56,711 nucleotides of DNA from the IMG/VR virus record IMGVR_UViG_3300048587_000675, positions 1 through 56,711 of that record, one strand, 5' to 3'. Of this stretch, positions 1 through 56,711 are shown in pieces. The stretch is from a virus. Lineage: Duplodnaviria; Caudoviricetes. The number at the start of each line of letters is the position of its first letter. Positions within the stretch are counted from its first letter, which is position 1. Position numbers and translations under genes: made by a program. The notes beneath the pieces were generated by a model. The model was not told the DNA's origin. It worked only from the letters and a program-made list of their open reading frames with translations, and did no database searches.

Positions 1-23
1 AGTGGATATAAGAGGAGAAATAA

Positions 24-2660
24 ATGGGAAATAATCAACTAAAACTATCAGGAGGTCTCCGTTTAGGTAATGCTAACGCAGATCTATCAACACCTTCATC
101 AGGTCTTGTATACTTTAATACAGGATCAAGTCAACTTCGACTATATGACGGTTCAACCTGGGTAAGCTTGGCTGTTGCTTCTAACGAATTTAACGATAAC
201 GTATTTCGTATTCGTGATAGTGCCGATATTACTAAGAAATTAGCATTTGAAGTTGACGGTGTTACTACCGGAACAACTCGCACAATTACAATGCCAGATG
301 CTGATGTTGATCTTGGTAATCTCACCAATTCAAATATTTCAGCTTCTGCTGCGATTGCTTATTCTAAACTTAACTTAACAGGAAGTGTCGTAAATGCGGA
401 TATTAGTGCCTCTGCTGCTATCGCTTATAGTAAACTTAACCTTTCTGGCAGCATTGTTAACGCTGATGTCTCTGCTTCTGCGGCAATTGCCTACAGCAAA
501 TTAAGCTTAACAAACAGCATTGTTAATGCGGACATTAGCTCTTCGGCTGCAATCGACTATAGCAAACTTAACCTTGCTAATAGCATTGTTAATGCCGACG
601 TTGCTGCTGGTGCTGCTATTGCTAGAACAAAACTAGCTTCAGGTTCTGCACACCGATTGGTTGTAAACGATGCTTCTGGCGTAATGGCAGATGCTGCTGC
701 AATTACAGCAGATCGCGCTCTTGTGTCGGATGCAAATGGCATTCCTACGCATTCTGCAGTAACTGCCACTGAACTTGGCTATGTCTCTGGAGTTACAAGC
801 AGCATTCAAACCCAGCTTAATGCAAAAGCAAATGATGCTGATGTTATTAAAAAAGATGGATCGGTTGCTTTTACTGGCGATCAGTCCATGGGTGGAAATC
901 AGCTTACAAACCTAGGAGCACCAATTGCTGCTAGTGATGCTGCTACAAAATCATATGTAGATAGCGTTGCCGAAGGTCTTAAGCCTAAAGCTGCAGCTCG
1001 TCTTGCTTCAACGGCAAACTTGTCTCTAAGTGGTCTTGCCGACATTGATGGTGTAACTCCTGCTGCTGGTGATCGTATTCTTGTTAAAGATCAAACCGCT
1101 GCAGAAGATAATGGTATCTATGTTGCAGCAGCTGGCGCATGGTCACGTTCTACGGACTTTGATAGTCTTTCTCCTATTGATGAAATCAACGGAGCGATGG
1201 TTGCAGTTCAAGAAGGTACGTTAAACGCTGGAAAGGTGTTCGTACAAAGTGGAACTGTTACTACAATTGGAACAGATCCTATTGAATTTGTATTTTTTAA
1301 CTCTTCTGCTTCACTTACTGGTGGAGACGGTATTACAGTATCTGGTAGCAACATTAGTGTTGATCATGATGGCGAAGGTCTCACTTTTGTATCAACACAA
1401 TTAGCGCTAGAACTTGATGGTGCAACTCTTAGCAAATCTGTAACTGGTCTTAAAGTTGCTGACGCCGGTGTAACAGAAACACAATTAGCTTCTTCCGTAG
1501 CAGGATCTGGTCTTGCGGGTGGCGCTGGTACGCCTCTGTCTGTAAATGTTGATGGACAAGGTATTGAAATCTCAGCCGACCAACTTACTCTGGAACTAGA
1601 TGGATCTACTCTTAGTAAATCTGCCTCTGGTTTAAAAGTTGCGACCGGCGGTATTACTAATACAGAAGTAAACGCCTCTGCAGCAATTGATTACAGCAAG
1701 CTTAACCTTGTTGGAAGTATCGTAAACGCTGACGTTTCTGCATCAGCTGCCATCGCATATAGCAAACTTGCTTTGTCGAACAGCATCGTAAACGCAGACA
1801 TTTCGGCTTCAGCAGCAATTGCTTATAGTAAGCTGGCTTTGTCAAACAGCATTGTAAACGCAGATATCTCAGCTTCGGCAGCAATTGCCTACAGCAAACT
1901 TGATCTATCTGCAAGCATCGTAAACGCAGATATTTCAGCTTCTGCTGCGATTGCTTATAGCAAACTTGCTTTGTCGAACAGCATCGTAAACGCCGATATT
2001 GCTACGGGCGCTGCGATTGCTCTAGATAAACTTGCATCTTTAACGGCAGATAGAGCCCTGGTTTCCAATGGTTCTGGCGTAGTTAGCGTTTCTGCTGTAA
2101 CTGCAACTGAATTAGGATATCTTGCTGGGGTTACAAGCAGCGTTCAAACTCAACTTGATGATAAAGTTGAAGGACCTCTTTCTTCAACAGACGAAGCTAT
2201 TGCACGCTTTGATGGTACTACAGGTAAACTTATCCAGAATACCACAAATGCAACCTTGAGTGATTCCGGTAGCTTAACTATTGCTGACACGTTTAAACGT
2301 GGCGATAGCAGCATGTCAAACGTTGTAGAAGAAGAATATGTCCATAGTGCATCTTTAACTGCATCTACTACGGCTGTTCTTAGTTCTTTAACCTATGACA
2401 GTAAGGCCTTTAAAGGCGTTCAAGTGGAATATGTTGCCAGAAATGGTAATGCTGTAAGAACTGGCAAAATCCTCATTGTTAATGACAATGCGCTTTCTGT
2501 TGCTTCTTCTGATGTATCTCTTTTTGACAGTTCAACTGAAACTGCGGAAATTAACCTTTCCTTTTCAGCCGCTTTAAACGGAGATAACGTAGAAGTAAGC
2601 TATACGACCAGCTCAGGTACATACAGCATTAGCATGGACGTAAAACGGCTTAAAGTCTAA
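24..2660 (+). CDS. Repeat-rich virion fibre/decoration protein (878 aa)
   Basis: GAGGAG RBS upstream; two arrays of 22-aa SIVNADISASAAIAYSKLxLxx repeats; fibre-type motifs LTNLGAPIAASDAATKSYVD and GDRILVKDQTAAEDNGIYV; Ser/Ala/Gly-rich. Confidence 0.75.
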   Translation: MGNNQLKLSGGLRLGNANADLSTPSSGLVYFNTGSSQLRLYDGSTWVSLAVASNEFNDNVFRIRDSADITKKLAFEVDGVTTGTTRTITMPDADVDLGNLTNSNISASAAIAYSKLNLTGSVVNADISASAAIAYSKLNLSGSIVNADVSASAAIAYSKLSLTNSIVNADISSSAAIDYSKLNLANSIVNADVAAGAAIARTKLASGSAHRLVVNDASGVMADAAAITADRALVSDANGIPTHSAVTATELGYVSGVTSSIQTQLNAKANDADVIKKDGSVAFTGDQSMGGNQLTNLGAPIAASDAATKSYVDSVAEGLKPKAAARLASTANLSLSGLADIDGVTPAAGDRILVKDQTAAEDNGIYVAAAGAWSRSTDFDSLSPIDEINGAMVAVQEGTLNAGKVFVQSGTVTTIGTDPIEFVFFNSSASLTGGDGITVSGSNISVDHDGEGLTFVSTQLALELDGATLSKSVTGLKVADAGVTETQLASSVAGSGLAGGAGTPLSVNVDGQGIEISADQLTLELDGSTLSKSASGLKVATGGITNTEVNASAAIDYSKLNLVGSIVNADVSASAAIAYSKLALSNSIVNADISASAAIAYSKLALSNSIVNADISASAAIAYSKLDLSASIVNADISASAAIAYSKLALSNSIVNADIATGAAIALDKLASLTADRALVSNGSGVVSVSAVTATELGYLAGVTSSVQTQLDDKVEGPLSSTDEAIARFDGTTGKLIQNTTNATLSDSGSLTIADTFKRGDSSMSNVVEEEYVHSASLTASTTAVLSSLTYDSKAFKGVQVEYVARNGNAVRTGKILIVNDNALSVASSDVSLFDSSTETAEINLSFSAALNGDNVEVSYTTSSGTYSISMDVKRLKV

Positions 2661-2676
2661 ATTAATAAGTAGTATT
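2659..2676 (+). promoter_or_regulatory. Putative late promoter motif AAATTAATAAGTAGTATT, copy 1
   Basis: Exact 18-bp match to 12598-12615; both lie in intergenic gaps upstream of virion genes. Confidence 0.55.
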
Positions 2677-2682
2677 AAGAGA

Positions 2683-2709
2683 TTAACCGGACCACACTGG
2701 TCCGGTTAA
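2683..2709 (+). terminator. 12-bp hairpin (terminator or 5' stabilising stem)
   Basis: TTAACCGGACCA-cac-TGGTCCGGTTAA followed by a weak T/A tract. Confidence 0.55.
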
Positions 2710-2747
2710 CTTATTATTGCCAAAAATGAGGACTGAGGGAATTATAA

Positions 2748-5243
2748 ATGGCTAAAGACTTTCTAAAGATTTTTAAAGGTATTAATTTTGCAGGCCAAGC
2801 GTCTGCGCCTTCATCACCAGCAAACGGTGATGTATACTACGACACTACATTACAAAAACTTCGTTGTTATCAAAACGGAGTCTGGGTAGATCTTTCTGAC
2901 TCAGATGGTACTGTTCTTCTTGCTGATGGTAGTGCAGCAAATCCCAGTTTATCATTTACTAATAGCCCAACAACTGGTCTATTTCGTAAAGCTGCAGATA
3001 GTTTAGGTTTTTCTGCAGCCGGCGTAGAAGTTGGTAGTTATTCATCTACTGGAGCTTTTACTATTGGTCGAGTTGCTACTGGGGTCCAGCAAACATTAAA
3101 TACTGAAAACGGTCCTATTCTTGCTTCGTTTACTGCAGCTTTTAACAGTAGTCGTCTTTTTTACACTGACTCCACTACAGGGGCCATTGGACTTGCCGGT
3201 GGAACCGGAGGATCAAGCGGATCTAATATATACGTATTTGGCTCTTCTCATTCAACAAACGCTAATCAAATTTTATTTAGACTAGACACTTCAACAATTG
3301 GATCAGTAAACTCTAGTGGAGCCTGGACGCTAGGAGCCAGCGGCGGGACTCAGACTCATACGTTTAACGGAGCTAGGGTTGATCTTACCGGCAGTTCTTC
3401 AAATTTTAATCAAATTGTTTCTGATCCCGGCGCCGCTGGTACATTTCAACTTCGCTTAAATAATAATACATCCCAAGTTAATATTAGAGGTGGAAGCGGT
3501 TCAACATCTGCTGGATTGACAGCATACGGCAGCTCTCATGCAACTCGCGCAAACCAGCTTTCTTTTCATGGAGCATCTGGGACTGAATATATGTCCATGG
3601 CGGCAACAGGGGACTTAACACTTTCTACATCTACTGCTGGTGGAATTAGATCGCTTGTTATTGAAAATACTTCTACTGCAGTTGACATTCAACGAGCAGA
3701 TCTTCTTCTTAAAGTTGATGATAATTCAACCGGATCTGCTAGAATTAGATTTCAAACTGGACCATCTAGTACTCAATATACAACAATTGGAAACGATGCT
3801 GCAGATTCTGATTCCTTTATAATTGCAAAAGGAAATGGCCTTGGATCTCAAATAAATTTTAAAGTATCATCTAATAGTATTATTACACTAGGCGTTGTAG
3901 GAAACGTTGACACACATAATTTAAATGGTAGTTATCAGGTTTCCAGAGGAATGGTTTTAACAGGCTCAACTTTAACTACAACTAGAGTATTTGATACAGG
4001 AGCAGGATCTGGTCATGTTACAAATACTACTCAGATCGGTATTGATAGTCGATTTACAGCAACTTCTAATGCAACCGCTGGTGTTGAAGGTATAAGATCA
4101 AATCCAACAACAGTAAACGCTGTTTATACAGTACCATATCTGTCAGCATTTTATGCAAACAATTCAGCAAAAGGCGCATCGTCTACAATTACTCGTCATT
4201 TAATGTATGGAGGTACAACTCCAAATCAAGGTACTAATAATGCTTTTATTTCAGATAACGTTTCATTCACTGGTAACTGGTTCATCAACAGCACGAGCAC
4301 GAACCCATCACGCATCGGCGGAAACCTCGGAATCGGAACAGATCCAAGCAATGATATAGCTTTACGCTTACAAAGAACAATTCCAGGATCAGCCACTACA
4401 AAGTACTCGCTCTGGAATACGCCGGTATTTAGCAGTACCACAACTTCTGCTGGCCAGGGTGTATTTTCTCGTGTTGAACTTGAGAACGCTTCCTTCACAA
4501 TGGCCAACGCCTATAATTTTATTGCCGGTACTCCTATTAAAGGCGCTTCGGCAACTCTTACGCGCTATCACGCATTTTACAGCTCCACATGGACGGGCGT
4601 TGCAACAAACGCTGCAATGATAAGTGACAACACCAGTTTCACAGGGGACTGGGTTATTAATAGTACAAATACTAATCCTAGTCTATTAAGCGGACAAATC
4701 GCACTTGCTGGGACTTTAATTAATTCAAGTGCTTTAGTGCAAGTTGGTAGACAAGGATCAAATCAAACATTGTTATCAGGCGTAAACCAGCGCGGGTTAG
4801 AAGTTGATATTATTGGTAACACATCTGCAACAACTAACATCATTGGTATTAACTCGGTTACAAGAAGTCAAGCAAGTTCATTTACTTCTACATTATTACG
4901 AGGATATAATTCAGAAATTGTAATTGGAGCTTCATCTACTGTAACTAGGGCTGTTAATTATTACATTTCAACATTAACAGTTAGTGGAACTTTGAATAAT
5001 CGCGCCTCTATTGCAGATAACGTTTCTTTCACAGGCAACTGGTTTATCAACTCGACTTCTACAAATCCTAGCCTATTTAGTGGAACTTTAGAAGTCAATA
5101 CAACAACCGGCGTATTTAAACCGCCCAGGATGACAACGGCACAAAGAGACTTATTAACTCCAGCTGCTGGCGATGTTATCTATAACACAACTACTAATAA
5201 ACACCAGGGACATGACGGAACTAACTGGAACGATTTCTATTAA
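2748..5243 (+). CDS. Tail fibre / receptor-binding protein (831 aa)
   Basis: G-x-(V/I)-Y-x-x-T...W fibre motifs at both termini; DGSAANPSLSF motif; three DNxSFTGxWxINSTxTNPS repeats; C-terminal PRMTTAQRD. Confidence 0.75.
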   Translation: MAKDFLKIFKGINFAGQASAPSSPANGDVYYDTTLQKLRCYQNGVWVDLSDSDGTVLLADGSAANPSLSFTNSPTTGLFRKAADSLGFSAAGVEVGSYSSTGAFTIGRVATGVQQTLNTENGPILASFTAAFNSSRLFYTDSTTGAIGLAGGTGGSSGSNIYVFGSSHSTNANQILFRLDTSTIGSVNSSGAWTLGASGGTQTHTFNGARVDLTGSSSNFNQIVSDPGAAGTFQLRLNNNTSQVNIRGGSGSTSAGLTAYGSSHATRANQLSFHGASGTEYMSMAATGDLTLSTSTAGGIRSLVIENTSTAVDIQRADLLLKVDDNSTGSARIRFQTGPSSTQYTTIGNDAADSDSFIIAKGNGLGSQINFKVSSNSIITLGVVGNVDTHNLNGSYQVSRGMVLTGSTLTTTRVFDTGAGSGHVTNTTQIGIDSRFTATSNATAGVEGIRSNPTTVNAVYTVPYLSAFYANNSAKGASSTITRHLMYGGTTPNQGTNNAFISDNVSFTGNWFINSTSTNPSRIGGNLGIGTDPSNDIALRLQRTIPGSATTKYSLWNTPVFSSTTTSAGQGVFSRVELENASFTMANAYNFIAGTPIKGASATLTRYHAFYSSTWTGVATNAAMISDNTSFTGDWVINSTNTNPSLLSGQIALAGTLINSSALVQVGRQGSNQTLLSGVNQRGLEVDIIGNTSATTNIIGINSVTRSQASSFTSTLLRGYNSEIVIGASSTVTRAVNYYISTLTVSGTLNNRASIADNVSFTGNWFINSTSTNPSLFSGTLEVNTTTGVFKPPRMTTAQRDLLTPAAGDVIYNTTTNKHQGHDGTNWNDFY

Positions 5244-5261
5244 TTTAAAGGAGACCAATAT

Positions 5262-5627
5262 ATGATGAAACCAATCGATGACGAGGGAAGATCAGCTAAG
5301 CTTGATAGTCTTAAAGAACTTCTTAAGGCTTTCAAAGAAAGCTCCCTTCAAAAACTACCTAAAGGAAAAGGCGTATCTATGATGTCTGTTTCCGTTTCTA
5401 AGCCTAAGAAAGAAGATATGGAAATGGAAGATGAAGATCTTTCAGAAGAAATGTCTCCTGAAGCAGAAGAAACAATGGAAGAAGACATGATGCCCGAAGC
5501 CGAAGGTGACATGGACGAAGAAATGGAAGAAGATGAAGACGAATATGAACTTCCTGAGCCTTCTGTTCCTAGTGATCTTATGGACCTCGTAAAAGAAATG
5601 CTGATGCGTAAAAAAGAAGAAAAATAA
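5262..5627 (+). CDS. Acidic low-complexity protein, possibly internal virion
   Basis: AAGGAG RBS; E/D/M-rich; within the virion operon. Confidence 0.6.
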   Translation: MMKPIDDEGRSAKLDSLKELLKAFKESSLQKLPKGKGVSMMSVSVSKPKKEDMEMEDEDLSEEMSPEAEETMEEDMMPEAEGDMDEEMEEDEDEYELPEPSVPSDLMDLVKEMLMRKKEEK

Positions 5628-5837
5628 ATGAAGGATCATAAACTAAAGGCGCTTCGTAAGCTTTTAGATCTTATGAAGACCCGACAAACTAAGAAGTTGT
5701 CTCCTTACTCTGAAGGAGCCAAGCTATCTGGAATGGCAGGATATCTTCCTGATATGAAAGATGGCGGTAATATGGAACTTCAACGGAAGAAACTTCAAAA
5801 AGCAAAACCTTACGATCGCATTGAAAAGGATAAATAA
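5628..5837 (+). CDS. Small basic hypothetical protein
   Basis: Abuts the upstream stop codon; Lys-rich. Confidence 0.55.
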   Translation: MKDHKLKALRKLLDLMKTRQTKKLSPYSEGAKLSGMAGYLPDMKDGGNMELQRKKLQKAKPYDRIEKDK

Positions 5838-6031
5838 TGGAAGCTGATAGCAAAAAAATGAAGCTAGATATGCTTAAGAAGCTGAAAGATAGTATGAAAA
5901 AAGTTTCATATAAAAAACTCGGCATTAAGCAACAACCTGGCGCATCTTTAAAAAGCATGACAGATGGAAGTGGCGTTTCTAGCGTCAACCCCTCTTACCC
6001 TGGATTTAAAGATCCTTTTAAAAAGAAATAA
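5837..6031 (+). CDS. Small basic hypothetical protein
   Basis: TAATG stop/start overlap; AAGGA RBS. Confidence 0.55.
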   Translation: MEADSKKMKLDMLKKLKDSMKKVSYKKLGIKQQPGASLKSMTDGSGVSSVNPSYPGFKDPFKKK

Positions 6032-6043
6032 GGATAGTAACAA

Positions 6044-7018
6044 ATGGGATTTGACTACACTTCAGATGCTCTAATTAAAGACATTAAACGAAGAACATTT
6101 ATGCCTATTAGTCAGATCACATATGATGATTCTGACATTCTTGATTTTGCAGATGAAGAAACCCAAGTTGGCATTGTTCCTCTTTTAATGTCTGTAAGAG
6201 AAGACTATCTTGTAACCTATAAAGAAGATGCAATTCAAGCGGACACTGTTGCATATAATATGCATAAACGTGCTATTGTACAAAAACTTAAAGATGTCAC
6301 TGTAATTGAGTCTAATTCAAATCCTGCAAATCCTATTGAAATTAGTATTCCTAGAATTCAATCTGATCAAGCCCCAAGTGGTCTCCTTAATAACTACCCA
6401 GGGTTTTATGTCAGAAATAATAAAGTAATTCTACAAAATCCTGAAGCTTTCACAGGTCAAAAACTTCGACAGTACTATTTTCTTAGACCAAGCAAACTGG
6501 TTACAACTATTAACGCTTGTAAGATTACTCGTGTTGGTCCAGATTCTAGTCTTTCTCCTGTTCTTCAAGCAAATCAAATTGAAGTAAGTTTAATTCCAAC
6601 AGAATTTGGAACTACTGCAACTTTTAATCAAACAGTAGATATCGTAAAAGGTAATCCCGGATTTGAAATCCTCTCAATGGATGTAGAGGCTACTTTTAAT
6701 ATTAATACCCTTATTATCACATTTTCTAGTTTAACGGAATTACCTGAAGAACTAGAAGTAAATGACTGGGTATGCTTAGCTGGTGAAACTGTAGTTCCCC
6801 AAATACCGGTTGAAATGCATCCGATTTTAGCTCAAAGAGCTGCAATTAAAGTTTTAGAAGGAATGGGCGATAGCACTAACCTTCAACTTGCACAAGGAAA
6901 ACTCAAAGAAATGGAAAAGGCTATTTTAGGTCTTTTAAGCAACCGGATTGAAGGAGAACCACAGAAGGTTATTAATCCGTATTCCCCACTTCGCGTTTAT
7001 CCTTGGAGAAGATTTTAA
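6044..7018 (+). CDS. Putative head-tail adaptor (tail tubular protein A-like)
   Basis: Helical N-terminus (LIKDIKRR...DSDILDFADEE), beta core and C-terminal QIPVEMHPILAQRAA helix as in podophage adaptors; precedes the nozzle gene. Confidence 0.55.
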   Translation: MGFDYTSDALIKDIKRRTFMPISQITYDDSDILDFADEETQVGIVPLLMSVREDYLVTYKEDAIQADTVAYNMHKRAIVQKLKDVTVIESNSNPANPIEISIPRIQSDQAPSGLLNNYPGFYVRNNKVILQNPEAFTGQKLRQYYFLRPSKLVTTINACKITRVGPDSSLSPVLQANQIEVSLIPTEFGTTATFNQTVDIVKGNPGFEILSMDVEATFNINTLIITFSSLTELPEELEVNDWVCLAGETVVPQIPVEMHPILAQRAAIKVLEGMGDSTNLQLAQGKLKEMEKAILGLLSNRIEGEPQKVINPYSPLRVYPWRRF

Positions 7019-7041
7019 TAATTTAAAAAAGGCTGTTTAAT

Positions 7042-10000
7042 ATGCCACAAAGTATTTTACTAAAAGCTAAAGGTCTCCACACGTACCCAAATCCTTTAAG
7101 CGCAATCCCAGATGGCGCGTTAGAAGTAGCTAAAAATCTTGTAATAGATAGAGAAGATACTGCAGAACCAAGGCGTGGATTCAGTGAGATTGAATATCCA
7201 CTCGGATTATCAAGTGATAATAGACCCGACCAATTAATTGTTTATGGCGATGATGAGTTGATTGCTCATTATGGATTAGGAACAGATCCAACTAGACTTG
7301 CTTTTTTCATGTTTGAACAAGAGTTTAGTGCTGTTATTTCTTCGGGATCAAATGTTGTTTCTGACATATTGAGCACCAATGGTTACTATTCAAGTGCTGT
7401 TGTAAAAGCTGTAGTCATTGAAACCATCTTTTCTGGTGACCAAACCCTTGGATCTAATACTTTAACAAATGTACTAACCACTCAAGGTTTATATGTTGGT
7501 CTACAAGTTGGAGGCAGAGGTATACCACCTGGCACCACGATAACAGCAATCTCTGGTACCGGCCCATATACTGTTACTATTTCTAATAATGCACTTTTTA
7601 CTGCGGTTGGTAATACTATTACAGCAAGTAATGAGAATTTAATTAACCTTCCAACAGATACAAGAGCAGTGGTTATAAATAACAATAACCTGGTTTTAGA
7701 TCAAAATAGCTCATATACAAGCAGAACGTTGAATTTTGATCCTACAGATGTCAACACAACGACCGATCTAATAACAATACCAAACCATGGATTATTAGAC
7801 GGACAAACAGTTCAGTTTACTTCTAGTGGGACACTACCGGCACCATTAGCAACTTCTACTTTATACTATATTGTTCAATCAAATAATGACACCTTTAGGT
7901 TGTCTACTGTTGCCAACGGTTCCGGTATCAATTTAACCAGCCAGGGTACGGGCGTTCATACAATGACAGTCCGTGATTTATTTACTATTGGCGGCTGGAT
8001 TGATTATCCTGGGGTATTCGAAAAACCTGAAGGTAATATCAAAATTAGATTTGCTGAACAAAACAATTCTCTTTTCTTAACAACAAAAGATGGAATACGT
8101 AAACTTGATAATATTGAAGGAATACGTTTAAAAGCCACCGTCACCGATGGTTCTAACATTATTACAAATGTAGATGTTTTAGATATACATCCAGGTGAGT
8201 TAGTTTCAGGACCAGGAATCCCAGATGGGTCTATTGTAACAGATCTATTAAGTGACACAAGTTTTGAAATTGACAACAACGTTTCATTACCCACAGGGGT
8301 AGTAAGTGCAAGTGATCAGCTTATCTTTGTACAACCAAGGCTTGCTGGTATTTCCTATGCACTTGATGGAGAAGCGGTATTAACTACTGATTTCAGTGGA
8401 TTTTTACCTAATGACAGGGCAGTTCAATATTTTATTGTATGGGGGTATAAAGATGCAAATAACCGTATTGCTAGAGGTGCTCCATCTTCTGTCCTGGGGA
8501 TTGTTGTTTCTAATAATACTGGTGAATCTAAAAACGTCCAAATAAAGGCTACAATTCCTAATGATATCACACCCGCTCATTTCTATCAAGTATATAGAAG
8601 CGGATTTTCTGCAAATGCAGCAAGTATACCTCCTTCTGAGTCTCGTTTAATTTATGAGGCCAATCCCACCTTTACTGATATTATTAATGGTATTATCACA
8701 TTTAATGATAACGTTCCAGAAGAACTAAGAACAGGTGAGATATTATATACATCTGAATCACAAGAGGGTATTCTACTTGGAAACTTTCCTCCCCCCTTTG
8801 GAACGGACATTGCTTCTTTTAAAAATAGTCTATTTATTAGTAACATTAAAACCAAGCACACCCTTGGTCTAACGATATTATCGGTAAGCGGCAACTTTAG
8901 TATACTTGGTAATACAGACAATAGTACACCCTTTAAAGCTTTAACGATTTCTAATCCAGTTTTGAATATCACTGGAGATGTAACATCTGGTTCCCCTTTA
9001 ATTGCAAATATTTCACCAACAGATATGGGTTCCATTGCAATTGGAATGACAATTACAGGAACTGGCATCCCTGAAGGTACAAAAGTTGCATCTTACGATT
9101 CTCCTTCAAGCATTAGAATAACCAAGAATGCAACTGCAACAAACTTGGCAGTTTCTTTATCTTTGAGTATTACCGGTGTATCTCAAGGCCAATTGGTTTT
9201 TGGAACGCCCATTGGATCTGGTGCAAAATTAGTAGACACTTTTAATGAGTTTATTATAACATCAAATACAGTTAACGCTAGTCCAATGTTGTTTAATCTA
9301 TCAACAACAGCCGGTTTAAAAGAAGGTCAACCCGTTTCTGCTGCTTCTGGAATCCCAGCTGGCACACTTATTGAAAAAGTTTATGCAGGAAAATCTATAT
9401 CATTTGTTGAAAATAACACAGATGATATTACTGATACATTTACTCTAAATGGTCATGGTCTAGAAAATGGAAATGTTGTAACGTTTGAGGGAAGTTCTTT
9501 ACCTACCGGCATTTCCACAGGTACATTCTACTACATTATATCTGCATCTGCAAACACCTTTCAAATTTCCACCACTTTTGGTGGAAGTGCTTTAAACTTT
9601 ACCACCACAGGTGCCGGTTCAATAGTACTTTCACCACAGGTTAGAATGACCGACAACGCTTCCGCTAGCGTTAGTGGCCTCGTGGTAACCTTTGGAGCGG
9701 GCTTTAAATTAGATACGCCTTCTACTGCCACCACCACAGGCGCAACAATTACTTTTAAAAATGGAACGGGTGGAATTGAAGTTAATGATACTCTTACTGT
9801 AGCTGGAGTTACATATACGGCTGGCGCATATGAGGACTATACTGGCGTAAATCGACAGTTTCGAGTATATTCTCATGGAACCCCAGCTCAAAATATCACA
9901 AATACCGCCCTATCCCTGATTAGGGTTGTAAATAGACAAGGTTCCGCAATTGGTTCAACAGATGTTTATGCTAGATACACTTCTAGTATTAATTCTTTGC

Positions 10001-11535
10001 CAGGTGAGATTGTATTTGAGGCAACAGACTTCCTTGGTGGTATTTTTTATGCAACAGCAAATAATGTTGCCTCTGGATTAGCATATACTCCAGCATTGCC
10101 TGCTGCGGGCGGCACTACAGTATTTTCTGAAAATAATGAATTAGGTAATGGACTGGCATATAGTAAATTTGATTTACCAGAAGCTTTTCCACTGGGATAT
10201 GTTCAACAAATTGGAAATGAAAAATCTCAAACTATTAGAATTATTCCGCTTAGAGACAGTTTATTCAATCTTAAAGAAGACGGCGTGTTTAGGGTAGCGG
10301 GAGAAGATCCAGAAAGTTTTTCTAATTCTCTTTTTGACAACACTATTACACTTGCTGCCCCAGAATCAGTAGCAAAGCTTTCAAATATTATATTTGCTCT
10401 TTCTACGGAGGGCGTGGTTGCAATTACCGACTCAAACGCAGAAACTGTTTCAAGACCTATTGAAAACTTAATATTAGATATTTTTGAACAAGATACAACT
10501 AAAGTTAGAACATTAAGTTTTGCATATGCTTATGAGTCTGAGAAAAAATATATTCTTTTTACAATTAAACAATTTTCTGATTCATATGCAACTCAAGCTT
10601 TTGTTTACAATACATTTACAAACAGTTGGACCACCTGGGAATTAACAAGAACCTGTGGAATTGTATTACCTTTTGATGATCTTGCTTATTTAGGTAATCA
10701 TGATAGCAACACCGTAAAGGTTGAAAGAAAAAGTAGAAACTATACTGATTATATCGACGATTCAATTGACGTTTCAATTGAATTTGTAACCGGGGTTTTA
10801 ACGGCTGGATCTAACCAAATAACTTTAATTTTACCCGACACGACGCACCTTTCACTGGGTCAAACGGTATCTGGCACAGGCATCCCTGATGGTGCTAAAA
10901 TTTCTAATATTAATAATAATTTTACTATAACTTTAAACAAAGCTGCAACAATCTCCGGTACGGTAGATTTACAATTTGAAAATGGTAGTTTAATTAGGCT
11001 TGCAAACACATTATCAACAGCTGCCGGCGATGTTATTTATCAGAACGATGGTCGATTTAGTATCATTTTAGAAGTTAATTCTGACAAGAGTACCATCCTT
11101 ACTAGAAATCCAATTAACAGCTGGACTGCTGGAGATGCAAACGTCCTTAAGGCTATCGATAGTGAACTTAGGTATGCACCTCAAACATGTGGAAATCCTT
11201 CTTCAATAAAACAAGTTACAGAATTTATTGCAATGTTTCAAACTCCTTTCTTTGACAAAGTTGACATTTCATTTGAAAGTGATATATCTGGAGGAAAAGA
11301 AACCGTTGAATTAGAAGGTCAGATTGGCGGGGTACTCTGGGGCCTATATCCATGGGGCGAGGTGGTTTGGGGTGGAGTTGTTAGAGCAGTTCCACTTAGA
11401 ACCTATGTACCAAGGGATAAGCAAAGAAACACTCAATTAAATATTACAATTTCACATCGAGAGGCTTATGCTTTTTATCGATTATCTGGAATACAGTTAT
11501 ATTTTAACACCGGCAATCAGAGAGTGAGAAGATAA
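7042..11535 (+). CDS. Putative tail nozzle (tubular protein B / stabilisation protein) with inserted small beta domains (1497 aa)
   Basis: N-terminal GLHTYPN...AKNLVID...PRRG, propeller-like C-terminal region, WGxxxWG motifs near the end; repeated GIPxG domains and two HGLxxG domains. Confidence 0.6.
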   Translation: MPQSILLKAKGLHTYPNPLSAIPDGALEVAKNLVIDREDTAEPRRGFSEIEYPLGLSSDNRPDQLIVYGDDELIAHYGLGTDPTRLAFFMFEQEFSAVISSGSNVVSDILSTNGYYSSAVVKAVVIETIFSGDQTLGSNTLTNVLTTQGLYVGLQVGGRGIPPGTTITAISGTGPYTVTISNNALFTAVGNTITASNENLINLPTDTRAVVINNNNLVLDQNSSYTSRTLNFDPTDVNTTTDLITIPNHGLLDGQTVQFTSSGTLPAPLATSTLYYIVQSNNDTFRLSTVANGSGINLTSQGTGVHTMTVRDLFTIGGWIDYPGVFEKPEGNIKIRFAEQNNSLFLTTKDGIRKLDNIEGIRLKATVTDGSNIITNVDVLDIHPGELVSGPGIPDGSIVTDLLSDTSFEIDNNVSLPTGVVSASDQLIFVQPRLAGISYALDGEAVLTTDFSGFLPNDRAVQYFIVWGYKDANNRIARGAPSSVLGIVVSNNTGESKNVQIKATIPNDITPAHFYQVYRSGFSANAASIPPSESRLIYEANPTFTDIINGIITFNDNVPEELRTGEILYTSESQEGILLGNFPPPFGTDIASFKNSLFISNIKTKHTLGLTILSVSGNFSILGNTDNSTPFKALTISNPVLNITGDVTSGSPLIANISPTDMGSIAIGMTITGTGIPEGTKVASYDSPSSIRITKNATATNLAVSLSLSITGVSQGQLVFGTPIGSGAKLVDTFNEFIITSNTVNASPMLFNLSTTAGLKEGQPVSAASGIPAGTLIEKVYAGKSISFVENNTDDITDTFTLNGHGLENGNVVTFEGSSLPTGISTGTFYYIISASANTFQISTTFGGSALNFTTTGAGSIVLSPQVRMTDNASASVSGLVVTFGAGFKLDTPSTATTTGATITFKNGTGGIEVNDTLTVAGVTYTAGAYEDYTGVNRQFRVYSHGTPAQNITNTALSLIRVVNRQGSAIGSTDVYARYTSSINSLPGEIVFEATDFLGGIFYATANNVASGLAYTPALPAAGGTTVFSENNELGNGLAYSKFDLPEAFPLGYVQQIGNEKSQTIRIIPLRDSLFNLKEDGVFRVAGEDPESFSNSLFDNTITLAAPESVAKLSNIIFALSTEGVVAITDSNAETVSRPIENLILDIFEQDTTKVRTLSFAYAYESEKKYILFTIKQFSDSYATQAFVYNTFTNSWTTWELTRTCGIVLPFDDLAYLGNHDSNTVKVERKSRNYTDYIDDSIDVSIEFVTGVLTAGSNQITLILPDTTHLSLGQTVSGTGIPDGAKISNINNNFTITLNKAATISGTVDLQFENGSLIRLANTLSTAAGDVIYQNDGRFSIILEVNSDKSTILTRNPINSWTAGDANVLKAIDSELRYAPQTCGNPSSIKQVTEFIAMFQTPFFDKVDISFESDISGGKETVELEGQIGGVLWGLYPWGEVVWGGVVRAVPLRTYVPRDKQRNTQLNITISHREAYAFYRLSGIQLYFNTGNQRVRR

Positions 11536-11536
11536 C

Positions 11537-11785
11537 ATGGATAAGAGATTTGAAAAACTTGTCACTTATGTAAAAGATGGCAAGAAAAGAACAAAAACTG
11601 TAAAATATGGTCAAGCTGGCAAAGCAAAAGATGGCGGAGATAGAATTCGACCCGGCACTTCTAAAGGTGACGCATATTGCGCTAGAAGTAACGCAATAAA
11701 AGGAAACTGGAGAAGTGATCCTAATAGCCCAAATAATTTATCCCGTAAAAAATGGCGCTGCCGTGGCGACAAGAGCATGAGGTGA
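11537..11785 (+). CDS. Small basic protein of a widespread phage family
   Basis: KYGQ...YCARS...DPNSPNNLSRKKWRC motif, recognised from memory of phage hypothetical proteins. Confidence 0.65.
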   Translation: MDKRFEKLVTYVKDGKKRTKTVKYGQAGKAKDGGDRIRPGTSKGDAYCARSNAIKGNWRSDPNSPNNLSRKKWRCRGDKSMR

Positions 11786-11789
11786 TAAT

Positions 11790-11969
11790 ATGAAACCCGG
11801 ATTATATGCAAACATTCACGCAAAAAGAAAGCGAATAAGGGCAGGTAGCGGAGAAAAAATGCGAACCCCCGGCACAAAGGGTGCTCCCACTGCAAAAAAC
11901 TTTAAGGAAGCTCAAAAAACAGCTAAAAAGCCACAAAAATTTAGTAAATTAAAAGACTATTTAAAATGA
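11790..11969 (+). CDS. 59-aa basic phage protein missing from the ORF track (MKPGLYANIHAKRKRIRAGSGEKMR...)
   Basis: Translated by hand; GAGGTG RBS; ATGA overlap with the next gene; GLYANIHAKRKR motif is common in phage hypotheticals. Confidence 0.75.
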   Translation: MKPGLYANIHAKRKRIRAGSGEKMRTPGTKGAPTAKNFKEAQKTAKKPQKFSKLKDYLK

Positions 11970-12583
11970 AACCTAGGTATATTAAGAGAATTATCAAAGA
12001 TGACTTTCCGCAGGAGGTCCGCACTTGGATTGATACTCTTTTGTACCCATTAAATGCTAGTATTGAGCAAAATAGTCAAATTTTACAAAAAAACATTAGT
12101 CTTATTGATAACTTAGCTGCAGAAGTTAGAACTTTACAAATCGTAGGTAGCAGTTTAATAACAGGAAACAGCACAGAAGGATCAAATATTATAACAGATT
12201 CTGTGTATTATCAAGCAGTTATAGATGGTGTAAACTATGGTGTACAGCCTGGACAACCTGTTGCTGGATTAGGTCTACCACCAGGCACAACGGTAGTGTC
12301 AGTAAGTGGTTCTACTATAACTCTATCGCAAAATAGTAATATTACTCAGAAAAATGCCAAATACCAGGCTGGTGGTTTCTTCCCACTCAGGTTATCTTAT
12401 AATTTATCATTTAGACCAACTAGTGTTTTTGTTAGCAATATTGCTGATTTACAAGGAAATCCTACTTATATCTCAGAAGGCGTCACTCCGCAATGGAGAA
12501 TTGAAGGCAGAGATATCGTCATTGACGGAATCAGCGGATTAGAAGCTGGTCGTTCTTATAATATAACATTTGTCATACTATAA
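11966..12583 (+). CDS. Virion protein with one GxGLPPGT beta domain
   Basis: Shares the GSN...GQPVAGLGLPPGTTVVSV domain with the nozzle; follows tail genes. Confidence 0.55.
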   Translation: MKPRYIKRIIKDDFPQEVRTWIDTLLYPLNASIEQNSQILQKNISLIDNLAAEVRTLQIVGSSLITGNSTEGSNIITDSVYYQAVIDGVNYGVQPGQPVAGLGLPPGTTVVSVSGSTITLSQNSNITQKNAKYQAGGFFPLRLSYNLSFRPTSVFVSNIADLQGNPTYISEGVTPQWRIEGRDIVIDGISGLEAGRSYNITFVIL

Positions 12584-12597
12584 ACTTTAGTTACTAC

Positions 12598-12615
12598 AAA
12601 TTAATAAGTAGTATT
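12598..12615 (+). promoter_or_regulatory. Putative late promoter motif, copy 2
   Basis: Exact repeat of 2659-2676; followed by an AGGGT...ACCCT hairpin and GGAG RBS. Confidence 0.55.
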
Positions 12616-12643
12616 GTAGGGTTAGGTTGTACCCTGGAGTTTT

Positions 12644-14569
12644 GTGATGATAAAAAATCCTTTTAGATCAGATGATGATCAAACATTTTCTAAATTACAA
12701 GAGTACGTAGCTGGTCCTACTACTCAACCTGCTGCACAAACTCAGCAACCTGTGCAGTATGCGCAAGCTGCAACATTAAATCAACCAGCTGCACAACCAA
12801 AGCAAACAACTCCACAACAACAACCTGCAACTCCTGCTGCGATGCCCGCACCAGTTACACCTGTAGTGCCGCCAGTTGTCACTCCGACACAAGCAGCACA
12901 ACCTGTTGCACAACAATTTGGACAGCCGCAACAACCACAACCTGTACAACCTCGTCAAACATTGATGACACAAAACACGGCTGCTCAACGCTATGCTCAG
13001 ATGTTACAACAAAGTGCACCACAAGCACAAGCTGCATCATCTGGCATAGCACAAGTTATTCAAGATCCTGTTACTGAAGCAAAAAGAAAATTAGATTTAG
13101 CACAAGCTGAATTTAAGCAAAAAGTAGCAGAATCTGGCCTTACAAGAGACCAAAGTAGAACATCAGATATTATAAATAAAGCTGCAAACTTAAAAGCCGG
13201 AGAAACTTTAACTCCAGAAGAATTTGCAGAATTAGAAAGTATCTCTAACACAAGAAGTGCATTTGGAGAAGGCGTTAGAGATACTGATTTTGCAGCTTTA
13301 CAAAACTATGTTCAAGCTCTAGGTAAAGCTGATGTTGCAAAACAGATGGCAGGTTTAACCGATACAGCTGGAAACAGACAAGAATTAATTTCCAAGCTCG
13401 TGGGAGACAGTGCTAGATATAATCAGGGGCAATCTCTGTATGATGCACTTCTAGCTGGAGGCACTTCTCAGTCTGCACAGCAATTAGCAGATTTAAGACG
13501 CGAGCTTTTAACAGAAGACTCACTTGGTAAACTTGCTGAACAGAGTGAAGCTGGTGCACTTGCCTCTAGAGACTTAGAGCGTCAAGAAATTGAAAGTGCA
13601 TATCAAGATATACAAGACCTTCTTGATGGAAAAGAAGGATCTGGTAAACTTGCTGAACTTGAGCAAAATATTAGAGATAGAGTTGTATCTGAAAATCAAA
13701 AAGTAGAAGAAACAAACGCACTTATTGACGAAGTAATGCCTAACATCGGAAATACTTTTGGTGATACAGAAAAAGAACGTCGATTAATGGATCTTTTAAA
13801 TATTGAACCCGGTTCAAAATTAATCAGATACATTGAAGAAGGTTCAAAAGATCCTGCCACCATCGGTAGATTAAAAGAGCTTAATGAACAAACTGCCACC
13901 ACTAAGGATGAACTTGCTCGTTTAAATGAACTCTACAGAATTGGAGCATTAACCGGAAGACAAGGTGATAAAATTGTTGCACAAGATGATGAAACCCTTG
14001 GAACTGGACTTGATCAGCAACTAGATATTGATGCCGATAAATTAAAAAGCGGATTTGATCAAAAACGAAAAGTTGTTCAAGATAAAGTAAATAACCTTGT
14101 TGAAAACTATTCACTTACTCCCATAAAAGATTACTCCTTTGGTAAAGGTCTTACTGCAAAGAATGTTACACAAGACATTTATAATCGTTTAAGAACCGGC
14201 AGAGTTGCCGACGGTGATATTAATGAAGCAAATAAAGTCTTATCAAAAGCTAGAGAATTAGTAAATCAGATTAATAAGACTTATGTTGATAATAATTATA
14301 AATTAACATCATTTGATGGTAAAAGAAGACAAGTTCCAAAAATTAGTATAACACCAACGCAAGCTGAAGTTAATTCTCAACTGCTTGATATTTTTAAGAC
14401 GACGATGCCTAGGGTAAATGTTATTAGCAAAGACCAAATTAAAGATCCAGCGGTTGAATTGCAGAAGTTAAAAAAATCCAATCCTGCGCGATATAATCAA
14501 CTTCTTAGACACGCAAAAACTGCAGCAGAAGTTAAACGGGCAGCTGGATTATTTAAGTTATCTATATAA
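12644..14569 (+). CDS. Putative internal virion/ejection protein with Q/P-rich N-terminus
   Basis: Long helical ORF after tail genes; the ATG at 12647 may be the true start. Confidence 0.55.
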   Translation: MMIKNPFRSDDDQTFSKLQEYVAGPTTQPAAQTQQPVQYAQAATLNQPAAQPKQTTPQQQPATPAAMPAPVTPVVPPVVTPTQAAQPVAQQFGQPQQPQPVQPRQTLMTQNTAAQRYAQMLQQSAPQAQAASSGIAQVIQDPVTEAKRKLDLAQAEFKQKVAESGLTRDQSRTSDIINKAANLKAGETLTPEEFAELESISNTRSAFGEGVRDTDFAALQNYVQALGKADVAKQMAGLTDTAGNRQELISKLVGDSARYNQGQSLYDALLAGGTSQSAQQLADLRRELLTEDSLGKLAEQSEAGALASRDLERQEIESAYQDIQDLLDGKEGSGKLAELEQNIRDRVVSENQKVEETNALIDEVMPNIGNTFGDTEKERRLMDLLNIEPGSKLIRYIEEGSKDPATIGRLKELNEQTATTKDELARLNELYRIGALTGRQGDKIVAQDDETLGTGLDQQLDIDADKLKSGFDQKRKVVQDKVNNLVENYSLTPIKDYSFGKGLTAKNVTQDIYNRLRTGRVADGDINEANKVLSKARELVNQINKTYVDNNYKLTSFDGKRRQVPKISITPTQAEVNSQLLDIFKTTMPRVNVISKDQIKDPAVELQKLKKSNPARYNQLLRHAKTAAEVKRAAGLFKLSI

Positions 14570-14577
14570 GATTTTTT

Positions 14578-14970
14578 ATGAAATATATGAATTTATATAT
14601 AAAAGAGCGATATCCACAGTTTGAAGATTCAAATAAGACTGCTTTTGAATATTTAACATATTTAAAAAAGAACAATTTTCAGTTTTTAAATGAAAAAGAA
14701 GGATTTATCGTATATAAATTCGAAGGCGACGCTTGTATAATTAATGATATTTATATCTGTAATGAATATCGTAAAACTAAATCTGCTTGGAAATTGTTTA
14801 ATAACTTAAGGAACTTGACATTGACAAACAAAAACTGTAAAGTATTAATTGGTTTCTCAGAACATAACGGAAATAATCATCAAAGCGGAATTGGAGCAAT
14901 GACCGCAGCTGGTTTTGTAAAAACTGGTCAAGATGATATTAAAGACATCTATATAAGAGGTAACTGGTAA
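14578..14970 (+). CDS. GNAT-fold acetyltransferase-like protein in the virion module
   Basis: GFIVY...INDIYICNEYRKT...AGF GNAT pattern; same position as the acetyltransferase-like genes before podophage ejection genes. Confidence 0.55.
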   Translation: MKYMNLYIKERYPQFEDSNKTAFEYLTYLKKNNFQFLNEKEGFIVYKFEGDACIINDIYICNEYRKTKSAWKLFNNLRNLTLTNKNCKVLIGFSEHNGNNHQSGIGAMTAAGFVKTGQDDIKDIYIRGNW

Positions 14971-16211
14971 TGGGCGGAGTAGTAAGTGGCGTTGGTAAAT
15001 TAGTAGGCGGCGGTGGCGGCGGAAAACAACGTAGTCAAGCTGAACAAGTTCAAGCTGATGCTTTTGATTACATTAATAACATTAGACTCCCTGCACTTGA
15101 AGACTTGCAGATTAACCCTAGTGATATTACCTATTATCAGGTAACTGGCAAACTAACTCCAGCATTATATGAAGCCGTCCAAATGGATAAAACCCTGCTG
15201 GAAGACCTTGAATATAATCCTGATATCATTAAAGATCAGATGGCTGGTATTCAAGCTAAAAAAGAAAGAATTGCTGAAGGTGGTCTATCAATCGAAGATC
15301 GCGCTCGATTAAACGAAGTTCTCCAGGAATCTGGAAGACAAAATAAAGCTCAACAGGAGACAATTGCAGCTAGATTACGCGAAAGAGGCGCAGCAGGCGG
15401 AGCCGTAGAGGCTATGAAACGTTTGCAAGGACAAAGCCAGGCCGCTGATACTACTGCTGATAATGCATTTAAAACTGCCGCTCTTGCTGCAACTTCTAAA
15501 CTTCAAGAAGAAGACAAGCTTCAGGATCTACTTGGAAGACTTGCCACTCAGGATATTGGAGTTAAAGGAACAAGAGCACAGGCTGAAGCTGAACGTCAAA
15601 AGATGAACACTTCTCTTTTAAATCAACAAGCGCTCTCTAATGTAAATATTCAAAATGCCGCACAAATGGCAAATTTACAAAACCAGCAAAGAGTTTCAGA
15701 TGCTAACGTTGGTCTTGCAAACCAAGGGATGCTTGCTAATAAACAAGCCATTCAACAGAACCTAGCCAATCAGTTTGCTAAAGGAAATGCACTTTCTGGT
15801 GCAAGCAAGACTTACAGTGAAAATCTAATGGATCAAGGTGCAAGACGCGATGCTGAAAAGGCCGGTAAATGGGATAGCATCGGTGGATTTGTTGATAAAG
15901 GAATTGGCCTTGGTACTGCCATTTTCTCAGATGAAAACTTAAAGACTGAAATCAATGAAGCCGACAATGAAATTGACGAAATGTTAGAAAAACTTTCTCC
16001 TGTATCCTTTAAGTATAAAGATCAAAATGACGGTGAAGGAAAGCACACCGGAATCATGGCACAAGACCTTGAAAAGTCAAAAGCTGGTAAAGATTTAGTG
16101 GTTGAAACCGAAAAAGGAAAGGCTGTTGATGTCAAGAAAGCTCTTAGTGCTATTATGGCATCACAAGCTCGTCTTGCAAAGCGTTTGAAAGATATTGAGA
16201 AAAAAGGATAA
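14970..16211 (+). CDS. Putative ejection/pilot protein with C-terminal peptidase S74 (intramolecular chaperone) domain
   Basis: MGG Gly-rich start; Q/A/N helical body; SDENLKTEI...LSPVSFKY...GIMAQDLE S74 motif. Confidence 0.7.
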   Translation: MGGVVSGVGKLVGGGGGGKQRSQAEQVQADAFDYINNIRLPALEDLQINPSDITYYQVTGKLTPALYEAVQMDKTLLEDLEYNPDIIKDQMAGIQAKKERIAEGGLSIEDRARLNEVLQESGRQNKAQQETIAARLRERGAAGGAVEAMKRLQGQSQAADTTADNAFKTAALAATSKLQEEDKLQDLLGRLATQDIGVKGTRAQAEAERQKMNTSLLNQQALSNVNIQNAAQMANLQNQQRVSDANVGLANQGMLANKQAIQQNLANQFAKGNALSGASKTYSENLMDQGARRDAEKAGKWDSIGGFVDKGIGLGTAIFSDENLKTEINEADNEIDEMLEKLSPVSFKYKDQNDGEGKHTGIMAQDLEKSKAGKDLVVETEKGKAVDVKKALSAIMASQARLAKRLKDIEKKG

Positions 16212-16216
16212 AAACA

Positions 16217-17788
16217 ATGGACGATTCTTTTAGAAAAAACCTAACAGGTGGTATTAATCCTTTTGCTGATGATTCTCTTAGCTTTGATGAGCAACTAAGA
16301 AGAAAAGCTCAACAATTAGGTATTGAACCATCTGACAGCATGGTTTCTGAAGTTATTGAAGAAAAAGCTAAAGAACAGTTCCCTGGTGAAGAAGCTCCAG
16401 TTGAACCTCAGCCAATAAAGCAGATGGCAGATCAGCAGCCTGATGAACAGGATTTATTGCAAAAACAAGAGCAAGCTTTAAAAGAATCAACTCCGGAAGA
16501 TAAGCAGCCTGTTTCTGAAGTTGCTGCCCCTCAGGATGACGTTAGTCTTAAAACCGATCCTATTGCTTATCTTAGAAATAAATACGGTCTTGCTGCTCCC
16601 ACCCAAGTAGAAGAAATGAAAAAAGATACAGATTATTCTACTCTAAAAGACACACAAAGACGCGGTAGTATATTAAATGCTTTGTCTGAGTTTGATAAAA
16701 GCGCCGGTCAACTTGGATCGAGTGCACTTCTTGAAGGTAGAAAAGCCGGATATACCGGATCTTATACTGGTGGAGCTTTAAAATCTGTAGCAGATAGAGA
16801 AGCTAAAGATCTAGAAGAACGTAAAAAGTTTAGAGATGAAGATCTTAAAAATATTCAAACGGGTTTAACTGTAGAATCTGCTGCCGATACGTTTAAAAAT
16901 AAACTTATAGAGGCAGAAAAAAAATTAGAAGACGAAAAAGAATTAGCAAAGATGGAAGGTCCTCTTTACGAAATGACCAAAGATTTATATAAGACAGCCT
17001 TTGGTAAAGATCTTCCAGAGGGCATTAGTCCTAAAGTTCTTTTTAAAGTTCAGCCTGAATTCAAGGATGTTATTAAACAAAGAATGGTAAATGAGGCCAC
17101 TGCTGAACAAAGTCGTCTTAATAGAGAAAATCAATTAGAATTAAAAGAGATGGAAGTCGGCAAGAAAGATCAGACTGCTCAAGATAAAGCCACCTTAGAG
17201 ATGGGTAAAGAACAGTTAAAACAACTAAAAGAAATTAGACAAGGCGAACTTTCAACTGATAATCAACTAACTCAGTTAAACGACACTATTAATCAATATG
17301 TTGATTATGTACAAAAATCTAAATTCGGTGGAACTGGTCCTATTGCAAACATGCTTGGATTAAAATCAGTAGTCGACACTCCTACTCAAAAAATTAAACA
17401 AAGGTTTAATCAGATTGCTTTAGATAAACTAGTTCAACAGTTCTCTGGCATGTCAAAAGCGATTGATAGTAACGCTGAGCGTGCGTTTTTTGAATCAACA
17501 CAGCCGGGAACCGATAAAGACGAAGATGTAAATTTTCAAGTATTATTTGGTATGAAATCGGTAATGTTGAAAGATAAAGCCGAAAAAGAAGCCCAAAGGC
17601 GATGGATACAAAGCGGAAAAGATATGGTGGACTACGAGAGTCCAATCGTAGGAAAAACTGCTACTGTTGTAGATACTACAGGAAAAATGCATATTATTCC
17701 TAAAGGTCAACTTCCTGATGCTTTGAAAAATGGCTATACAACGGTAGATGGATACGTAGACAGGGTAGTTAAAAAGAAGAGGTTATAA
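16217..17788 (+). CDS. Putative internal virion/ejection protein (523 aa)
   Basis: Charged, helical; synteny after the pilot-like protein. Confidence 0.5.
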   Translation: MDDSFRKNLTGGINPFADDSLSFDEQLRRKAQQLGIEPSDSMVSEVIEEKAKEQFPGEEAPVEPQPIKQMADQQPDEQDLLQKQEQALKESTPEDKQPVSEVAAPQDDVSLKTDPIAYLRNKYGLAAPTQVEEMKKDTDYSTLKDTQRRGSILNALSEFDKSAGQLGSSALLEGRKAGYTGSYTGGALKSVADREAKDLEERKKFRDEDLKNIQTGLTVESAADTFKNKLIEAEKKLEDEKELAKMEGPLYEMTKDLYKTAFGKDLPEGISPKVLFKVQPEFKDVIKQRMVNEATAEQSRLNRENQLELKEMEVGKKDQTAQDKATLEMGKEQLKQLKEIRQGELSTDNQLTQLNDTINQYVDYVQKSKFGGTGPIANMLGLKSVVDTPTQKIKQRFNQIALDKLVQQFSGMSKAIDSNAERAFFESTQPGTDKDEDVNFQVLFGMKSVMLKDKAEKEAQRRWIQSGKDMVDYESPIVGKTATVVDTTGKMHIIPKGQLPDALKNGYTTVDGYVDRVVKKKRL

Positions 17789-20685
17789 TGGAAACTAAAA
17801 AACCATTTACATTAACACCTTTATTCTCTGAAGATCAGGGGTTTAATGTGCCCAGTGTGGAAGATACTTCTGAACTTAATCTTCCAGAAGCTACAGATGA
17901 ACAAGCAATGGAAACATCTGAAAGTGCTGCCCAACAAGCAATTACACCTATTTTCTCTGAAGACGCTGGATTTGATGTAAAACCTCTTGAAATTGAAGAA
18001 AGTTCTCCAATTAATACGGATGAAATAGAACAAAGTGAATCTTTAGCAAAGAAAGCATATAGACTGGCCGACGTTGCTGGAGAAGGTCTACTTAGAGGAT
18101 GGAAATCTGAAATTCAATCCGGTATTGAAAACGTTGTACTTCCTGAATACCTCGGAAGAGAATTTGATTATAAAGATGTCCTTCCTTTTCTTAAGTCAGA
18201 AGAAGAAAAAGCAGATGATTTAGCTGCTCAGCGTGAAGGTTTTGAAAGATATCAACCTTCTAAAGAGAAATACGAACAGTTTACAGAGCAGACTAAAGAG
18301 ATGATGCCTAGAGCAGCATATGTAACTGAACTTGGTGGAGCATTATTACCATATGCTCTGGTCGGACCCGGAGCTGGCGTTGCTGCAAATGCTGCCCTCG
18401 GTGGAGTAGAAGGTGCTGTAACGGCCGCTGGTAAATCTGAAGCAGATATTGGTAGTGATGACTTTTTAAAAGACACTGCAACCGGGGCTGCAATCGGAAC
18501 CGCTCTTGGTGGTGCCGGTTCAAAATTAATGAAAGTTTCACCTAGATTAGCAACCGCAGGGTTAATGGGAGCGGCTGCTACTCCAGTATTAACAGGAGAA
18601 GTAGACCCTTCGCAAATGGCCGCAGGTGGAACCGCTGCCCTTCTTGCTGCGCTAGCCACAAGGGGTAGATCTGCAGCAACAGCAACTCCTCCCACAACGT
18701 TGGTCGGTAAAGCTTATCAATATGCAAAAGAAGGTCTTGATTTAACAAGTCCGGAAGCAATTGAAGTTGCTAAAGATAAAGTTGTAAAAAATGCAGTTGA
18801 AGTTGCTGAATCAGTAAAAAAGAATTCTGAAATTGCAGGCAAACAAGCAACTGATACCATATTTAGCTTTTTTGATGATCAAGTACAACAATTAGGAAAC
18901 TTAATATCAAAGGGCTCTGAAAATAAAGATGCTATATTAAAGTCTCTTAAAACCAAAGTCTGGAAAGACCTCGAAACTCATATTCAAAAGTTTAAAGCCG
19001 CACACCCTGGCAAAGAAGTCGAAATTGGTGATGTATTTGAAACTGCAGCAAGTGCTTTGAGAAAGGGCGCTAAAGAAGCCCTTACTGATCCTGCTGAGAT
19101 TCAAGCAGCAAATAAGACTATTGACATTATTAACAATGTTGGTAAGATTAAAGATAACAATATAGCTGTTGCTATTAAAGAAATCTATTCACCTTTAAGC
19201 AAAACTCCTCAAGTTACTAAAACTATTGAGGGCGTTACAGATCCTGTTGAAAGACGGGTATTAGAAAGCTTAACTCCAGATGAATTGCAACAAGCTGGAT
19301 TTCAACAAACCACTAGGCCTTTTAAAACAATAGAAAAACCTGAAACAATTACAAGGACAGCTGGAACTTCCGTTGGAGATGAAAGTTTAACAGTTCGAAC
19401 CGCTGGAGATACTCCAGTTCAAACAGATAGAACTGTTTTTGGTCGAGAAACTCCAGAGGCATTACAACAAAGACTAGAGACCCCATTTGCTTCTCAGACA
19501 GATGACGCTTTACCTTCTTCTTTTGTTTCTGAAAGCACAAAGCCCGCTCAGGTTGTTACTGCTACAAATAGGGTATTTGAAAGAATGTTCCCTGGTAGAT
19601 CTGATTTAAAAGCAGTATCTTTAGATGAAATACTAGATGCAAACATCAAGCTTAATGAAATTATTGGTTCCTCTAAGTCTGACTATACTAAACGAGTTCT
19701 TTTAAACGCTAAAGATCAGCTTGCTAAAAGAGAACAAAGCTTAACCGCTGGTACTGAGTTTAAAGATGTTGTGTCTAGAAGAGAACTTTACGGTGCATTG
19801 AAAGATGCTGAAAGTCTTTTAAATACAGATAATTCTGCTCAATTGTTTAAATTAGTAGACGACATGCTTGCTGCTCAAAAAGAAGGTCGATTTACTGATT
19901 ATGCAAAAGCTTTTAATTCTATTAAAAATGTAAACCCAGAATATGCGCGCAACTTAGAGAATATTCTCTTAGAAAAAGGCGGAACCTGGAGGAATTTGAT
20001 TGCTCAACAAAAAGCAAATCCCTTACAAAAAGTAGAAACTCTTGCTGCTGAAGGTATTGAATTACCAAAGCAAGTTCAAAGTGCTTCTCAGATATTACAA
20101 GAAATGGAAGCTCTTAAAAAGTCAGCAGGAACTGTTTCACCAGTAACTGGTCGCCCTACGGCAGAAGCATTTAAATTTGCAGAGAACCTTGGAGAATTAC
20201 AAGGCGGAAGAGCATATGATCCAAAGCTTGCTGCTGAATTAAAATCTTCTATTAACATCATTAAAGACTATGATCCTGATCTTGCACAAAAGCTTTTAAC
20301 AGAAGGCGCAAAAGATGCCGATGTACTTAGAATTATTAAGATTTTAAGAGGAGAATCAGACCTTGGATTCATCCCTTCTACTTTTCAAGGAGCCCTTGTA
20401 AAAACCTTGCAAGTACTCGGGGTTCCTAGACTTGCATATGCAGCAGGAAAAACTGTTGGTAAAGTGCAAAGTACTGTTGGCAGCGCAACACAAAAGATAT
20501 ATAACCCTATTAAAAAGGTACAAGACGCCCTACAAAGCGAAGTAAACGTGTTTGGTAGATTTGATACCCCACTTAAAAACGCAATGAACAGAGGAGAAGG
20601 TTCTCTTAGAGCAACAGTATACATGCTTTCTCAACAATTTCCAGAGTTTAGAGAAATGTTGAACGAGTTTGAAAAAGAAGAGTAA
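17788..20685 (+). CDS. Putative large ejection protein (965 aa)
   Basis: Gly/Ala-rich hydrophobic stretch (ELGG...GAAIGTALGG) typical of DNA-transfer proteins; TAATG coupling. Confidence 0.55.
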   Translation: METKKPFTLTPLFSEDQGFNVPSVEDTSELNLPEATDEQAMETSESAAQQAITPIFSEDAGFDVKPLEIEESSPINTDEIEQSESLAKKAYRLADVAGEGLLRGWKSEIQSGIENVVLPEYLGREFDYKDVLPFLKSEEEKADDLAAQREGFERYQPSKEKYEQFTEQTKEMMPRAAYVTELGGALLPYALVGPGAGVAANAALGGVEGAVTAAGKSEADIGSDDFLKDTATGAAIGTALGGAGSKLMKVSPRLATAGLMGAAATPVLTGEVDPSQMAAGGTAALLAALATRGRSAATATPPTTLVGKAYQYAKEGLDLTSPEAIEVAKDKVVKNAVEVAESVKKNSEIAGKQATDTIFSFFDDQVQQLGNLISKGSENKDAILKSLKTKVWKDLETHIQKFKAAHPGKEVEIGDVFETAASALRKGAKEALTDPAEIQAANKTIDIINNVGKIKDNNIAVAIKEIYSPLSKTPQVTKTIEGVTDPVERRVLESLTPDELQQAGFQQTTRPFKTIEKPETITRTAGTSVGDESLTVRTAGDTPVQTDRTVFGRETPEALQQRLETPFASQTDDALPSSFVSESTKPAQVVTATNRVFERMFPGRSDLKAVSLDEILDANIKLNEIIGSSKSDYTKRVLLNAKDQLAKREQSLTAGTEFKDVVSRRELYGALKDAESLLNTDNSAQLFKLVDDMLAAQKEGRFTDYAKAFNSIKNVNPEYARNLENILLEKGGTWRNLIAQQKANPLQKVETLAAEGIELPKQVQSASQILQEMEALKKSAGTVSPVTGRPTAEAFKFAENLGELQGGRAYDPKLAAELKSSINIIKDYDPDLAQKLLTEGAKDADVLRIIKILRGESDLGFIPSTFQGALVKTLQVLGVPRLAYAAGKTVGKVQSTVGSATQKIYNPIKKVQDALQSEVNVFGRFDTPLKNAMNRGEGSLRATVYMLSQQFPEFREMLNEFEKEE

Positions 20686-20697
20686 TTAGAGGTAGTT

Positions 20698-20973
20698 ATG
20701 GATAATAATAAGTTATTTGATTTGTTAGAGAAAATTGATAATAAAGTTGATATTCTTGCAATTGAACAAGGTAAACAAGAAATTATTAACTTGTCAAATC
20801 ATGAAGAATTGCGTAAAATAAGAGAAGATGTAAATTATCATATCAAACGAACTAATCTTCTTGAAGAACAAGTAACAAAGATTCGAGGATTTGTTTTTTA
20901 TGTTAGTTTAACAATTGGCGCAATAGGTGCAGTAACTACTATTCTTTCAAACGTGTGGTCTGTTTTTAGATAA
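20698..20973 (+). CDS. Holin-like membrane protein (coiled coil plus C-terminal TM)
   Basis: GAGGT RBS; hydrophobic GFVFYVSLTIGAIGAVTTIL segment. Confidence 0.45.
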   Translation: MDNNKLFDLLEKIDNKVDILAIEQGKQEIINLSNHEELRKIREDVNYHIKRTNLLEEQVTKIRGFVFYVSLTIGAIGAVTTILSNVWSVFR

Positions 20974-20985
20974 AGGAATGACTGG

Positions 20986-21297
20986 ATGTATAAATTACCC
21001 GAAGATGAGTTATTAAACCAGGCTGCTGCTTCCGAAGGGGCTCTAAATCAAGAAGAAAAACTTGACGGTATTAAAAATGTCATCAAAAATCTAATCGGAA
21101 CTAAAACGTCGACACAGCCCGATTCGCCTGTAACGGTTCAACAAGAAAATATGCCTAAAAGACCGGTAGATGTTCCTTCAAACATTGAAGCTCCTAAGGC
21201 CATGGACTATGGTAATTTTGAAACAGCAGAACCTGTTAATATTGATTTTGAAAACAAGCTTGCTATTTTAAGAAAAATGACAGGAATGAAGGAGTAA
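20986..21297 (+). CDS. Hypothetical protein
   Basis: AAGGA RBS; in operon. Confidence 0.55.
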   Translation: MYKLPEDELLNQAAASEGALNQEEKLDGIKNVIKNLIGTKTSTQPDSPVTVQQENMPKRPVDVPSNIEAPKAMDYGNFETAEPVNIDFENKLAILRKMTGMKE

Positions 21298-21301
21298 TAA
21301 A

Positions 21302-21619
21302 ATGAAACCATCTATCAGACTTCCTGTAGTTTTTGAATTAAATACTCTTACTGTAAATTGTTTAAAACTAAGCGGCATAGGTTCTACTAAAGAAGAGGCA
21401 TTTCAAGACATCCTGTCAAACAATCCAGATTTTTATTCTATGTTAAAAGACGGAAGTTTTGACTACATTGGAGACCACCTGGGTGTTATTGTTGTAAAAA
21501 CTGATAAACTATATGATAAGCTTCTTGAGATTGAACCCCTTCCAGTTGAAGTTAAAAAACCTAAGAATAAGAATTTAAAAGATGTATCTCCGGAGGACGT
21601 AGTAAAATACGGTTATTAA
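21302..21619 (+). CDS. Hypothetical protein
   Basis: AAGGAG RBS; in operon. Confidence 0.55.
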   Translation: MKPSIRLPVVFELNTLTVNCLKLSGIGSTKEEAFQDILSNNPDFYSMLKDGSFDYIGDHLGVIVVKTDKLYDKLLEIEPLPVEVKKPKNKNLKDVSPEDVVKYGY

Positions 21620-21621
21620 CA

Positions 21622-23265
21622 ATGGCAACACCATTTGATCTTTTTCAACAAATGGCTCCGGATATCAATTCTTTAGATAGATTTGATCAAGAAGCCTATC
21701 GTCAGCAACAACAAAGAATGTTTGCTGATACTTTTAAAGATCAACTTCTTAATCTAAAAAATCAATACGAAGTTTCTCAAATGGCAGCCGAAGATGAGGC
21801 CGCTTTAAATGAGGCAACAAACACTTTAAATATTTTAAATCAACAAACTCCAGTTTTACAAAATTCATTTAAACAAGCAGAATCTTCTTTTTTAACTCAG
21901 CAAAATAATGTTCTTAAAGAACAAAATTTGATGAATTCTATAAATACTGAATATAGAAGTTTAAAAAATCTAGAAAGCTCTTTAACTCAACAAGCTAGAA
22001 ATGAGCAAGCAAAAGCCGATGCTATCTTTCAAAAAACGCTTAGTGCCATACCTGTTAGTACAAGCACTACGGCAAGAATGAGAGAAAATGAAGCAAGAAA
22101 AAGATTAGCAAATAATAGAATTTACCAACAACATCTTAGAAACGTTAATAATAATTATACACAAGCAAAAGCTGCGTCAACTAAAGCAAATGTTTTATCA
22201 TCGCAGTCCATTGCACAACAAGCAAAACTAGCAACTGCTCAAAAAAATCTACAACAAGCACAACAACAGTTTCAAGTTGTAAATCAACAACTTAATCAAC
22301 ATAAACAACAAGTTCAAACGCTAGGAAATGAAGTTCAGAATTTTAATCAAACAATGGGTAACGCTTCTGCAGCTGCAAATGAAGCTGTAGCAAAGGCCAA
22401 TGAAATACAGCAAAAAATTCAATCTTTTCAAGCAAATAGTGAACCTTTGAAAGAGCTTCAGACAAAGATAGAAGGCGACTACGAAACTTCCGCTAAAGCT
22501 TCTGCAGAAGAACTTAAAAAACTTGCTGAAAATAAATTTGATGTTGTTACTCAAAGAAACTTACAAAATTTATTAGATCAAAGAGCAGAACAGCTGGCTC
22601 AAACCTTTGGTAAAAACTCCGAAGATGTCAAAAAGGAACTTTCTAACACACTTCAAGAACCATTGGAAAATCAATTTACAAGGGAACAGTTTAATCAATT
22701 TATGGGAATTGAAGCTGCGACCCAAGCTCAGCAACCTAGGCTTCAAGAAACTGCCGATTTAAGACAAGACGTTGAACCTATAGCGCCTGTAGTTCAGTCT
22801 CAACAACCCGAGGCTTTGCAAACTGAAACTCCGCCAGTGGTTCAAAGTCAACCTGTACAACCGCAACCTGTGGCCCCTCAAGTTCAACAGGCAGCACAAA
22901 CTCAACAAAGTGGAATGCCGACCATGCCTCAGGCTCCAGCTCCGGTACAAAACACAGCTCAGCCGCAGCAAACAGGAATGCCAGCTACTCCATTCGGGTC
23001 AATTTCTGACCCGATTAAACAGGGTTTTCAAAGGCAAATTCAAAAAGGATTTCAAAGCGCCATGAAAATAAAGTCAACTCCTGCACCTAAGGTTGATAAT
23101 AGAAATGCTGTAATTCAGCAATCTTTAGGAATGCAGACTAGTGGTCCAAAACCTGTTAGCCAGTCAAAACCCAGGGTGGCTTCTGAAGATAAAGGTTCAA
23201 ATATTTCAACAGTCCAATCACAAAACACTTTAACTAAAAACGTCGGAAGGCGAATGATAAAATAA
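21622..23265 (+). CDS. Gln-rich coiled-coil protein with Q/P-rich tail
   Basis: Long heptad Q/A/N region, then disordered PVQPQ-type sequence. Confidence 0.6.
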   Translation: MATPFDLFQQMAPDINSLDRFDQEAYRQQQQRMFADTFKDQLLNLKNQYEVSQMAAEDEAALNEATNTLNILNQQTPVLQNSFKQAESSFLTQQNNVLKEQNLMNSINTEYRSLKNLESSLTQQARNEQAKADAIFQKTLSAIPVSTSTTARMRENEARKRLANNRIYQQHLRNVNNNYTQAKAASTKANVLSSQSIAQQAKLATAQKNLQQAQQQFQVVNQQLNQHKQQVQTLGNEVQNFNQTMGNASAAANEAVAKANEIQQKIQSFQANSEPLKELQTKIEGDYETSAKASAEELKKLAENKFDVVTQRNLQNLLDQRAEQLAQTFGKNSEDVKKELSNTLQEPLENQFTREQFNQFMGIEAATQAQQPRLQETADLRQDVEPIAPVVQSQQPEALQTETPPVVQSQPVQPQPVAPQVQQAAQTQQSGMPTMPQAPAPVQNTAQPQQTGMPATPFGSISDPIKQGFQRQIQKGFQSAMKIKSTPAPKVDNRNAVIQQSLGMQTSGPKPVSQSKPRVASEDKGSNISTVQSQNTLTKNVGRRMIK

Positions 23266-23270
23266 GGAAA

Positions 23271-23762
23271 ATGAAGATGAAAAACGAAATGGATCTAAAA
23301 AAAGCACTAGAAGCATTAAAGTCTACTCGTCCAGGTATGTCTAGAGCAGTTGACAGTGAAGCTGAACGTGAGATGTTAAAGTCTACTCGTCCAGGTATGT
23401 CTAGAGCAATTGACAGTGAAGGTGAAACTGACATGCAGACTAAGGCTTTGCGAAGTGCATTAGAATCTTTGAAAAATATGCCCGAGGGATCTTTGTTCAC
23501 ACCTAGAACTGTTGAAGAGACAAGAATGGCACAAAGCGGTCCGATTACAAATGAAGAAGCAGACGATGCAATTCAACGACTATATCAATCTGAAGGATTA
23601 ACTGACGATACGCCTGCAATGCCTCCTCTTAAATCCAAGGCACCAATGATGGAAGAAGAGACTCCAGTTGAAAACGAAGGAATTTATGGAAGACTATTTG
23701 GTGGAAAGTCTACAAGACAAAAACAGCTTGATGAGCTTGAAAAGAAAGCTCGCGGTGAGTAA
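23271..23762 (+). CDS. Hypothetical protein with an internal tandem repeat
   Basis: LKSTRPGMSRA(V/I)DSE occurs twice. Confidence 0.6.
   Translation: MKMKNEMDLKKALEALKSTRPGMSRAVDSEAEREMLKSTRPGMSRAIDSEGETDMQTKALRSALESLKNMPEGSLFTPRTVEETRMAQSGPITNEEADDAIQRLYQSEGLTDDTPAMPPLKSKAPMMEEETPVENEGIYGRLFGGKSTRQKQLDELEKKARGE
23316..23421 (+). repeat. 46-bp direct repeat with 60-nt period (1 mismatch)
   Basis: ttaaagtctactcgtccaggtatgtctagagca(g/a)ttgacagtgaag at 23316 and 23376. Confidence 0.9.
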
Positions 23763-24589
23763 TGAAAAAGTTAAAAGCTAAGCTTAAAAAACAATTAAAA
23801 AACTTAAAATTAAAAAGTAAACTTCAAAGTGTAAAAGAACCTGCTTTGCATGCCGCAAGGAATGTTACAGTGTTTGTATTATGCTTAGTTACAGCATTAT
23901 CTTCTGCATTGGTTGCAGATAGAGGACATAAAGAATATCTAGAACATGTAATTGGTGATCAGGTATTATATGTAGAAAGTATGCCCGATAGCAAACTAAA
24001 AGGTTCAGCAACCGGGTTTCACGTAAAAGCAAAATCGGGTAATGTTGTATTTATCACAAATGCTCACGTTTGTGAATTAGGTAACGATAAAGGTATGATT
24101 ATGGTCCGTGATAAACTTAACAGTGGTCGAGGTGTTCCTCGTCGTATTCTAGAAGTATACGAACATAATGATCTTTGCGCAGTAGAACCACTCCCAGGGT
24201 ATAAAGGTTTAACAGTAGCCAGCGATCTAGATGTTGGAGAACCTGTATGGGCAATAGGATATCCATTAGGTGAGAGTTTAAATATTTCCAATGGTCGAGT
24301 AAAAGACTTTGGAACTACTACTCTTTCTGTTAATATCCCGATGGATCAGTGTGTCGGTCCTAATCTTCAAAAAGGACAGGTTCAATTCTGGTTTTTTATT
24401 GTTGATGTGTGTTTGATAACATATAAATTAGTTCAAACTGATATCGTTATTTATGGCGGAAATAGTGGAAGCCCAATGCTTAATATCTTCGGTAATGTAA
24501 CCGGTGTAGTATTTGCTGCTAACACTAGAACGAACTGGGGCCGATCCGTACCTTTAGAGCATTTAAACGATTTGCTTAGTGCATATTAA
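23762..24589 (+). CDS. Trypsin-like (S1C/HtrA-type) serine protease with N-terminal membrane/signal segment, no PDZ
   Basis: Triad motifs TNAHV, NDLC, GGNSGSP; AIGYPLG; hydrophobic VTVFVLCLVTALSSALV. Confidence 0.9.
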   Translation: MKKLKAKLKKQLKNLKLKSKLQSVKEPALHAARNVTVFVLCLVTALSSALVADRGHKEYLEHVIGDQVLYVESMPDSKLKGSATGFHVKAKSGNVVFITNAHVCELGNDKGMIMVRDKLNSGRGVPRRILEVYEHNDLCAVEPLPGYKGLTVASDLDVGEPVWAIGYPLGESLNISNGRVKDFGTTTLSVNIPMDQCVGPNLQKGQVQFWFFIVDVCLITYKLVQTDIVIYGGNSGSPMLNIFGNVTGVVFAANTRTNWGRSVPLEHLNDLLSAY

Positions 24590-24606
24590 TCTTTAAGGAG
24601 ATAATA

Positions 24607-24963
24607 ATGTCAGATCAAAACTGGGAAAGAATTCAAAGAGAAAAACTTGAACGTCTTAAGCGGATTCAAGAAGAAAATAGCCGTCGCCAACGAGCTATGC
24701 AACTTGAAGAGCAAGAAGAATCAATGAATGATGAACTTAAGAAAAAAGCTCTTGAACATCTTTCAAAAGGCGGAAAATCGGAAGATCTTTTCTATAAAGA
24801 GAAACCCAAGCTGGTTATTGGTGTGCCTCGCGGTGAAGGTGAAACTGAAGTAAATCAAAAGCTTAAAGACACTGCAAAATCTGTAAGAAAAGGATTTAGA
24901 ACAAAACAAGATGATGAAGATGCTCCCCTAATGGATAAAATTAGAAAAAAACTAGGGTTTTAA
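24607..24963 (+). CDS. Charged hypothetical protein
   Basis: AAGGAG RBS. Confidence 0.55.
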   Translation: MSDQNWERIQREKLERLKRIQEENSRRQRAMQLEEQEESMNDELKKKALEHLSKGGKSEDLFYKEKPKLVIGVPRGEGETEVNQKLKDTAKSVRKGFRTKQDDEDAPLMDKIRKKLGF

Positions 24964-24964
24964 T

Positions 24965-25126
24965 ATGGATAATCAGCCTCCCAGTACTTTAAACATTAGA
25001 CCCCTTTTAAAGGAGCGCTATGCAGGTAAGACTAAAGGATCTTCTGAATCTTATACTGACCGCTATTTTAGGCTCAAAAAATACCTCTATTCATCAAAAA
25101 AACCCCCAAAAGACCAGCGAAAATAA
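24965..25126 (+). CDS. 53-aa ORF overlapping the endolysin start (MDNQPPSTLNIRPLLKERY...)
   Basis: Translated by hand; starts 1 nt after the upstream stop codon. Confidence 0.4.
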   Translation: MDNQPPSTLNIRPLLKERYAGKTKGSSESYTDRYFRLKKYLYSSKKPPKDQRK

Positions 25127-25556
25127 GAAAGTCGAGGCTAAGCCGGTGGCAATTGAAATTTCAGCTTATTTTAGCGATCCTAAGAGCGGAAACGATAGGC
25201 GTTTACAGTATCCTGATGATTATACTAATGAAATTCTAGCAAACGCTAAAATAACACTAGAAAAGGTAAACTCGTTACTAGAAGAGCTTGGTATGCTTAG
25301 CTGCCAGGTTAGCTCAGGATGGAGACCCCCTTCTGTTAATAAAGCAATAGGTGGGGCTAAACGGTCTTTACATACTCAAGGAAAAGCAATCGACATTCGC
25401 GACGGCGATGGTAGTATTGCTAAAACAATTGAAGATAGACCAGATTTACTTAAAAAATACGATCTATGGCTTGAAGACCCATCTTTTACTAAGGGATGGT
25501 GTCATTTAGACTGGGGTACTAGAACAGATCGTCCCAGCAGGATGTTTAAACCTTAA
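25020..25556 (+). CDS. Endolysin, peptidase M15A (D-Ala-D-Ala carboxypeptidase-type Zn peptidase)
   Basis: SSGWR, SLHTQGKAID and WCHLD motifs; AAGGAG RBS. Confidence 0.85.
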   Translation: MQVRLKDLLNLILTAILGSKNTSIHQKNPQKTSENKKVEAKPVAIEISAYFSDPKSGNDRRLQYPDDYTNEILANAKITLEKVNSLLEELGMLSCQVSSGWRPPSVNKAIGGAKRSLHTQGKAIDIRDGDGSIAKTIEDRPDLLKKYDLWLEDPSFTKGWCHLDWGTRTDRPSRMFKP

Positions 25557-26187
25557 AAGTAATAATTGATTCAGTAACAAGAGAGTATTCGTTAGTTAAT
25601 ACTGATCCATTGTAACATTTAATACCTTCAAATTCTGCCTCACCGCGACCACTGTGAATGTGTCCGCACACAAAATACTTAGGTTTTTTTAAAATCAAAG
25701 CATTCCTTAAATCATTACATCCTGGTTTTTCAAGATTTCCTGGAATGTTATCTAAAACACCATTAGGTGGACTATGACAAATTACAATATCCATGCCTTC
25801 GGGGATAGCCTGTCTTAATCTCATCATTCTATCAGTATGACGATCTACCATGAAAGCCCACAGTCCGAAAGTGGGAGACCAGGGAGTGCCGTATATCTTA
25901 AGACCATCAACTACATATTCTTCGTCTTCCAGGTAAGTACAATTAGATAGAGTTTCTTTTGCCCATCGTTTACCGTGATGTTGAATACATTGATCATGAT
26001 TACCAGCGACAACAATGATCTTTTCTTTAGGCAAATGTAGAGTACCACACCATTCATTAAAAGAGGAAAGTTCGCCCTCATTTCCGTGAATTGTTATATC
26101 CCCAGCATGAATAAGAAGATCTATATCATTAGGTATAACCAGTTGTTTATGTTTATTATGAGTATCTGAAATTAAACCTATTAGCAT
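25546..26187 (-). CDS. Calcineurin-like metallophosphoesterase
   Basis: ISDTH, HAGD, GNHD, HSPP and GHIH motifs. Confidence 0.9.
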   Translation of the reverse strand: MLIGLISDTHNKHKQLVIPNDIDLLIHAGDITIHGNEGELSSFNEWCGTLHLPKEKIIVVAGNHDQCIQHHGKRWAKETLSNCTYLEDEEYVVDGLKIYGTPWSPTFGLWAFMVDRHTDRMMRLRQAIPEGMDIVICHSPPNGVLDNIPGNLEKPGCNDLRNALILKKPKYFVCGHIHSGRGEAEFEGIKCYNGSVLTNEYSLVTESIITFKV

Positions 26188-26197
26188 ATCTCACCTT

Positions 26198-26746
26198 TTA
26201 TATTTTAGGAGCCAGTTCTTTAATTAAAAAACAAAACATTCTAAATGTATTATAAGCATCATCTTCTGATTTGTGTTTTTTTCCTTGAAAAGCCAGCCCT
26301 ACCTTGGTCATACTTCTTGCAAGCCCGCTGTATGGTTTTAACTTACGAGCAAGTTGTCTAGTAATAAAAATAGTCTTAACATCTAGATGTCTTCTTCCAA
26401 AGCACCATTTTTCTCCATCTGGGAGTTGACTTTGTTCAAATAACAACTGAGAATCACCACCGCCCCATGTTACTGGGTTTATAAAACTGTTATACTTTAA
26501 GTGCTCGGCAGCTAAGATTCTATATCCATCTAGAACTGAATCGTGGCCTATTGTTTCTAGCGTATTATCGGTAATTCCTGTTAATTTGATAATCTCTGGA
26601 TTAAGTTTAACAGGTGATTTAATATAAATGTCACCCCTTGATAGAACCTCTTCTGTGTATATATTCCCAATACAATAGCCAATGGAAATAATCCTATTAC
26701 TAGGTTGATCCATTTCAAGGTCTAATGATGTATAAATTTCACTCAT
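26198..26746 (-). CDS. DEDDh 3'-5' exonuclease
   Basis: DLEM, LTGI, WGGGD and HKSEDDAYNT motifs. Confidence 0.85.
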   Translation of the reverse strand: MSEIYTSLDLEMDQPSNRIISIGYCIGNIYTEEVLSRGDIYIKSPVKLNPEIIKLTGITDNTLETIGHDSVLDGYRILAAEHLKYNSFINPVTWGGGDSQLLFEQSQLPDGEKWCFGRRHLDVKTIFITRQLARKLKPYSGLARSMTKVGLAFQGKKHKSEDDAYNTFRMFCFLIKELAPKI

Positions 26747-26943
26747 AGTTTTACATAGTTAGAATGTACAAGTAAAAGTCCAAAAATAAATAAGCTGATT
26801 AAAAATATAATTCTTCCCATCCTCAGTGCTTTTTTCAGTATAATTGGTCTTTCTTCTATAAGATATGCCGACAATAATACACCTAAGGTCATAGGACCAG
26901 ATATTAAAACAAGACAAAGAGAAATTAATGCAATGTATCGCAT
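26743..26943 (-). CDS. Small membrane protein (2 TM)
   Basis: Two hydrophobic segments; coupled to neighbours. Confidence 0.55.
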   Translation of the reverse strand: MRYIALISLCLVLISGPMTLGVLLSAYLIEERPIILKKALRMGRIIFLISLFIFGLLLVHSNYVKL

Positions 26944-27141
26944 TTAAATAATTCCTCGTTTTCTTAATGCTTTGTATAATATCTCATGATAATAGTAAAG
27001 AACACTGGAAAGAATGCTATAAATAACAGTTAATTCAATGGCAATTGAAAACTGGCCAGTATAAAGATATGTAATTGTAAATCCCATGGTCATGGACAAT
27101 AATCGCCACGTTATTGTTTTATATAAACTTTTCTTACTCAT
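26944..27141 (-). CDS. DUF2061-like membrane protein
   Basis: KSLYKTITWR...YYYHE pattern. Confidence 0.75.
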   Translation of the reverse strand: MSKKSLYKTITWRLLSMTMGFTITYLYTGQFSIAIELTVIYSILSSVLYYYHEILYKALRKRGII

Positions 27142-27740
27142 TTCTCTTCTTCTGATCTATAGAGATAATCGTCTGTTTCGCCAACAGACCAATTCGTTTC
27201 ATCCACAAGATATTCAGTAGTATTGATCTTGTATCCCATAGCAGCTGCGTTACCTTTAACAAGACTGCTGTCATTGAAGACAACACGATTATTTGGATAC
27301 GCAACCAAGTGACCGCTATCCAGTTCGATAATGTGAGCACATTTATGTTCGTTCGGAGTGTCTGAAAGATCACCTTGACCTTCGTAGTCAATCGTGAAAC
27401 GATAGATACCTTTTTCAGTTTTACCGTTTCTGAGTCTAACGCTACAGGCCATGCGCCGAAGAAATTTGAACTCTGTGACTGATACATTGGTAGAAATGTT
27501 TGACCATAACTGCGCGTCAGATAAAGATAACCATCCGTCTTCTTCGGTTGTTTTAAGCGCAGAGATAGGGAGTCCCCAGTAACTTGCTCCGCTTTCAAGG
27601 AGGACGTGGAACTGGAGTGCCTTGTGGTGCGGCGCTTTCGCCGCGTAGAGCCAGCCTCTTTCACTGCCTTCTTTTTTTTTGCCATCCGTCACTGCCCATC
27701 TTGCTACGTAAACTTCCATATATGGTAGATTAATATTCAT
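27138..27740 (-). CDS. Conserved phage hypothetical protein
   Basis: FHVLLESGAxYxxLPISA, YxFTID, EHK and YPNNR motifs; visibly GC-richer than flanks. Confidence 0.65.
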   Translation of the reverse strand: MNINLPYMEVYVARWAVTDGKKKEGSERGWLYAAKAPHHKALQFHVLLESGASYWGLPISALKTTEEDGWLSLSDAQLWSNISTNVSVTEFKFLRRMACSVRLRNGKTEKGIYRFTIDYEGQGDLSDTPNEHKCAHIIELDSGHLVAYPNNRVVFNDSSLVKGNAAAMGYKINTTEYLVDETNWSVGETDDYLYRSEEEK

Positions 27741-28225
27741 TTTGTATATAATTCCATAAAAGCGGCATTTCTTGCATCTTCTATATTCATACCCTGGTTT
27801 ATATACTTTTCAATCGCTCTTTTATAATCCAGGTATTCGATATTAGCGTCTTCAATTATATTATAATCTAGTCTTCTAATAACGTCAAAAATGTTGTCCC
27901 AGTTTTGATTTTCTGTCTTAACATTTTTTATAGTTTCATTTATTTTATAAAATCTTGTCTGTATATCACGATTTCTAGCATTAGTTAGATCGTATATGAC
28001 TTTTCTCTTAGCTTTACTTCTTTTTGTCTTTTTTGTTAACTTATTGCTATAGTATTCTTCATTGAATACAGAAAGCCATTCTTTATCTTTTTGACTTAAT
28101 TCTTTATGATAATCTTGATCAACTAAATAACGTGAGCCTCTGCTAAACGTTCTAGGCTCTAGACCCCAAAGTTTTTTAGTTTTTTGCCTCTTGACCGTCT
28201 TCTTTTTCTTTTTTTGACGGCTCAT
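27737..28225 (-). CDS. Hypothetical basic protein
   Basis: DQDY...KEWLSVFNEEYY...NARNRD; coupled to neighbours. Confidence 0.6.
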   Translation of the reverse strand: MSRQKKKKKTVKRQKTKKLWGLEPRTFSRGSRYLVDQDYHKELSQKDKEWLSVFNEEYYSNKLTKKTKRSKAKRKVIYDLTNARNRDIQTRFYKINETIKNVKTENQNWDNIFDVIRRLDYNIIEDANIEYLDYKRAIEKYINQGMNIEDARNAAFMELYTK

Positions 28226-28550
28226 ACTTCACTTTCTTGTTAACGTAAAATATTACGTTTCTTTGATTTATTTTATAATTTAACATTTCTTTCATAACTA
28301 CATTGAAAGTTTTACATTTTGCAATGTCTTTTTTTTCAATATTATTATCGTTACACCACGATTTATAGTCAGAGTGAAGAACAAACGCTTTAATTGCATT
28401 AGTTCCTTTATCAATATTACATGATTTAATCCATTTGTCAATACTAACATACGGATTAAATTCGTTTTTTATCTTATCTCCAGTATAAGATTGGTGCTTT
28501 CTAACGAAAGATAGCAGTTTAGCTATTTCACTCTTGTCCTGATTCATCAT
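28176..28550 (-). CDS. Putative winged-helix DNA-binding protein (D5 primase C-terminal-like)
   Basis: KWIKSC...LHSDYKSWC...KTFNVVM pattern. Confidence 0.45.
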   Translation of the reverse strand: MMNQDKSEIAKLLSFVRKHQSYTGDKIKNEFNPYVSIDKWIKSCNIDKGTNAIKAFVLHSDYKSWCNDNNIEKKDIAKCKTFNVVMKEMLNYKINQRNVIFYVNKKVKYEPSKKEKEDGQEAKN

Positions 28551-29325
28551 TAAGCTTCTTTAGCTCATTTTCAGTATTATCGTATTCTTTGATATCTTCA
28601 TGTTTATCTTCAATAAAATGAAGCTTCACTTCGGATAATATAGGCATTTTAGTTCTTTCAGAAAACTTCTTCATAAGTCTACCAATTCGTGAGTGATCAG
28701 AAGAAGTGGGTTTCTTTCTAGATCTAAACTTTGACCTTCCAGGGGTGTGTACGATTTTATCAACTAAACCAACCGACAAAGCTTCATCTGCAGTTAAATA
28801 TAAATCTCGTCTCACAATACTATCCCAGAATGTCTTATCTAACCATGAATTATTGGCATAGATTTCATTATATGCATCTTGAACACGTTCAGCTTCTTTT
28901 ACATAAATCTGCATATCAGTGGTTTTGCCTTCAAATCCATCACTACCATCGTGAAGCATAATTGTAGAATTCCTGGATACATAACGTTCATCGCAAACCG
29001 CCATAATCACAGTGGCAGCACTCATAATTGCGCCTCTACCATAAAACACAAATTTACATGGGCTTTCAAGAATCTTATCTACGAGAGCCAGCGAATGGTA
29101 TGGACTACCACCATAGCTACAGCAATGAATCTCAATTGGTTCCTTATTAGTAAGGTCCAAAAGCTTATCGATACCGCGCACGGCTAAGGCGATAGATTCA
29201 AAGCCGATATCATCATCTCCAGCGCCATCTAGATAGCCCAGGTAGACCCTTCTATGAAATAGGTCTACACCGTAGCTTAAATAGGTTTGGAGAATACTAG
29301 GATCTTTACTCCGCTTCCCCGACAC
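28528..29325 (-). CDS. clpP: ClpP-like serine protease (peptidase S14)
   Basis: RRVYL, SYGG, catalytic MSAA / MLHD / RRDLYLTADEAL motifs; start revised to GTG at 29325 with AAGGAG RBS. Confidence 0.85.
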   Translation of the reverse strand: MSGKRSKDPSILQTYLSYGVDLFHRRVYLGYLDGAGDDDIGFESIALAVRGIDKLLDLTNKEPIEIHCCSYGGSPYHSLALVDKILESPCKFVFYGRGAIMSAATVIMAVCDERYVSRNSTIMLHDGSDGFEGKTTDMQIYVKEAERVQDAYNEIYANNSWLDKTFWDSIVRRDLYLTADEALSVGLVDKIVHTPGRSKFRSRKKPTSSDHSRIGRLMKKFSERTKMPILSEVKLHFIEDKHEDIKEYDNTENELKKLNDESGQE

Positions 29326-29848
29326 GCTTTTTCTCCTTATAAACACGATCAACAGCAATTGTGACAACGTAGTTAGATTTTAAAGCGTCGCTATGGAGTG
29401 TAACCTTTTTAACATCACCAGGAACGGTTCCGGTAAGAGCATCAATAATTTCCTTGGGGAGCTGATCATTATCAGAATTTCCAAGGACAATATAAGATTC
29501 TTGAGTTGGTACGCCTTCTGTTTCTTGCCCTTCAACTTCTTCTTTAACACGAAAACGAATAGCATTACCAAGAGCGGCGGGAGTTTCTGCTAATTCTAGT
29601 CCATATAGTTTTTCTTGTACAGACCAGACTGCTTCATTAATCTCTTCTTCTTTAACACCAAGCTTAGTTACAAGCAAAGTTTCAAGAGCGTCCATTTTTT
29701 GCTTAATGGCAATAAGACTCTTCTTAGTTTCATTTGTTAAAACTGTAGCAGCTTCGTAAACTTCAGCTTTAATATCGTCTTTTGTTTGAGCACGAGCAGC
29801 CATCAATACTGCTTGTTGAAAACTCATATTAGATTTAGGACTAGCCAT
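29306..29848 (-). CDS. Trigger-factor-like protein (linker helix plus degenerate FKBP domain)
   Basis: VKEEEINEAV...PAALGNAIRF...EG...YIVLG...LPKEIIDALTGTVPGDVKKV...VTIAVDRV follows the trigger factor linker/PPIase pattern; directly upstream of clpP. Confidence 0.6.
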   Translation of the reverse strand: MASPKSNMSFQQAVLMAARAQTKDDIKAEVYEAATVLTNETKKSLIAIKQKMDALETLLVTKLGVKEEEINEAVWSVQEKLYGLELAETPAALGNAIRFRVKEEVEGQETEGVPTQESYIVLGNSDNDQLPKEIIDALTGTVPGDVKKVTLHSDALKSNYVVTIAVDRVYKEKKRVGEAE

Positions 29849-30144
29849 TATTTATTCTCCTTTTTTTGGTCACATTTTAAACAAAATTCATAGCGTTCAT
29901 TTAAACCAGTATAACATCTCCACTGATGAGCGCAAGACGTATTCGTAGGTTTATTTACAGGCATGTTTTCAAGTTCCTGTTCAGCTTCAAAATCCCATGG
30001 AAAGTAAGTTTTTTTAACTGGAGGTTTTTTAGAACTATCATCGTCATCATCCCAGTTTTGAAAGAAAGCGGCAATACTTTGTTTAGATGAAACGTCTAAA
30101 CTTTTAATCATTTGATGAATATATTTAAAGTTTAATTCTTCCAT
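29848..30144 (-). CDS. Hypothetical protein with C-terminal CxH...CxxC motif
   Basis: CAHQW...YTGL...FCLKC. Confidence 0.55.
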   Translation of the reverse strand: MEELNFKYIHQMIKSLDVSSKQSIAAFFQNWDDDDDSSKKPPVKKTYFPWDFEAEQELENMPVNKPTNTSCAHQWRCYTGLNERYEFCLKCDQKKENK

Positions 30145-30688
30145 GTTTTCTTGCTTTCATCAACTTTTTATTCCACATGTTCATTTTCATTGTACTTACT
30201 TTTGTACAGATTGGCTTTCCAAGCATATGCTCAATCTCATGCTGGATACATTCAGCTTCTACTCCAGTAAGAATGGCGGTTTTATCTTGCCAGTTCATGT
30301 CTTTATATCTTACCGTAACTTCTGTATGTCTGTCAATTGGCTCTTGAAATAAAGGCAAAGAAAGACAACCCTCTTGCATTTGTACAAGTTCACCTTCAGT
30401 TTCAATAATAACTGGATTAATCATTTCAACAACTTGTCTTTTTGAGGGATTGACAGGATCTATTGAATTAGTGTATAATACACAAAATTTCTTATGTACA
30501 CCAATTTGAACTGCAGCTAGACCAACTCCTCGATATTCTTCCATGATTTTAATCATTGGTTTTACCATTTTCTGAAGCTCTGGAAGATCTTCTTGTACAC
30601 AGTCTTCTGATGGCTTTAAAAGCCTCGAATCGGGCCAAGTAACTAGTTGATAAATACCCTTTGGTAGTACATCAGGAAGTTGTAACAT
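30125..30688 (-). CDS. def: Peptide deformylase
   Basis: GVGLAAVQIG, EGCLS and QHEIEH motifs; basic C-terminal helix. Confidence 0.95.
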   Translation of the reverse strand: MLQLPDVLPKGIYQLVTWPDSRLLKPSEDCVQEDLPELQKMVKPMIKIMEEYRGVGLAAVQIGVHKKFCVLYTNSIDPVNPSKRQVVEMINPVIIETEGELVQMQEGCLSLPLFQEPIDRHTEVTVRYKDMNWQDKTAILTGVEAECIQHEIEHMLGKPICTKVSTMKMNMWNKKLMKARKHGRIKL

Positions 30689-30689
30689 A

Positions 30690-30989
30690 TTATTTACCCC
30701 TTTTATCTGAAGGAATTAACCATAGTTTTATTTCAAACTCTTCCATCTTTCTGTCTACTTTTACTTCACAATTACTATAACTAGTGATCATTCTATAATG
30801 CTCTTTATTAGCAGATTTAACAATAACATGACCGGTTACTATGCAGCTATCGCCCCTTAAATTGGTAATATCCTGATCTTGTTCTTTTAAAAAAAGAGTT
30901 GTATTCTTACTCGCAGCACAGCCTGCTAGAATAATATTAAAAGTTAAAAATATAAGTAATTTCATTATTATTTTCTTTCTGTATTTCAA
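30690..30989 (-). CDS. Putative lipoprotein
   Basis: Signal peptide with LAGC lipobox; true start probably the second Met (MKLLIF). Confidence 0.6.
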   Translation of the reverse strand: MKYRKKIIMKLLIFLTFNIILAGCAASKNTTLFLKEQDQDITNLRGDSCIVTGHVIVKSANKEHYRMITSYSNCEVKVDRKMEEFEIKLWLIPSDKRGK

Positions 30990-31419
30990 ATCCGAGTTTT
31001 TGATGTAAATATTTTGAAGCCTCGTTGTCTTTTTTTACAATACCCCGTAGTTTAGTATATCCTTTATTTCTCGCCCAATCAATAGCTAAGTCTAACATAA
31101 TTTCAGACCAACCCTTACCTCTGTGAGCTTCTGCAATAAAAAAAGCCCATTCTTTTGTATTTTGATCATCATCTTTCATATCATTTCTAAATTCAACATA
31201 ACCGATGATTTCATTAGAAGACCCAGTTTTAAAGACTAATTTTGGATAGTTAGTATATTTATATACAGCTTCAAATTCTTCCCAGCTTACAGGCATATTA
31301 CTGTCAGAAAATCTCACCACCTCTGGGTCATTTCTCATTAACCAAACCTGTTTTAAGTCACCCTCTTCCATTTGTTTGATTAATTGCAAAAAACTTCTGT
31401 TTTCGACATTATTTGACAT
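30937..31419 (-). CDS. GNAT N-acetyltransferase (RimJ/RimL/PseH-like)
   Basis: RNDPEV, IIGYV, HRGKG, NEAS...KLGF motifs. Confidence 0.85.
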   Translation of the reverse strand: MSNNVENRSFLQLIKQMEEGDLKQVWLMRNDPEVVRFSDSNMPVSWEEFEAVYKYTNYPKLVFKTGSSNEIIGYVEFRNDMKDDDQNTKEWAFFIAEAHRGKGWSEIMLDLAIDWARNKGYTKLRGIVKKDNEASKYLHQKLGFEIQKENNNEITYIFNF

Positions 31420-31573
31420 TTTTTAAATACCTTAATGTTTTATTATGTTCCTGTTTTATCGCAATGCTGCCAGTTATAAACCCTATTTTATAACCTAGGC
31501 AGAGGAAGAGAAAAAACATAACCCAAATGGGTGTAGGAAATGGATTATATTTATTTATCTTTTTTACAAACAT
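31409..31573 (-). CDS. 54-aa membrane protein missing from the ORF track (MFVKKINKYNPFPTPIWVMFFLFLCLG...)
   Basis: Translated by hand; fills the gap and overlaps both neighbours; one TM segment. Confidence 0.5.
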   Translation of the reverse strand: MFVKKINKYNPFPTPIWVMFFLFLCLGYKIGFITGSIAIKQEHNKTLRYLKNVK

Positions 31574-31751
31574 CGTATTCGTCCCTATATGGTCTAATCA
31601 TATCTCTATACCATTCCAAGGTGCACTCATTGGACATCCCCGTGTCTATATAGAACTCCTGGTATTCTCGCCAAGCATCCATATCCTCTGGTAGATTGCC
31701 AGTGATAATGTCAGTATAAGTTAAACCCGGAGTAGTTTCTTTATTTTTCAT
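31551..31751 (-). CDS. Hypothetical protein
   Basis: Probable start at MKNKET with AAGGAG RBS, inside the 31551-31796 ORF. Confidence 0.5.
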   Translation of the reverse strand: MKNKETTPGLTYTDIITGNLPEDMDAWREYQEFYIDTGMSNECTLEWYRDMIRPYRDEYDVCKKDK

Positions 31752-32409
31752 TACTTTTCTCCTTTTTGACAACTTTACCGCCATCTGTAGTTCCATCGCA
31801 AATTGGTGCGCCTAAAAAATAAGCTGTTGCCAACAGTATGGCAGCTGCTGCATCTTCGTCTTCTCTTTTTAAGTTGAGATTATACCGTTCATTTGCGGCT
31901 CTAATATAAGCGTCATGTTTTGTTACTTTTCTAACTTTTTCTTCACCAATCTTACGGATCGATTTTTTCCCAGTTTTCTTTTTATGCCTTTGAATGCGGG
32001 CATTATTACGTTTTTCCTCCAGGCTGAGACGCGCTGAGGCGAAACTTTTCCACTGGCCGTCCCTAATGTATAAAACATTAGAATTGCCAGTTTTCGTACT
32101 ATTTTCCAGCTCTTTAAGAACGGCAAAGTGAATGAACTCCAAAGCCTTTTGAGAATAATTATTTCTCGACGAGGTTGTTTCTTCAATGATAATTTTATCA
32201 ATTTTCCCATTATATTTATTTATAACCTGTACTAGATCTAAAGCTACCTTTTCAGCAAACTCTACGTAAGAATAAGGATAGGTTTTTTTATCTGTAATCT
32301 TTTTATCTTGTTTTAAAGTCCCATATTCAAGTAAAGTAATATTATTACCGGACATGCTTAAAAAAGCATATCCGGGTTTTGTAGATAAGTCAAGTCCAAC
32401 AATTACCAT
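31741..32409 (-). CDS. RuvC-like Holliday junction resolvase
   Basis: IVGLDLS...G, IIIEE, and C-terminal EDAAAAILLA motifs. Confidence 0.75.
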   Translation of the reverse strand: MVIVGLDLSTKPGYAFLSMSGNNITLLEYGTLKQDKKITDKKTYPYSYVEFAEKVALDLVQVINKYNGKIDKIIIEETTSSRNNYSQKALEFIHFAVLKELENSTKTGNSNVLYIRDGQWKSFASARLSLEEKRNNARIQRHKKKTGKKSIRKIGEEKVRKVTKHDAYIRAANERYNLNLKREDEDAAAAILLATAYFLGAPICDGTTDGGKVVKKEKSNEK

Positions 32410-32417
32410 GATGTGTG

Positions 32418-34412
32418 TTAATCTTCAAATAGAGCAAATCCGCTGCCTTTTTTGGGTTTAGCAAAATCAAGCTTAAACCTAGTGGCATGATCTAGAAGCT
32501 CTTTAACAACCAGTGAGATTGATTTACTATGCAATCTACTTCGAATTACAATCTCTTGCAAATGCGCAATAGAAAATGAATTTACACCGGGATTGTTCTT
32601 TTCATCAAGAGCATCCTTCTCTTCTTTTGTTAGCTTTCTTTTAGCAATAAATTCAACCAGTGAGAGTCGTTCTTTCTGAGAAGGTGGCTCAATTTCAAGC
32701 ATCATATCAAAACGGCCAGGCCTTTGGGCCAAGGAAGCCATGAGGTTCTCAGGGTGATTGGTTGTAGAAATAATCATAGTTGGAATTTTAAACACGTTAT
32801 TAATACCATCGAGGAGGTTTAAAAGACTACTAGAAACTTCATCTCTTCGGCTATATCCCTCGTGACTACTTCCACCAATGTCTTCAATTACTAGAATAAG
32901 CTTAGTTGCTTCTGGTGTATATTCACTATATTTAGTAAAGAATTTAAATACAGTAGACGCGTCAATTTCAGAAGTTGGCCAGTTAATAACAACAGTACCA
33001 GGATCTTTATCTTTAATATCCTTTGCCGCTTGCATGATACTACATGTTTTACCGCAGTTATGAGTAACAGTAAAATCTTCCATTAAATATAAATGATCTT
33101 TGTCTACTGTAAATCCGTAATAATCATCCTCTGGCAACAATTCTAATTTAAATCCATTACGTAAAACATTTTTAATTTGTTTTCTTTTTTCTGCTTTCTT
33201 TCGCTTTAATCTAGAGGGGATCATGTCAATGTCACCTAAAATGGCAACTCTCCAATAAGTACCTTCAGTACCATTTTGACTTTTTTTCTTACAACTTTTA
33301 ATATATGCAGCAAGTCCTAATGATCTTGATAAATATACAACGTCATTTGCTAATTGTTTATTTACTGAAACGTAGTCAAATCTTCCTTTGTTTAAATTTC
33401 CATCGGTGTCTATAATTCCTGCCAAGAGTTCAAGTCTTTGTTGTCTAGAGCTTCTTAGATATTTAACAGGAATATGTTTGTTTTTAATAAGATTCAATGC
33501 TTTTAGTGCATTAAATGCGCGATTTTTTCCGACCTTGGGACCACCATTACGAGCCGTTATAGTATATGTTGAAGATTTATTATTAAGCTGAGTTTGTACT
33601 CTTACATCATGACCAACAACATTAGCATAATCATACCATTCTTGTTTGATTTCGTTATCCATAGTTGTTATGGCAGCCAAATTAGAACTACCATCTCCAA
33701 GCCACAGTCCAAGAACATAGGGATTAATTTCTAAATTTTGTTCTTTAAATTCTACTCCGACTTTATAAAGTTTTAATTTTTCATCATGCTTTGAAATGAT
33801 ATTATTTATTTCTATATTAAAAATTTGATTTTTTACAGAATGAACTAAACTTAAAATATGACCTTTATTTACAATAAAAGAATCACCCTTGGTTGGTATA
33901 ACTTTTACCATTTCTTGGCGACCTCTAACAAGTTTTAAAACCTCTCTGGGTTGACTGTCTGGTCCCATGAGTTTATCACCAACTACAATATCTTGAACAA
34001 GTTTAATTGAACCGTCATGCATTAAAATCCCTTGATTTTTTGCGTGACATCCAGGAAGGCCATATAACAATACGCCTCTCTTTTTTGGTTGACCTAGCTC
34101 TTCATATACAGATAAATTGTTAAAAAACATATCAGCTTCATTTAAAATCATGGCCGTATTTGTAACAGTTGTAAGAAGCTCTCTTTCAACAAATTCCATG
34201 GGGGCAAGTTCAACTGCCGTGCTGGTTTTATTTAAATTATAACTACCGGGTTTGATTACAATAGGCTTTTGTTCTTTTTCTTCTTTTACATAATCAAACT
34301 GTAATACGTAACCCTGGTCCTGTAGAGCAAGGTCGGACTCCGGAATAGTGTCAACCTTTCCTTCGTAAATATCTTTTAAAGTTGTTTTGTTTTTTAATTT
34401 AAAATTACCCAT
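32418..34412 (-). CDS. AAA+ ATPase interrupted by an intein (~333-aa extein)
   Basis: RGVLLYGLPG|CGKT Walker A, LVIED Walker B, LLNLLDG, TTN and RPGRFD motifs. Confidence 0.9.
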   Translation of the reverse strand: MGNFKLKNKTTLKDIYEGKVDTIPESDLALQDQGYVLQFDYVKEEKEQKPIVIKPGSYNLNKTSTAVELAPMEFVERELLTTVTNTAMILNEADMFFNNLSVYEELGQPKKRGVLLYGLPGCHAKNQGILMHDGSIKLVQDIVVGDKLMGPDSQPREVLKLVRGRQEMVKVIPTKGDSFIVNKGHILSLVHSVKNQIFNIEINNIISKHDEKLKLYKVGVEFKEQNLEINPYVLGLWLGDGSSNLAAITTMDNEIKQEWYDYANVVGHDVRVQTQLNNKSSTYTITARNGGPKVGKNRAFNALKALNLIKNKHIPVKYLRSSRQQRLELLAGIIDTDGNLNKGRFDYVSVNKQLANDVVYLSRSLGLAAYIKSCKKKSQNGTEGTYWRVAILGDIDMIPSRLKRKKAEKRKQIKNVLRNGFKLELLPEDDYYGFTVDKDHLYLMEDFTVTHNCGKTCSIMQAAKDIKDKDPGTVVINWPTSEIDASTVFKFFTKYSEYTPEATKLILVIEDIGGSSHEGYSRRDEVSSSLLNLLDGINNVFKIPTMIISTTNHPENLMASLAQRPGRFDMMLEIEPPSQKERLSLVEFIAKRKLTKEEKDALDEKNNPGVNSFSIAHLQEIVIRSRLHSKSISLVVKELLDHATRFKLDFAKPKKGSGFALFED
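33057..34049 (-). mobile_element. Intein with LAGLIDADG homing endonuclease (331 aa)
   Basis: Starts CHAK, ends VTHN, +1 Cys; LGLWLGDG and LLAGIIDTDG motifs. Confidence 0.92.
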
Positions 34413-34626
34413 TTTTGCTCCATGATTTCATTATGTTAATAAAAGTTTTAGCAACACTGCGAATCGAAACACTTCCAGTTATAACGTTTATATATGAATT
34501 ATAATTAAACTGCTTATTGGTTTCATGACTAAATCTATTAAGATGAACACTAGAAGTTCCATTAAAATTAGAACTCTGTCTATTAGTTCTCACACTTGTT
34601 TTATTAGTTTGTTTAACAATATTCAT
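34405..34626 (-). CDS. Hypothetical protein
   Basis: Overlaps both neighbours by a few nt. Confidence 0.45.
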   Translation of the reverse strand: MNIVKQTNKTSVRTNRQSSNFNGTSSVHLNRFSHETNKQFNYNSYINVITGSVSIRSVAKTFINIMKSWSKNG

Positions 34627-36437
34627 GATTTATAAAACGACTCACCATTTTTGTACTCTATTTCAACAACATTTGTAGCAAGAGTGTTTATTAAACTATT
34701 ATGTTCTACCATTATTACACTTCCTGTAATTTTTGTCAACAGTTTACAAATTTTATCCATTGATTGGTCGGATAGATCTTTAAAATACTCATCTAAAATC
34801 AATAGTTTATCAGTTTTACCAAGGCGGGAATGAATTAAATCACTTATAGCAAGGTCAACAGCAAGCATTATTCTTCGGGTTTGACCGCCGCTAAAAAGAC
34901 CTAGTTGTCGTTTTTCTTGATTAATTATCAAATCTGTCTGAATCTTAGATACTTCACCATCTTCGCTTAAATTAATGAATTTAATGTGTATGTCTTGCTC
35001 AAAAAGCTCAGAAAGATAGTAATTAGTTCTGCTATTCAATTCATTTAAAGCTTCCTGAAAGGCTAGAGATTTAACTTCTTTAAAGCCTTCTTTTATGGTT
35101 TCGTACATATGTTTTTTAGTTAACATATCTTTTAGTACAATAGATAAATCGTCTCTGCTTTTTTGATGTTCGAATAATGAATTCTGCAAAAGTTCTATTC
35201 TTTTGTCAATATCTGGATATTCTTTAGTTTTTTGTAATTGCAACTCTTCTTCTACTTTCTGATATTGTTCAGAAAGCATATATGACTTTTCTTTTAGATG
35301 TTTAGCCTCAAGCTCAATTGTTTCAATTTGCTTTAAATCTTCTTCTAAGTTTTTTAAATTAGTATAATAGAACTCATATTCCTCTTGCAGCTTTTGAGTG
35401 GGAATAAACTGTAAAGACTGTAGCTCTTTTGTCTTCTTTTGTATATACTCTTTTTTAGAAGCAATATACTTGTCTTTTGCTTCTAAGTGAAGTATCGATC
35501 CACAGGCATCACAGGATGTTGTATCTTTATCTTTTTGAAGATTTTCTATTTCATTTTTTGATTCTCTTATTTCTTTTTCAAGAGAATTCTTTCTCATTTG
35601 TTTTTCTGCCTGTTGAGAGAGTTCACCTTTTAATCTAAAGGCCGTTTCTCTATAGTTATCGGCAGTAGTTTTTAGTTCTTTTAGATTTTTATAATATTCT
35701 GCCGAAAGAATGGGAATATATCCAACGTTTTCAACTTGTCGTTTTAAATCTTCTTTTTTTAACTCAAGCTGGGCAATAGTTTTAATTCTTTCGCCTTCGA
35801 ATTTTATTCTAATATCTCTTAGTGAGTTAATTTGATCAGAAACAAGCTTAATCGTATGACTTAACTCATTTAATCGATTCTGTTCAACAGTTAATTTTAT
35901 TGAACATTCTCTTGCTACCTCATGGGCTTTCTTGCGAGCATTATCAAAAGCCTCAACATTTGCAATTTGAGAAAGGATTTTACCTTTACCATCTTCATTT
36001 AGTAGAATAAACTTTATTAAGCTATTTTGTGCAAAATATACAGATTGCAAAAATGTTTCATATGTAAACCCAATTTTGCTTTCTATTAGTTTTTGTGTGT
36101 CTCTAGAATCTTTACCTCTAATTGGAGATCTTGATTCTGATGATAACATATAAAGATCATTAGGTTTTCTTTTTCTTTCAATAATAGTTCCATCAAATAA
36201 TTCTACAGAAACTTGACAAGACTTTTCGCCTTGTTTTATGACGTCATCAATTTTTGTATCCTTCGGAATCTCACCGAATAAACACCAGCAAATTGAATTA
36301 AGTATAGATGATTTACCACTGCCTTCTGCCGTATTGTCGTCATAGTTATAACCCTTTAATAAGGTAATACCACTTTGTATATTAAATTCAAGGTCAGACC
36401 AAGACTGGAAATTTTTAACTTTAATAGATTTAATCAT
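34623..36437 (-). CDS. sbcC: SbcC/Rad50-like ATPase (T4 gp46-like)
   Basis: NFQS, GSGKS, FAQ Q-loop, CDAC zinc hook, FSGGQ, ILDE, VEH motifs. Confidence 0.9.
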   Translation of the reverse strand: MIKSIKVKNFQSWSDLEFNIQSGITLLKGYNYDDNTAEGSGKSSILNSICWCLFGEIPKDTKIDDVIKQGEKSCQVSVELFDGTIIERKRKPNDLYMLSSESRSPIRGKDSRDTQKLIESKIGFTYETFLQSVYFAQNSLIKFILLNEDGKGKILSQIANVEAFDNARKKAHEVARECSIKLTVEQNRLNELSHTIKLVSDQINSLRDIRIKFEGERIKTIAQLELKKEDLKRQVENVGYIPILSAEYYKNLKELKTTADNYRETAFRLKGELSQQAEKQMRKNSLEKEIRESKNEIENLQKDKDTTSCDACGSILHLEAKDKYIASKKEYIQKKTKELQSLQFIPTQKLQEEYEFYYTNLKNLEEDLKQIETIELEAKHLKEKSYMLSEQYQKVEEELQLQKTKEYPDIDKRIELLQNSLFEHQKSRDDLSIVLKDMLTKKHMYETIKEGFKEVKSLAFQEALNELNSRTNYYLSELFEQDIHIKFINLSEDGEVSKIQTDLIINQEKRQLGLFSGGQTRRIMLAVDLAISDLIHSRLGKTDKLLILDEYFKDLSDQSMDKICKLLTKITGSVIMVEHNSLINTLATNVVEIEYKNGESFYKS

Positions 36438-37392
36438 TTAACAATTCCAAACCTGCATTTAGATGTAAATCATCTAATTGTTTAATCTCTTTAGCCCATT
36501 TTATCCATTTTTGCTGGTTTGTCAATGTTTCTGATATTTCAACTCTTTTATTGTCAGTTGTTATATAAATATACTTAGTACCATCGTTATTCCTAGGCAT
36601 TTTTTTAAAAGATTCAACTTTTTCTTCTGATCCCTTAACAATAATCCTATTAATGTTATTTGGATCGCACGCTACGGGATGAAAATTTTCATCTAAATTA
36701 AGCTCATATGTCATGTGTCTTCGAAATAGTGTAGGAATATACTCAATCGTTGATGATTTTGTATCAAGAACGCCTAGTCTTTTTTCTTCATTACTTTCAC
36801 CAAAGCTGTGACTAAAGGGACTTCCAAGGTAGATAACATTTGACATTTGCTTTGGAGTGTGATAATGTCCAGCAATCACTAAGCCGAGGTCGGCAACATC
36901 TTTGAGTTCAATTGCTTCTTCTTCAGTGTATCCAGAGCCAATAGTAAATTCTTTAATACCTTGATGACAAAGTAAGATGGGGGTCTTGGGTAAACGAGGA
37001 ATCCAGGTGTTTAAATCTTCAAGGAATTTTTTAGGATTTCTATAATAAGGCATTATAAGAACATTGCCTATTTGCCCCGGTTTATCATACAAATTAACAT
37101 TGGGTAGAGCTTTTAATGGTTCAAGTGCAGTTGTAGAAGAATGAACGCTTAAAAGATCGTGATTACCAACGATTATATTATGTTTAAGATTTGAAGAAGA
37201 AAAATACTTAAAAAGAGAATTAAGACAATCTGCTTCAATTAGACCCTTACGGTCTAACATGTCTCCAAGCCAAATTACTGTATTAAGATTTCTTTCCTTT
37301 GCGAGGTTTTCTACTTCTGCGAACAGAGACTCGCACACTGGTAGATTTTCGCGCTTCATTTGTAAATCGCCTACTATTAAGTAATCGCTCAT
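36430..37392 (-). CDS. sbcD: SbcD/Mre11-like nuclease (T4 gp47-like)
   Basis: GDLQ, LGD, GNHD, GHYH, YLGSP...FGE motifs; coupled to sbcC. Confidence 0.88.
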   Translation of the reverse strand: MSDYLIVGDLQMKRENLPVCESLFAEVENLAKERNLNTVIWLGDMLDRKGLIEADCLNSLFKYFSSSNLKHNIIVGNHDLLSVHSSTTALEPLKALPNVNLYDKPGQIGNVLIMPYYRNPKKFLEDLNTWIPRLPKTPILLCHQGIKEFTIGSGYTEEEAIELKDVADLGLVIAGHYHTPKQMSNVIYLGSPFSHSFGESNEEKRLGVLDTKSSTIEYIPTLFRRHMTYELNLDENFHPVACDPNNINRIIVKGSEEKVESFKKMPRNNDGTKYIYITTDNKRVEISETLTNQQKWIKWAKEIKQLDDLHLNAGLELLND

Positions 37393-37549
37393 AATTCAAA
37401 AACTCCTTAAGCGCCTTAATTAACATCTTACCAAGTTTAGTCATAAATGTCAATCTTTCTTTTACAACAATTGTTGATTTATTAACTTTAACAACCTCAT
37501 AAACCGGTCCACTTTTAAAATTGCTTATTTTATTCCATGTCATAATTTT

Positions 37550-39466
37550 TTACTCTTCTGATTCACCGGATGGCTCGCCAACTAATTTCATGCCGTCTTT
37601 TGTAATATCTATCTGAATTTTTTTATGTAAATTTGCCCCGTCAAATAAATGTGATTTGTAGAGCGTCCACTGTACACGAGCACCAATTCTTACCTGTTCA
37701 CCTTTAACAGTCTTTTCAAGCCACTTGAAGCGACTAGTTTGAAAAGTAAGCGCACTGAAGAAGTCTACGGCATTGCCGCCTGCGTTTGTGCGACCCGGCG
37801 ACCCCATGTTGGCATAGGTCTGGTTAATAACCAGGATGTGAATTTTATCTTTGTTTAGCTTAGGAACAAGTCTACGAAAACCTCTCTTGTTTACCTTAGC
37901 GGCAAGACCCATCTGCAGACTGTCGTCAACGTCAGTATCAGCCTCCGCCCTGGCTGGAGTATTACCGAGGCTATCAAAAACAACTAGAATTCGACCATCT
38001 GGGTCTGCTTCTTTAATGTATTCAATATACTTATCAATACCATCATAAGCATCTTCCAGATAGTCGGGTCTGATAAGAGCAATTTGTTCAGGATCTACAC
38101 CGCGAGAAGTAAGCCGTGCCCCAGTGGTCTTTTTCTCTGTATCTACCAAAATAACATGCACCCCTTGGGCTTGGGCATTCTTAATAGCTTCAATAGCAAA
38201 AGATGTATTATGGGTAACTGTAAAGTCTCCTAAGAGGAAAAGAGGGTCTTCTACTAAGGTAAACCCGTAATAGTCTCCTACCCCCAATGATTCAATCTTA
38301 AAGCCTGTAGTTAATGGATTTCGGTTACCATTGAAAGGAAGTGCTTTCTTTCTTTGCACACGACATGGAATTACATTTGTGTTTCCAGAGATTGAAATTC
38401 GATAATACTTTCCAGAAAAGCCGGTGGATTTAATAGTGCCGATTTTTTTGGTTTTAGTGACTCGAAATCCTAAAGAACCTGCAAGGAAAACTATTTGATC
38501 AGCTAAGGATTCAGATTTCTGAATTATCTCATAACAGCTCTTTCCTGTCGCATTAAGATAACCATCGGTATCCAATAGCCCCGCAAGCAATAAAAGCCTT
38601 TTCTCCCTGGAATTTACTAGATAGTTAGTCGGTATATATTTTTCACCATTCTTTACCAGTTCATTTCGAACAAAGTTTAATAATGGATTTAACCTGGAAG
38701 ATCCAGAGCCGGTGCTAGTGACGAATTCGTGTTGAGGACACTTTGCTGCGGCGTTTACGACTTCCTGATGTTGAACTTTGCGATAAATTAAGTTATTTTT
38801 ATTTGCAAATTCTTGATAATACTTGTCAAGCTCGGGTTCATTATTCGTAATCTGTGTTTTAGTTCTTGTACCATCACCAAGCCACAGTCCAACCCAGTAT
38901 GGATCATATTCAACAGGCTTATCTGTAAATTCAACTTCAGTTCTATGTAGTTTCAGATTATGTCTAGTTGTAATATTACTATTTAAATATTCACTAACTG
39001 ATAGATTTACAACTTCCCCAGTGCGTGTGTGTTTCAAATTAAGTATGTGTGACTCATTACACGACCACTCAAGGTTACCGTAGTTTGGAATAATTTTATA
39101 CATCATTTCTTGACCGCGCCCCAGTGCACCTACAGTTCTAGGTTTACTATCAGGACCCATGAGTTGATCGCCCACTTGAACGTCTTGTACCATTTTAATA
39201 GTACCGTTGTACATAAGAACCGGAGTATCTTTGGCTAGACACTTACCAGAATCGGTATTACCTGCAATCATAAACACATAACCGAATGGCAAACCCATAA
39301 CGCCCGTAGCTTCTTTAAACCATGGGTCTAGAACAACGAAGTCTTCTGGTTTGCTTGGAGTAATGATATCAGATCCTGTACCAAAGACTTGAGCGGAACG
39401 CTGGTCGTCTTTAAAACTTTTACGTATTTTCTCAGCTATTTTATTTAAATCTAGTTTTTTAGTCAT
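37550..39466 (-). CDS. recA: RecA/UvsX-like recombinase interrupted by an intein (~293-aa extein)
   Basis: GLPFG, AGNTDSGK|TS Walker A, VDTE, VVFDS, INQ and GGNA motifs. Confidence 0.88.
   Translation of the reverse strand: MTKKLDLNKIAEKIRKSFKDDQRSAQVFGTGSDIITPSKPEDFVVLDPWFKEATGVMGLPFGYVFMIAGNTDSGKCLAKDTPVLMYNGTIKMVQDVQVGDQLMGPDSKPRTVGALGRGQEMMYKIIPNYGNLEWSCNESHILNLKHTRTGEVVNLSVSEYLNSNITTRHNLKLHRTEVEFTDKPVEYDPYWVGLWLGDGTRTKTQITNNEPELDKYYQEFANKNNLIYRKVQHQEVVNAAAKCPQHEFVTSTGSGSSRLNPLLNFVRNELVKNGEKYIPTNYLVNSREKRLLLLAGLLDTDGYLNATGKSCYEIIQKSESLADQIVFLAGSLGFRVTKTKKIGTIKSTGFSGKYYRISISGNTNVIPCRVQRKKALPFNGNRNPLTTGFKIESLGVGDYYGFTLVEDPLFLLGDFTVTHNTSFAIEAIKNAQAQGVHVILVDTEKKTTGARLTSRGVDPEQIALIRPDYLEDAYDGIDKYIEYIKEADPDGRILVVFDSLGNTPARAEADTDVDDSLQMGLAAKVNKRGFRRLVPKLNKDKIHILVINQTYANMGSPGRTNAGGNAVDFFSALTFQTSRFKWLEKTVKGEQVRIGARVQWTLYKSHLFDGANLHKKIQIDITKDGMKLVGEPSGESEE
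38207..39241 (-). mobile_element. Intein with LAGLIDADG homing endonuclease (345 aa)
   Basis: Starts CLAK, ends VTHN, +1 Thr; VGLWLGDG and LLAGLLDTDG motifs. Confidence 0.92.
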
Positions 39467-39485
39467 TACAATTTTCCTTAATTAC

Positions 39486-39728
39486 TTAAATATTATGAAT
39501 ATTTCCGTCATAAATTGGACAATCGTCTTCCAGTTTGTATGACCCTGGGTTGTTCATCAATTCAGCTAAGCTTTTTCCTTCCGGGTAAGTGAAAGAGGGA
39601 TAAGTTCTATCACAATCGGGGCGAAAATATTCAGGCCATCCATCACAAGCCTTACCTTCTTTATCTCTTAAAACCATATATTTAATCATATTATTTTTTT
39701 TCCTTAGTATTTCAGGTTTATCGCTCAT
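39486..39728 (-). CDS. Hypothetical protein
   Basis: In operon; ATGA overlap. Confidence 0.5.
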   Translation of the reverse strand: MSDKPEILRKKNNMIKYMVLRDKEGKACDGWPEYFRPDCDRTYPSFTYPEGKSLAELMNNPGSYKLEDDCPIYDGNIHNI

Positions 39729-39955
39729 AATTGTTTTTCATTTCCATCTTCATCAACAATAAAAATATTAAGTAATCCACTTTGAATAAGAAATTCTCTA
39801 ATAAATCCACTTGGTACGTTAAGTTTAGCAAAAATATCTGGTAATTCATCTCTATGAATAATATCTTTATTGCTTTTCATTATTTTAGTAAACTTCATAT
39901 TAACTTTTTTAGTCATCATTTTCCTCCACTCCGTATTTTTGCAATAGATTATCAT
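39725..39955 (-). CDS. Hypothetical protein
   Basis: In operon; probable start at the internal MMTKK. Confidence 0.45.
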   Translation of the reverse strand: MIIYCKNTEWRKMMTKKVNMKFTKIMKSNKDIIHRDELPDIFAKLNVPSGFIREFLIQSGLLNIFIVDEDGNEKQL

Positions 39956-40163
39956 ACCCCGTGGGTTTACTTTCTGGAAACTGTTTTCTAATTGAACTAG
40001 AAATTTTATTTAATATTTCAATAAATTTAATAGGCAATTGTTTATCGTTAGAGGCTATATATGTCACTAAATGGTTATCAAGAGTTGCAGCTTCATAATC
40101 TGATAGATTTAAAATAATTCTTCCTGGTTTAGGTATAATTAATGTATATTTAGATTTATTCAT
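39909..40163 (-). CDS. Hypothetical protein
   Basis: In operon; ATGA overlap. Confidence 0.5.
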   Translation of the reverse strand: MNKSKYTLIIPKPGRIILNLSDYEAATLDNHLVTYIASNDKQLPIKFIEILNKISSSIRKQFPESKPTGYDNLLQKYGVEENDD

Positions 40164-40408
40164 TTTTTGTTCTCGACTGCATCAAATAACCAAGATGCTT
40201 TTATAATAAAATCACGAGCATAGTTCCCCTTATCATTTGGTTCAGGAAAAAGATTTCCGTAGTGTTCAGCTAAAACCTTCGCACCTTGGATCACCCGCTG
40301 CGACTTTCGCACGAGATCGATGAGTTCGAGCGCGCGATTGCGAGCGTAAACGCTGAATCCATGAACCGCTTCTTCTTCCCAAAGTTTCAGCTTCTCTTCA
40401 GTTGTCAT
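40160..40408 (-). CDS. Small protein, family B (MTTEEKL..W...LELIDLVRK)
   Basis: Paralogue of 55939-56199; start revised to ATG 40408 (ATGA overlap, GAGGA RBS). Confidence 0.7.
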   Translation of the reverse strand: MTTEEKLKLWEEEAVHGFSVYARNRALELIDLVRKSQRVIQGAKVLAEHYGNLFPEPNDKGNYARDFIIKASWLFDAVENKK

Positions 40409-40629
40409 TTCCATTCCTCAAATTTCTTAAGGGCTGACAAAACTTCTTCAAAAGGATGTCTTGAGTTCATAACTGCTCTCGCCTGGGCTAATTCCAAAGC
40501 CTCAGCCATTTCTTTACACAAATATACCATCTTAGCCAAATCGGGGTCGGCGCTATGGTTTTCGTATCCTTGTTTTACTCGCTCTTCTAATCGTTTCCAT
40601 CCTTCAGGTATATTCATAATTACTTCCAT
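40405..40629 (-). CDS. Small protein, family A (MxIPEG...ALxKFxEWK)
   Basis: Paralogue of 56201-56428 and 40620-40802; probable start at MNIPEG. Confidence 0.7.
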   Translation of the reverse strand: MEVIMNIPEGWKRLEERVKQGYENHSADPDLAKMVYLCKEMAEALELAQARAVMNSRHPFEEVLSALKKFEEWK

Positions 40630-40802
40630 TGTTTGAAGGTTTCAAGGGCTTCAAATAAAACTTTCTTTGCTTCTGCTGCAGCAATGCTATCGTTTAATAC
40701 TATAAGTCTATTTCTAGCTTCTAAAATAGCATTTACAAGATCTTTAACAAGTTTAGCGTCTACTTCAGACAAAGTATATAATTTTTCAGGTACTTCAGTC
40801 AT
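40620..40802 (-). CDS. Small protein, family A-like (...ALETFKQWK)
   Basis: Shares VPE start and C-terminal motif with family A. Confidence 0.6.
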   Translation of the reverse strand: MTEVPEKLYTLSEVDAKLVKDLVNAILEARNRLIVLNDSIAAAEAKKVLFEALETFKQWK

Positions 40803-40814
40803 AATTTATCTTCC

Positions 40815-41210
40815 TTATACAGTATCGTTTTTTACCATATAGGTTAGTAGTCTAAACCCAGCATCGAATTGCTTAATAAAACTTTGTACATATGTAATAT
40901 TATTTTCAAGCAAAGCAACTCTTTCAGCTGCTACTTGACGAGCAGGATTGGCTTTAGCTGAAGCTTTGCGAGCATCGGCATCTTTACCCTCTGCTACAGA
41001 AATTGCACTATACATAGCCTGCTCTTCAATAGCTTTAGCTTTAACAAGATCATCAGCTAATTGCTTCCACAGGTTGGTAAGTCTTCCTTGGGCAGTTAAA
41101 AGTTTACTACCACGTTCATATGCTTCATTTTGAGCAAGAACTTCACTAACTTCCATTAACGGTGCAGTTTTTTCGATAATTTCTTCAATAAGCTGTTCAA
41201 TTGTTTTCAT
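40815..41210 (-). CDS. Helical protein, possibly a recombination mediator
   Basis: Coiled-coil pattern; GGAGG RBS; near recA. Confidence 0.45.
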   Translation of the reverse strand: MKTIEQLIEEIIEKTAPLMEVSEVLAQNEAYERGSKLLTAQGRLTNLWKQLADDLVKAKAIEEQAMYSAISVAEGKDADARKASAKANPARQVAAERVALLENNITYVQSFIKQFDAGFRLLTYMVKNDTV

Positions 41211-41413
41211 TTGTCCTCCATCTTCAATATAGCCTCTTTTTCAGCCATTTGCAATAGGATATAAGAACTTAAACATATAATAAAAATATGAATAAAAACA
41301 AATACATGCTGATGTTTAACAAAACTAACTCCTAAGCCAAAGGAGTTAATAACAACTGCAGCTAAGTTTATATGTTTTGCAAAATGATATAAACTGCTTA
41401 ATTTATTGACCAT
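41207..41413 (-). CDS. Small membrane protein
   Basis: Two hydrophobic segments. Confidence 0.5.
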   Translation of the reverse strand: MVNKLSSLYHFAKHINLAAVVINSFGLGVSFVKHQHVFVFIHIFIICLSSYILLQMAEKEAILKMEDK

Positions 41414-41673
41414 TATGCCCCTTTTTCTTCTAAAATAAGCACTGCGGCTTTAACAACCGCGTTTAGTTCTTTATTTAAATCCCTCATGGAGGCTTCCATA
41501 TCTTTTTTAACTAGTTTGATTTGTTGATATTTTTCGTTATTTTCTAGTTCTCTTTTTGCTTCAGCTTTTTGCCTTTCGGCTGTTACAATTACTTCTTTCA
41601 ATTGTTCTACAGAAGAACCTTTTAATTCGTTCATTCTTTGTTCACCTAAAATTTTATAAAGTTTATCGCTCAT
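41413..41673 (-). CDS. Coiled-coil hypothetical protein
   Basis: AGGA RBS; heptad pattern. Confidence 0.55.
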   Translation of the reverse strand: MSDKLYKILGEQRMNELKGSSVEQLKEVIVTAERQKAEAKRELENNEKYQQIKLVKKDMEASMRDLNKELNAVVKAAVLILEEKGA

Positions 41674-41695
41674 TTTATCTCCTATCTTATTTTTA

Positions 41696-42145
41696 TTAGA
41701 ATTCTAAACGTAAATATAGACCCACCTTGGGATTAGCAAGTTCAAAATCACCCTCTGCTCCAAGCCAGCTATTAAAAACCGGAAGTCTTACTTCTGTTCC
41801 AATCCTTGGAACAAGCTTGTTTGGATCTTTTACAGCAACGGCAACTCCGCCCTTTACTGCCCACATCTTCTTATCTTTTATTTTTTCAATCTCAGTTTCT
41901 TTTTTAGTGGTATTTGTTTCTGTTTCTTTCTTCTTAGTTTCTTCAATTCTTTCAATAACCTTTCCGGTATTAGGATCAAATCTTTCTGTAATCTTTTTAT
42001 CCTCTTGTTTTGTCTTTTTTTCTTTTTCTACGATTTTCTCAACTTCTCTTACCTTCTCTGGTGCGTAGAAGTGACCTAGACCATACCCTATGGCCAAAAT
42101 AACAATACCGGCAGCTAAAAGTTGTAAAATATTTTTAATATTCAT
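41696..42145 (-). CDS. Membrane-anchored protein with C-terminal amphipathic beta strands ending in Phe
   Basis: N-terminal TM, K/E/T-rich stalk, ...VGLYLRLEF C-terminus. Confidence 0.6.
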   Translation of the reverse strand: MNIKNILQLLAAGIVILAIGYGLGHFYAPEKVREVEKIVEKEKKTKQEDKKITERFDPNTGKVIERIEETKKKETETNTTKKETEIEKIKDKKMWAVKGGVAVAVKDPNKLVPRIGTEVRLPVFNSWLGAEGDFELANPKVGLYLRLEF

Positions 42146-42651
42146 TTTTTGTTCCTATCATCAAACTGTTTCATATTGGTTAATTCGTACTCAAGTAAAA
42201 ACAAAAGATTACAAGCAGCATGTGCTATATGAGACAAATTTGTCTCAGGGTCAACTGATTCGCCATCATTCCAAGCCAGTAGGTGTCGTTGTGCTGCAGA
42301 TAGTACTCTGGTATAGCTAATACCTTTGCGCCAGTTATGTGGCTCATATTTTTTTGCACCATAGTCTAATACCTTTGCAATCTCTAGCAAAGGTTTACTT
42401 GGAAGTAGTGCAGTAGTGGGTTTGCCGCTATCATATTTAGTACCTTCTTCTAATTCAAGTTTGCCTGATACAGAATGTTTTACAGTCATATCAGGAAACT
42501 TATTTTCAGGTAAATTATATGAGATGGTTTGAATATCTGCAGATTTACTATGTTGTTCACAAACTGAAATAGTTTTACCAACTGCGAAGCAACCACAATT
42601 TACAGGAGTTGCGCCGTACATACCAAATGCATCTTTAATTCCGTCACTCAT
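42142..42651 (-). CDS. dATP/dGTP diphosphohydrolase domain protein
   Basis: GTKYDSGK, YGAKKY..HNWRKG, RHL, DPET.LSHIAHAACN motifs. Confidence 0.88.
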   Translation of the reverse strand: MSDGIKDAFGMYGATPVNCGCFAVGKTISVCEQHSKSADIQTISYNLPENKFPDMTVKHSVSGKLELEEGTKYDSGKPTTALLPSKPLLEIAKVLDYGAKKYEPHNWRKGISYTRVLSAAQRHLLAWNDGESVDPETNLSHIAHAACNLLFLLEYELTNMKQFDDRNKK

Positions 42652-44801
42652 TTTATCTCCTTCAATAAATCCTGGTTTTTCTTTAAAGAATAATTAACAA
42701 AAGTACCCTTGGGGATTATTGTCTCAAAACTTAGTGTTGTTTTATATAGTTTTTCTAAAAGTCTTTTTTTATTATAACCCCCTTTAAAATTTTCCACAAG
42801 GGTTAATTGATCATTTTCATCGTAATAAAAATAAGCCCTATCGCCTTCTGTATACTCTGTTGATCTTATTGCATCTTTTACATTTTGTTCATTGGTTCTT
42901 TCAGGATTTAACACTTTAGACGTAATTGTCTTTCTATTTGCCCATCTTTTAATATCTTGTATGCTCATGATTTCTTTAACATACTTGGTGTATATTTCAA
43001 CGTAATTTTCTTTACGTTCGAGCATGCTATCAATTATTTCTTTAATAAACTCTTTTAAAGCAGGTTCCTTAACTGTAGCCTTAATGGCACTACCTTTATA
43101 TTTAATCTTTTTTCCGTCATAAAGGATGTAATTTTTAGCCTTTACAACAACAACGGTTTTATAATAACCATCGGGCTCGTATTTAATTCTGTCAGGCAAG
43201 CTGTCGTTAATTTCATTAACTAGTTGATTTTGTTCATTTTCTTTAATAACACTTTCATCTTGGTAACAAAATGCAATACTGTCAGTATCTGCGTTAACTA
43301 GTTTAAATTGTTTACTTTTTGCCCACCCCATGGTGTGTTCTAGTATGTTTCTACCTGTTTCAGTAATATAAGAAGCCCCGGTGGGATAATTAAAGATATT
43401 ATGACTACTTCCCATAAAGCCGTACATACTGTTAATAAATATCTTCTGTGCACCCTGTAGATCGTCATAATATTTATCGTTTTTAGCTAGTTTTTTGTTG
43501 TGTAAACGTTCTTTTGTAAAAGTTTCGACTAATTTCAACAAGACCCCCTTTGGGTCTTTAATTTCGTCATAAACTTGGTATTCTAAGATAATATTTGGAT
43601 ACAAAGATGCGATGTCAATTTTAAAAACATTTGAATAAATACCAGGATTTCCTAATGAAATCGCACCTTCATATGGAACCGTTGGTGATATTTTAGGTAA
43701 GCTATGATTATCCTTAAGATATGCTCTAACCATCATGTTGTTAATCTGACCACCAGTGGCGGATTCTAACATGTGTTGATAGCTCCTTGATACCGATTGG
43801 GTCATGTAAAACAAATAAGGACACATTAAGTCGTAGATATTTAAAGAATCATCTGCGTCAAATTCTGCGTATTTTTTAATCTTTTCCCATTCGATGGGAT
43901 CTTTATACTTGAATCTAATTTGACTAGCGTCATAAAATTGACGGTTTTCAATTTCTAATCCCTCCTGTTTGACAATGTTTTTCAATCCATAGCTTTCGTA
44001 TTTTTTAGCAACTCCGTCATAGCCCCAGGCTAAAAAAAGTGTATCAATAACCTCTCTACCGTAGATCCGGATTCTTTTAAATTCTTGAAAGTCATTTTGA
44101 GCTTTTCTTTTAGAGATAGTAAAATCATCAATTTCGATTGCAGATCCATTTCTACCCAGGTTTAATTCTATACCTTCCATCTTAGCAATATGAATCATAT
44201 AAGGCAAATCATAGTCATAGATGTTATGTCCAACGATAATAGAAGGGTCTATTTGCATTACCCATTCACACCACGACTTTAACATATCCCCTTGGGTTTC
44301 ATATTGATCATAAGTAAACATTTTTCTAATAATTTTTTTATTATTTCTAAAAGTATTTGAGATGATTAATATCTTACTTGTAGAATCCTTATTAAGACCC
44401 ACTGTTTCGATATCGAAAGATAAAACACTTAAATCTTCAGGTTTAAGTCCTTTAAAATACGTAATCCCTTCATAGGTTAACATTGATTCCTTTTTATCCC
44501 ATATGGAGAAAGTACTTTCGTTTTTAAACTTTCTTCTATCATTGAAATAAAAAGCAGGATTATCGTAAACTTTAATAAACTTATATGGAAGATTTCCCTT
44601 CATTGGGTGAAAATGATTGTCTAAACAGTTTTCAGAAACCATCCATAGCTTGGTTTCAATTATTTCACTTCTAACAAATCCATCAGGTTCTTGAATAAAC
44701 AATTCCGTTCCGCTGTCTGTTGGTTCAATACCAACGACTCCACCCTGTGGGTTTTTACCGTGAATTAAATCGTTATAATTAGTCATTTTTCTTAGATTCA
44801 A
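42648..44801 (-). CDS. Family B DNA polymerase with 3'-5' exonuclease
   Basis: Exo motifs FDIET, GHNIYDYD, YAEFD; pol motifs DIASLYP, KIFINSMYG, ADTDS, KNY. Confidence 0.95.
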   Translation of the reverse strand: MNLRKMTNYNDLIHGKNPQGGVVGIEPTDSGTELFIQEPDGFVRSEIIETKLWMVSENCLDNHFHPMKGNLPYKFIKVYDNPAFYFNDRRKFKNESTFSIWDKKESMLTYEGITYFKGLKPEDLSVLSFDIETVGLNKDSTSKILIISNTFRNNKKIIRKMFTYDQYETQGDMLKSWCEWVMQIDPSIIVGHNIYDYDLPYMIHIAKMEGIELNLGRNGSAIEIDDFTISKRKAQNDFQEFKRIRIYGREVIDTLFLAWGYDGVAKKYESYGLKNIVKQEGLEIENRQFYDASQIRFKYKDPIEWEKIKKYAEFDADDSLNIYDLMCPYLFYMTQSVSRSYQHMLESATGGQINNMMVRAYLKDNHSLPKISPTVPYEGAISLGNPGIYSNVFKIDIASLYPNIILEYQVYDEIKDPKGVLLKLVETFTKERLHNKKLAKNDKYYDDLQGAQKIFINSMYGFMGSSHNIFNYPTGASYITETGRNILEHTMGWAKSKQFKLVNADTDSIAFCYQDESVIKENEQNQLVNEINDSLPDRIKYEPDGYYKTVVVVKAKNYILYDGKKIKYKGSAIKATVKEPALKEFIKEIIDSMLERKENYVEIYTKYVKEIMSIQDIKRWANRKTITSKVLNPERTNEQNVKDAIRSTEYTEGDRAYFYYDENDQLTLVENFKGGYNKKRLLEKLYKTTLSFETIIPKGTFVNYSLKKNQDLLKEIK

Positions 44802-46566
44802 CTAAAGATAGTAATTGTTGAAATTTCTCTCTTGGACTGTTTTGATATTGAGTGGTCTCTTTTTTCTCATCAGCCTTTCTAAGAGCATTAGCCCTTTCAA
44901 CAAATTTATTAAACTCGTCTTGTTCAATTTCAGTTAAAGGTCTAAAATCACCGTTCATAATATCATAAAATATACTATGTCTAGTATATACCCTTGTTGC
45001 ATCGTTTAAACCAACTTCTCGAATTTTACTATACTGCCAACCAGAGGCAGTTAAAGGAGTTTCAGCTTGAACACGTTTAAGAGGTTGCCAGACTGTTATA
45101 ATATAATCGCAAAACCAAGCAAATTGAGCAGCTCCATATGCAGCGTTAATACCCATTGGTGTGTCACCGTGACCGGCTCTTTCAATTGTACTTTGGTTTT
45201 GTATAATAAGAAAACAATTTAAATCTTCTGCGATTACTTTCATTAATCTGCACATTTCTTTTACAGAAATAGTCTTTACTTTACCTCTTCCGGAGTTTAC
45301 ATCAGTTGATACATCAAAATTAGGTTCCTTAGTTGTATCAATTTTATCTGAAAGAGCCATAAAGTGGTCAATAACGACGCACCCTGGTTTTTTGTTAAGA
45401 GATTTACAAGTGTCTTGTACAAATTTATAAATATGTTGCCAAGTTAGTCTTTCGTCTGTGTTTTTATTATCAATCACAAAAAGACGTTTACCATCTGGAT
45501 GATCCTTTCCAACTAGTTTTTGCCATCTTTGAACAATTTGTCTCGCTGGCATTTCTAAGCTGAAAAAGAAATGAATATCATCATTTGATTTCCTATTATT
45601 CATGATGATATCTTTAATAATTTTCAAACTGACACTCGATTTACCGGTGCCCGATCCGGCAACGACGCCAAGAACTTCGCCTTTACGCCAGCGTTCTTCT
45701 GTACAATCCCAGAAGCTAGGGCCATTTATTGCTTCATTTTTAACATATAAGCTTGCATCTTTTTCAAGATCAGAAATTGACATCGCAACATATTCTTGTT
45801 TCTCAGACAACCCCCTTGGGTCATACTTAGGATCATTTGTATATGCAGATTCAATTGTTCTTTGTAATTCATTTTCGGTAAATTCATCATCAATACAAGG
45901 GCTTTTTATCAATCGCTCATAAGCCTCGTCGATGGTATATCCCTGTTCTTGAAAATCTTTAGCAGCTTTATATGCTGAAATATTTCTTTTACCGGATTGA
46001 GCACCTTCTACAATAAACTCCATTGTTCCTCGTGATAGCTTACCTTTTGTAAGCTTTAACTCAAGCTGAGGTGCTTGTAGAATATTAGGCATTACATTTT
46101 CAGTAACAGGGTCAAGGGTTTTACCGTTATTTATATGAATAAGTTCTTTAGATTTATAATAAAATCTAGCAAAATCTTTACACTGTTGGTCAATGAAAGG
46201 AAATTTATTGGACAGGGAGTACCAAGTATTCTTGTATATCTCCCTGTCCATTATGGAGGAGGAAAGTGGAATAATAATTCTAAATCTATCTACAATCTTG
46301 TCATTCTTCTCAATTTGATGAGATTTAGATGTTAGAATGGCATATGTATATTCTTTAAATAACTCTTTAGCTCTTTCAATCGTACATCCTTCGTCAATGT
46401 CGATTGCAAAAACGTCACATCTAGACCAATTATTGCCGTGTCTATAATTATTGTTAAATAAAAACGGACTCCAGTCATATTTAATTGTAAAAACTGATAG
46501 TTCGTTTAAAGATGTAACTTTAATATCTACGGTTTCGGTCAATCCGTTTAATCTAGAAACAAACAT
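44779..46566 (-). CDS. Primase-helicase fusion (AEP-like primase, PriCT-like region, SF4-like helicase)
   Basis: IDID...SKSH...RFRIIIP primase motifs; GKRN; AGSGTGKS, SLEM, VVIDH; start revised to ATG 46566 with AGGAGG RBS. Confidence 0.8.
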   Translation of the reverse strand: MFVSRLNGLTETVDIKVTSLNELSVFTIKYDWSPFLFNNNYRHGNNWSRCDVFAIDIDEGCTIERAKELFKEYTYAILTSKSHQIEKNDKIVDRFRIIIPLSSSIMDREIYKNTWYSLSNKFPFIDQQCKDFARFYYKSKELIHINNGKTLDPVTENVMPNILQAPQLELKLTKGKLSRGTMEFIVEGAQSGKRNISAYKAAKDFQEQGYTIDEAYERLIKSPCIDDEFTENELQRTIESAYTNDPKYDPRGLSEKQEYVAMSISDLEKDASLYVKNEAINGPSFWDCTEERWRKGEVLGVVAGSGTGKSSVSLKIIKDIIMNNRKSNDDIHFFFSLEMPARQIVQRWQKLVGKDHPDGKRLFVIDNKNTDERLTWQHIYKFVQDTCKSLNKKPGCVVIDHFMALSDKIDTTKEPNFDVSTDVNSGRGKVKTISVKEMCRLMKVIAEDLNCFLIIQNQSTIERAGHGDTPMGINAAYGAAQFAWFCDYIITVWQPLKRVQAETPLTASGWQYSKIREVGLNDATRVYTRHSIFYDIMNGDFRPLTEIEQDEFNKFVERANALRKADEKKETTQYQNSPREKFQQLLSLVESKKND

Positions 46567-46584
46567 TTTTCCTCCTAATTTAAT

Positions 46585-46636
46585 CAAGCAATCTGCTTGT
46601 TAAAATAGACAGTTTAGTCACATGTCTAGGTGATTA
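46585..46636 (-). promoter_or_regulatory. Leader of primase-helicase: H-type pseudoknot plus hairpin
   Basis: UAAUCAC/GUGACUA crossed with UAGACA/UGUCUA; then CAAGCA-gau-UGCUUG before the RBS. Confidence 0.45.
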
Positions 46637-46642
46637 GTATTC

Positions 46643-47104
46643 TTATCGTCGAGCGCGATTAGCAAATTTACCGGTAGATCCGCCATCAGGAGAATCTCCG
46701 TTAGCCGCAACTGCTGCAGCAACAGCAGCCTTGTCCGCAGCAAGAGCTTCAGCTGCCTGAGAGTCAAGAATTACATCGTCTGTATCTTGAGCAACCTCAA
46801 AGGTGGGAACCATTCGGAAGTTACCACTTGCATCTCGTGATTTTTTAGATTCACGAGTACCTGAACGAGTAATTTTAGTGAAAGCGTTAAGAATAACATT
46901 TCCATCTTCAATTTCTTCTTCAATGTAGCTCAAGTTACCATTTGGATACAAAGTTTCCACTGTACCTTCTTTTGTCAAAAGTTTAATTGCAAAATTAAAC
47001 TTACTTGCTACTGTTCCAATGAGGTATCCTTCAACAGATTCTCCAACCTGCATGTCGCCAGATTTTCGTCCAGAGGCTCCACCCATTACTTTTTTTAGTG
47101 CCAT
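46643..47104 (-). CDS. Putative single-stranded DNA-binding protein
   Basis: OB-fold-like beta pattern, flexible tail, strong AAGGAG RBS, next to primase-helicase. Confidence 0.55.
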   Translation of the reverse strand: MALKKVMGGASGRKSGDMQVGESVEGYLIGTVASKFNFAIKLLTKEGTVETLYPNGNLSYIEEEIEDGNVILNAFTKITRSGTRESKKSRDASGNFRMVPTFEVAQDTDDVILDSQAAEALAADKAAVAAAVAANGDSPDGGSTGKFANRARR

Positions 47105-47132
47105 TTGTTTTCTCCTTTATATATTAATAATA

Positions 47133-47921
47133 TCAGTTATTCGGAATTAGTAAAGTCTTACTTTTTTCTTTATCTAAAAGATTTGTTCTACTTTTAGCTT
47201 CAGAACCACACTTGGTACATTTATATCGTTGGTATTTGCCAACGCTAGTAAATTTATAACCTTTCTTTATGAAAGAAGTACTACCACATGCACATACGTT
47301 TTCTACAGAGTCTGAGTAAACGTTAAAATTAATACTGCTATCCCAGGGTTGAAGTTTATTATAAAGTTCTTCCGTAGCTAAAATATCTTGAATATTGTAT
47401 TTTTTCATTTCAGCCCAAGCGGCTTTATTACCTTTTAAACATTCTTTCCATAGTTCAAAACCAGGAAATTTTTTATGAGTTAATTTTTTATGTTTTTTAC
47501 ATAGTTTTTTAGATAGATACTCTAATTTATTTGAGGTAAAGTTAAAATATTTTTTAGCAATCCTCATGGTGTCTATTTGTTTAAAACTAGAAGGAGGTTG
47601 CATTCCATGGATAAGCATTCTTGCTTTAATCCGTTTAATATCAAAAGAGGTAGAATTTTGACCTATAACAATATCTGAAGCATCTAAAAGATTCCATAGG
47701 TCTTCTAGCAAAGGTTTGTCATTTGATATGTTTTTTGCTTTACTTTGGTCTTTATAATAGACTTTTTTCTCGTTTAAAAATTTAGCAGAATAAGAAAGTA
47801 AATGCCAGTCTTCTACTACCTGATTCAAGGCAACGTTTTGATCAAATAAACCCCAAGTATATGAAATTATTGGGCTTGTCTCAATATCAACAATAAGAAT
47901 TCTAGGAAAATTAGATTTCAT
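47133..47921 (-). CDS. RNase H-like (DnaQ/YprB-type) exonuclease with C-terminal Zn ribbon
   Basis: VDIET, GQNSTSFD, IDT, YNIQD, CACG...CTKCG motifs. Confidence 0.85.
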   Translation of the reverse strand: MKSNFPRILIVDIETSPIISYTWGLFDQNVALNQVVEDWHLLSYSAKFLNEKKVYYKDQSKAKNISNDKPLLEDLWNLLDASDIVIGQNSTSFDIKRIKARMLIHGMQPPSSFKQIDTMRIAKKYFNFTSNKLEYLSKKLCKKHKKLTHKKFPGFELWKECLKGNKAAWAEMKKYNIQDILATEELYNKLQPWDSSINFNVYSDSVENVCACGSTSFIKKGYKFTSVGKYQRYKCTKCGSEAKSRTNLLDKEKSKTLLIPNN

Positions 47922-48474
47922 TTTTAACCTTTCGATTTATCTGTGCTTGTCGTCTTGCTTTTGTCCACGGTTTGCCCTTAAAACGCGCAGAAACTTTTAA
48001 TCTGTTTTTGTTAGAAATTGTTCTTCCTATCAAAGCTTGACTTATTTTGTTTTTATGTTCTTCAGTGAAAATTCTTGTTGTCCCTATTTTTGCAGCGGAT
48101 AGTTTTTTCTTATGCTCATCTGTAAATTTTCTACCTTTTAGCGCTTTACTTAGTTTCTTCTTTGTTTTATTAGATCTCTTAATACCCAATACGCTTCTTG
48201 CCTGTTTACACATATTATATTCTGGATTCAGCTGGTCTATATACTGTTGTTCTAAAGATATTAATCTATCTGGATTACAATATTCTATAACTTCATAAAT
48301 AAATACTTTTTTACCATTCTTATTATAAGTTCTTTGCAAATGAGTATTCGGATGTGTATTTCTTTTGAGATCAACTTTATGACGAGTAATGCGCATAGTG
48401 ACATTAACAGAAGAACCGATATACATTTTGTTATTCTGTATATTAGTTATTTTATAAATACCGCTTTTACTCAT
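47911..48474 (-). CDS. Free-standing GIY-YIG homing endonuclease with NUMOD3-type repeats
   Basis: SGIYKI...YIGSS...R...H; EHKKKLS / EHKNKIS repeats. Confidence 0.92.
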   Translation of the reverse strand: MSKSGIYKITNIQNNKMYIGSSVNVTMRITRHKVDLKRNTHPNTHLQRTYNKNGKKVFIYEVIEYCNPDRLISLEQQYIDQLNPEYNMCKQARSVLGIKRSNKTKKKLSKALKGRKFTDEHKKKLSAAKIGTTRIFTEEHKNKISQALIGRTISNKNRLKVSARFKGKPWTKARRQAQINRKVKNEI

Positions 48475-48734
48475 TTCTTATTCCTTTTACTTTTTTTACT
48501 AGTATCAGGTCCATTTAAAGACTTTACCACGGTTGAGTTATTATGTCCATGGATAATTTCAATATCTTCAATTGTATTAAAAATACTTATAGAAGGATGA
48601 TTTCCTGTAATCCATTCCATTACACATTTACCTGATGGTAGTTTTGCAATTAGGGCCACAATACCGACACCAGATACACCAGTTCGGTCTTTTTTTCTAA
48701 CAAGTTGATATAATTGAATTTTATCACCGTGCAT
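48471..48734 (-). CDS. Conserved phage hypothetical protein
   Basis: LVRKKDRTGVSGVGIVA...W...IHGH motif. Confidence 0.65.
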   Translation of the reverse strand: MHGDKIQLYQLVRKKDRTGVSGVGIVALIAKLPSGKCVMEWITGNHPSISIFNTIEDIEIIHGHNNSTVVKSLNGPDTSKKSKRNKK

Positions 48735-48740
48735 ATTTAA

Positions 48741-49289
48741 TTACTCAAAACTCCACCCAGTAAAAATAAAAGAGACTGGAGTGTTATTAGGAATCTGTGG
48801 GCTATCTAGACTAATAATGATTTGCTGCTGATCAGTTACTTGTACGGCATGTCCTACAGGCGAATAGTTATTGTTATCAGAACAAAGATCACCTCCGCCG
48901 GAAAGCAAATTAGTTTTTGCGTATTTAAAATCGTAAATAGTACTACTTGTTGGATTATTTCGTCTTTGATAACAAAGTCTTTTTGAACCAAGGGTTAAAG
49001 TAATCCAGCCTTGTTGACTAGTAGAAGCAGACGTAGGAGCAATAAGATGCAATGGAACTATAATTGATCCATTAAAAGGGATATCTAATGGAGTTGGAGA
49101 AACTCCTCTAGATTCTGTAACCTCTAATTCCTGCTGGTTATATAAAATATCATTACCCGGTTGACCAGTTTCACCTGTATCTCCTTTTGGACCAGCAGGG
49201 CCCACTGTATATATATTTTCATTATCACCGCAAGCCATAATTGCTAATGCTAAAAACATAAATATTGCTAAAAACAAAAGTTTATTCAT
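48741..49289 (-). CDS. Lipoprotein with short collagen-like repeat
   Basis: IMAC lipobox; GPAGPKGDTGETGQPGND. Confidence 0.7.
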   Translation of the reverse strand: MNKLLFLAIFMFLALAIMACGDNENIYTVGPAGPKGDTGETGQPGNDILYNQQELEVTESRGVSPTPLDIPFNGSIIVPLHLIAPTSASTSQQGWITLTLGSKRLCYQRRNNPTSSTIYDFKYAKTNLLSGGGDLCSDNNNYSPVGHAVQVTDQQQIIISLDSPQIPNNTPVSFIFTGWSFE

Positions 49290-49331
49290 ATTATTAATTT
49301 CTTTTTATTTGTTTTTTTTAAAACCATTCTG

Positions 49332-49404
49332 CTCCGGGGGCAGGTACCGCCCCTGCCTTGACACTGGTTAACAGCCAGCCGCTTGCCTTCTCAGCCACCC
49401 CGGA
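49332..49404 (-). tRNA. tRNA-Asn(GTT), atypical T-loop, CCA not encoded
   Basis: Acceptor TCCGGGG/CCCCGGA plus discriminator G; D stem GCT/AGC; anticodon arm GCTGG-CTGTTAA-CCAGT; T arm GCAGG-GGCGGTA-CCTGC. Confidence 0.8.
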
Positions 49405-49425
49405 GCACAATGGTTTATTTTATTA

Positions 49426-49548
49426 TTAAGACATTAATACAACAATAGACATTGCTACAACAGTAAGCGCAACTGCAACTAAAACATTTTTTACAGAAAC
49501 TGATGTTTTCTTTTTTGTTTTTTTAATTTTTCGTACTTTATTTTTCAT
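49426..49548 (-). CDS. 40-aa basic peptide with C-terminal TM, missing from the ORF track
   Basis: MKNKVRKIKKTKKKTSVSVKNVLVAVALTVVAMSIVVLMS; GAGGA RBS. Confidence 0.55.
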   Translation of the reverse strand: MKNKVRKIKKTKKKTSVSVKNVLVAVALTVVAMSIVVLMS

Positions 49549-49553
49549 TTCCT

Positions 49554-50057
49554 CTACTCCTTACAATTTAAATGTATTAAAGGGTTATATTTAGAGTATG
49601 CCACAGAAAACAATTCTTGTAAATAGTAATCTTTATTCAATTTATAAGCAGTCATATGTAAAACTGAGGACATTAAACTAGAAGGAAAAATACAAGAATC
49701 TTGAAAGGTTAACTCACATTTATCTAAATGTGGCCTATTTAATACACAATGACCTAGTTCATGAAATATTAAAGCTTCTTTTTCATAATCCTTTGCGCTT
49801 TTATAAAAACCTATATCAATAACAATAAGCCTAGGATTGGAAAAAACACAATATCCTATACGATTGGGTGATTCTGTTGTTCTAGTGTGCCCGAATTCTA
49901 TTGTTAAAGAAGGCCAATTAAACTCTCTTCCTCTTCTTTCTGCCTCTTTTTTAAATAATTCTACATATTTAATTAAATCAGTTTCACCATCAATTACGCT
50001 AGCAGAATGTGTATTACCGCAGGCAAGTAAAAGAAAAAATATCAAATAACGAATCAT
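49554..50057 (-). CDS. Lipoprotein zinc metallopeptidase (metzincin-like)
   Basis: LLAC lipobox; HELGHCVLNRPH zinc motif; SLM Met-turn. Confidence 0.8.
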   Translation of the reverse strand: MIRYLIFFLLLACGNTHSASVIDGETDLIKYVELFKKEAERRGREFNWPSLTIEFGHTRTTESPNRIGYCVFSNPRLIVIDIGFYKSAKDYEKEALIFHELGHCVLNRPHLDKCELTFQDSCIFPSSLMSSVLHMTAYKLNKDYYLQELFSVAYSKYNPLIHLNCKE

Positions 50058-50518
50058 TTGGCTAAATCTTTTAAAAGTTGTTTTACTTCTTTGATTTTAT
50101 TAAGTTCTTTAGCAAGATCGTAAACAAGTTCTAATTCTTCTTCATATATTTCCATGAGCCTCTTGGGTAGTTTACCAACGTCATCCAGTTGTTCTCTAAG
50201 ATCAAGCACAAGCTCTAATTTATCCGCAAGTTTTGCTAATTTCTTTTGAGTTTTATCTTTAAATTCTGGTCTTAATTTTTCAAAATATTCAAGACCTTTA
50301 ATATGAGCTTTAGCTGGACTTGGAATATCGCCCGTTTCTGCTTCTTCAATATCATGACAAAGTGCAGCAATAGTTTCAGTTCCACCTAAATAATCATAAA
50401 TTACCGCAACTCTAAAACTATGTTCACCAACTGATTTTCTTTGTTGAAGTCTATGTGTTTGAAATCTTTGAATAATATGTAATTTTAAAGCTAATTTTAA
50501 TTGTTCAAATGTAAGCAT
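50054..50518 (-). CDS. HD-domain nucleotide phosphohydrolase (YfbR/DatZ-like)
   Basis: IQRF, SVGEHSFRVA, HDIEEAETGDIPSP, KLADKLE motifs. Confidence 0.88.
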   Translation of the reverse strand: MLTFEQLKLALKLHIIQRFQTHRLQQRKSVGEHSFRVAVIYDYLGGTETIAALCHDIEEAETGDIPSPAKAHIKGLEYFEKLRPEFKDKTQKKLAKLADKLELVLDLREQLDDVGKLPKRLMEIYEEELELVYDLAKELNKIKEVKQLLKDLAK

Positions 50519-50535
50519 CTATATCTCCTAACAAC

Positions 50536-50544
50536 ATTATATCA
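50536..50544 (-). promoter_or_regulatory. Extended -10 promoter (TGaTATAAT) for the HD gene operon
   Basis: TGnTATAAT a few nt upstream of an AGGAG RBS. Confidence 0.5.
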
Positions 50545-50558
50545 TACTATTCATTTTT

Positions 50559-50900
50559 TTACCACAGTTTGAACAAAATACCCATTTGGAGGCCTACATC
50601 ATCAAATCCCTTTGTTTTCAGTTCTTTCTTATAAAAAATGTTCGAATTAACGCTAAAAAAATCATTAAATTTATAATCGATACCCTGCTTAGAATAGATT
50701 TGTTTATATTCTTCTAATTCATGTTCGTACTCTAGATATAAAGTAAAACTTAAATTATTGTTCAAAGGTTCAAAAACATCTAAAAATGTCTTATAATTTG
50801 AAGCGCCGTCTTTTAAACTTCTTTGTGATTCAAACCCTAATTCTCCGGATGCTTCAAGAGTTAAAGGTATCATTATTAAAAGTGATATTAGTCTTACCAT
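50559..50900 (-). CDS. Secreted small outer-membrane beta-barrel-like protein (113 aa)
   Basis: Start revised to ATG 50900 (GGAG RBS); signal peptide ...LEA; alternating amphipathic strands; C-terminal aromatic FKLW. Confidence 0.55.
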   Translation of the reverse strand: MVRLISLLIMIPLTLEASGELGFESQRSLKDGASNYKTFLDVFEPLNNNLSFTLYLEYEHELEEYKQIYSKQGIDYKFNDFFSVNSNIFYKKELKTKGFDDVGLQMGILFKLW

Positions 50901-52116
50901 GTTCAGTTTTCTCCCATAAGGTCGGATTAAATATATTCTGCCATAAGGCTCTATAAGTTGCAATAGACATTAACAACCAGTAAAAGGGTAATAATATTGA
51001 ACATATGGCACATTTAAACTTTCTAGAAGCAAAGTATGAAACTAAGATCATCGAAAAATTTCCAGCTATTAAGCAAAAAAGTAATAGAAAATAGGGTGTA
51101 TTTTCAAACAAAACTTGTATATATTCAGGGTCAAAAAATAACCATGATGTGAAGAAAAAGTATAAAATAGGGTTAATTAAATTAACAAAGAATGTTCCAA
51201 ATATGAATGTAAGAAAAGAAAAATAATCCCTTAGATAAAAATTTGTATATAATTTTTTATTTCTTATGTGCTTTAAAAATGTTTGAATATATCCCTTATT
51301 CCACCTGGTTCTTTGTTTAATCCAGGATTTTATATCAATTACTGATTCTTCGTATGTTATTGAATCAAGAAAACTTGTTTTATATCCTTCTATTCTTAAT
51401 CGAATTCCTAATTCTGCATCCTCTGTTACATTTTCAGCATCCCAGCCATTTAATTTTTTTAATACACTTGTTTTAAAATGATTGCTTGTTCCGCCGAGTG
51501 GGAATATTGAATCTATTTTTGCTACACCTTTAATAAAAAAATCAAACCAGGTTGCATATTCAATACAAAACAATCTAGTGAGTATATTTTCTTTACAATT
51601 AAACCAGTTTAGACGAGCCTGAAGACATACATATTCCTTTGGAAGACTATTAAACTTATACACGGCTTTTTTCAATTGAGATGGCTCAGGAATATCCTCT
51701 GCATCATATATTGTTAAAAATTCACCAGTCGCAGTTTTTAGTCCATAATTACAAGCATTTGGTTTTGTTTTAATTTTACCGTGAGGCACGATTACTTTTT
51801 TAAAATAATTAGGAGTAGATAAACCGTTAAGATGTTGAATCATTAGTTTGTCATCTTCTTCTATCAAAATTTTAACATCTAATTTATCTTTAGGGTAATC
51901 AATATTACTAATTGATTCTATTAGCTTATTTATAACACCGGTTTCTTTGTACACTGGCAAGAGAATTGTATATACAGGAAAACTTGTTATTTCTTTATAA
52001 TCTTCATTTGAAACTCTTGAATAGAAAGATAAAATAATCTTGTACAAAGTAGTATAGAAATAAAACAAATGAATTAAAAAAATTGATAGTGAAAATAAAA
52101 ACACATTTACTTTCAA
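50854..52116 (-). CDS. Membrane glycosyltransferase family 2 (processive, cellulose-synthase-like)
   Basis: LLPVYKE, TKPNACNYG, YDAED, GGTSNHF, VTEDA, QRTRW motifs; N- and C-terminal TM segments; TTGA overlap start. Confidence 0.92.
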   Translation of the reverse strand: MKVNVFLFSLSIFLIHLFYFYTTLYKIILSFYSRVSNEDYKEITSFPVYTILLPVYKETGVINKLIESISNIDYPKDKLDVKILIEEDDKLMIQHLNGLSTPNYFKKVIVPHGKIKTKPNACNYGLKTATGEFLTIYDAEDIPEPSQLKKAVYKFNSLPKEYVCLQARLNWFNCKENILTRLFCIEYATWFDFFIKGVAKIDSIFPLGGTSNHFKTSVLKKLNGWDAENVTEDAELGIRLRIEGYKTSFLDSITYEESVIDIKSWIKQRTRWNKGYIQTFLKHIRNKKLYTNFYLRDYFSFLTFIFGTFFVNLINPILYFFFTSWLFFDPEYIQVLFENTPYFLLLFCLIAGNFSMILVSYFASRKFKCAICSILLPFYWLLMSIATYRALWQNIFNPTLWEKTEHGKTNITFNNDTFNS

Positions 52117-52286
52117 TTAAACAGTTTTGTTTCAATATCTTCAACTGTTATTACTATAGAATTATCAACGGCCTCAACTATAACAATATTGGGTCCATTA
52201 TTTTGGACAACCAGTTCAAGTCCATTGAAAATGCTATCAATGGTATCTTGTTTAAGTCGAAAGTTATCTTTTGGTTTTAATCTCAT
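52113..52286 (-). CDS. 57-aa protein missing from the ORF track (MRLKPKDNFRLKQDTIDSIF...)
   Basis: Translated by hand; ATGA and TTGA overlaps with both neighbours. Confidence 0.6.
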   Translation of the reverse strand: MRLKPKDNFRLKQDTIDSIFNGLELVVQNNGPNIVIVEAVDNSIVITVEDIETKLFN

Positions 52287-52642
52287 TTAATCACGCTTTT
52301 AACTGGAACTTCTACTTCGATTTCATGATCAGACTCAACCACTCCGATGATATCCATTATATCACCAACTCTTACATATCTATCCTCTTTTACATGAAAA
52401 AAATAGTTTTGATCATGAATTTGATTTATTTGAAATATCCAGTTTTCAAACTGAGTTCTACCGGTGACCATGGTATAATCATATTCAGTTTTATATACAC
52501 AACCCTCGATTACCCTAGAAATAATATTCTCGCCGTTTTTTAATCTAAAAGTCGCAAATGATTTTTTAACATTAAACTTTCTTTTTTCCATGGTCCAAAT
52601 AGTTGTATCTTTTTTAAAAAGCTGCGCCAAATTCTTCAACAT
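52283..52642 (-). CDS. Hypothetical protein
   Basis: In operon. Confidence 0.55.
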   Translation of the reverse strand: MLKNLAQLFKKDTTIWTMEKRKFNVKKSFATFRLKNGENIISRVIEGCVYKTEYDYTMVTGRTQFENWIFQINQIHDQNYFFHVKEDRYVRVGDIMDIIGVVESDHEIEVEVPVKSVIK

Positions 52643-54035
52643 AAGTATTCCTTCTTAGTTTAGCATGTTTTTTAAGCCATTGCGTGTTACTTATCTCAAA
52701 GTCTATCACATATGCCTTCGTTTTACCAGGGTGTAATCTTACTGCCCTACCGATAGCCTGCGTTACGGCTATTTCACTTTTACCGCCTCTAGCTAGAATC
52801 AAATAGTCGGTAGATCTTATATCGGCACCTTCCCCTAGTACGGTTGAAGCCACTAGAATTCTTGTCTTTTTTTCATTAAATCGTTCCATAGCTTCAGTTA
52901 ACTCTTCTCTTTTATTATCCCCTGTTAAGTAGTCAACTTCAATTCCTGCTAAAGAAAGCCAATCTCTGATTTGTTCTCCTACTAACTCTTTTCTATCAAC
53001 AAGTATAAGTATTTGTTTATCCTTAGGAATTTCTTTTACAGTTTCAACGATAGCATCGTGGAACACTTTACCGCCGTAGTTAAGCTTATATTCATCTTGA
53101 TAATCACCGCCCATTGAACCTTTTAATTCTTTAATAATAAACTCAACGGGTGTTAAATATCCATCTTTAGTAGCTTGTACACTGTTATAAGTGTATAATT
53201 TTTCATCACATACTCCCCATAATTCCATGAACTTATTATCATTTCTAGTATAAGTGCCAGAGAAGTTAAAACGATAGTATACATCGTTCATATGCGGTAA
53301 AAGATTCATATAACTAGAGGCTGCGGCATGATGCGCTTCATCGATCATTAAACTTTGAACATGCTTCATGATTACACCAACAAGGTTTTGTTTAGTCAAA
53401 GAGGCAAGAGTTTGAACCGTTGAAATAAGGATGGGTTTAAGTTTTTTGTTTGATTTAATAGCTGTCGTATTTACTTGCATTACATTTTTACTACCAAAGT
53501 AGTTACTAAATACTTCATATGTTTGCTGTGACAATGCACTACTAGGTACTACAAACAACGTGTTAACACCAGTATTCTTAATGATATTGGCAGCAATAAG
53601 CGTTTTACCGCCACCTACACATACCTGAAATGTCCCTCTTGGCCTATCGTTTGCAATATCTATGCATTCCTGTTGATAATATCTAACTGCAGGTGGTTTA
53701 TTATTCCACCTAAACAAGTTATAAGGCTCAGGTTTAATTCTTTTATCAATTACAGTAGCAAATTCTTTAACCTTAAACAAAAGACCAGATGGAAACTGAT
53801 TATCTTTATCAAGCATACATATTACAACTTCACCAATCTTACTTATTTCACCAGCAAGAAAGTGAGCTTTACGCATTTGACGTCTTACTAAAGCCTTCTG
53901 ATATGCTCTTTGTAGAAACCTAATCTTCTTCTCTTTATCTTCATCATAATAAGATAACAGTTGAGCTGCTTTCTTTAACTCTTCTTCAGTTGCTTCTACA
54001 ATCTTAGAGTAACTGTTACCTTGTTCAATGATCAT
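52614..54035 (-). CDS. SF2 DNA helicase (UvsW/XPB-like)
   Basis: YYQ, VGGGKT, DEAHH, FSGT, GEGAD and QAIGRAVR motifs. Confidence 0.9.
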   Translation of the reverse strand: MIIEQGNSYSKIVEATEEELKKAAQLLSYYDEDKEKKIRFLQRAYQKALVRRQMRKAHFLAGEISKIGEVVICMLDKDNQFPSGLLFKVKEFATVIDKRIKPEPYNLFRWNNKPPAVRYYQQECIDIANDRPRGTFQVCVGGGKTLIAANIIKNTGVNTLFVVPSSALSQQTYEVFSNYFGSKNVMQVNTTAIKSNKKLKPILISTVQTLASLTKQNLVGVIMKHVQSLMIDEAHHAAASSYMNLLPHMNDVYYRFNFSGTYTRNDNKFMELWGVCDEKLYTYNSVQATKDGYLTPVEFIIKELKGSMGGDYQDEYKLNYGGKVFHDAIVETVKEIPKDKQILILVDRKELVGEQIRDWLSLAGIEVDYLTGDNKREELTEAMERFNEKKTRILVASTVLGEGADIRSTDYLILARGGKSEIAVTQAIGRAVRLHPGKTKAYVIDFEISNTQWLKKHAKLRRNTYVEEFGAAF

Positions 54036-54040
54036 AATTC

Positions 54041-54069
54041 AATATACCAGCTTTCTATGTTTACCACAA
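54041..54069 (-). promoter_or_regulatory. Sigma70-like promoter, probably giving a leaderless helicase mRNA
   Basis: TTGTGG-N17-TATATT with TG extension, 5 nt before the ATG; no SD sequence. Confidence 0.45.
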
Positions 54070-54070
54070 T

Positions 54071-54432
54071 ACTGTCAAATAGTTGACAAGTAAACAATAA
54101 GGGAACCTCATGGTGAAATAGCCATGGTTTACAATTAAAGTAAATTGTTATAGACGCATATACTTAGATTGACTATTTGCTTGTAGCTTCTCTTTTAAAG
54201 AGAGATTAAGCTAGGAAGCTCTTATATTTCACCTTTGCGCTAGGCACTGTAAACCAAGACGCCGGACATACCATGTCCTAATAGCTTTCCAAGTATTTTA
54301 TGTCTATATACGCCGTTTACGTTAAAGCGTTGTTCCCAGTCTATGACAGTTTCATTACTCTAACACTCTGCGCGTTTGCTATCACCGATGATTTATATTA
54401 AAGTCCTAAACAGCTTATCGGAACAAAGGACT
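54071..54432 (-). ncRNA. Candidate large structured ncRNA of unknown family
   Basis: 407-nt gap with no ORF in the track; more than 10 nested helices with G-U pairs favouring the - strand, and two 9-bp long-range pairings. Confidence 0.55.
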
Positions 54433-54442
54433 AACTTTAGAA

Positions 54443-55366
54443 TTACCAGAAGTCTTTAAAAATACCTTTAAGTTGATCATTTAAATGTTTTTTACCATGA
54501 AGATCTTCAGTATCTTCTTCTGGACCTTCATTAGAATTTGTAATTTTGTGTACTTTTTCTACTGCAGTCTTTAAGTCAACACCAATGCAGAGTACACTAA
54601 TAATAAGATCTTTCATTTGATCTATTGTTAAACCTTCTGTAAGCTTAACCCACAGTTCAATGTCTACTTTTTCATCAGGAAATGTTTTATTTTCAATAAA
54701 TATACGTCGAACTTCAGCTGAAGGAAGACCAACTTCGATTACAGTAGCAAATCTGCTTGGTCTATCTTTAATACGTGAAGGAATCTTATCTAAATAGTTT
54801 GTAGTAGCTATGTAAACAATATTGTCTACTTGCATTTCACCATCTAGAAGACTTAAGAAACTTCCCTCATCTCTATAAAGAAGTTGATCGAATTCTTCGA
54901 AAACTGCTAGAATCCTTTGATCACCTTGAATTTCTCTAATAATCTTAACACTTTCACTTAAAAGAGATGGACTAGGACAAAAGAAAACAATTCCACCTTT
55001 TTTAATTTCAGATTCAATGAGACGAATAATAACACTTGATTTACCAGTTCCATGTGAACCATGCAAAAGAATGCCTCTTTTATAAGTCATTCCTCTGCGT
55101 TCATAACGAAATCGCACATCTTTATTCCAGAAGTTATCAATCTCTTTAATAATATCTTCAGAAACGAAACTCGGAAGTTCTATCAGATTATCAGTCATGA
55201 TAGACATTGGTTCAAAGTAAATCTCACCAGATTGTGTCATACTAATAGTATATAAACCTGGGTTCATACTAGGGATTTCTTGAACTTTTCTAGTAGGAAA
55301 AAACCTACCTTCCATTTCCCTAAAATGATGATAAATTTTTTCAGTTTTATTGATTAAATTAGTCAT
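54443..55366 (-). CDS. AAA+ ATPase (second copy, intein-free)
   Basis: KRGILLHGSHGTGKS, VFEE, FLSLLDG, ATTN and RPSRF motifs. Confidence 0.9.
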   Translation of the reverse strand: MTNLINKTEKIYHHFREMEGRFFPTRKVQEIPSMNPGLYTISMTQSGEIYFEPMSIMTDNLIELPSFVSEDIIKEIDNFWNKDVRFRYERRGMTYKRGILLHGSHGTGKSSVIIRLIESEIKKGGIVFFCPSPSLLSESVKIIREIQGDQRILAVFEEFDQLLYRDEGSFLSLLDGEMQVDNIVYIATTNYLDKIPSRIKDRPSRFATVIEVGLPSAEVRRIFIENKTFPDEKVDIELWVKLTEGLTIDQMKDLIISVLCIGVDLKTAVEKVHKITNSNEGPEEDTEDLHGKKHLNDQLKGIFKDFW

Positions 55367-55946
55367 TTAAGTTCCAGTCTATACCTACAATACCTAATTC
55401 GTCAAGTAGCTTGTTAATATTCTTAAAATGAGGTATATTTGCAAAATTGTTATTCGGAATGATAGGACTCGGGTGACTGGTATTATATATTGTACCATTA
55501 ATTACAATAGGTTGAAAGCTTTGCGCATGTTTACCCATAAACCAGTAAACTCTTGGTTTATTTTGTAACTTACTGATAATACTGGAAATAAAAGGTCTCC
55601 AATATTCTTTATGACTTACAGTACTTTCTTCAACAGAAGTAAGTGAACTATTAAGAAGTAGAACTCCTTTTGAAGCCCACTGACTTAAATCTCCACTGTT
55701 AGATTTATAGCCGCTTAATTCTAACGATTTGAATATGTTCTTTAAGCTACCAGGAATAGGTCTACCATTAGGTATAGAGAAAGCAAGCCCTGTAGAATCT
55801 TCTCGATTCCTGTAAGGATCTTGACCTATGATAACAACCTTTACGCGGTCTTGCGGAGTAAGTTCTAAAGCTTTAAACCTTAGTTCAGGCTTAGGTATAA
55901 CATTTTTTCCATAAGGAGGAGTTGGTCCTTGAATGATATTAATCAT
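55359..55946 (-). CDS. ung: Uracil-DNA glycosylase, family 1
   Basis: VKVVIIGQDPY, GLAFS, SLKNIF, GVLLLN and SHPSP motifs. Confidence 0.93.
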   Translation of the reverse strand: MINIIQGPTPPYGKNVIPKPELRFKALELTPQDRVKVVIIGQDPYRNREDSTGLAFSIPNGRPIPGSLKNIFKSLELSGYKSNSGDLSQWASKGVLLLNSSLTSVEESTVSHKEYWRPFISSIISKLQNKPRVYWFMGKHAQSFQPIVINGTIYNTSHPSPIIPNNNFANIPHFKNINKLLDELGIVGIDWNLND

Positions 55947-56199
55947 CTTTAATATTTTCCATTGTTATTGTTAAACAATTTGTAATTTTATCTAATAAAG
56001 TAATATAATTTTGACAATCATTACCACTTCCATAAACTTTTAAAGCCTCATTCTTTTTCTCAATCATCCGCTGCTGCTTTCGAACGAGGTCGATGAGTTC
56101 AAGGATTTTTTCAGCGTAGCCTTGTTCCTGAACATCACCTTGCATCATCATTGCATTGGCGGATGACTCCCAAGCTATCAGCTTCTTTTCAGTTGTCAT
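55939..56199 (-). CDS. Small protein, family B
   Basis: MTTEKKLIAW...LELIDLVRK; paralogue of 40160-40408. Confidence 0.7.
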   Translation of the reverse strand: MTTEKKLIAWESSANAMMMQGDVQEQGYAEKILELIDLVRKQQRMIEKKNEALKVYGSGNDCQNYITLLDKITNCLTITMENIKDD

Positions 56200-56200
56200 A

Positions 56201-56428
56201 TTATTTCCACTCCTTAAATTTATTTAGCGCATATATAAGCTCTTCCTGTGCGTAAGCGTTTGGTTTTCCATTGTCTAGTGGCGCAGTCAGATGCAGATTA
56301 ATTGACTCCGCCATTTTTTTCAAAGCATCCATCGCGTCCATAATAAGGGCAGCTTCTAAACACATTTTTTTAGAGGCAAGGACATCAACTACCAACCCGA
56401 CTTTTTTAAAACCCTCAGGCATTTCCAT
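56201..56428 (-). CDS. Small protein, family A
   Basis: MEMPEGFKK...KKMAE...ALNKFKEWK; paralogue of 40405-40629. Confidence 0.7.
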   Translation of the reverse strand: MEMPEGFKKVGLVVDVLASKKMCLEAALIMDAMDALKKMAESINLHLTAPLDNGKPNAYAQEELIYALNKFKEWK

Positions 56429-56619
56429 TATTTACTCCCTTTTACTAAAATATTGTATATGTTAAAACCCCTGTCAATGGCTTCCTTTTTACCTTCGTTC
56501 ATATCTTTTAAAAGATCAGACAAGTCTTTATATGCAGTAAAATCTAAAGATAAAGCCGCTGCAGATGCAAGTTTTGCTATTTCTGTTTTAACATTCACTA
56601 AAGTTTTCATATTACTCAT
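56428..56619 (-). CDS. Hypothetical protein
   Basis: GAGGAG RBS; TAATG coupling. Confidence 0.55.
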   Translation of the reverse strand: MSNMKTLVNVKTEIAKLASAAALSLDFTAYKDLSDLLKDMNEGKKEAIDRGFNIYNILVKGSK

Positions 56620-56622
56620 TTA

Positions 56623-56711
56623 TTAATTCTCCTCTTTATGCGCTTGAATTAAGTAAGCAAGCGTGTCTAATACTTTCTTGCGCTGGTTGTTTTTAGCAGC
56701 AGCAGCAGCAG
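56623..56711 (-). CDS. 3' end of a gene truncated by the window edge (...AAAAAKNNQRKKVLDTLAYLIQAHKEEN)
   Basis: Open frame to the edge; a (GCT)n run encodes poly-Ala. Confidence 0.5.
   Translation of the reverse strand, partial: AAAAAKNNQRKKVLDTLAYLIQAHKEEN

Follow-up and report, generated by a model that had tools for sequence, protein, structure and literature searches.

A phage ClpP-family peptidase encoded beside an FKBP-type protein and near an AAA+ ATPase: a possible accessory protease

Genes of the cluster

The DNA analyzed here (the window, 56,711 nucleotides) comes from an uncultured tailed phage and is a 71%-complete fragment of its genome. On the minus strand, the replication arm contains a run of genes for a GNAT acetyltransferase, a lipoprotein, a peptide deformylase (PDF), a small Cys/His protein, an FKBP-like protein and a ClpP-family peptidase (Table 1). 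Coordinates and translations bore out the outline drawn by an initial sequence-only reading: every ORF that it named is present, on the minus strand and tightly packed, adjoining genes either overlapping by 1 to 62 nt or being separated by 1 to 8 nt according to the ORF coordinates. The AAA+ ATPase gene lies ∼1 kb upstream of the start of the cluster at the GNAT gene, as that reading had placed it, and ∼3 kb upstream of the ClpP gene.

Table 1. Features of the cluster and its surroundings in the window
Feature	Position	Strand	Description
AAA+ ATPase, classical clade	32418..34412	-	664 aa as encoded, ~333 aa spliced; C-terminus ...KGSGFALFED
Intein with LAGLIDADG homing endonuclease	33057..34049	-	AAA+ residues 122-452, within Walker A
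GNAT acetyltransferase	30937..31419	-	160 aa; Pfam Acetyltransf_1, _3, _4
Predicted lipoprotein, small	30690..30989	-	Signal peptide and lipobox LAGC
Peptide deformylase	30125..30688	-	187 aa; PF01327, TIGR00079; all three metal-site motifs
98-aa Cys/His protein	29848..30144	-	C-terminal Cys cluster C..C...C..C
FKBP-fold protein	29306..29848	-	180 aa; long N-terminal helix, then, at the C-terminus, a domain resembling the PPIase "head" of trigger factor
ClpP-family serine peptidase	28528..29367	-	PF00574; conserved C-terminal extension of ~70 aa
Three downstream co-directional ORFs, 124, 162 and 200 aa	27138..28550	-	Accompany the cluster in close relatives

Among the genes upstream of the FKBP-like gene, the PDF assignment proved sound. 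The protein matched PF01327 with 133 bits (9.1e-39) and TIGR00079 with 114.9 bits, above the cut-off of 103.95, and the motifs GVGLAAVQ, EGCLS and HEIEH were read in its translation; it is also a phrog_2890 match. Phage-encoded peptide deformylases have reportedly been described, and the PDF of the window is an ordinary member of that group, of full length, with the three motifs and scores above curated cut-offs. The lipoprotein call likewise stood, on the signal peptide and lipobox seen in the translation, and homologues were found in loci L060 and L061 (∼1e-19) and L157 (1e-15). The GNAT had been labeled RimJ/L-like. It matched Acetyltransf_1 (8.6e-15) and Acetyltransf_3 (1.7e-14), but its best NCBIfam matches were assorted GNATs, all far under their cut-offs, and the narrower label is not specifically supported; L157 was the only other locus with a homologue (4e-29). 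The 98-aa ORF had no family match in Pfam, PHROG or Atlas and is retained in L060, L061 and L157 (∼1e-7 to 1e-8). In L059 to L061, ClpP is followed by homologues of its three downstream ORFs in unchanged order, and two of the three were found in L157; the 200-aa ORF matched phrog_3704 at 2.1e-43.

Sequence and fold of the ClpP, FKBP-like and AAA+ proteins

The ClpP-family protein (PF00574, 79.2 bits, 4.6e-22) probably starts, judging from its relatives, at a GTG codon at position 29325, which would give 265 aa. It has an intact triad, as the initial reading had noted, and a complete ClpP protomer fold. In an alignment of 34 family members, Ser102 and His125 were invariant and Asp174 nearly so, and all three match the catalytic residues when aligned with ClpPs of known structure. 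The structural model (pLDDT 85.9) retrieved ClpPs in Foldseek with TM scores (by target) of 0.82 to 0.91 and rmsd of 1.4 to 2.0. Identity to cellular ClpPs is ∼25%, and, unlike bacterial ClpP, the phage protein belongs to a separate phage clade and carries a C-terminal extension, in which an EYDNT motif is kept across the 34 relatives.

The gene directly upstream encodes a protein with an FKBP fold that is closest to the PPIase domain of trigger factor (TF). The family profile matched the TF PPIase domain 1l1p at 3.2e-5 and Thermotoga maritima TF at 1e-4, TIGR00115 was matched at 3.6e-7, and hhalign against Escherichia coli TF aligned residues 116-218 (E = 3.4e-6). In Foldseek, the AlphaFold2 model (pLDDT 89.4) had as best matches TF 3gty (7e-6), 1t11 and SlyD, so that the FKBP fold, which the sequence-only reading had set as a test of itself, was recovered by both profiles and structure. 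FkpA and LpMIP were among the lower-ranked matches, with full-length rmsd of 18-19 Å. The phage protein resembles FkpA/Mip-type FKBPs in having its FKBP domain at the C-terminus, after a long N-terminal helix; however, that domain is shorter, and sequence profiles favor TF over Mip.

The label "trigger-factor-like" thus holds for the "head" domain only. In contrast to bacterial TF, the protein has nothing besides the head domain and a helical N-terminal part: no Trigger_N or Trigger_C domain was found with Pfam, the alignment to TF starts only at about residue 110-116 of TF, and the chain ends after the FKBP domain. The ribosome-binding N-domain and the C-terminal arm domains of TF are therefore absent. 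The position equivalent to TF F198 is occupied by Ile.

The AAA+ protein matched PF00004 at 2.2e-7. Its exteins are 64-77% identical to an intein-free 340-aa homologue in L060, whose best PDB matches were CDC48, AFG2, p97 and PAN. Walker A, a pore-loop Trp that lines up with the pore loop of CDC48 D2, an arginine-finger region (RPGRFD) and a C-terminal Gly were invariant in 24 homologues. From its Walker A, pore-loop Trp and arginine-finger region, the ATPase looks like a protein unfoldase; against this, Walker B read ED instead of DE in all 24. The protein ends in a [MLIVFAT]-G-[FLIMVW] motif, found in 51/51 homologues scoring at least 350 bits.

ClpX and ClpA dock on ClpP by IGF/IGL loops, whereas PAN, Mpa/ARC and CDC48 dock on the 20S particle by C-terminal HbYX tails. 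With the latter group the phage ATPase shares a single-ring classical module, an N-domain, a pore-loop aromatic residue and a short hydrophobic C-terminal motif. Unlike the HbYX tails, that motif is of the type hydrophobic-Gly-hydrophobic rather than hydrophobic-Tyr-X, and it is reminiscent of the IGF loop by which ClpX docks; any docking is putative. The phage protein further differs from proteasomal ATPases in Walker B and in having a ClpP, not a 20S peptidase, encoded beside it, and from ClpX in belonging to the classical AAA clade (CDC48/PAN/FtsH-like) and in lacking a ClpX-type zinc-binding domain.

Conservation of the neighborhood

The cluster as delineated by the initial reading is conserved in part: the entire set is retained in close relatives only, whereas ClpP is linked to the FKBP-like gene and to AAA+ far outside the lineage of the window too. 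The FKBP-like gene occurs in 8 other loci (L002, L003, L006, L060, L061, L133, L134 and L157, with L133 and L134 found from the FKBP side and not via ClpP). In 7 of the 8, it lies directly upstream of a ClpP-family ORF on the same strand, which starts 7 to 386 bp downstream. Five of these loci (L002, L003, L006, L133 and L134) are more distant from the window.

We surveyed 92 distinct ClpP-family loci, 30 of which were well flanked (7 kb or more to either side). The AAA+ gene was within 10 kb of ClpP in 20/30 well-flanked loci and present in 38/92 overall, the median distance being 1.9 kb and the distance in 7 loci no more than 80 bp; the two genes are directly adjacent and co-directional in several lineages (L010, L015, L016, L073, L080, L089 and L096). 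All 10 well-flanked records that lacked AAA+ locally also lacked it genome-wide in a search run with a positive control, and 5 of these are at least 94% complete. The reverse survey covered 34 well-flanked AAA+ loci (at least 350 bits): 16 had a strong ClpP of the family, 6 had another ClpP-like gene and 12 had no ClpP within 10 kb. A PF00574 match was present elsewhere in the genome in 4 of 5 tested AAA+ records without ClpP within that distance.

GNAT, PDF, the TF-like protein and ClpP had been proposed to act jointly as a nascent-chain processing and triage module at the ribosome exit tunnel. All four genes do lie in one tightly packed co-directional run, the gene order is retained in G022, a complete syntenic relative of 84.9 kb, and also in L060 and L061 except for GNAT, and PDF is a ribosome-associated enzyme in bacteria. 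However, synteny within a single lineage is no proof of joint function, and the TF-like protein has neither the ribosome-binding domain nor the arms. The GNAT recurs in one other locus and carries no specific RimI, RimJ or RimL signal, and PDF is only loosely linked to ClpP, the two being within 10 kb in 6/30 well-flanked loci. We consider such a module very improbable. Rather than working at the ribosome exit, the cluster is probably an accessory set of genes for protein degradation; PDF would be an ordinary phage auxiliary gene, by chance in the same transcription unit, and the genes for the GNAT, the lipoprotein and the 98-aa Cys/His protein may be lineage-specific passengers.

Possible roles of the peptidase and its partners

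The FKBP-like protein and ClpP could instead form a capsid-assembly pair, with ClpP processing prohead or virion proteins. Its C-terminal extension would then target the prohead, the FKBP-like protein would serve as an assembly chaperone or scaffold-like factor, the AAA+ protein would be unrelated or an assembly chaperone, and the position in the replication arm would reflect a secondary relocation. Like the window ClpP, the prohead proteases of Bordetella phage PHB09 and Enterococcus phage phiEG37K have a ClpP/S14-like fold, a triad and similar "head maturation" scores. Indeed, the best PHROG matches of ClpP were the "head maturation protease" families phrog_94 (3e-27) and phrog_2976 (1e-25), and with NCBIfam it scored 74.8 bits on Clp_rel_HeadMat (NF045542) and 67.6 on the best ClpP model, so that both collections place it slightly higher on head maturation models than on cellular ClpP models. 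However, the NF045542 score is under its cut-off of 120, and the PHROG "head maturation" families also match clearly non-structural ClpPs, such as the one adjoining GroEL in L040.

Gene order also speaks on both sides. In L006, terminase and portal genes are followed by two ORFs, the FKBP-like gene, ClpP, a Cas4-like gene, a ClpP-like gene, a phrog_1028 protease and the major capsid gene, so that a ClpP of the family lies between portal and capsid genes, as the PHB09 and phiEG37K proteases do. L002 and L003 have the gene-family order of L006, a likeness read from that order and not from annotated portal or capsid genes, and L133 and L134 were likened to L006 solely by ORF sizes and order. In contrast, the window, L059 to L061 and L157 have the cluster genes surrounded by replication genes, with the virion genes on the other strand. 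All 5 AAA+/ClpP phages tested have, at another place in the genome, a phrog_1028 match distinct from ClpP, and L006 also has its own. Furthermore, no ClpP was found anywhere in the complete genome of G022, where a small ORF with an HExxH motif fills the ClpP slot; this phage has a head module of its own, in which a crotonase-like ORF separates portal from capsid genes. A complete relative without ClpP implies that ClpP is accessory and is not the capsid or prohead protease in the lineage of the window, in line with the initial reading, which had put it away from virion genes.

That reading had also separated this ClpP from prohead proteases, a point on which the trees disagreed. In a quick tree, the ClpP family adjoined two context-defined prohead proteases (SH-aLRT 87). 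A careful tree, from which the three longest rows were left out, placed it not with prohead proteases but, weakly supported (65/82, 59/72), next to non-structural phage ClpPs, the nearest being those of Bacillus phage KLEB27-3 and Microcystis phage Mel-JY01; in the same tree, the FKBP-adjacent ClpP of L134 clustered with prohead proteases (96/94). The placement of the family relative to prohead proteases is thus unstable. Taking profiles, gene order and trees together, we regard a capsid role as unlikely.

In the available part of Iyer et al. (2021, PMC7824862), non-structural ClpPs of large phages are described as patchy and as lying apart from the virion modules, and an action directed at the host is suggested for them; the ClpP of the window resembles them in these respects. 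A classical AAA partner is not described in that part of the article, which has no mention of FKBP, trigger factor or deformylase, and the family of the window differs by its own C-terminal extension.

In the same part of PMC7824862, patchy phage ClpP and ClpS are proposed to act on or with host systems. Along these lines, the phage ClpP might use host unfoldases (ClpX, ClpA or ClpC) or mix with host ClpP, redirecting or blunting host proteolysis; the FKBP-like protein would be a ClpP adaptor, and the AAA+ protein would be independent and might dock on host ClpP where phage ClpP is absent. The superposition of the protomer model on cellular ClpPs across the fold, the 10 ClpP records devoid of AAA+ and the presence in G022 of an AAA+ protein with the tail motif fit this view. 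We nevertheless find it doubtful, as identity to cellular ClpPs is low, the conserved extension has no cellular counterpart, and AAA+ and ClpP are adjacent co-directional genes in the seven loci listed above.

We favor, at a probability of roughly 45%, an accessory AAA+/ClpP protease of the phage that has a partner of the FKBP type. Its core would be a ClpP-family self-compartmentalizing serine peptidase, with the FKBP-like gene immediately ahead of it and overlapping it translationally. The arrangement resembles bacterial tig-clpP-clpX, with a TF-type FKBP domain gene directly upstream of clpP and an AAA+ ATPase nearby. According to Rizzolo et al. (2021, PMC7804408), TF is a ClpXP adaptor, tig adjoins clpP or clpX in many bacteria, and PPIase activity is not required for the effect of TF on ClpXP; such independence fits a phage protein with Ile at the F198-equivalent position. 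By analogy with TF aiding ClpXP, the FKBP-like protein may be dedicated to ClpP as its chaperone, adaptor or assembly partner.

In the accessory protease that we favor, the AAA+ protein, once its intein is spliced out, would be the unfoldase feeding substrates to ClpP, on which it may dock via its conserved tail. The same tail motif was present in 20/20 homologues without a nearby phage ClpP; being equally kept there, it is not specific evidence of docking onto phage ClpP. Similarly, G022 retains both the AAA+ and the FKBP-like genes, so neither strictly requires phage ClpP. The 10 ClpP loci devoid of AAA+ and the 12 AAA+ loci with no ClpP within 10 kb also weigh against the pairing, as do the capsid-side position of the FKBP-ClpP pair in L006, the head maturation scores and the quick tree. 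Likely substrates would be host proteins, in takeover or defense, or phage proteins needing timed removal.

The intein of the AAA+ protein had gone unmentioned in the sequence-only reading. It is 331 aa long and interrupts Walker A (GLPG/C...HN/CGKT), its boundaries being those of a BLASTP alignment with the intein-free homologue of L060. It matched Hom_end_hint (2.6e-19), Hom_end (3.7e-9) and LAGLIDADG_3 (1.5e-7) in Pfam.

ClpP and its trigger-factor-head neighbour

The window is a linear record of 56,711 bases with a CheckV completeness of 71%, and annotation searches divided it into two arms (see the table). The plus-strand arm encodes Ig-like or tail-fibre proteins, a 1,497-aa internal-virion-protein-like ORF, a tail fibre with an endosialidase-chaperone domain and an endolysin. 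It also holds a trypsin-like protease, located at the end of the virion genes directly before the lysis genes and 45% identical to the ORF in the corresponding place of G022, a complete relative of the window. The minus-strand arm encodes helicases, a family-B DNA polymerase with a separate exonuclease subunit, a primase-helicase, a UvsX-like recombinase with an intein, and SbcCD. The polymerase is 26-28% identical to those of the nearest cultured phages (Salinibacter, Nostoc), and a GIY-YIG-type homing endonuclease ORF adjoins, upstream, the exonuclease-subunit gene (phrog_403, 3e-99). None of the ORFs was recognised as a portal, terminase or major capsid gene in this 71%-complete fragment, whose missing part probably contains the head module; phrog_1028, a head protease family, likewise had no match in the fragment, which is devoid of a head module. 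A promoter and terminator scan of the AT-rich DNA returned 54 promoter-like sites against 38.6 expected, an uninformative excess.

Coordinates of the features discussed, in the window and in related phage records (L-numbers are homologous loci on other records or contigs; L157 and L236 lie on G022)
Record	Positions	Strand	Feature	Basis
Window	24-25,556	+	Virion and lysis genes (ORFs)	Annotation searches
Window	23762-24589	+	Trypsin-like serine protease	Trypsin_2, 4e-15
Window	56 kb down to 25.5 kb	-	Replication and accessory genes	Annotation searches
Window	27138-27740	-	200-aa ORF downstream of the cluster	phrog_3704 (labelled 'ferredoxin'), 2e-43
Window	28528-29367	-	ClpP	PF00574
Window	29306-29848	-	FKBP-like protein, 180 aa	Profile, hhalign, Foldseek
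Window	32418-34412	-	AAA+ ATPase, split by an intein	PF00004
Window	33057-34049	-	331-aa LAGLIDADG intein in the AAA+ Walker A motif	
Window	37550-39466	-	UvsX/RecA-like recombinase (638 aa) with a second intein holding a homing-endonuclease domain	
Window	47133-48474	-	GIY-YIG-type homing endonuclease ORF	phrog_314, 1e-30
Window	54443-55366	-	Second AAA-type ATPase, 307 aa	phrog_7485 and phrog_2376
G022	~19.7-33.5 kb	+	Head module	
G022	28546-29025 (L236 8546-9025)	+	159-aa ORF, weakly crotonase/enoyl-CoA-hydratase-like	phrog_1128, 8e-8
G022	62162-62644 (L157 16719-17201, +)	-	160-aa ORF with HExxH motif	
L006	10794-11597	+	Cas4/PD-(D/E)XK-like nuclease	phrog_1706, 8e-23
L040	9710-14019		239-aa ClpP, ∼640-aa unannotated ORF, full-length GroEL-like chaperonin	phrog_5725, 1.7e-137 (chaperonin)

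The window ClpP matched PF00574 with 79.2 bits (cut-off, 20.2; 80.2 bits in a six-frame search), and the length of its relatives (258-288 aa) suggests that the true start is the GTG at 29325. Among 34 sequences, S102 and H125 of the catalytic triad were invariant and D174 was at least 90% conserved; the triad aligned with that of solved ClpPs, one alignment carrying a 2-residue Ser offset that was resolved by hand. The AlphaFold2 model (pLDDT 85.9, helix 135-158) superposed on cellular ClpPs over the whole protomer, handle helix included, with Foldseek TM scores (by target) of 0.82-0.91 and rmsd of 1.4-2.0 over 174-189 columns. In contrast to cellular ClpP, which has no counterpart of it, the phage family carries a conserved C-terminal extension of ∼70 residues with EYDNT at its end (34 relatives).

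Model-library scores do not decide between a ClpP and a ClpP-related head protease. The window ClpP scored 50 bits against the cellular-ClpP equivalog TIGR00493 (cut-off, 308.6), 67.6 bits against the best ClpP model of NCBIfam and 74.8 bits against the head maturation protease NF045542 (cut-off, 120), the last two both under their cut-offs, and PHROG head-protease families also match clearly non-structural ClpPs. PF03420 (T4-type prohead protease) matched nothing in any record, controls included, and is uninformative. Trees were built on rows comprising the family, its paralogues, two prohead proteases defined by context, two non-structural phage ClpPs, E. coli ClpP and eight ClpPs out of four genome bins. 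The family is a distinct phage clade, standing apart from 17 cellular or cellular-like ClpPs in both the quick and the careful tree. Its deeper position differs between them: in the quick tree (56 rows), the family (99*) adjoined a long-branched group with both prohead proteases (SH-aLRT 87), whereas the careful tree, from which the three longest branches (VIR_L057, FAM_L133, VIR_L058) were left out, joined the family (100/99) weakly (65/82 and 59/72) to the non-structural phage ClpPs and set the prohead proteases elsewhere (96/94). Since the family is not nested among cellular ClpPs, we set aside a recent capture of a bacterial tig-clpP operon.

The window has a single ClpP. A second, shorter paralogue (about 220-250 aa) lies within 10 kb in L004, L008, L009, L014, L023, L032, L033, L034, and L072, raising the possibility of ClpP1/ClpP2-type mixed rings; in each tree, one paralogue group branched closer to cellular ClpPs.

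A search of 1.84 billion representative proteins gave 35 relatives of the 180-aa protein, and a profile built from 34 of them matched, among solved structures, the PPIase domain of E. coli trigger factor (TF; 1l1p, 3.2e-5) and Thermotoga TF (1e-4) more strongly than FKBP2 and SlyD-type FKBPs. TIGR00115 matched the protein over model positions 118-211 (3.6e-7; 29.4 bits against a cut-off of 180.2), and hhalign paired residues 51-156 with E. coli TF 116-218 (E = 3.4e-6). The AlphaFold2 model (pLDDT 89.4) consists of a ∼54-residue helix, a second helix and a small beta-rich domain; its best Foldseek matches in the PDB were TF (3gty, 7e-6) and SlyD FKBP domains, and its Atlas neighbours, taken as leads only, agree with TF/FKBP. 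The FKBP fold assumed when the ORF was called trigger-factor-like in the sequence-only reading is thus borne out, profile, hhalign and Foldseek all giving a TF-type FKBP head. A true trigger factor was rejected, as the protein lacks both the N-domain that binds the ribosome and the C-terminal arms. We found no Trigger_N match in it or its family, TF alignments start around TF residue 110-116, the structure model folds residues 10-81 into two helices, and the chain ends ∼8 residues past the FKBP domain (E. coli TF, 432 aa).

At E≤0.01, the window protein had no match to Pfam FKBP_C (PF00254), which 11 of the 34 family members matched weakly (best, 1.2e-4). The aromatic catalytic pocket was checked at a single position, TF F198, described as essential for PPIase activity (PMC7804408). 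It corresponds to Ile134 in the window protein and to a family column in which I, L and V predominate over F, which makes PPIase activity of the FKBP-like protein doubtful. Queried by tblastn, 50,697 phage records contained no match to the 180-aa protein, and single-sequence scans of IMG/VR with this protein or with the window ClpP found no relative, an alignment being needed as query.

All ORFs that the sequence-only reading listed for the cluster are present, with junctions of 1-62 nt overlap or 1-8 nt gap. The peptide deformylase (PDF) passed both of its models (PF01327, 133 bits against 22.8; TIGR00079, 114.9 against 103.95) and has all three metal-site motifs (GVGLAAVQ, EGCLS, HEIEH); PDFs are well known in phages (PMC7162821). 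The lipoprotein shows a LAGC lipobox in its translation. The acetyltransferase matched generic GNAT Pfam families (about 1e-14), and its RimJ/L-like label did not hold: rimI TIGR01575 gave 24.3 bits against a cut-off of 86.4, and the better-scoring NCBIfam matches were unrelated GNATs, every one below cut-off. The 98-aa Cys/His ORF matched no Pfam or PHROG family, and its Atlas neighbours were uninformative. Downstream of the cluster, the 200-aa ORF had no Pfam or NCBIfam match and is strongly kept in L059-L061 (about 1e-100 to 1e-120).

Neighbourhood conservation and the capsid context

Scans of IMG/VR and metagenome contigs with a ClpP alignment yielded 111 loci, reduced to 92 distinct ones by identity over the last 150 residues, a crude filter; ORFs were called naively by script. 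Thirty of the 92 were well flanked, with at least 7 kb on either side of ClpP, and among these the AAA+ occurred in 20, a second ClpP paralogue in 8, PDF in 6 and the FKBP-like gene in 1. Over all 92 loci, the AAA+ was present in 38, at a median distance of 1.9 kb and within 80 bp in 7. It was absent genome-wide from all 10 records of well-flanked loci without it, 5 of which are at least 94% complete; the control search found it in 3/3 records known to hold it. Centring the survey on the AAA+ yielded 65 distinct loci; 41 were well flanked, and 34 of these scored at least 350 bits. The 34 held a strong family ClpP in 16 cases, another ClpP-like gene in 6 and none within 10 kb in 12, and a ClpP was found elsewhere in the genome in four of the five tested records without one near the AAA+. 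The association of the ClpP family with this classical-clade AAA+ is therefore frequent but not obligatory. Besides a partnership with its phage neighbour, the ClpP could work with host unfoldases or host ClpP, a reading that we regard as unlikely. AAA+-bearing loci mostly neighbour DNA ligase, a MoxR-like ATPase, nucleases, polymerase and helicase.

The FKBP-like gene occurred in 8 loci, reached via ClpP (L002, L003, L006, L060, L061), via FKBP (L133, L134) or via the AAA+ (L157). The FKBP-side scan used a 10-row alignment subset and gave 2 loci only; most of the 35 FKBP-like clusters lie outside this neighbourhood view. In 7 of the 8 loci, a ClpP-family ORF follows the FKBP-like gene by 7-386 bp on the same strand. 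The FKBP-adjacent ClpP of L134 is of the prohead-like type, so the FKBP link is to ClpP-fold peptidases generally. The pairing of this TF-head-like FKBP protein with phage ClpP-fold peptidases is real and recurrent. In the close relatives L060 and L061, which have a 68%-identical ClpP, the succession AAA+, lipoprotein, PDF, Cys-ORF, FKBP-like, ClpP is retained and three ORFs follow it, while the RuvC-like and GNAT genes are absent. Of what the sequence-only reading proposed, the FKBP/ClpP and AAA+/ClpP associations thus stand, as both recur. A full module of GNAT, PDF, TF-like protein and ClpP acting on nascent chains at the ribosome exit is very improbable, since that set is lineage-level synteny rather than a conserved system. 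Our preferred reading is an accessory protease of AAA+ and ClpP, partnered by the FKBP-like protein, to which we give a probability of roughly 0.45.

Family members were also found on contigs binned with Saccharibacteria, Bacilli or Cytophagales genomes; as these have the look of phage contigs, no host was drawn from the bins.

The window ClpP sits in the replication arm, with PDF/FKBP on one side and exonuclease/phosphoesterase on the other, and not in a portal-capsid setting. Such a setting exists in the distant relative L006 (119 kb, 100% complete), where the genes run terminase, portal, two ORFs, FKBP-like, ClpP, Cas4-like nuclease, second ClpP-like, phrog_1028 head protease and major capsid; L002 and L003 agree with it in gene families and order. 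This placement amid head genes is what chiefly favours a role of the FKBP-like protein and ClpP in capsid assembly, in which case the pair would be a new type of head-maturation chaperone-protease unit. However, all five AAA+-bearing records tested have a separate weak phrog_1028 match (1e-9 to 1e-13) far from ClpP, and the complete, syntenic G022 has no ClpP while holding its own head module with portal, a 159-aa crotonase-like ORF and major capsid protein, so this lineage is independent of the early-arm ClpP for capsid maturation. We therefore consider a capsid role improbable for the pair. The crotonase-like ORF is a candidate ClpP/crotonase-fold prohead protease missed by PF00574. In L006, the Cas4-like nuclease lies within the head-gene module with ClpP-family genes on either side, and its family (family 90) is also found in L002 and L003.

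The AAA+ ATPase and a complete relative without ClpP

The AAA+ matched PF00004 with 31.8 bits (cut-off, 21.2), and splicing of its intein would restore GLPG-CGKT. In L090 and L214-L218, the AAA+ genes encode ∼663-669 aa and presumably bear inteins as well. Among solved structures, the intein-free L060 homologue was closest to CDC48, AFG2, p97, VAT and PAN, and no Clp ATPase stood among the 60 PDB matches listed, which were CDC48, AFG2, p97, NSF, YjoB, VAT, PAN and Rpt; the best NCBIfam matches were PAN, FtsH and CDC48. Judged by these similarities, the protein is a classical AAA and not of the ClpX/ClpA type (HCLR clade). Walker A (GxPGxGKT), W154 and the RPGRFD arginine-finger region were invariant in 24 homologues, and in 24/24 the Walker B motif read as four hydrophobic residues followed by E-D, not D-E (about residues 508-513 of the 664-aa window ORF). 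The protein aligned to both D1 and D2 of CDC48, with its pore-loop Trp on the D2 pore loop. Among the cultured phages of the collection, there was no close homologue of the AAA+ or of the FKBP-like protein, the closest for the AAA+ having at most 33% identity. The second, 307-aa AAA-type ATPase of the window has several PHROG matches in common with the intein-bearing AAA+ and is 49.5% identical to a G022 ORF.

A tripeptide [MLIVFAT]-G-[FLIMVW] was found in the last 16 residues of all 51 AAA+ homologues scoring at least 350 bits, irrespective of a phage ClpP nearby; the window protein ends in SGFALFED. We take this tripeptide, as a lead only, to resemble the IGF/IGL tripeptides through which ClpX and ClpA dock. 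Co-folding of two copies of the L060 ClpP with the L060 AAA+ (24-row alignments) scored 0.00 against a mark of 0.32, which speaks neither for nor against binding.

G022 (84,867 bases, terminal repeats, 100% complete) is syntenic with the window: its polymerase is 62% and its primase-helicase 72% identical, and its 291-aa UvsX/RecA-like homologue is 85% identical to the window's extein. Its gene order is AAA+, RuvC-like, GNAT, lipoprotein, PDF, Cys-ORF, FKBP-like, and ORFs of 124 and 162 aa, and we detected no ClpP in the complete record with PF00574 or with the family profile run with filters off. As G022 keeps the AAA+ and the FKBP-like protein, neither strictly needs a phage ClpP. The place of ClpP, flanked by the FKBP-like gene and the 124-aa ORF, is taken by a 160-aa ORF with a basic N-terminus, in which HELAH...GWxH is invariant over 9 homologues (60-79% identity). 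It had no match in the PDB and no precomputed Pfam match, and may be a small zinc peptidase substituting for ClpP.

An architecture more specific than our preferred reading, and one that we put forward tentatively as rather unlikely in its full form, is a phage-built protease of three parts. A proteasome- or CDC48-like AAA+ unfoldase would dock on the phage-specific, extended ClpP via its C-terminal IGF-like tail rather than an internal loop, and the TF-head FKBP protein would serve the protease as adaptor; in relatives that have lost ClpP, unfoldase and adaptor would join host ClpP or a putative small HExxH peptidase that replaced it there. To our knowledge, the known ClpP partners (ClpX, ClpA, ClpC, ClpE) come from a single AAA+ clade and without exception dock by internal IGF-type loops. 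If true, a classical-clade AAA+ paired with ClpP by a C-terminal tail would be a new Clp protease architecture, bridging the Clp and proteasome docking styles. Likewise, a TF-ClpP partnership cut down to the TF head would be a minimal system for substrate handover from FKBP chaperone to protease.

TF has been described as a ClpXP adaptor, together with tig-clpP synteny (Rizzolo et al., PMC7804408), and a patchy non-structural ClpP of jumbo phages was proposed to act against the host (Iyer et al., PMC7824862). FKBP, trigger factor and deformylase do not occur in the latter paper. Searches of open-access main texts turned up neither a phage pairing of an FKBP/TF-like protein with ClpP nor a ClpP partner from the classical AAA clade. 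ATP-dependent proteolysis by phages is a plausible and barely explored route to host takeover or removal of defence proteins. Downstream of the DNA polymerase in L040, and also in L044, L046, L049 and L054, a ClpP is grouped with a GroEL-like chaperonin, in what looks like another phage proteostasis cluster.

Follow-up and report, generated by a model that had tools for sequence, protein, structure and literature searches.

The locus described here raises the question of what occupies the long non-coding stretch between an AAA ATPase gene and a helicase gene of a phage genome: an undescribed structured RNA, as originally predicted from its many complementary segments, or something more ordinary. 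The window, meaning the whole stretch of DNA that was analysed, is a 56,711-bp IMG/VR virus record with an estimated completeness of 71%, and its right half is a single block of minus-strand genes. Three features define the locus:

54443..55366, minus strand: classical AAA (PF00004) ATPase gene, upstream of the gap
54036..54442, no strand assigned: non-coding gap, from the AAA ATPase stop to the helicase start
52614..54035, minus strand: SF2 helicase gene (ResIII/DEAD/Helicase_C), downstream of the gap

The description of this gap as the largest non-coding interval of the genome is borne out, as it spans 407 ORF-free nucleotides (taking ORFs of at least 40 aa as the yardstick) and is 2.6 times longer than the second-largest ORF-free stretch of the window, which measures 157 nt. 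Its GC content of 35.9% is close to the 35.6% of the window. The helicase is recognized by Pfam (ResIII, 3.4e-25; DEAD, 8.7e-17; Helicase_C, 3.4e-16) and PHROG (phrog_16, 8.3e-71), and its full-length relatives, of 471-493 aa, align from residue 1 onwards. The ATPase matches Pfam AAA (1.2e-08) as well as phrog_7485 and phrog_2376, and its nearest GenBank phage matches are annotated as ATPase or YjoB-like, none of them as an initiator.

The gap is truly non-coding. No ORF of at least 40 aa lies inside it under genetic code 11 or with TAG read as Q, and under code 4 it is touched by just two ORFs, one at 52614-54125 in which the helicase frame reads through and one of 40 aa that enters from the helicase side (54021-54143). 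Pfam matches none of the eight longest stop-to-stop frames, whose best PHROG E-values are just 0.072 and 0.24; a 33-aa ORF at 54300-54401 is absent from a collection of 15 billion proteins; and no period-3 signal is seen, with P 0.39 relative to shuffles and a place among the lowest 3% of native windows. A missed gene, an alternative genetic code and a recent pseudogene were therefore rejected for want of an ORF, protein similarity or periodicity, and a repeat or MITE-like element was rejected because the window holds no second copy of the gap, the longest shared word being 13 nt.

Known RNA families can be set aside as well. The original prediction had seen no hallmark of tmRNA, RNase P or group II introns, and the database searches agree: across the whole window, Rfam 15 gave no match at the gathering threshold and ARAGORN called no tRNA or tmRNA gene, so that the proposed cmscan comparison places no known family at the gap. 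With permissive filters, region 53900-54600 returned eight Rfam matches with E-values of 0.46-7, the best scoring 20.8 bits against a threshold of 60, and none was plausible up to E 10. Accordingly, tmRNA, RNase P, group I/II introns, GOLLD, ROOL, riboswitches and ribozymes were all rejected, none being found at the gathering threshold. The permissive mode is sensitive, having found a tRNA at 49332-49404 that both the whole-window run and ARAGORN missed. This divergent tRNA-like gene, on the minus strand of another gap (49290-49425), scores 34.1 bits against the Rfam tRNA model (threshold 29; E 1.1e-05), has the anticodon loop CUGUUAA (GUU) and an odd T-loop, and sits in a longer stem, with a 136-nt fold of z -5.42 that 0 of 200 shuffles equalled.

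The reading that we favour, at somewhat below even confidence, takes the gap for a non-coding spacer, specific to the lineage and set at a variable junction, that carries the transcription signals of the helicase. It is based on the non-coding character of the gap, on the variability of the junction, on a promoter-like element TGGTATATT close to a start codon that has no Shine-Dalgarno-like stretch upstream, on structure and motif signals that become marginal once controlled, and on the strain variant 54268 A>C, which breaks rather than preserves a predicted hairpin pair. Two features carry the putative signals:

54041..54049, minus strand: extended -10-like element TGGTATATT, found by a relaxed promoter scan, with its end 5 nt ahead of the helicase ATG
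54073..54088, no strand assigned: perfect palindrome TGTCAA-ATAG-TTGACA, unique in the window and located 38-53 nt upstream from the ATG of the helicase

The palindrome is operator-like in its position and might serve as an operator, and both candidate signals fit transcriptional control of the helicase without proving it. The window has four TGNTATATT sites, the element at 54041-54049 among them. If the promoter and operator roles are as they appear, the extended -10 element directly before the ATG would yield a leaderless or near-leaderless helicase mRNA, and the operator-like palindrome upstream of it would form part of the signals of the helicase operon. The gap would probably be transcribed together with this operon or just ahead of it, related phages would gain and lose accessory genes at the junction that holds the spacer, and the branched fold of the 237-nt core discussed below would be incidental, arising from a few inverted repeats with interruptions and involving no dedicated RNA machine.

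Compared with ordinary phage intergenic regulatory regions, the gap is similar in adjoining a gene that lacks a Shine-Dalgarno site and in having both an operator-like palindrome and an element of the extended -10 type; in addition, one relative, L083, has a near-consensus promoter in the same place, so that the lineage does include a case of a promoter there. It differs in its 2.6-fold excess over the next gap and in showing no canonical -35 or terminator. The 157-nt gap of the window (37393-37549) is by eye a clear promoter gap, with TTGACA-17-TAAGAT, and its GC content of 26.8% is lower than that of the gap considered here. Several observations count against the spacer reading. A strict scan of the gap finds no minus-strand promoter and no terminator, and the -35 that pairs with TGGTATATT is poor (TTGTGG, 3/6). 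A length of 407 nt is well above what a promoter and an operator need in so compact a genome. Moreover, the core folds with z -5.3, better on the transcribed strand, and among 25 control windows a single one holds a closed domain as good as this.

The variability of the junction emerges from a comparison of related loci. The helicase has 183 relatives at E <=1e-20, the closest, P0001/P0122 (contigs of 52,416 and 13,673 bp), being 76% identical and P0002 and P0004-P0012 60-74% identical, and the identical AAA ATPase is encoded on a contig of 84,373 bp; among the GenBank phage matches listed, the best identities are 26.5% for the helicase and 36.9% for the ATPase, and as judged from sequence the phage lineage is one without a close cultured relative. 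The loci compared, which come from searches anchored on the helicase and the ATPase, carry helicases with identities of 61% (L082), 62% (L163), 52% (L083) and 40-45% (L002, L003, L004), and none of the six shares any sequence with the gap. The junction could be compared in five of these loci, the sixth, L004, reaching only 68 nt upstream of its helicase. In L082 and L163, coding sequence for pentapeptide repeats abuts the helicase with no gap at all, the repeats being confirmed by Pfam in L082 and read in L163 from their near identity to those of L082. An HNH endonuclease gene lies upstream of the helicase in L003. The order of ATPase and helicase is kept in L083, with about 1.3-1.4 kb between the two; positions 864-1800, within this interval, hold an oppositely oriented DUF559 (Vsr-like) endonuclease gene and about 340 nt of ORF-poor sequence. 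In L002, a 658-nt ORF-poor and GC-richer stretch (2256-2913) lies upstream of a helicase that is 45% identical; it folds with z -2.2 and -2.4 (20 shuffles) and has neither an Rfam match nor similarity to the gap. Taken together, the non-coding stretches upstream of the L002 and L083 helicases have z-scores of -1.2 to -2.4 and no sequence in common with the gap. These loci show that the junction upstream of the helicase varies among relatives. The promoter of L083, by eye, is a near-consensus sigma-70 TTGACG-17-TATTAT that, together with an AGGAG site, lies just before the helicase-proximal ORF; within the ORF-poor sequence it comes after a directly repeated motif led by TCTTCACCC. The L163 helicase lies on a 4-kb contig that is binned into a metagenome-assembled genome labelled Candidatus Saccharibacteria, which could be a hint of the host or a binning artefact.

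No RNA run was among the sequencing runs listed, and comparison at the strain level comprised four DNA runs, only one of which (X1) covers part of the gap. This near-identical strain, from a wastewater run, spans 54123-54459 with three differences, and the divergence of the gap (3/337) is no higher than that of the flanking coding pieces (9/460), although the difference is not significant (Fisher P 0.26). In this respect the gap does not resemble unconstrained junk, which is a point against the spacer reading. The variant cited above, at a depth of 2.9, is internal and breaks a pair of the GGACAU/AUGUCC hairpin.

The principal rival to a spacer with transcription signals is the reading of the original prediction, in which the gap encodes an undescribed structured RNA on the minus strand, with a multi-branched domain of about 240 nt at 54101-54337 that acts in cis as a leader of the helicase operon or is processed into a stand-alone non-coding RNA. 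We regard this as possible, though on the whole unlikely; the more specific proposal that the 237-nt core forms a novel structured RNA of either kind, restricted to this phage lineage and with no Rfam relative, seems rather doubtful. The predicted elements are as follows:

54101..54337, minus strand: core, a predicted multi-branched domain closed by GGGAAC/GUUCCC
54149..54308, minus strand: inner domain, a three-way junction closed by a stack of three long-range helices (7+8+6 bp)
54402..54432, minus strand: hairpin 11 nt past the AAA ATPase stop, with a 6-bp stem, a 19-nt loop and a U/A-rich tail

Each of the pairings listed in the prediction exists; the seven long-range ones on which it was built are present as written, five of them perfect, and mismatches do turn into G-U pairs on the minus strand only, in two helices with one mismatch each. 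Four of the five nested helices recur in the minus-strand minimum free energy (MFE) structure, with mean pair probabilities of 0.78-0.98, while the outermost (54071-77/54344-50) is missing from it, with a probability of 0.0. The two crossing 9-bp pairings (54112-120/54225-233 and 54125-133/54248-256) exist too, but the pseudoknot or conformational switch that they had been taken to imply finds no support, as their pair probability is 0.0 and their occurrence is within chance: two perfect inverted repeats of at least 9 nt were observed in the gap versus 0.41 in shuffles (P 0.067), and 15.8% of 564 native windows hold two or more.

Folding of the gap as a whole is unremarkable. Its z-score is -1.90 on the minus strand, where 2 of 100 shuffles were equally good, and -1.52 on the plus strand, and after GC correction it ranks 23rd (minus) and 126th (plus) among 376 native 407-nt windows. 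Within the gap, 120-nt windows range from -2.1 to +0.8 on the minus and from -2.6 to +2.2 on the plus strand, similar to flanking coding sequence, and individual hairpins from +0.02 to -1.7; the shuffled-control check that had been proposed is thus not significant for the whole gap or its local windows. The hairpin at 54402-54432 folds with an MFE of -6.6 kcal/mol (z -0.16, with 83 of 200 shuffles as good) and is not called by the terminator scan.

The same check gives a different result for the core, whose boundaries were chosen on its helices. On the minus strand its MFE is -68.1 kcal/mol with z -5.32, better than 200 of 200 shuffles, compared with z -3.85 on the plus strand and -3.22 with DNA parameters; the closing helix has a pair probability of 0.78. 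The inner 160 nt reach z -3.65 on the minus strand (0 of 200 shuffles) and -3.27 on the plus strand (2 of 200), and the inner helices have pair probabilities of 0.93-0.98 and include the two G-U pairs that are possible only on the minus strand. These properties argue for a structured RNA, as do the location in the largest non-coding gap of the window, a divergence in X1 no greater than that of the flanks, and the absence of an Rfam match, by which such an RNA would be new.

The core z-score is, however, inflated because the boundaries were picked on the closing helices, and two background comparisons qualify it. In a scan of 7,060 minus-strand windows of 237 nt, with shuffle z-scores then computed for the top windows, the best sampled gap window ranked just beyond the 15 strongest local minima, and untuned windows reached -6.43 (28297-28533, coding), -5.92 (2513-2749, containing a terminator-like hairpin) and -5.21 (46201-46437, coding), set against -5.02 for the tuned gap core and -3.6 for the untuned one in the same comparison. 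When 25 control windows of 407 nt were given the identical boundary tuning, one reached z <=-5 (-5.3, with -6.6 when re-tested), the runner-up had -4.1 (-2.7 when re-tested), and three had no domain of that size. The tuned controls place the core at about the 5% tail of the genome's own sequence, and its folding signal against the genome background is suggestive, not decisive. A 164-nt closed fold at 28371-28534 (minus strand; z -6.6 with 100 shuffles), stronger than the gap core, lies within coding sequence, close to where ORFs 28176-28550 and 28528-29367 overlap.

Other features weigh against a structured RNA. The GC content of the gap is not above that of the genome and the stems are short and AU-rich. 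What a clear signal amounts to in this DNA is exemplified by the tRNA-like element, which combines a strong fold with an Rfam match. The sole internal variant breaks a pair, and no homologue was found in the collections searched. The gap DNA has no match in 50,697 phage records, nhmmer and blastn on 160 loci gave a best E-value of 1.1, and BLAST against the full records of three relatives returned just 21- and 15-nt matches. A single-sequence covariance model of the inner domain, run on seven sources, had a best foreign match of E 0.45. The pattern TGGTTTACA-N(100-130)-TGTAAACCA occurs in 55 IMG/VR stretches, about the chance estimate for an assumed database size, with wider similarity in none of them; an exact 18-mer of the gap has two chance matches and a 19-mer none; and Rfam has no match at E <=0.01 on six related loci.

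The known RNAs that the element most recalls are GOLLD and ROOL, which are far bigger than its 240-400 nt. Like them, the gap is a long non-coding stretch of a phage with a multi-branched predicted fold and a function that is not known; unlike them, it gives no match with cmscan, whether at the gathering threshold or with E up to 10, its stems are AU-rich and no conserved family could be assembled, and some 4.7 kb separate it from the nearest tRNA-like gene. GOLLD and ROOL, both of them Rfam families and the subject of a cryo-EM study (PMC12286853), are large ornate RNAs associated with phages or prophages.

Despite the z-score of -5.32 for the core, the evidence so far does not separate a structured RNA from an ordinary regulatory spacer; the whole-gap and local scores are ordinary, and z-scores as low occur in coding parts of the genome. 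Should the core prove to be a genuine structured RNA, it would represent a new phage RNA class from a lineage without a cultured relative and could point to control of replication genes at the RNA level. If the gap is an ordinary spacer, its complementarities of 6-9 bp and its repeated hexamer are those expected by chance in an AT-rich genome, and a hand-delimited domain with a z-score of about -5 is matched by coding segments.

It is also conceivable, although improbable, that the gap is a functionless remnant, the scar of an accessory or homing-endonuclease gene that was inserted and lost at a recombination hot spot. Relatives do hold differing accessory or endonuclease genes at this junction, and the lineage appears rich in homing elements: the helicase of one relative (P0003, 820 aa) carries Hom_end/LAGLIDADG domains, and two window proteins are intein-like. 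The latter, encoded on the minus strand at 37550-39466 and 32418-34412, are long proteins that combine a replication or ATPase match with a mid-protein match to the PHROG 'terminase large subunit'; one is UvsX-like over residues 421-596 and carries an insert at 66-431, the other a phrog_7485 ATPase with an insert, and the additional matches suggest inteins in both. In keeping with a recombination hot spot, a lake-water contig (X4) that is at least 95% alike over 54479-54704 ceases to match at 54479, in the last ATPase codons, 12 codons before the stop, which suggests that this strain has a different downstream junction. Against a remnant, the gap holds no leftover protein similarity in any frame and no period-3 signal, compact phage genomes shed useless DNA fast, and conservation of the gap in X1 is no lower than that of genes.

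The weakest of the readings, and to us a very improbable one, is a replication origin beside replication genes, in which the GTTTAC sites and inverted repeats would be protein-binding or unwinding elements. Its location among replication genes is suitable, the core has interrupted inverted repeats and a DNA fold of z -3.2, and the five copies of GTTTAC/GTAAAC noted earlier were confirmed, in alternating orientation (54059, 54090, 54127, 54249, 54315). Origins in non-coding repeat regions are known, for instance in PLE, a satellite of phage ICP1, whose origin is reported to lie in such a region, one bound by RepA (PMC7145576). The gap resembles the iteron-type origins in non-coding regions of phages, satellites and plasmids in being non-coding, placed among replication genes and furnished with a repeated short motif and inverted repeats; it is unlike them in that direct iterons and an AT-rich unwinding element are absent and the neighbouring gene does not appear to be of an initiator type. 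Between 53950 and 54500 there are no direct-repeat families (seed 7, length >=8), and the gap has no match to the DnaA-box or IHF consensus. It also has no AT-rich unwinding stretch, with 24/30 in its most AT-rich 30-mer and a GC content equal to the genome mean; the cumulative GC skew does not turn at the gap; and the adjoining ATPase is of the PF00004-type AAA, with no initiator family matched. The enrichment of the hexamer, as a signal of an origin, is within chance: the five copies compare with 0.39 expected, but an enrichment equal to or above that of GTTTAC is seen for some hexamer in 32 of 278 native windows, and a coding stretch of about 300 nt near 1691-2020 also holds five copies of GTTTAC.
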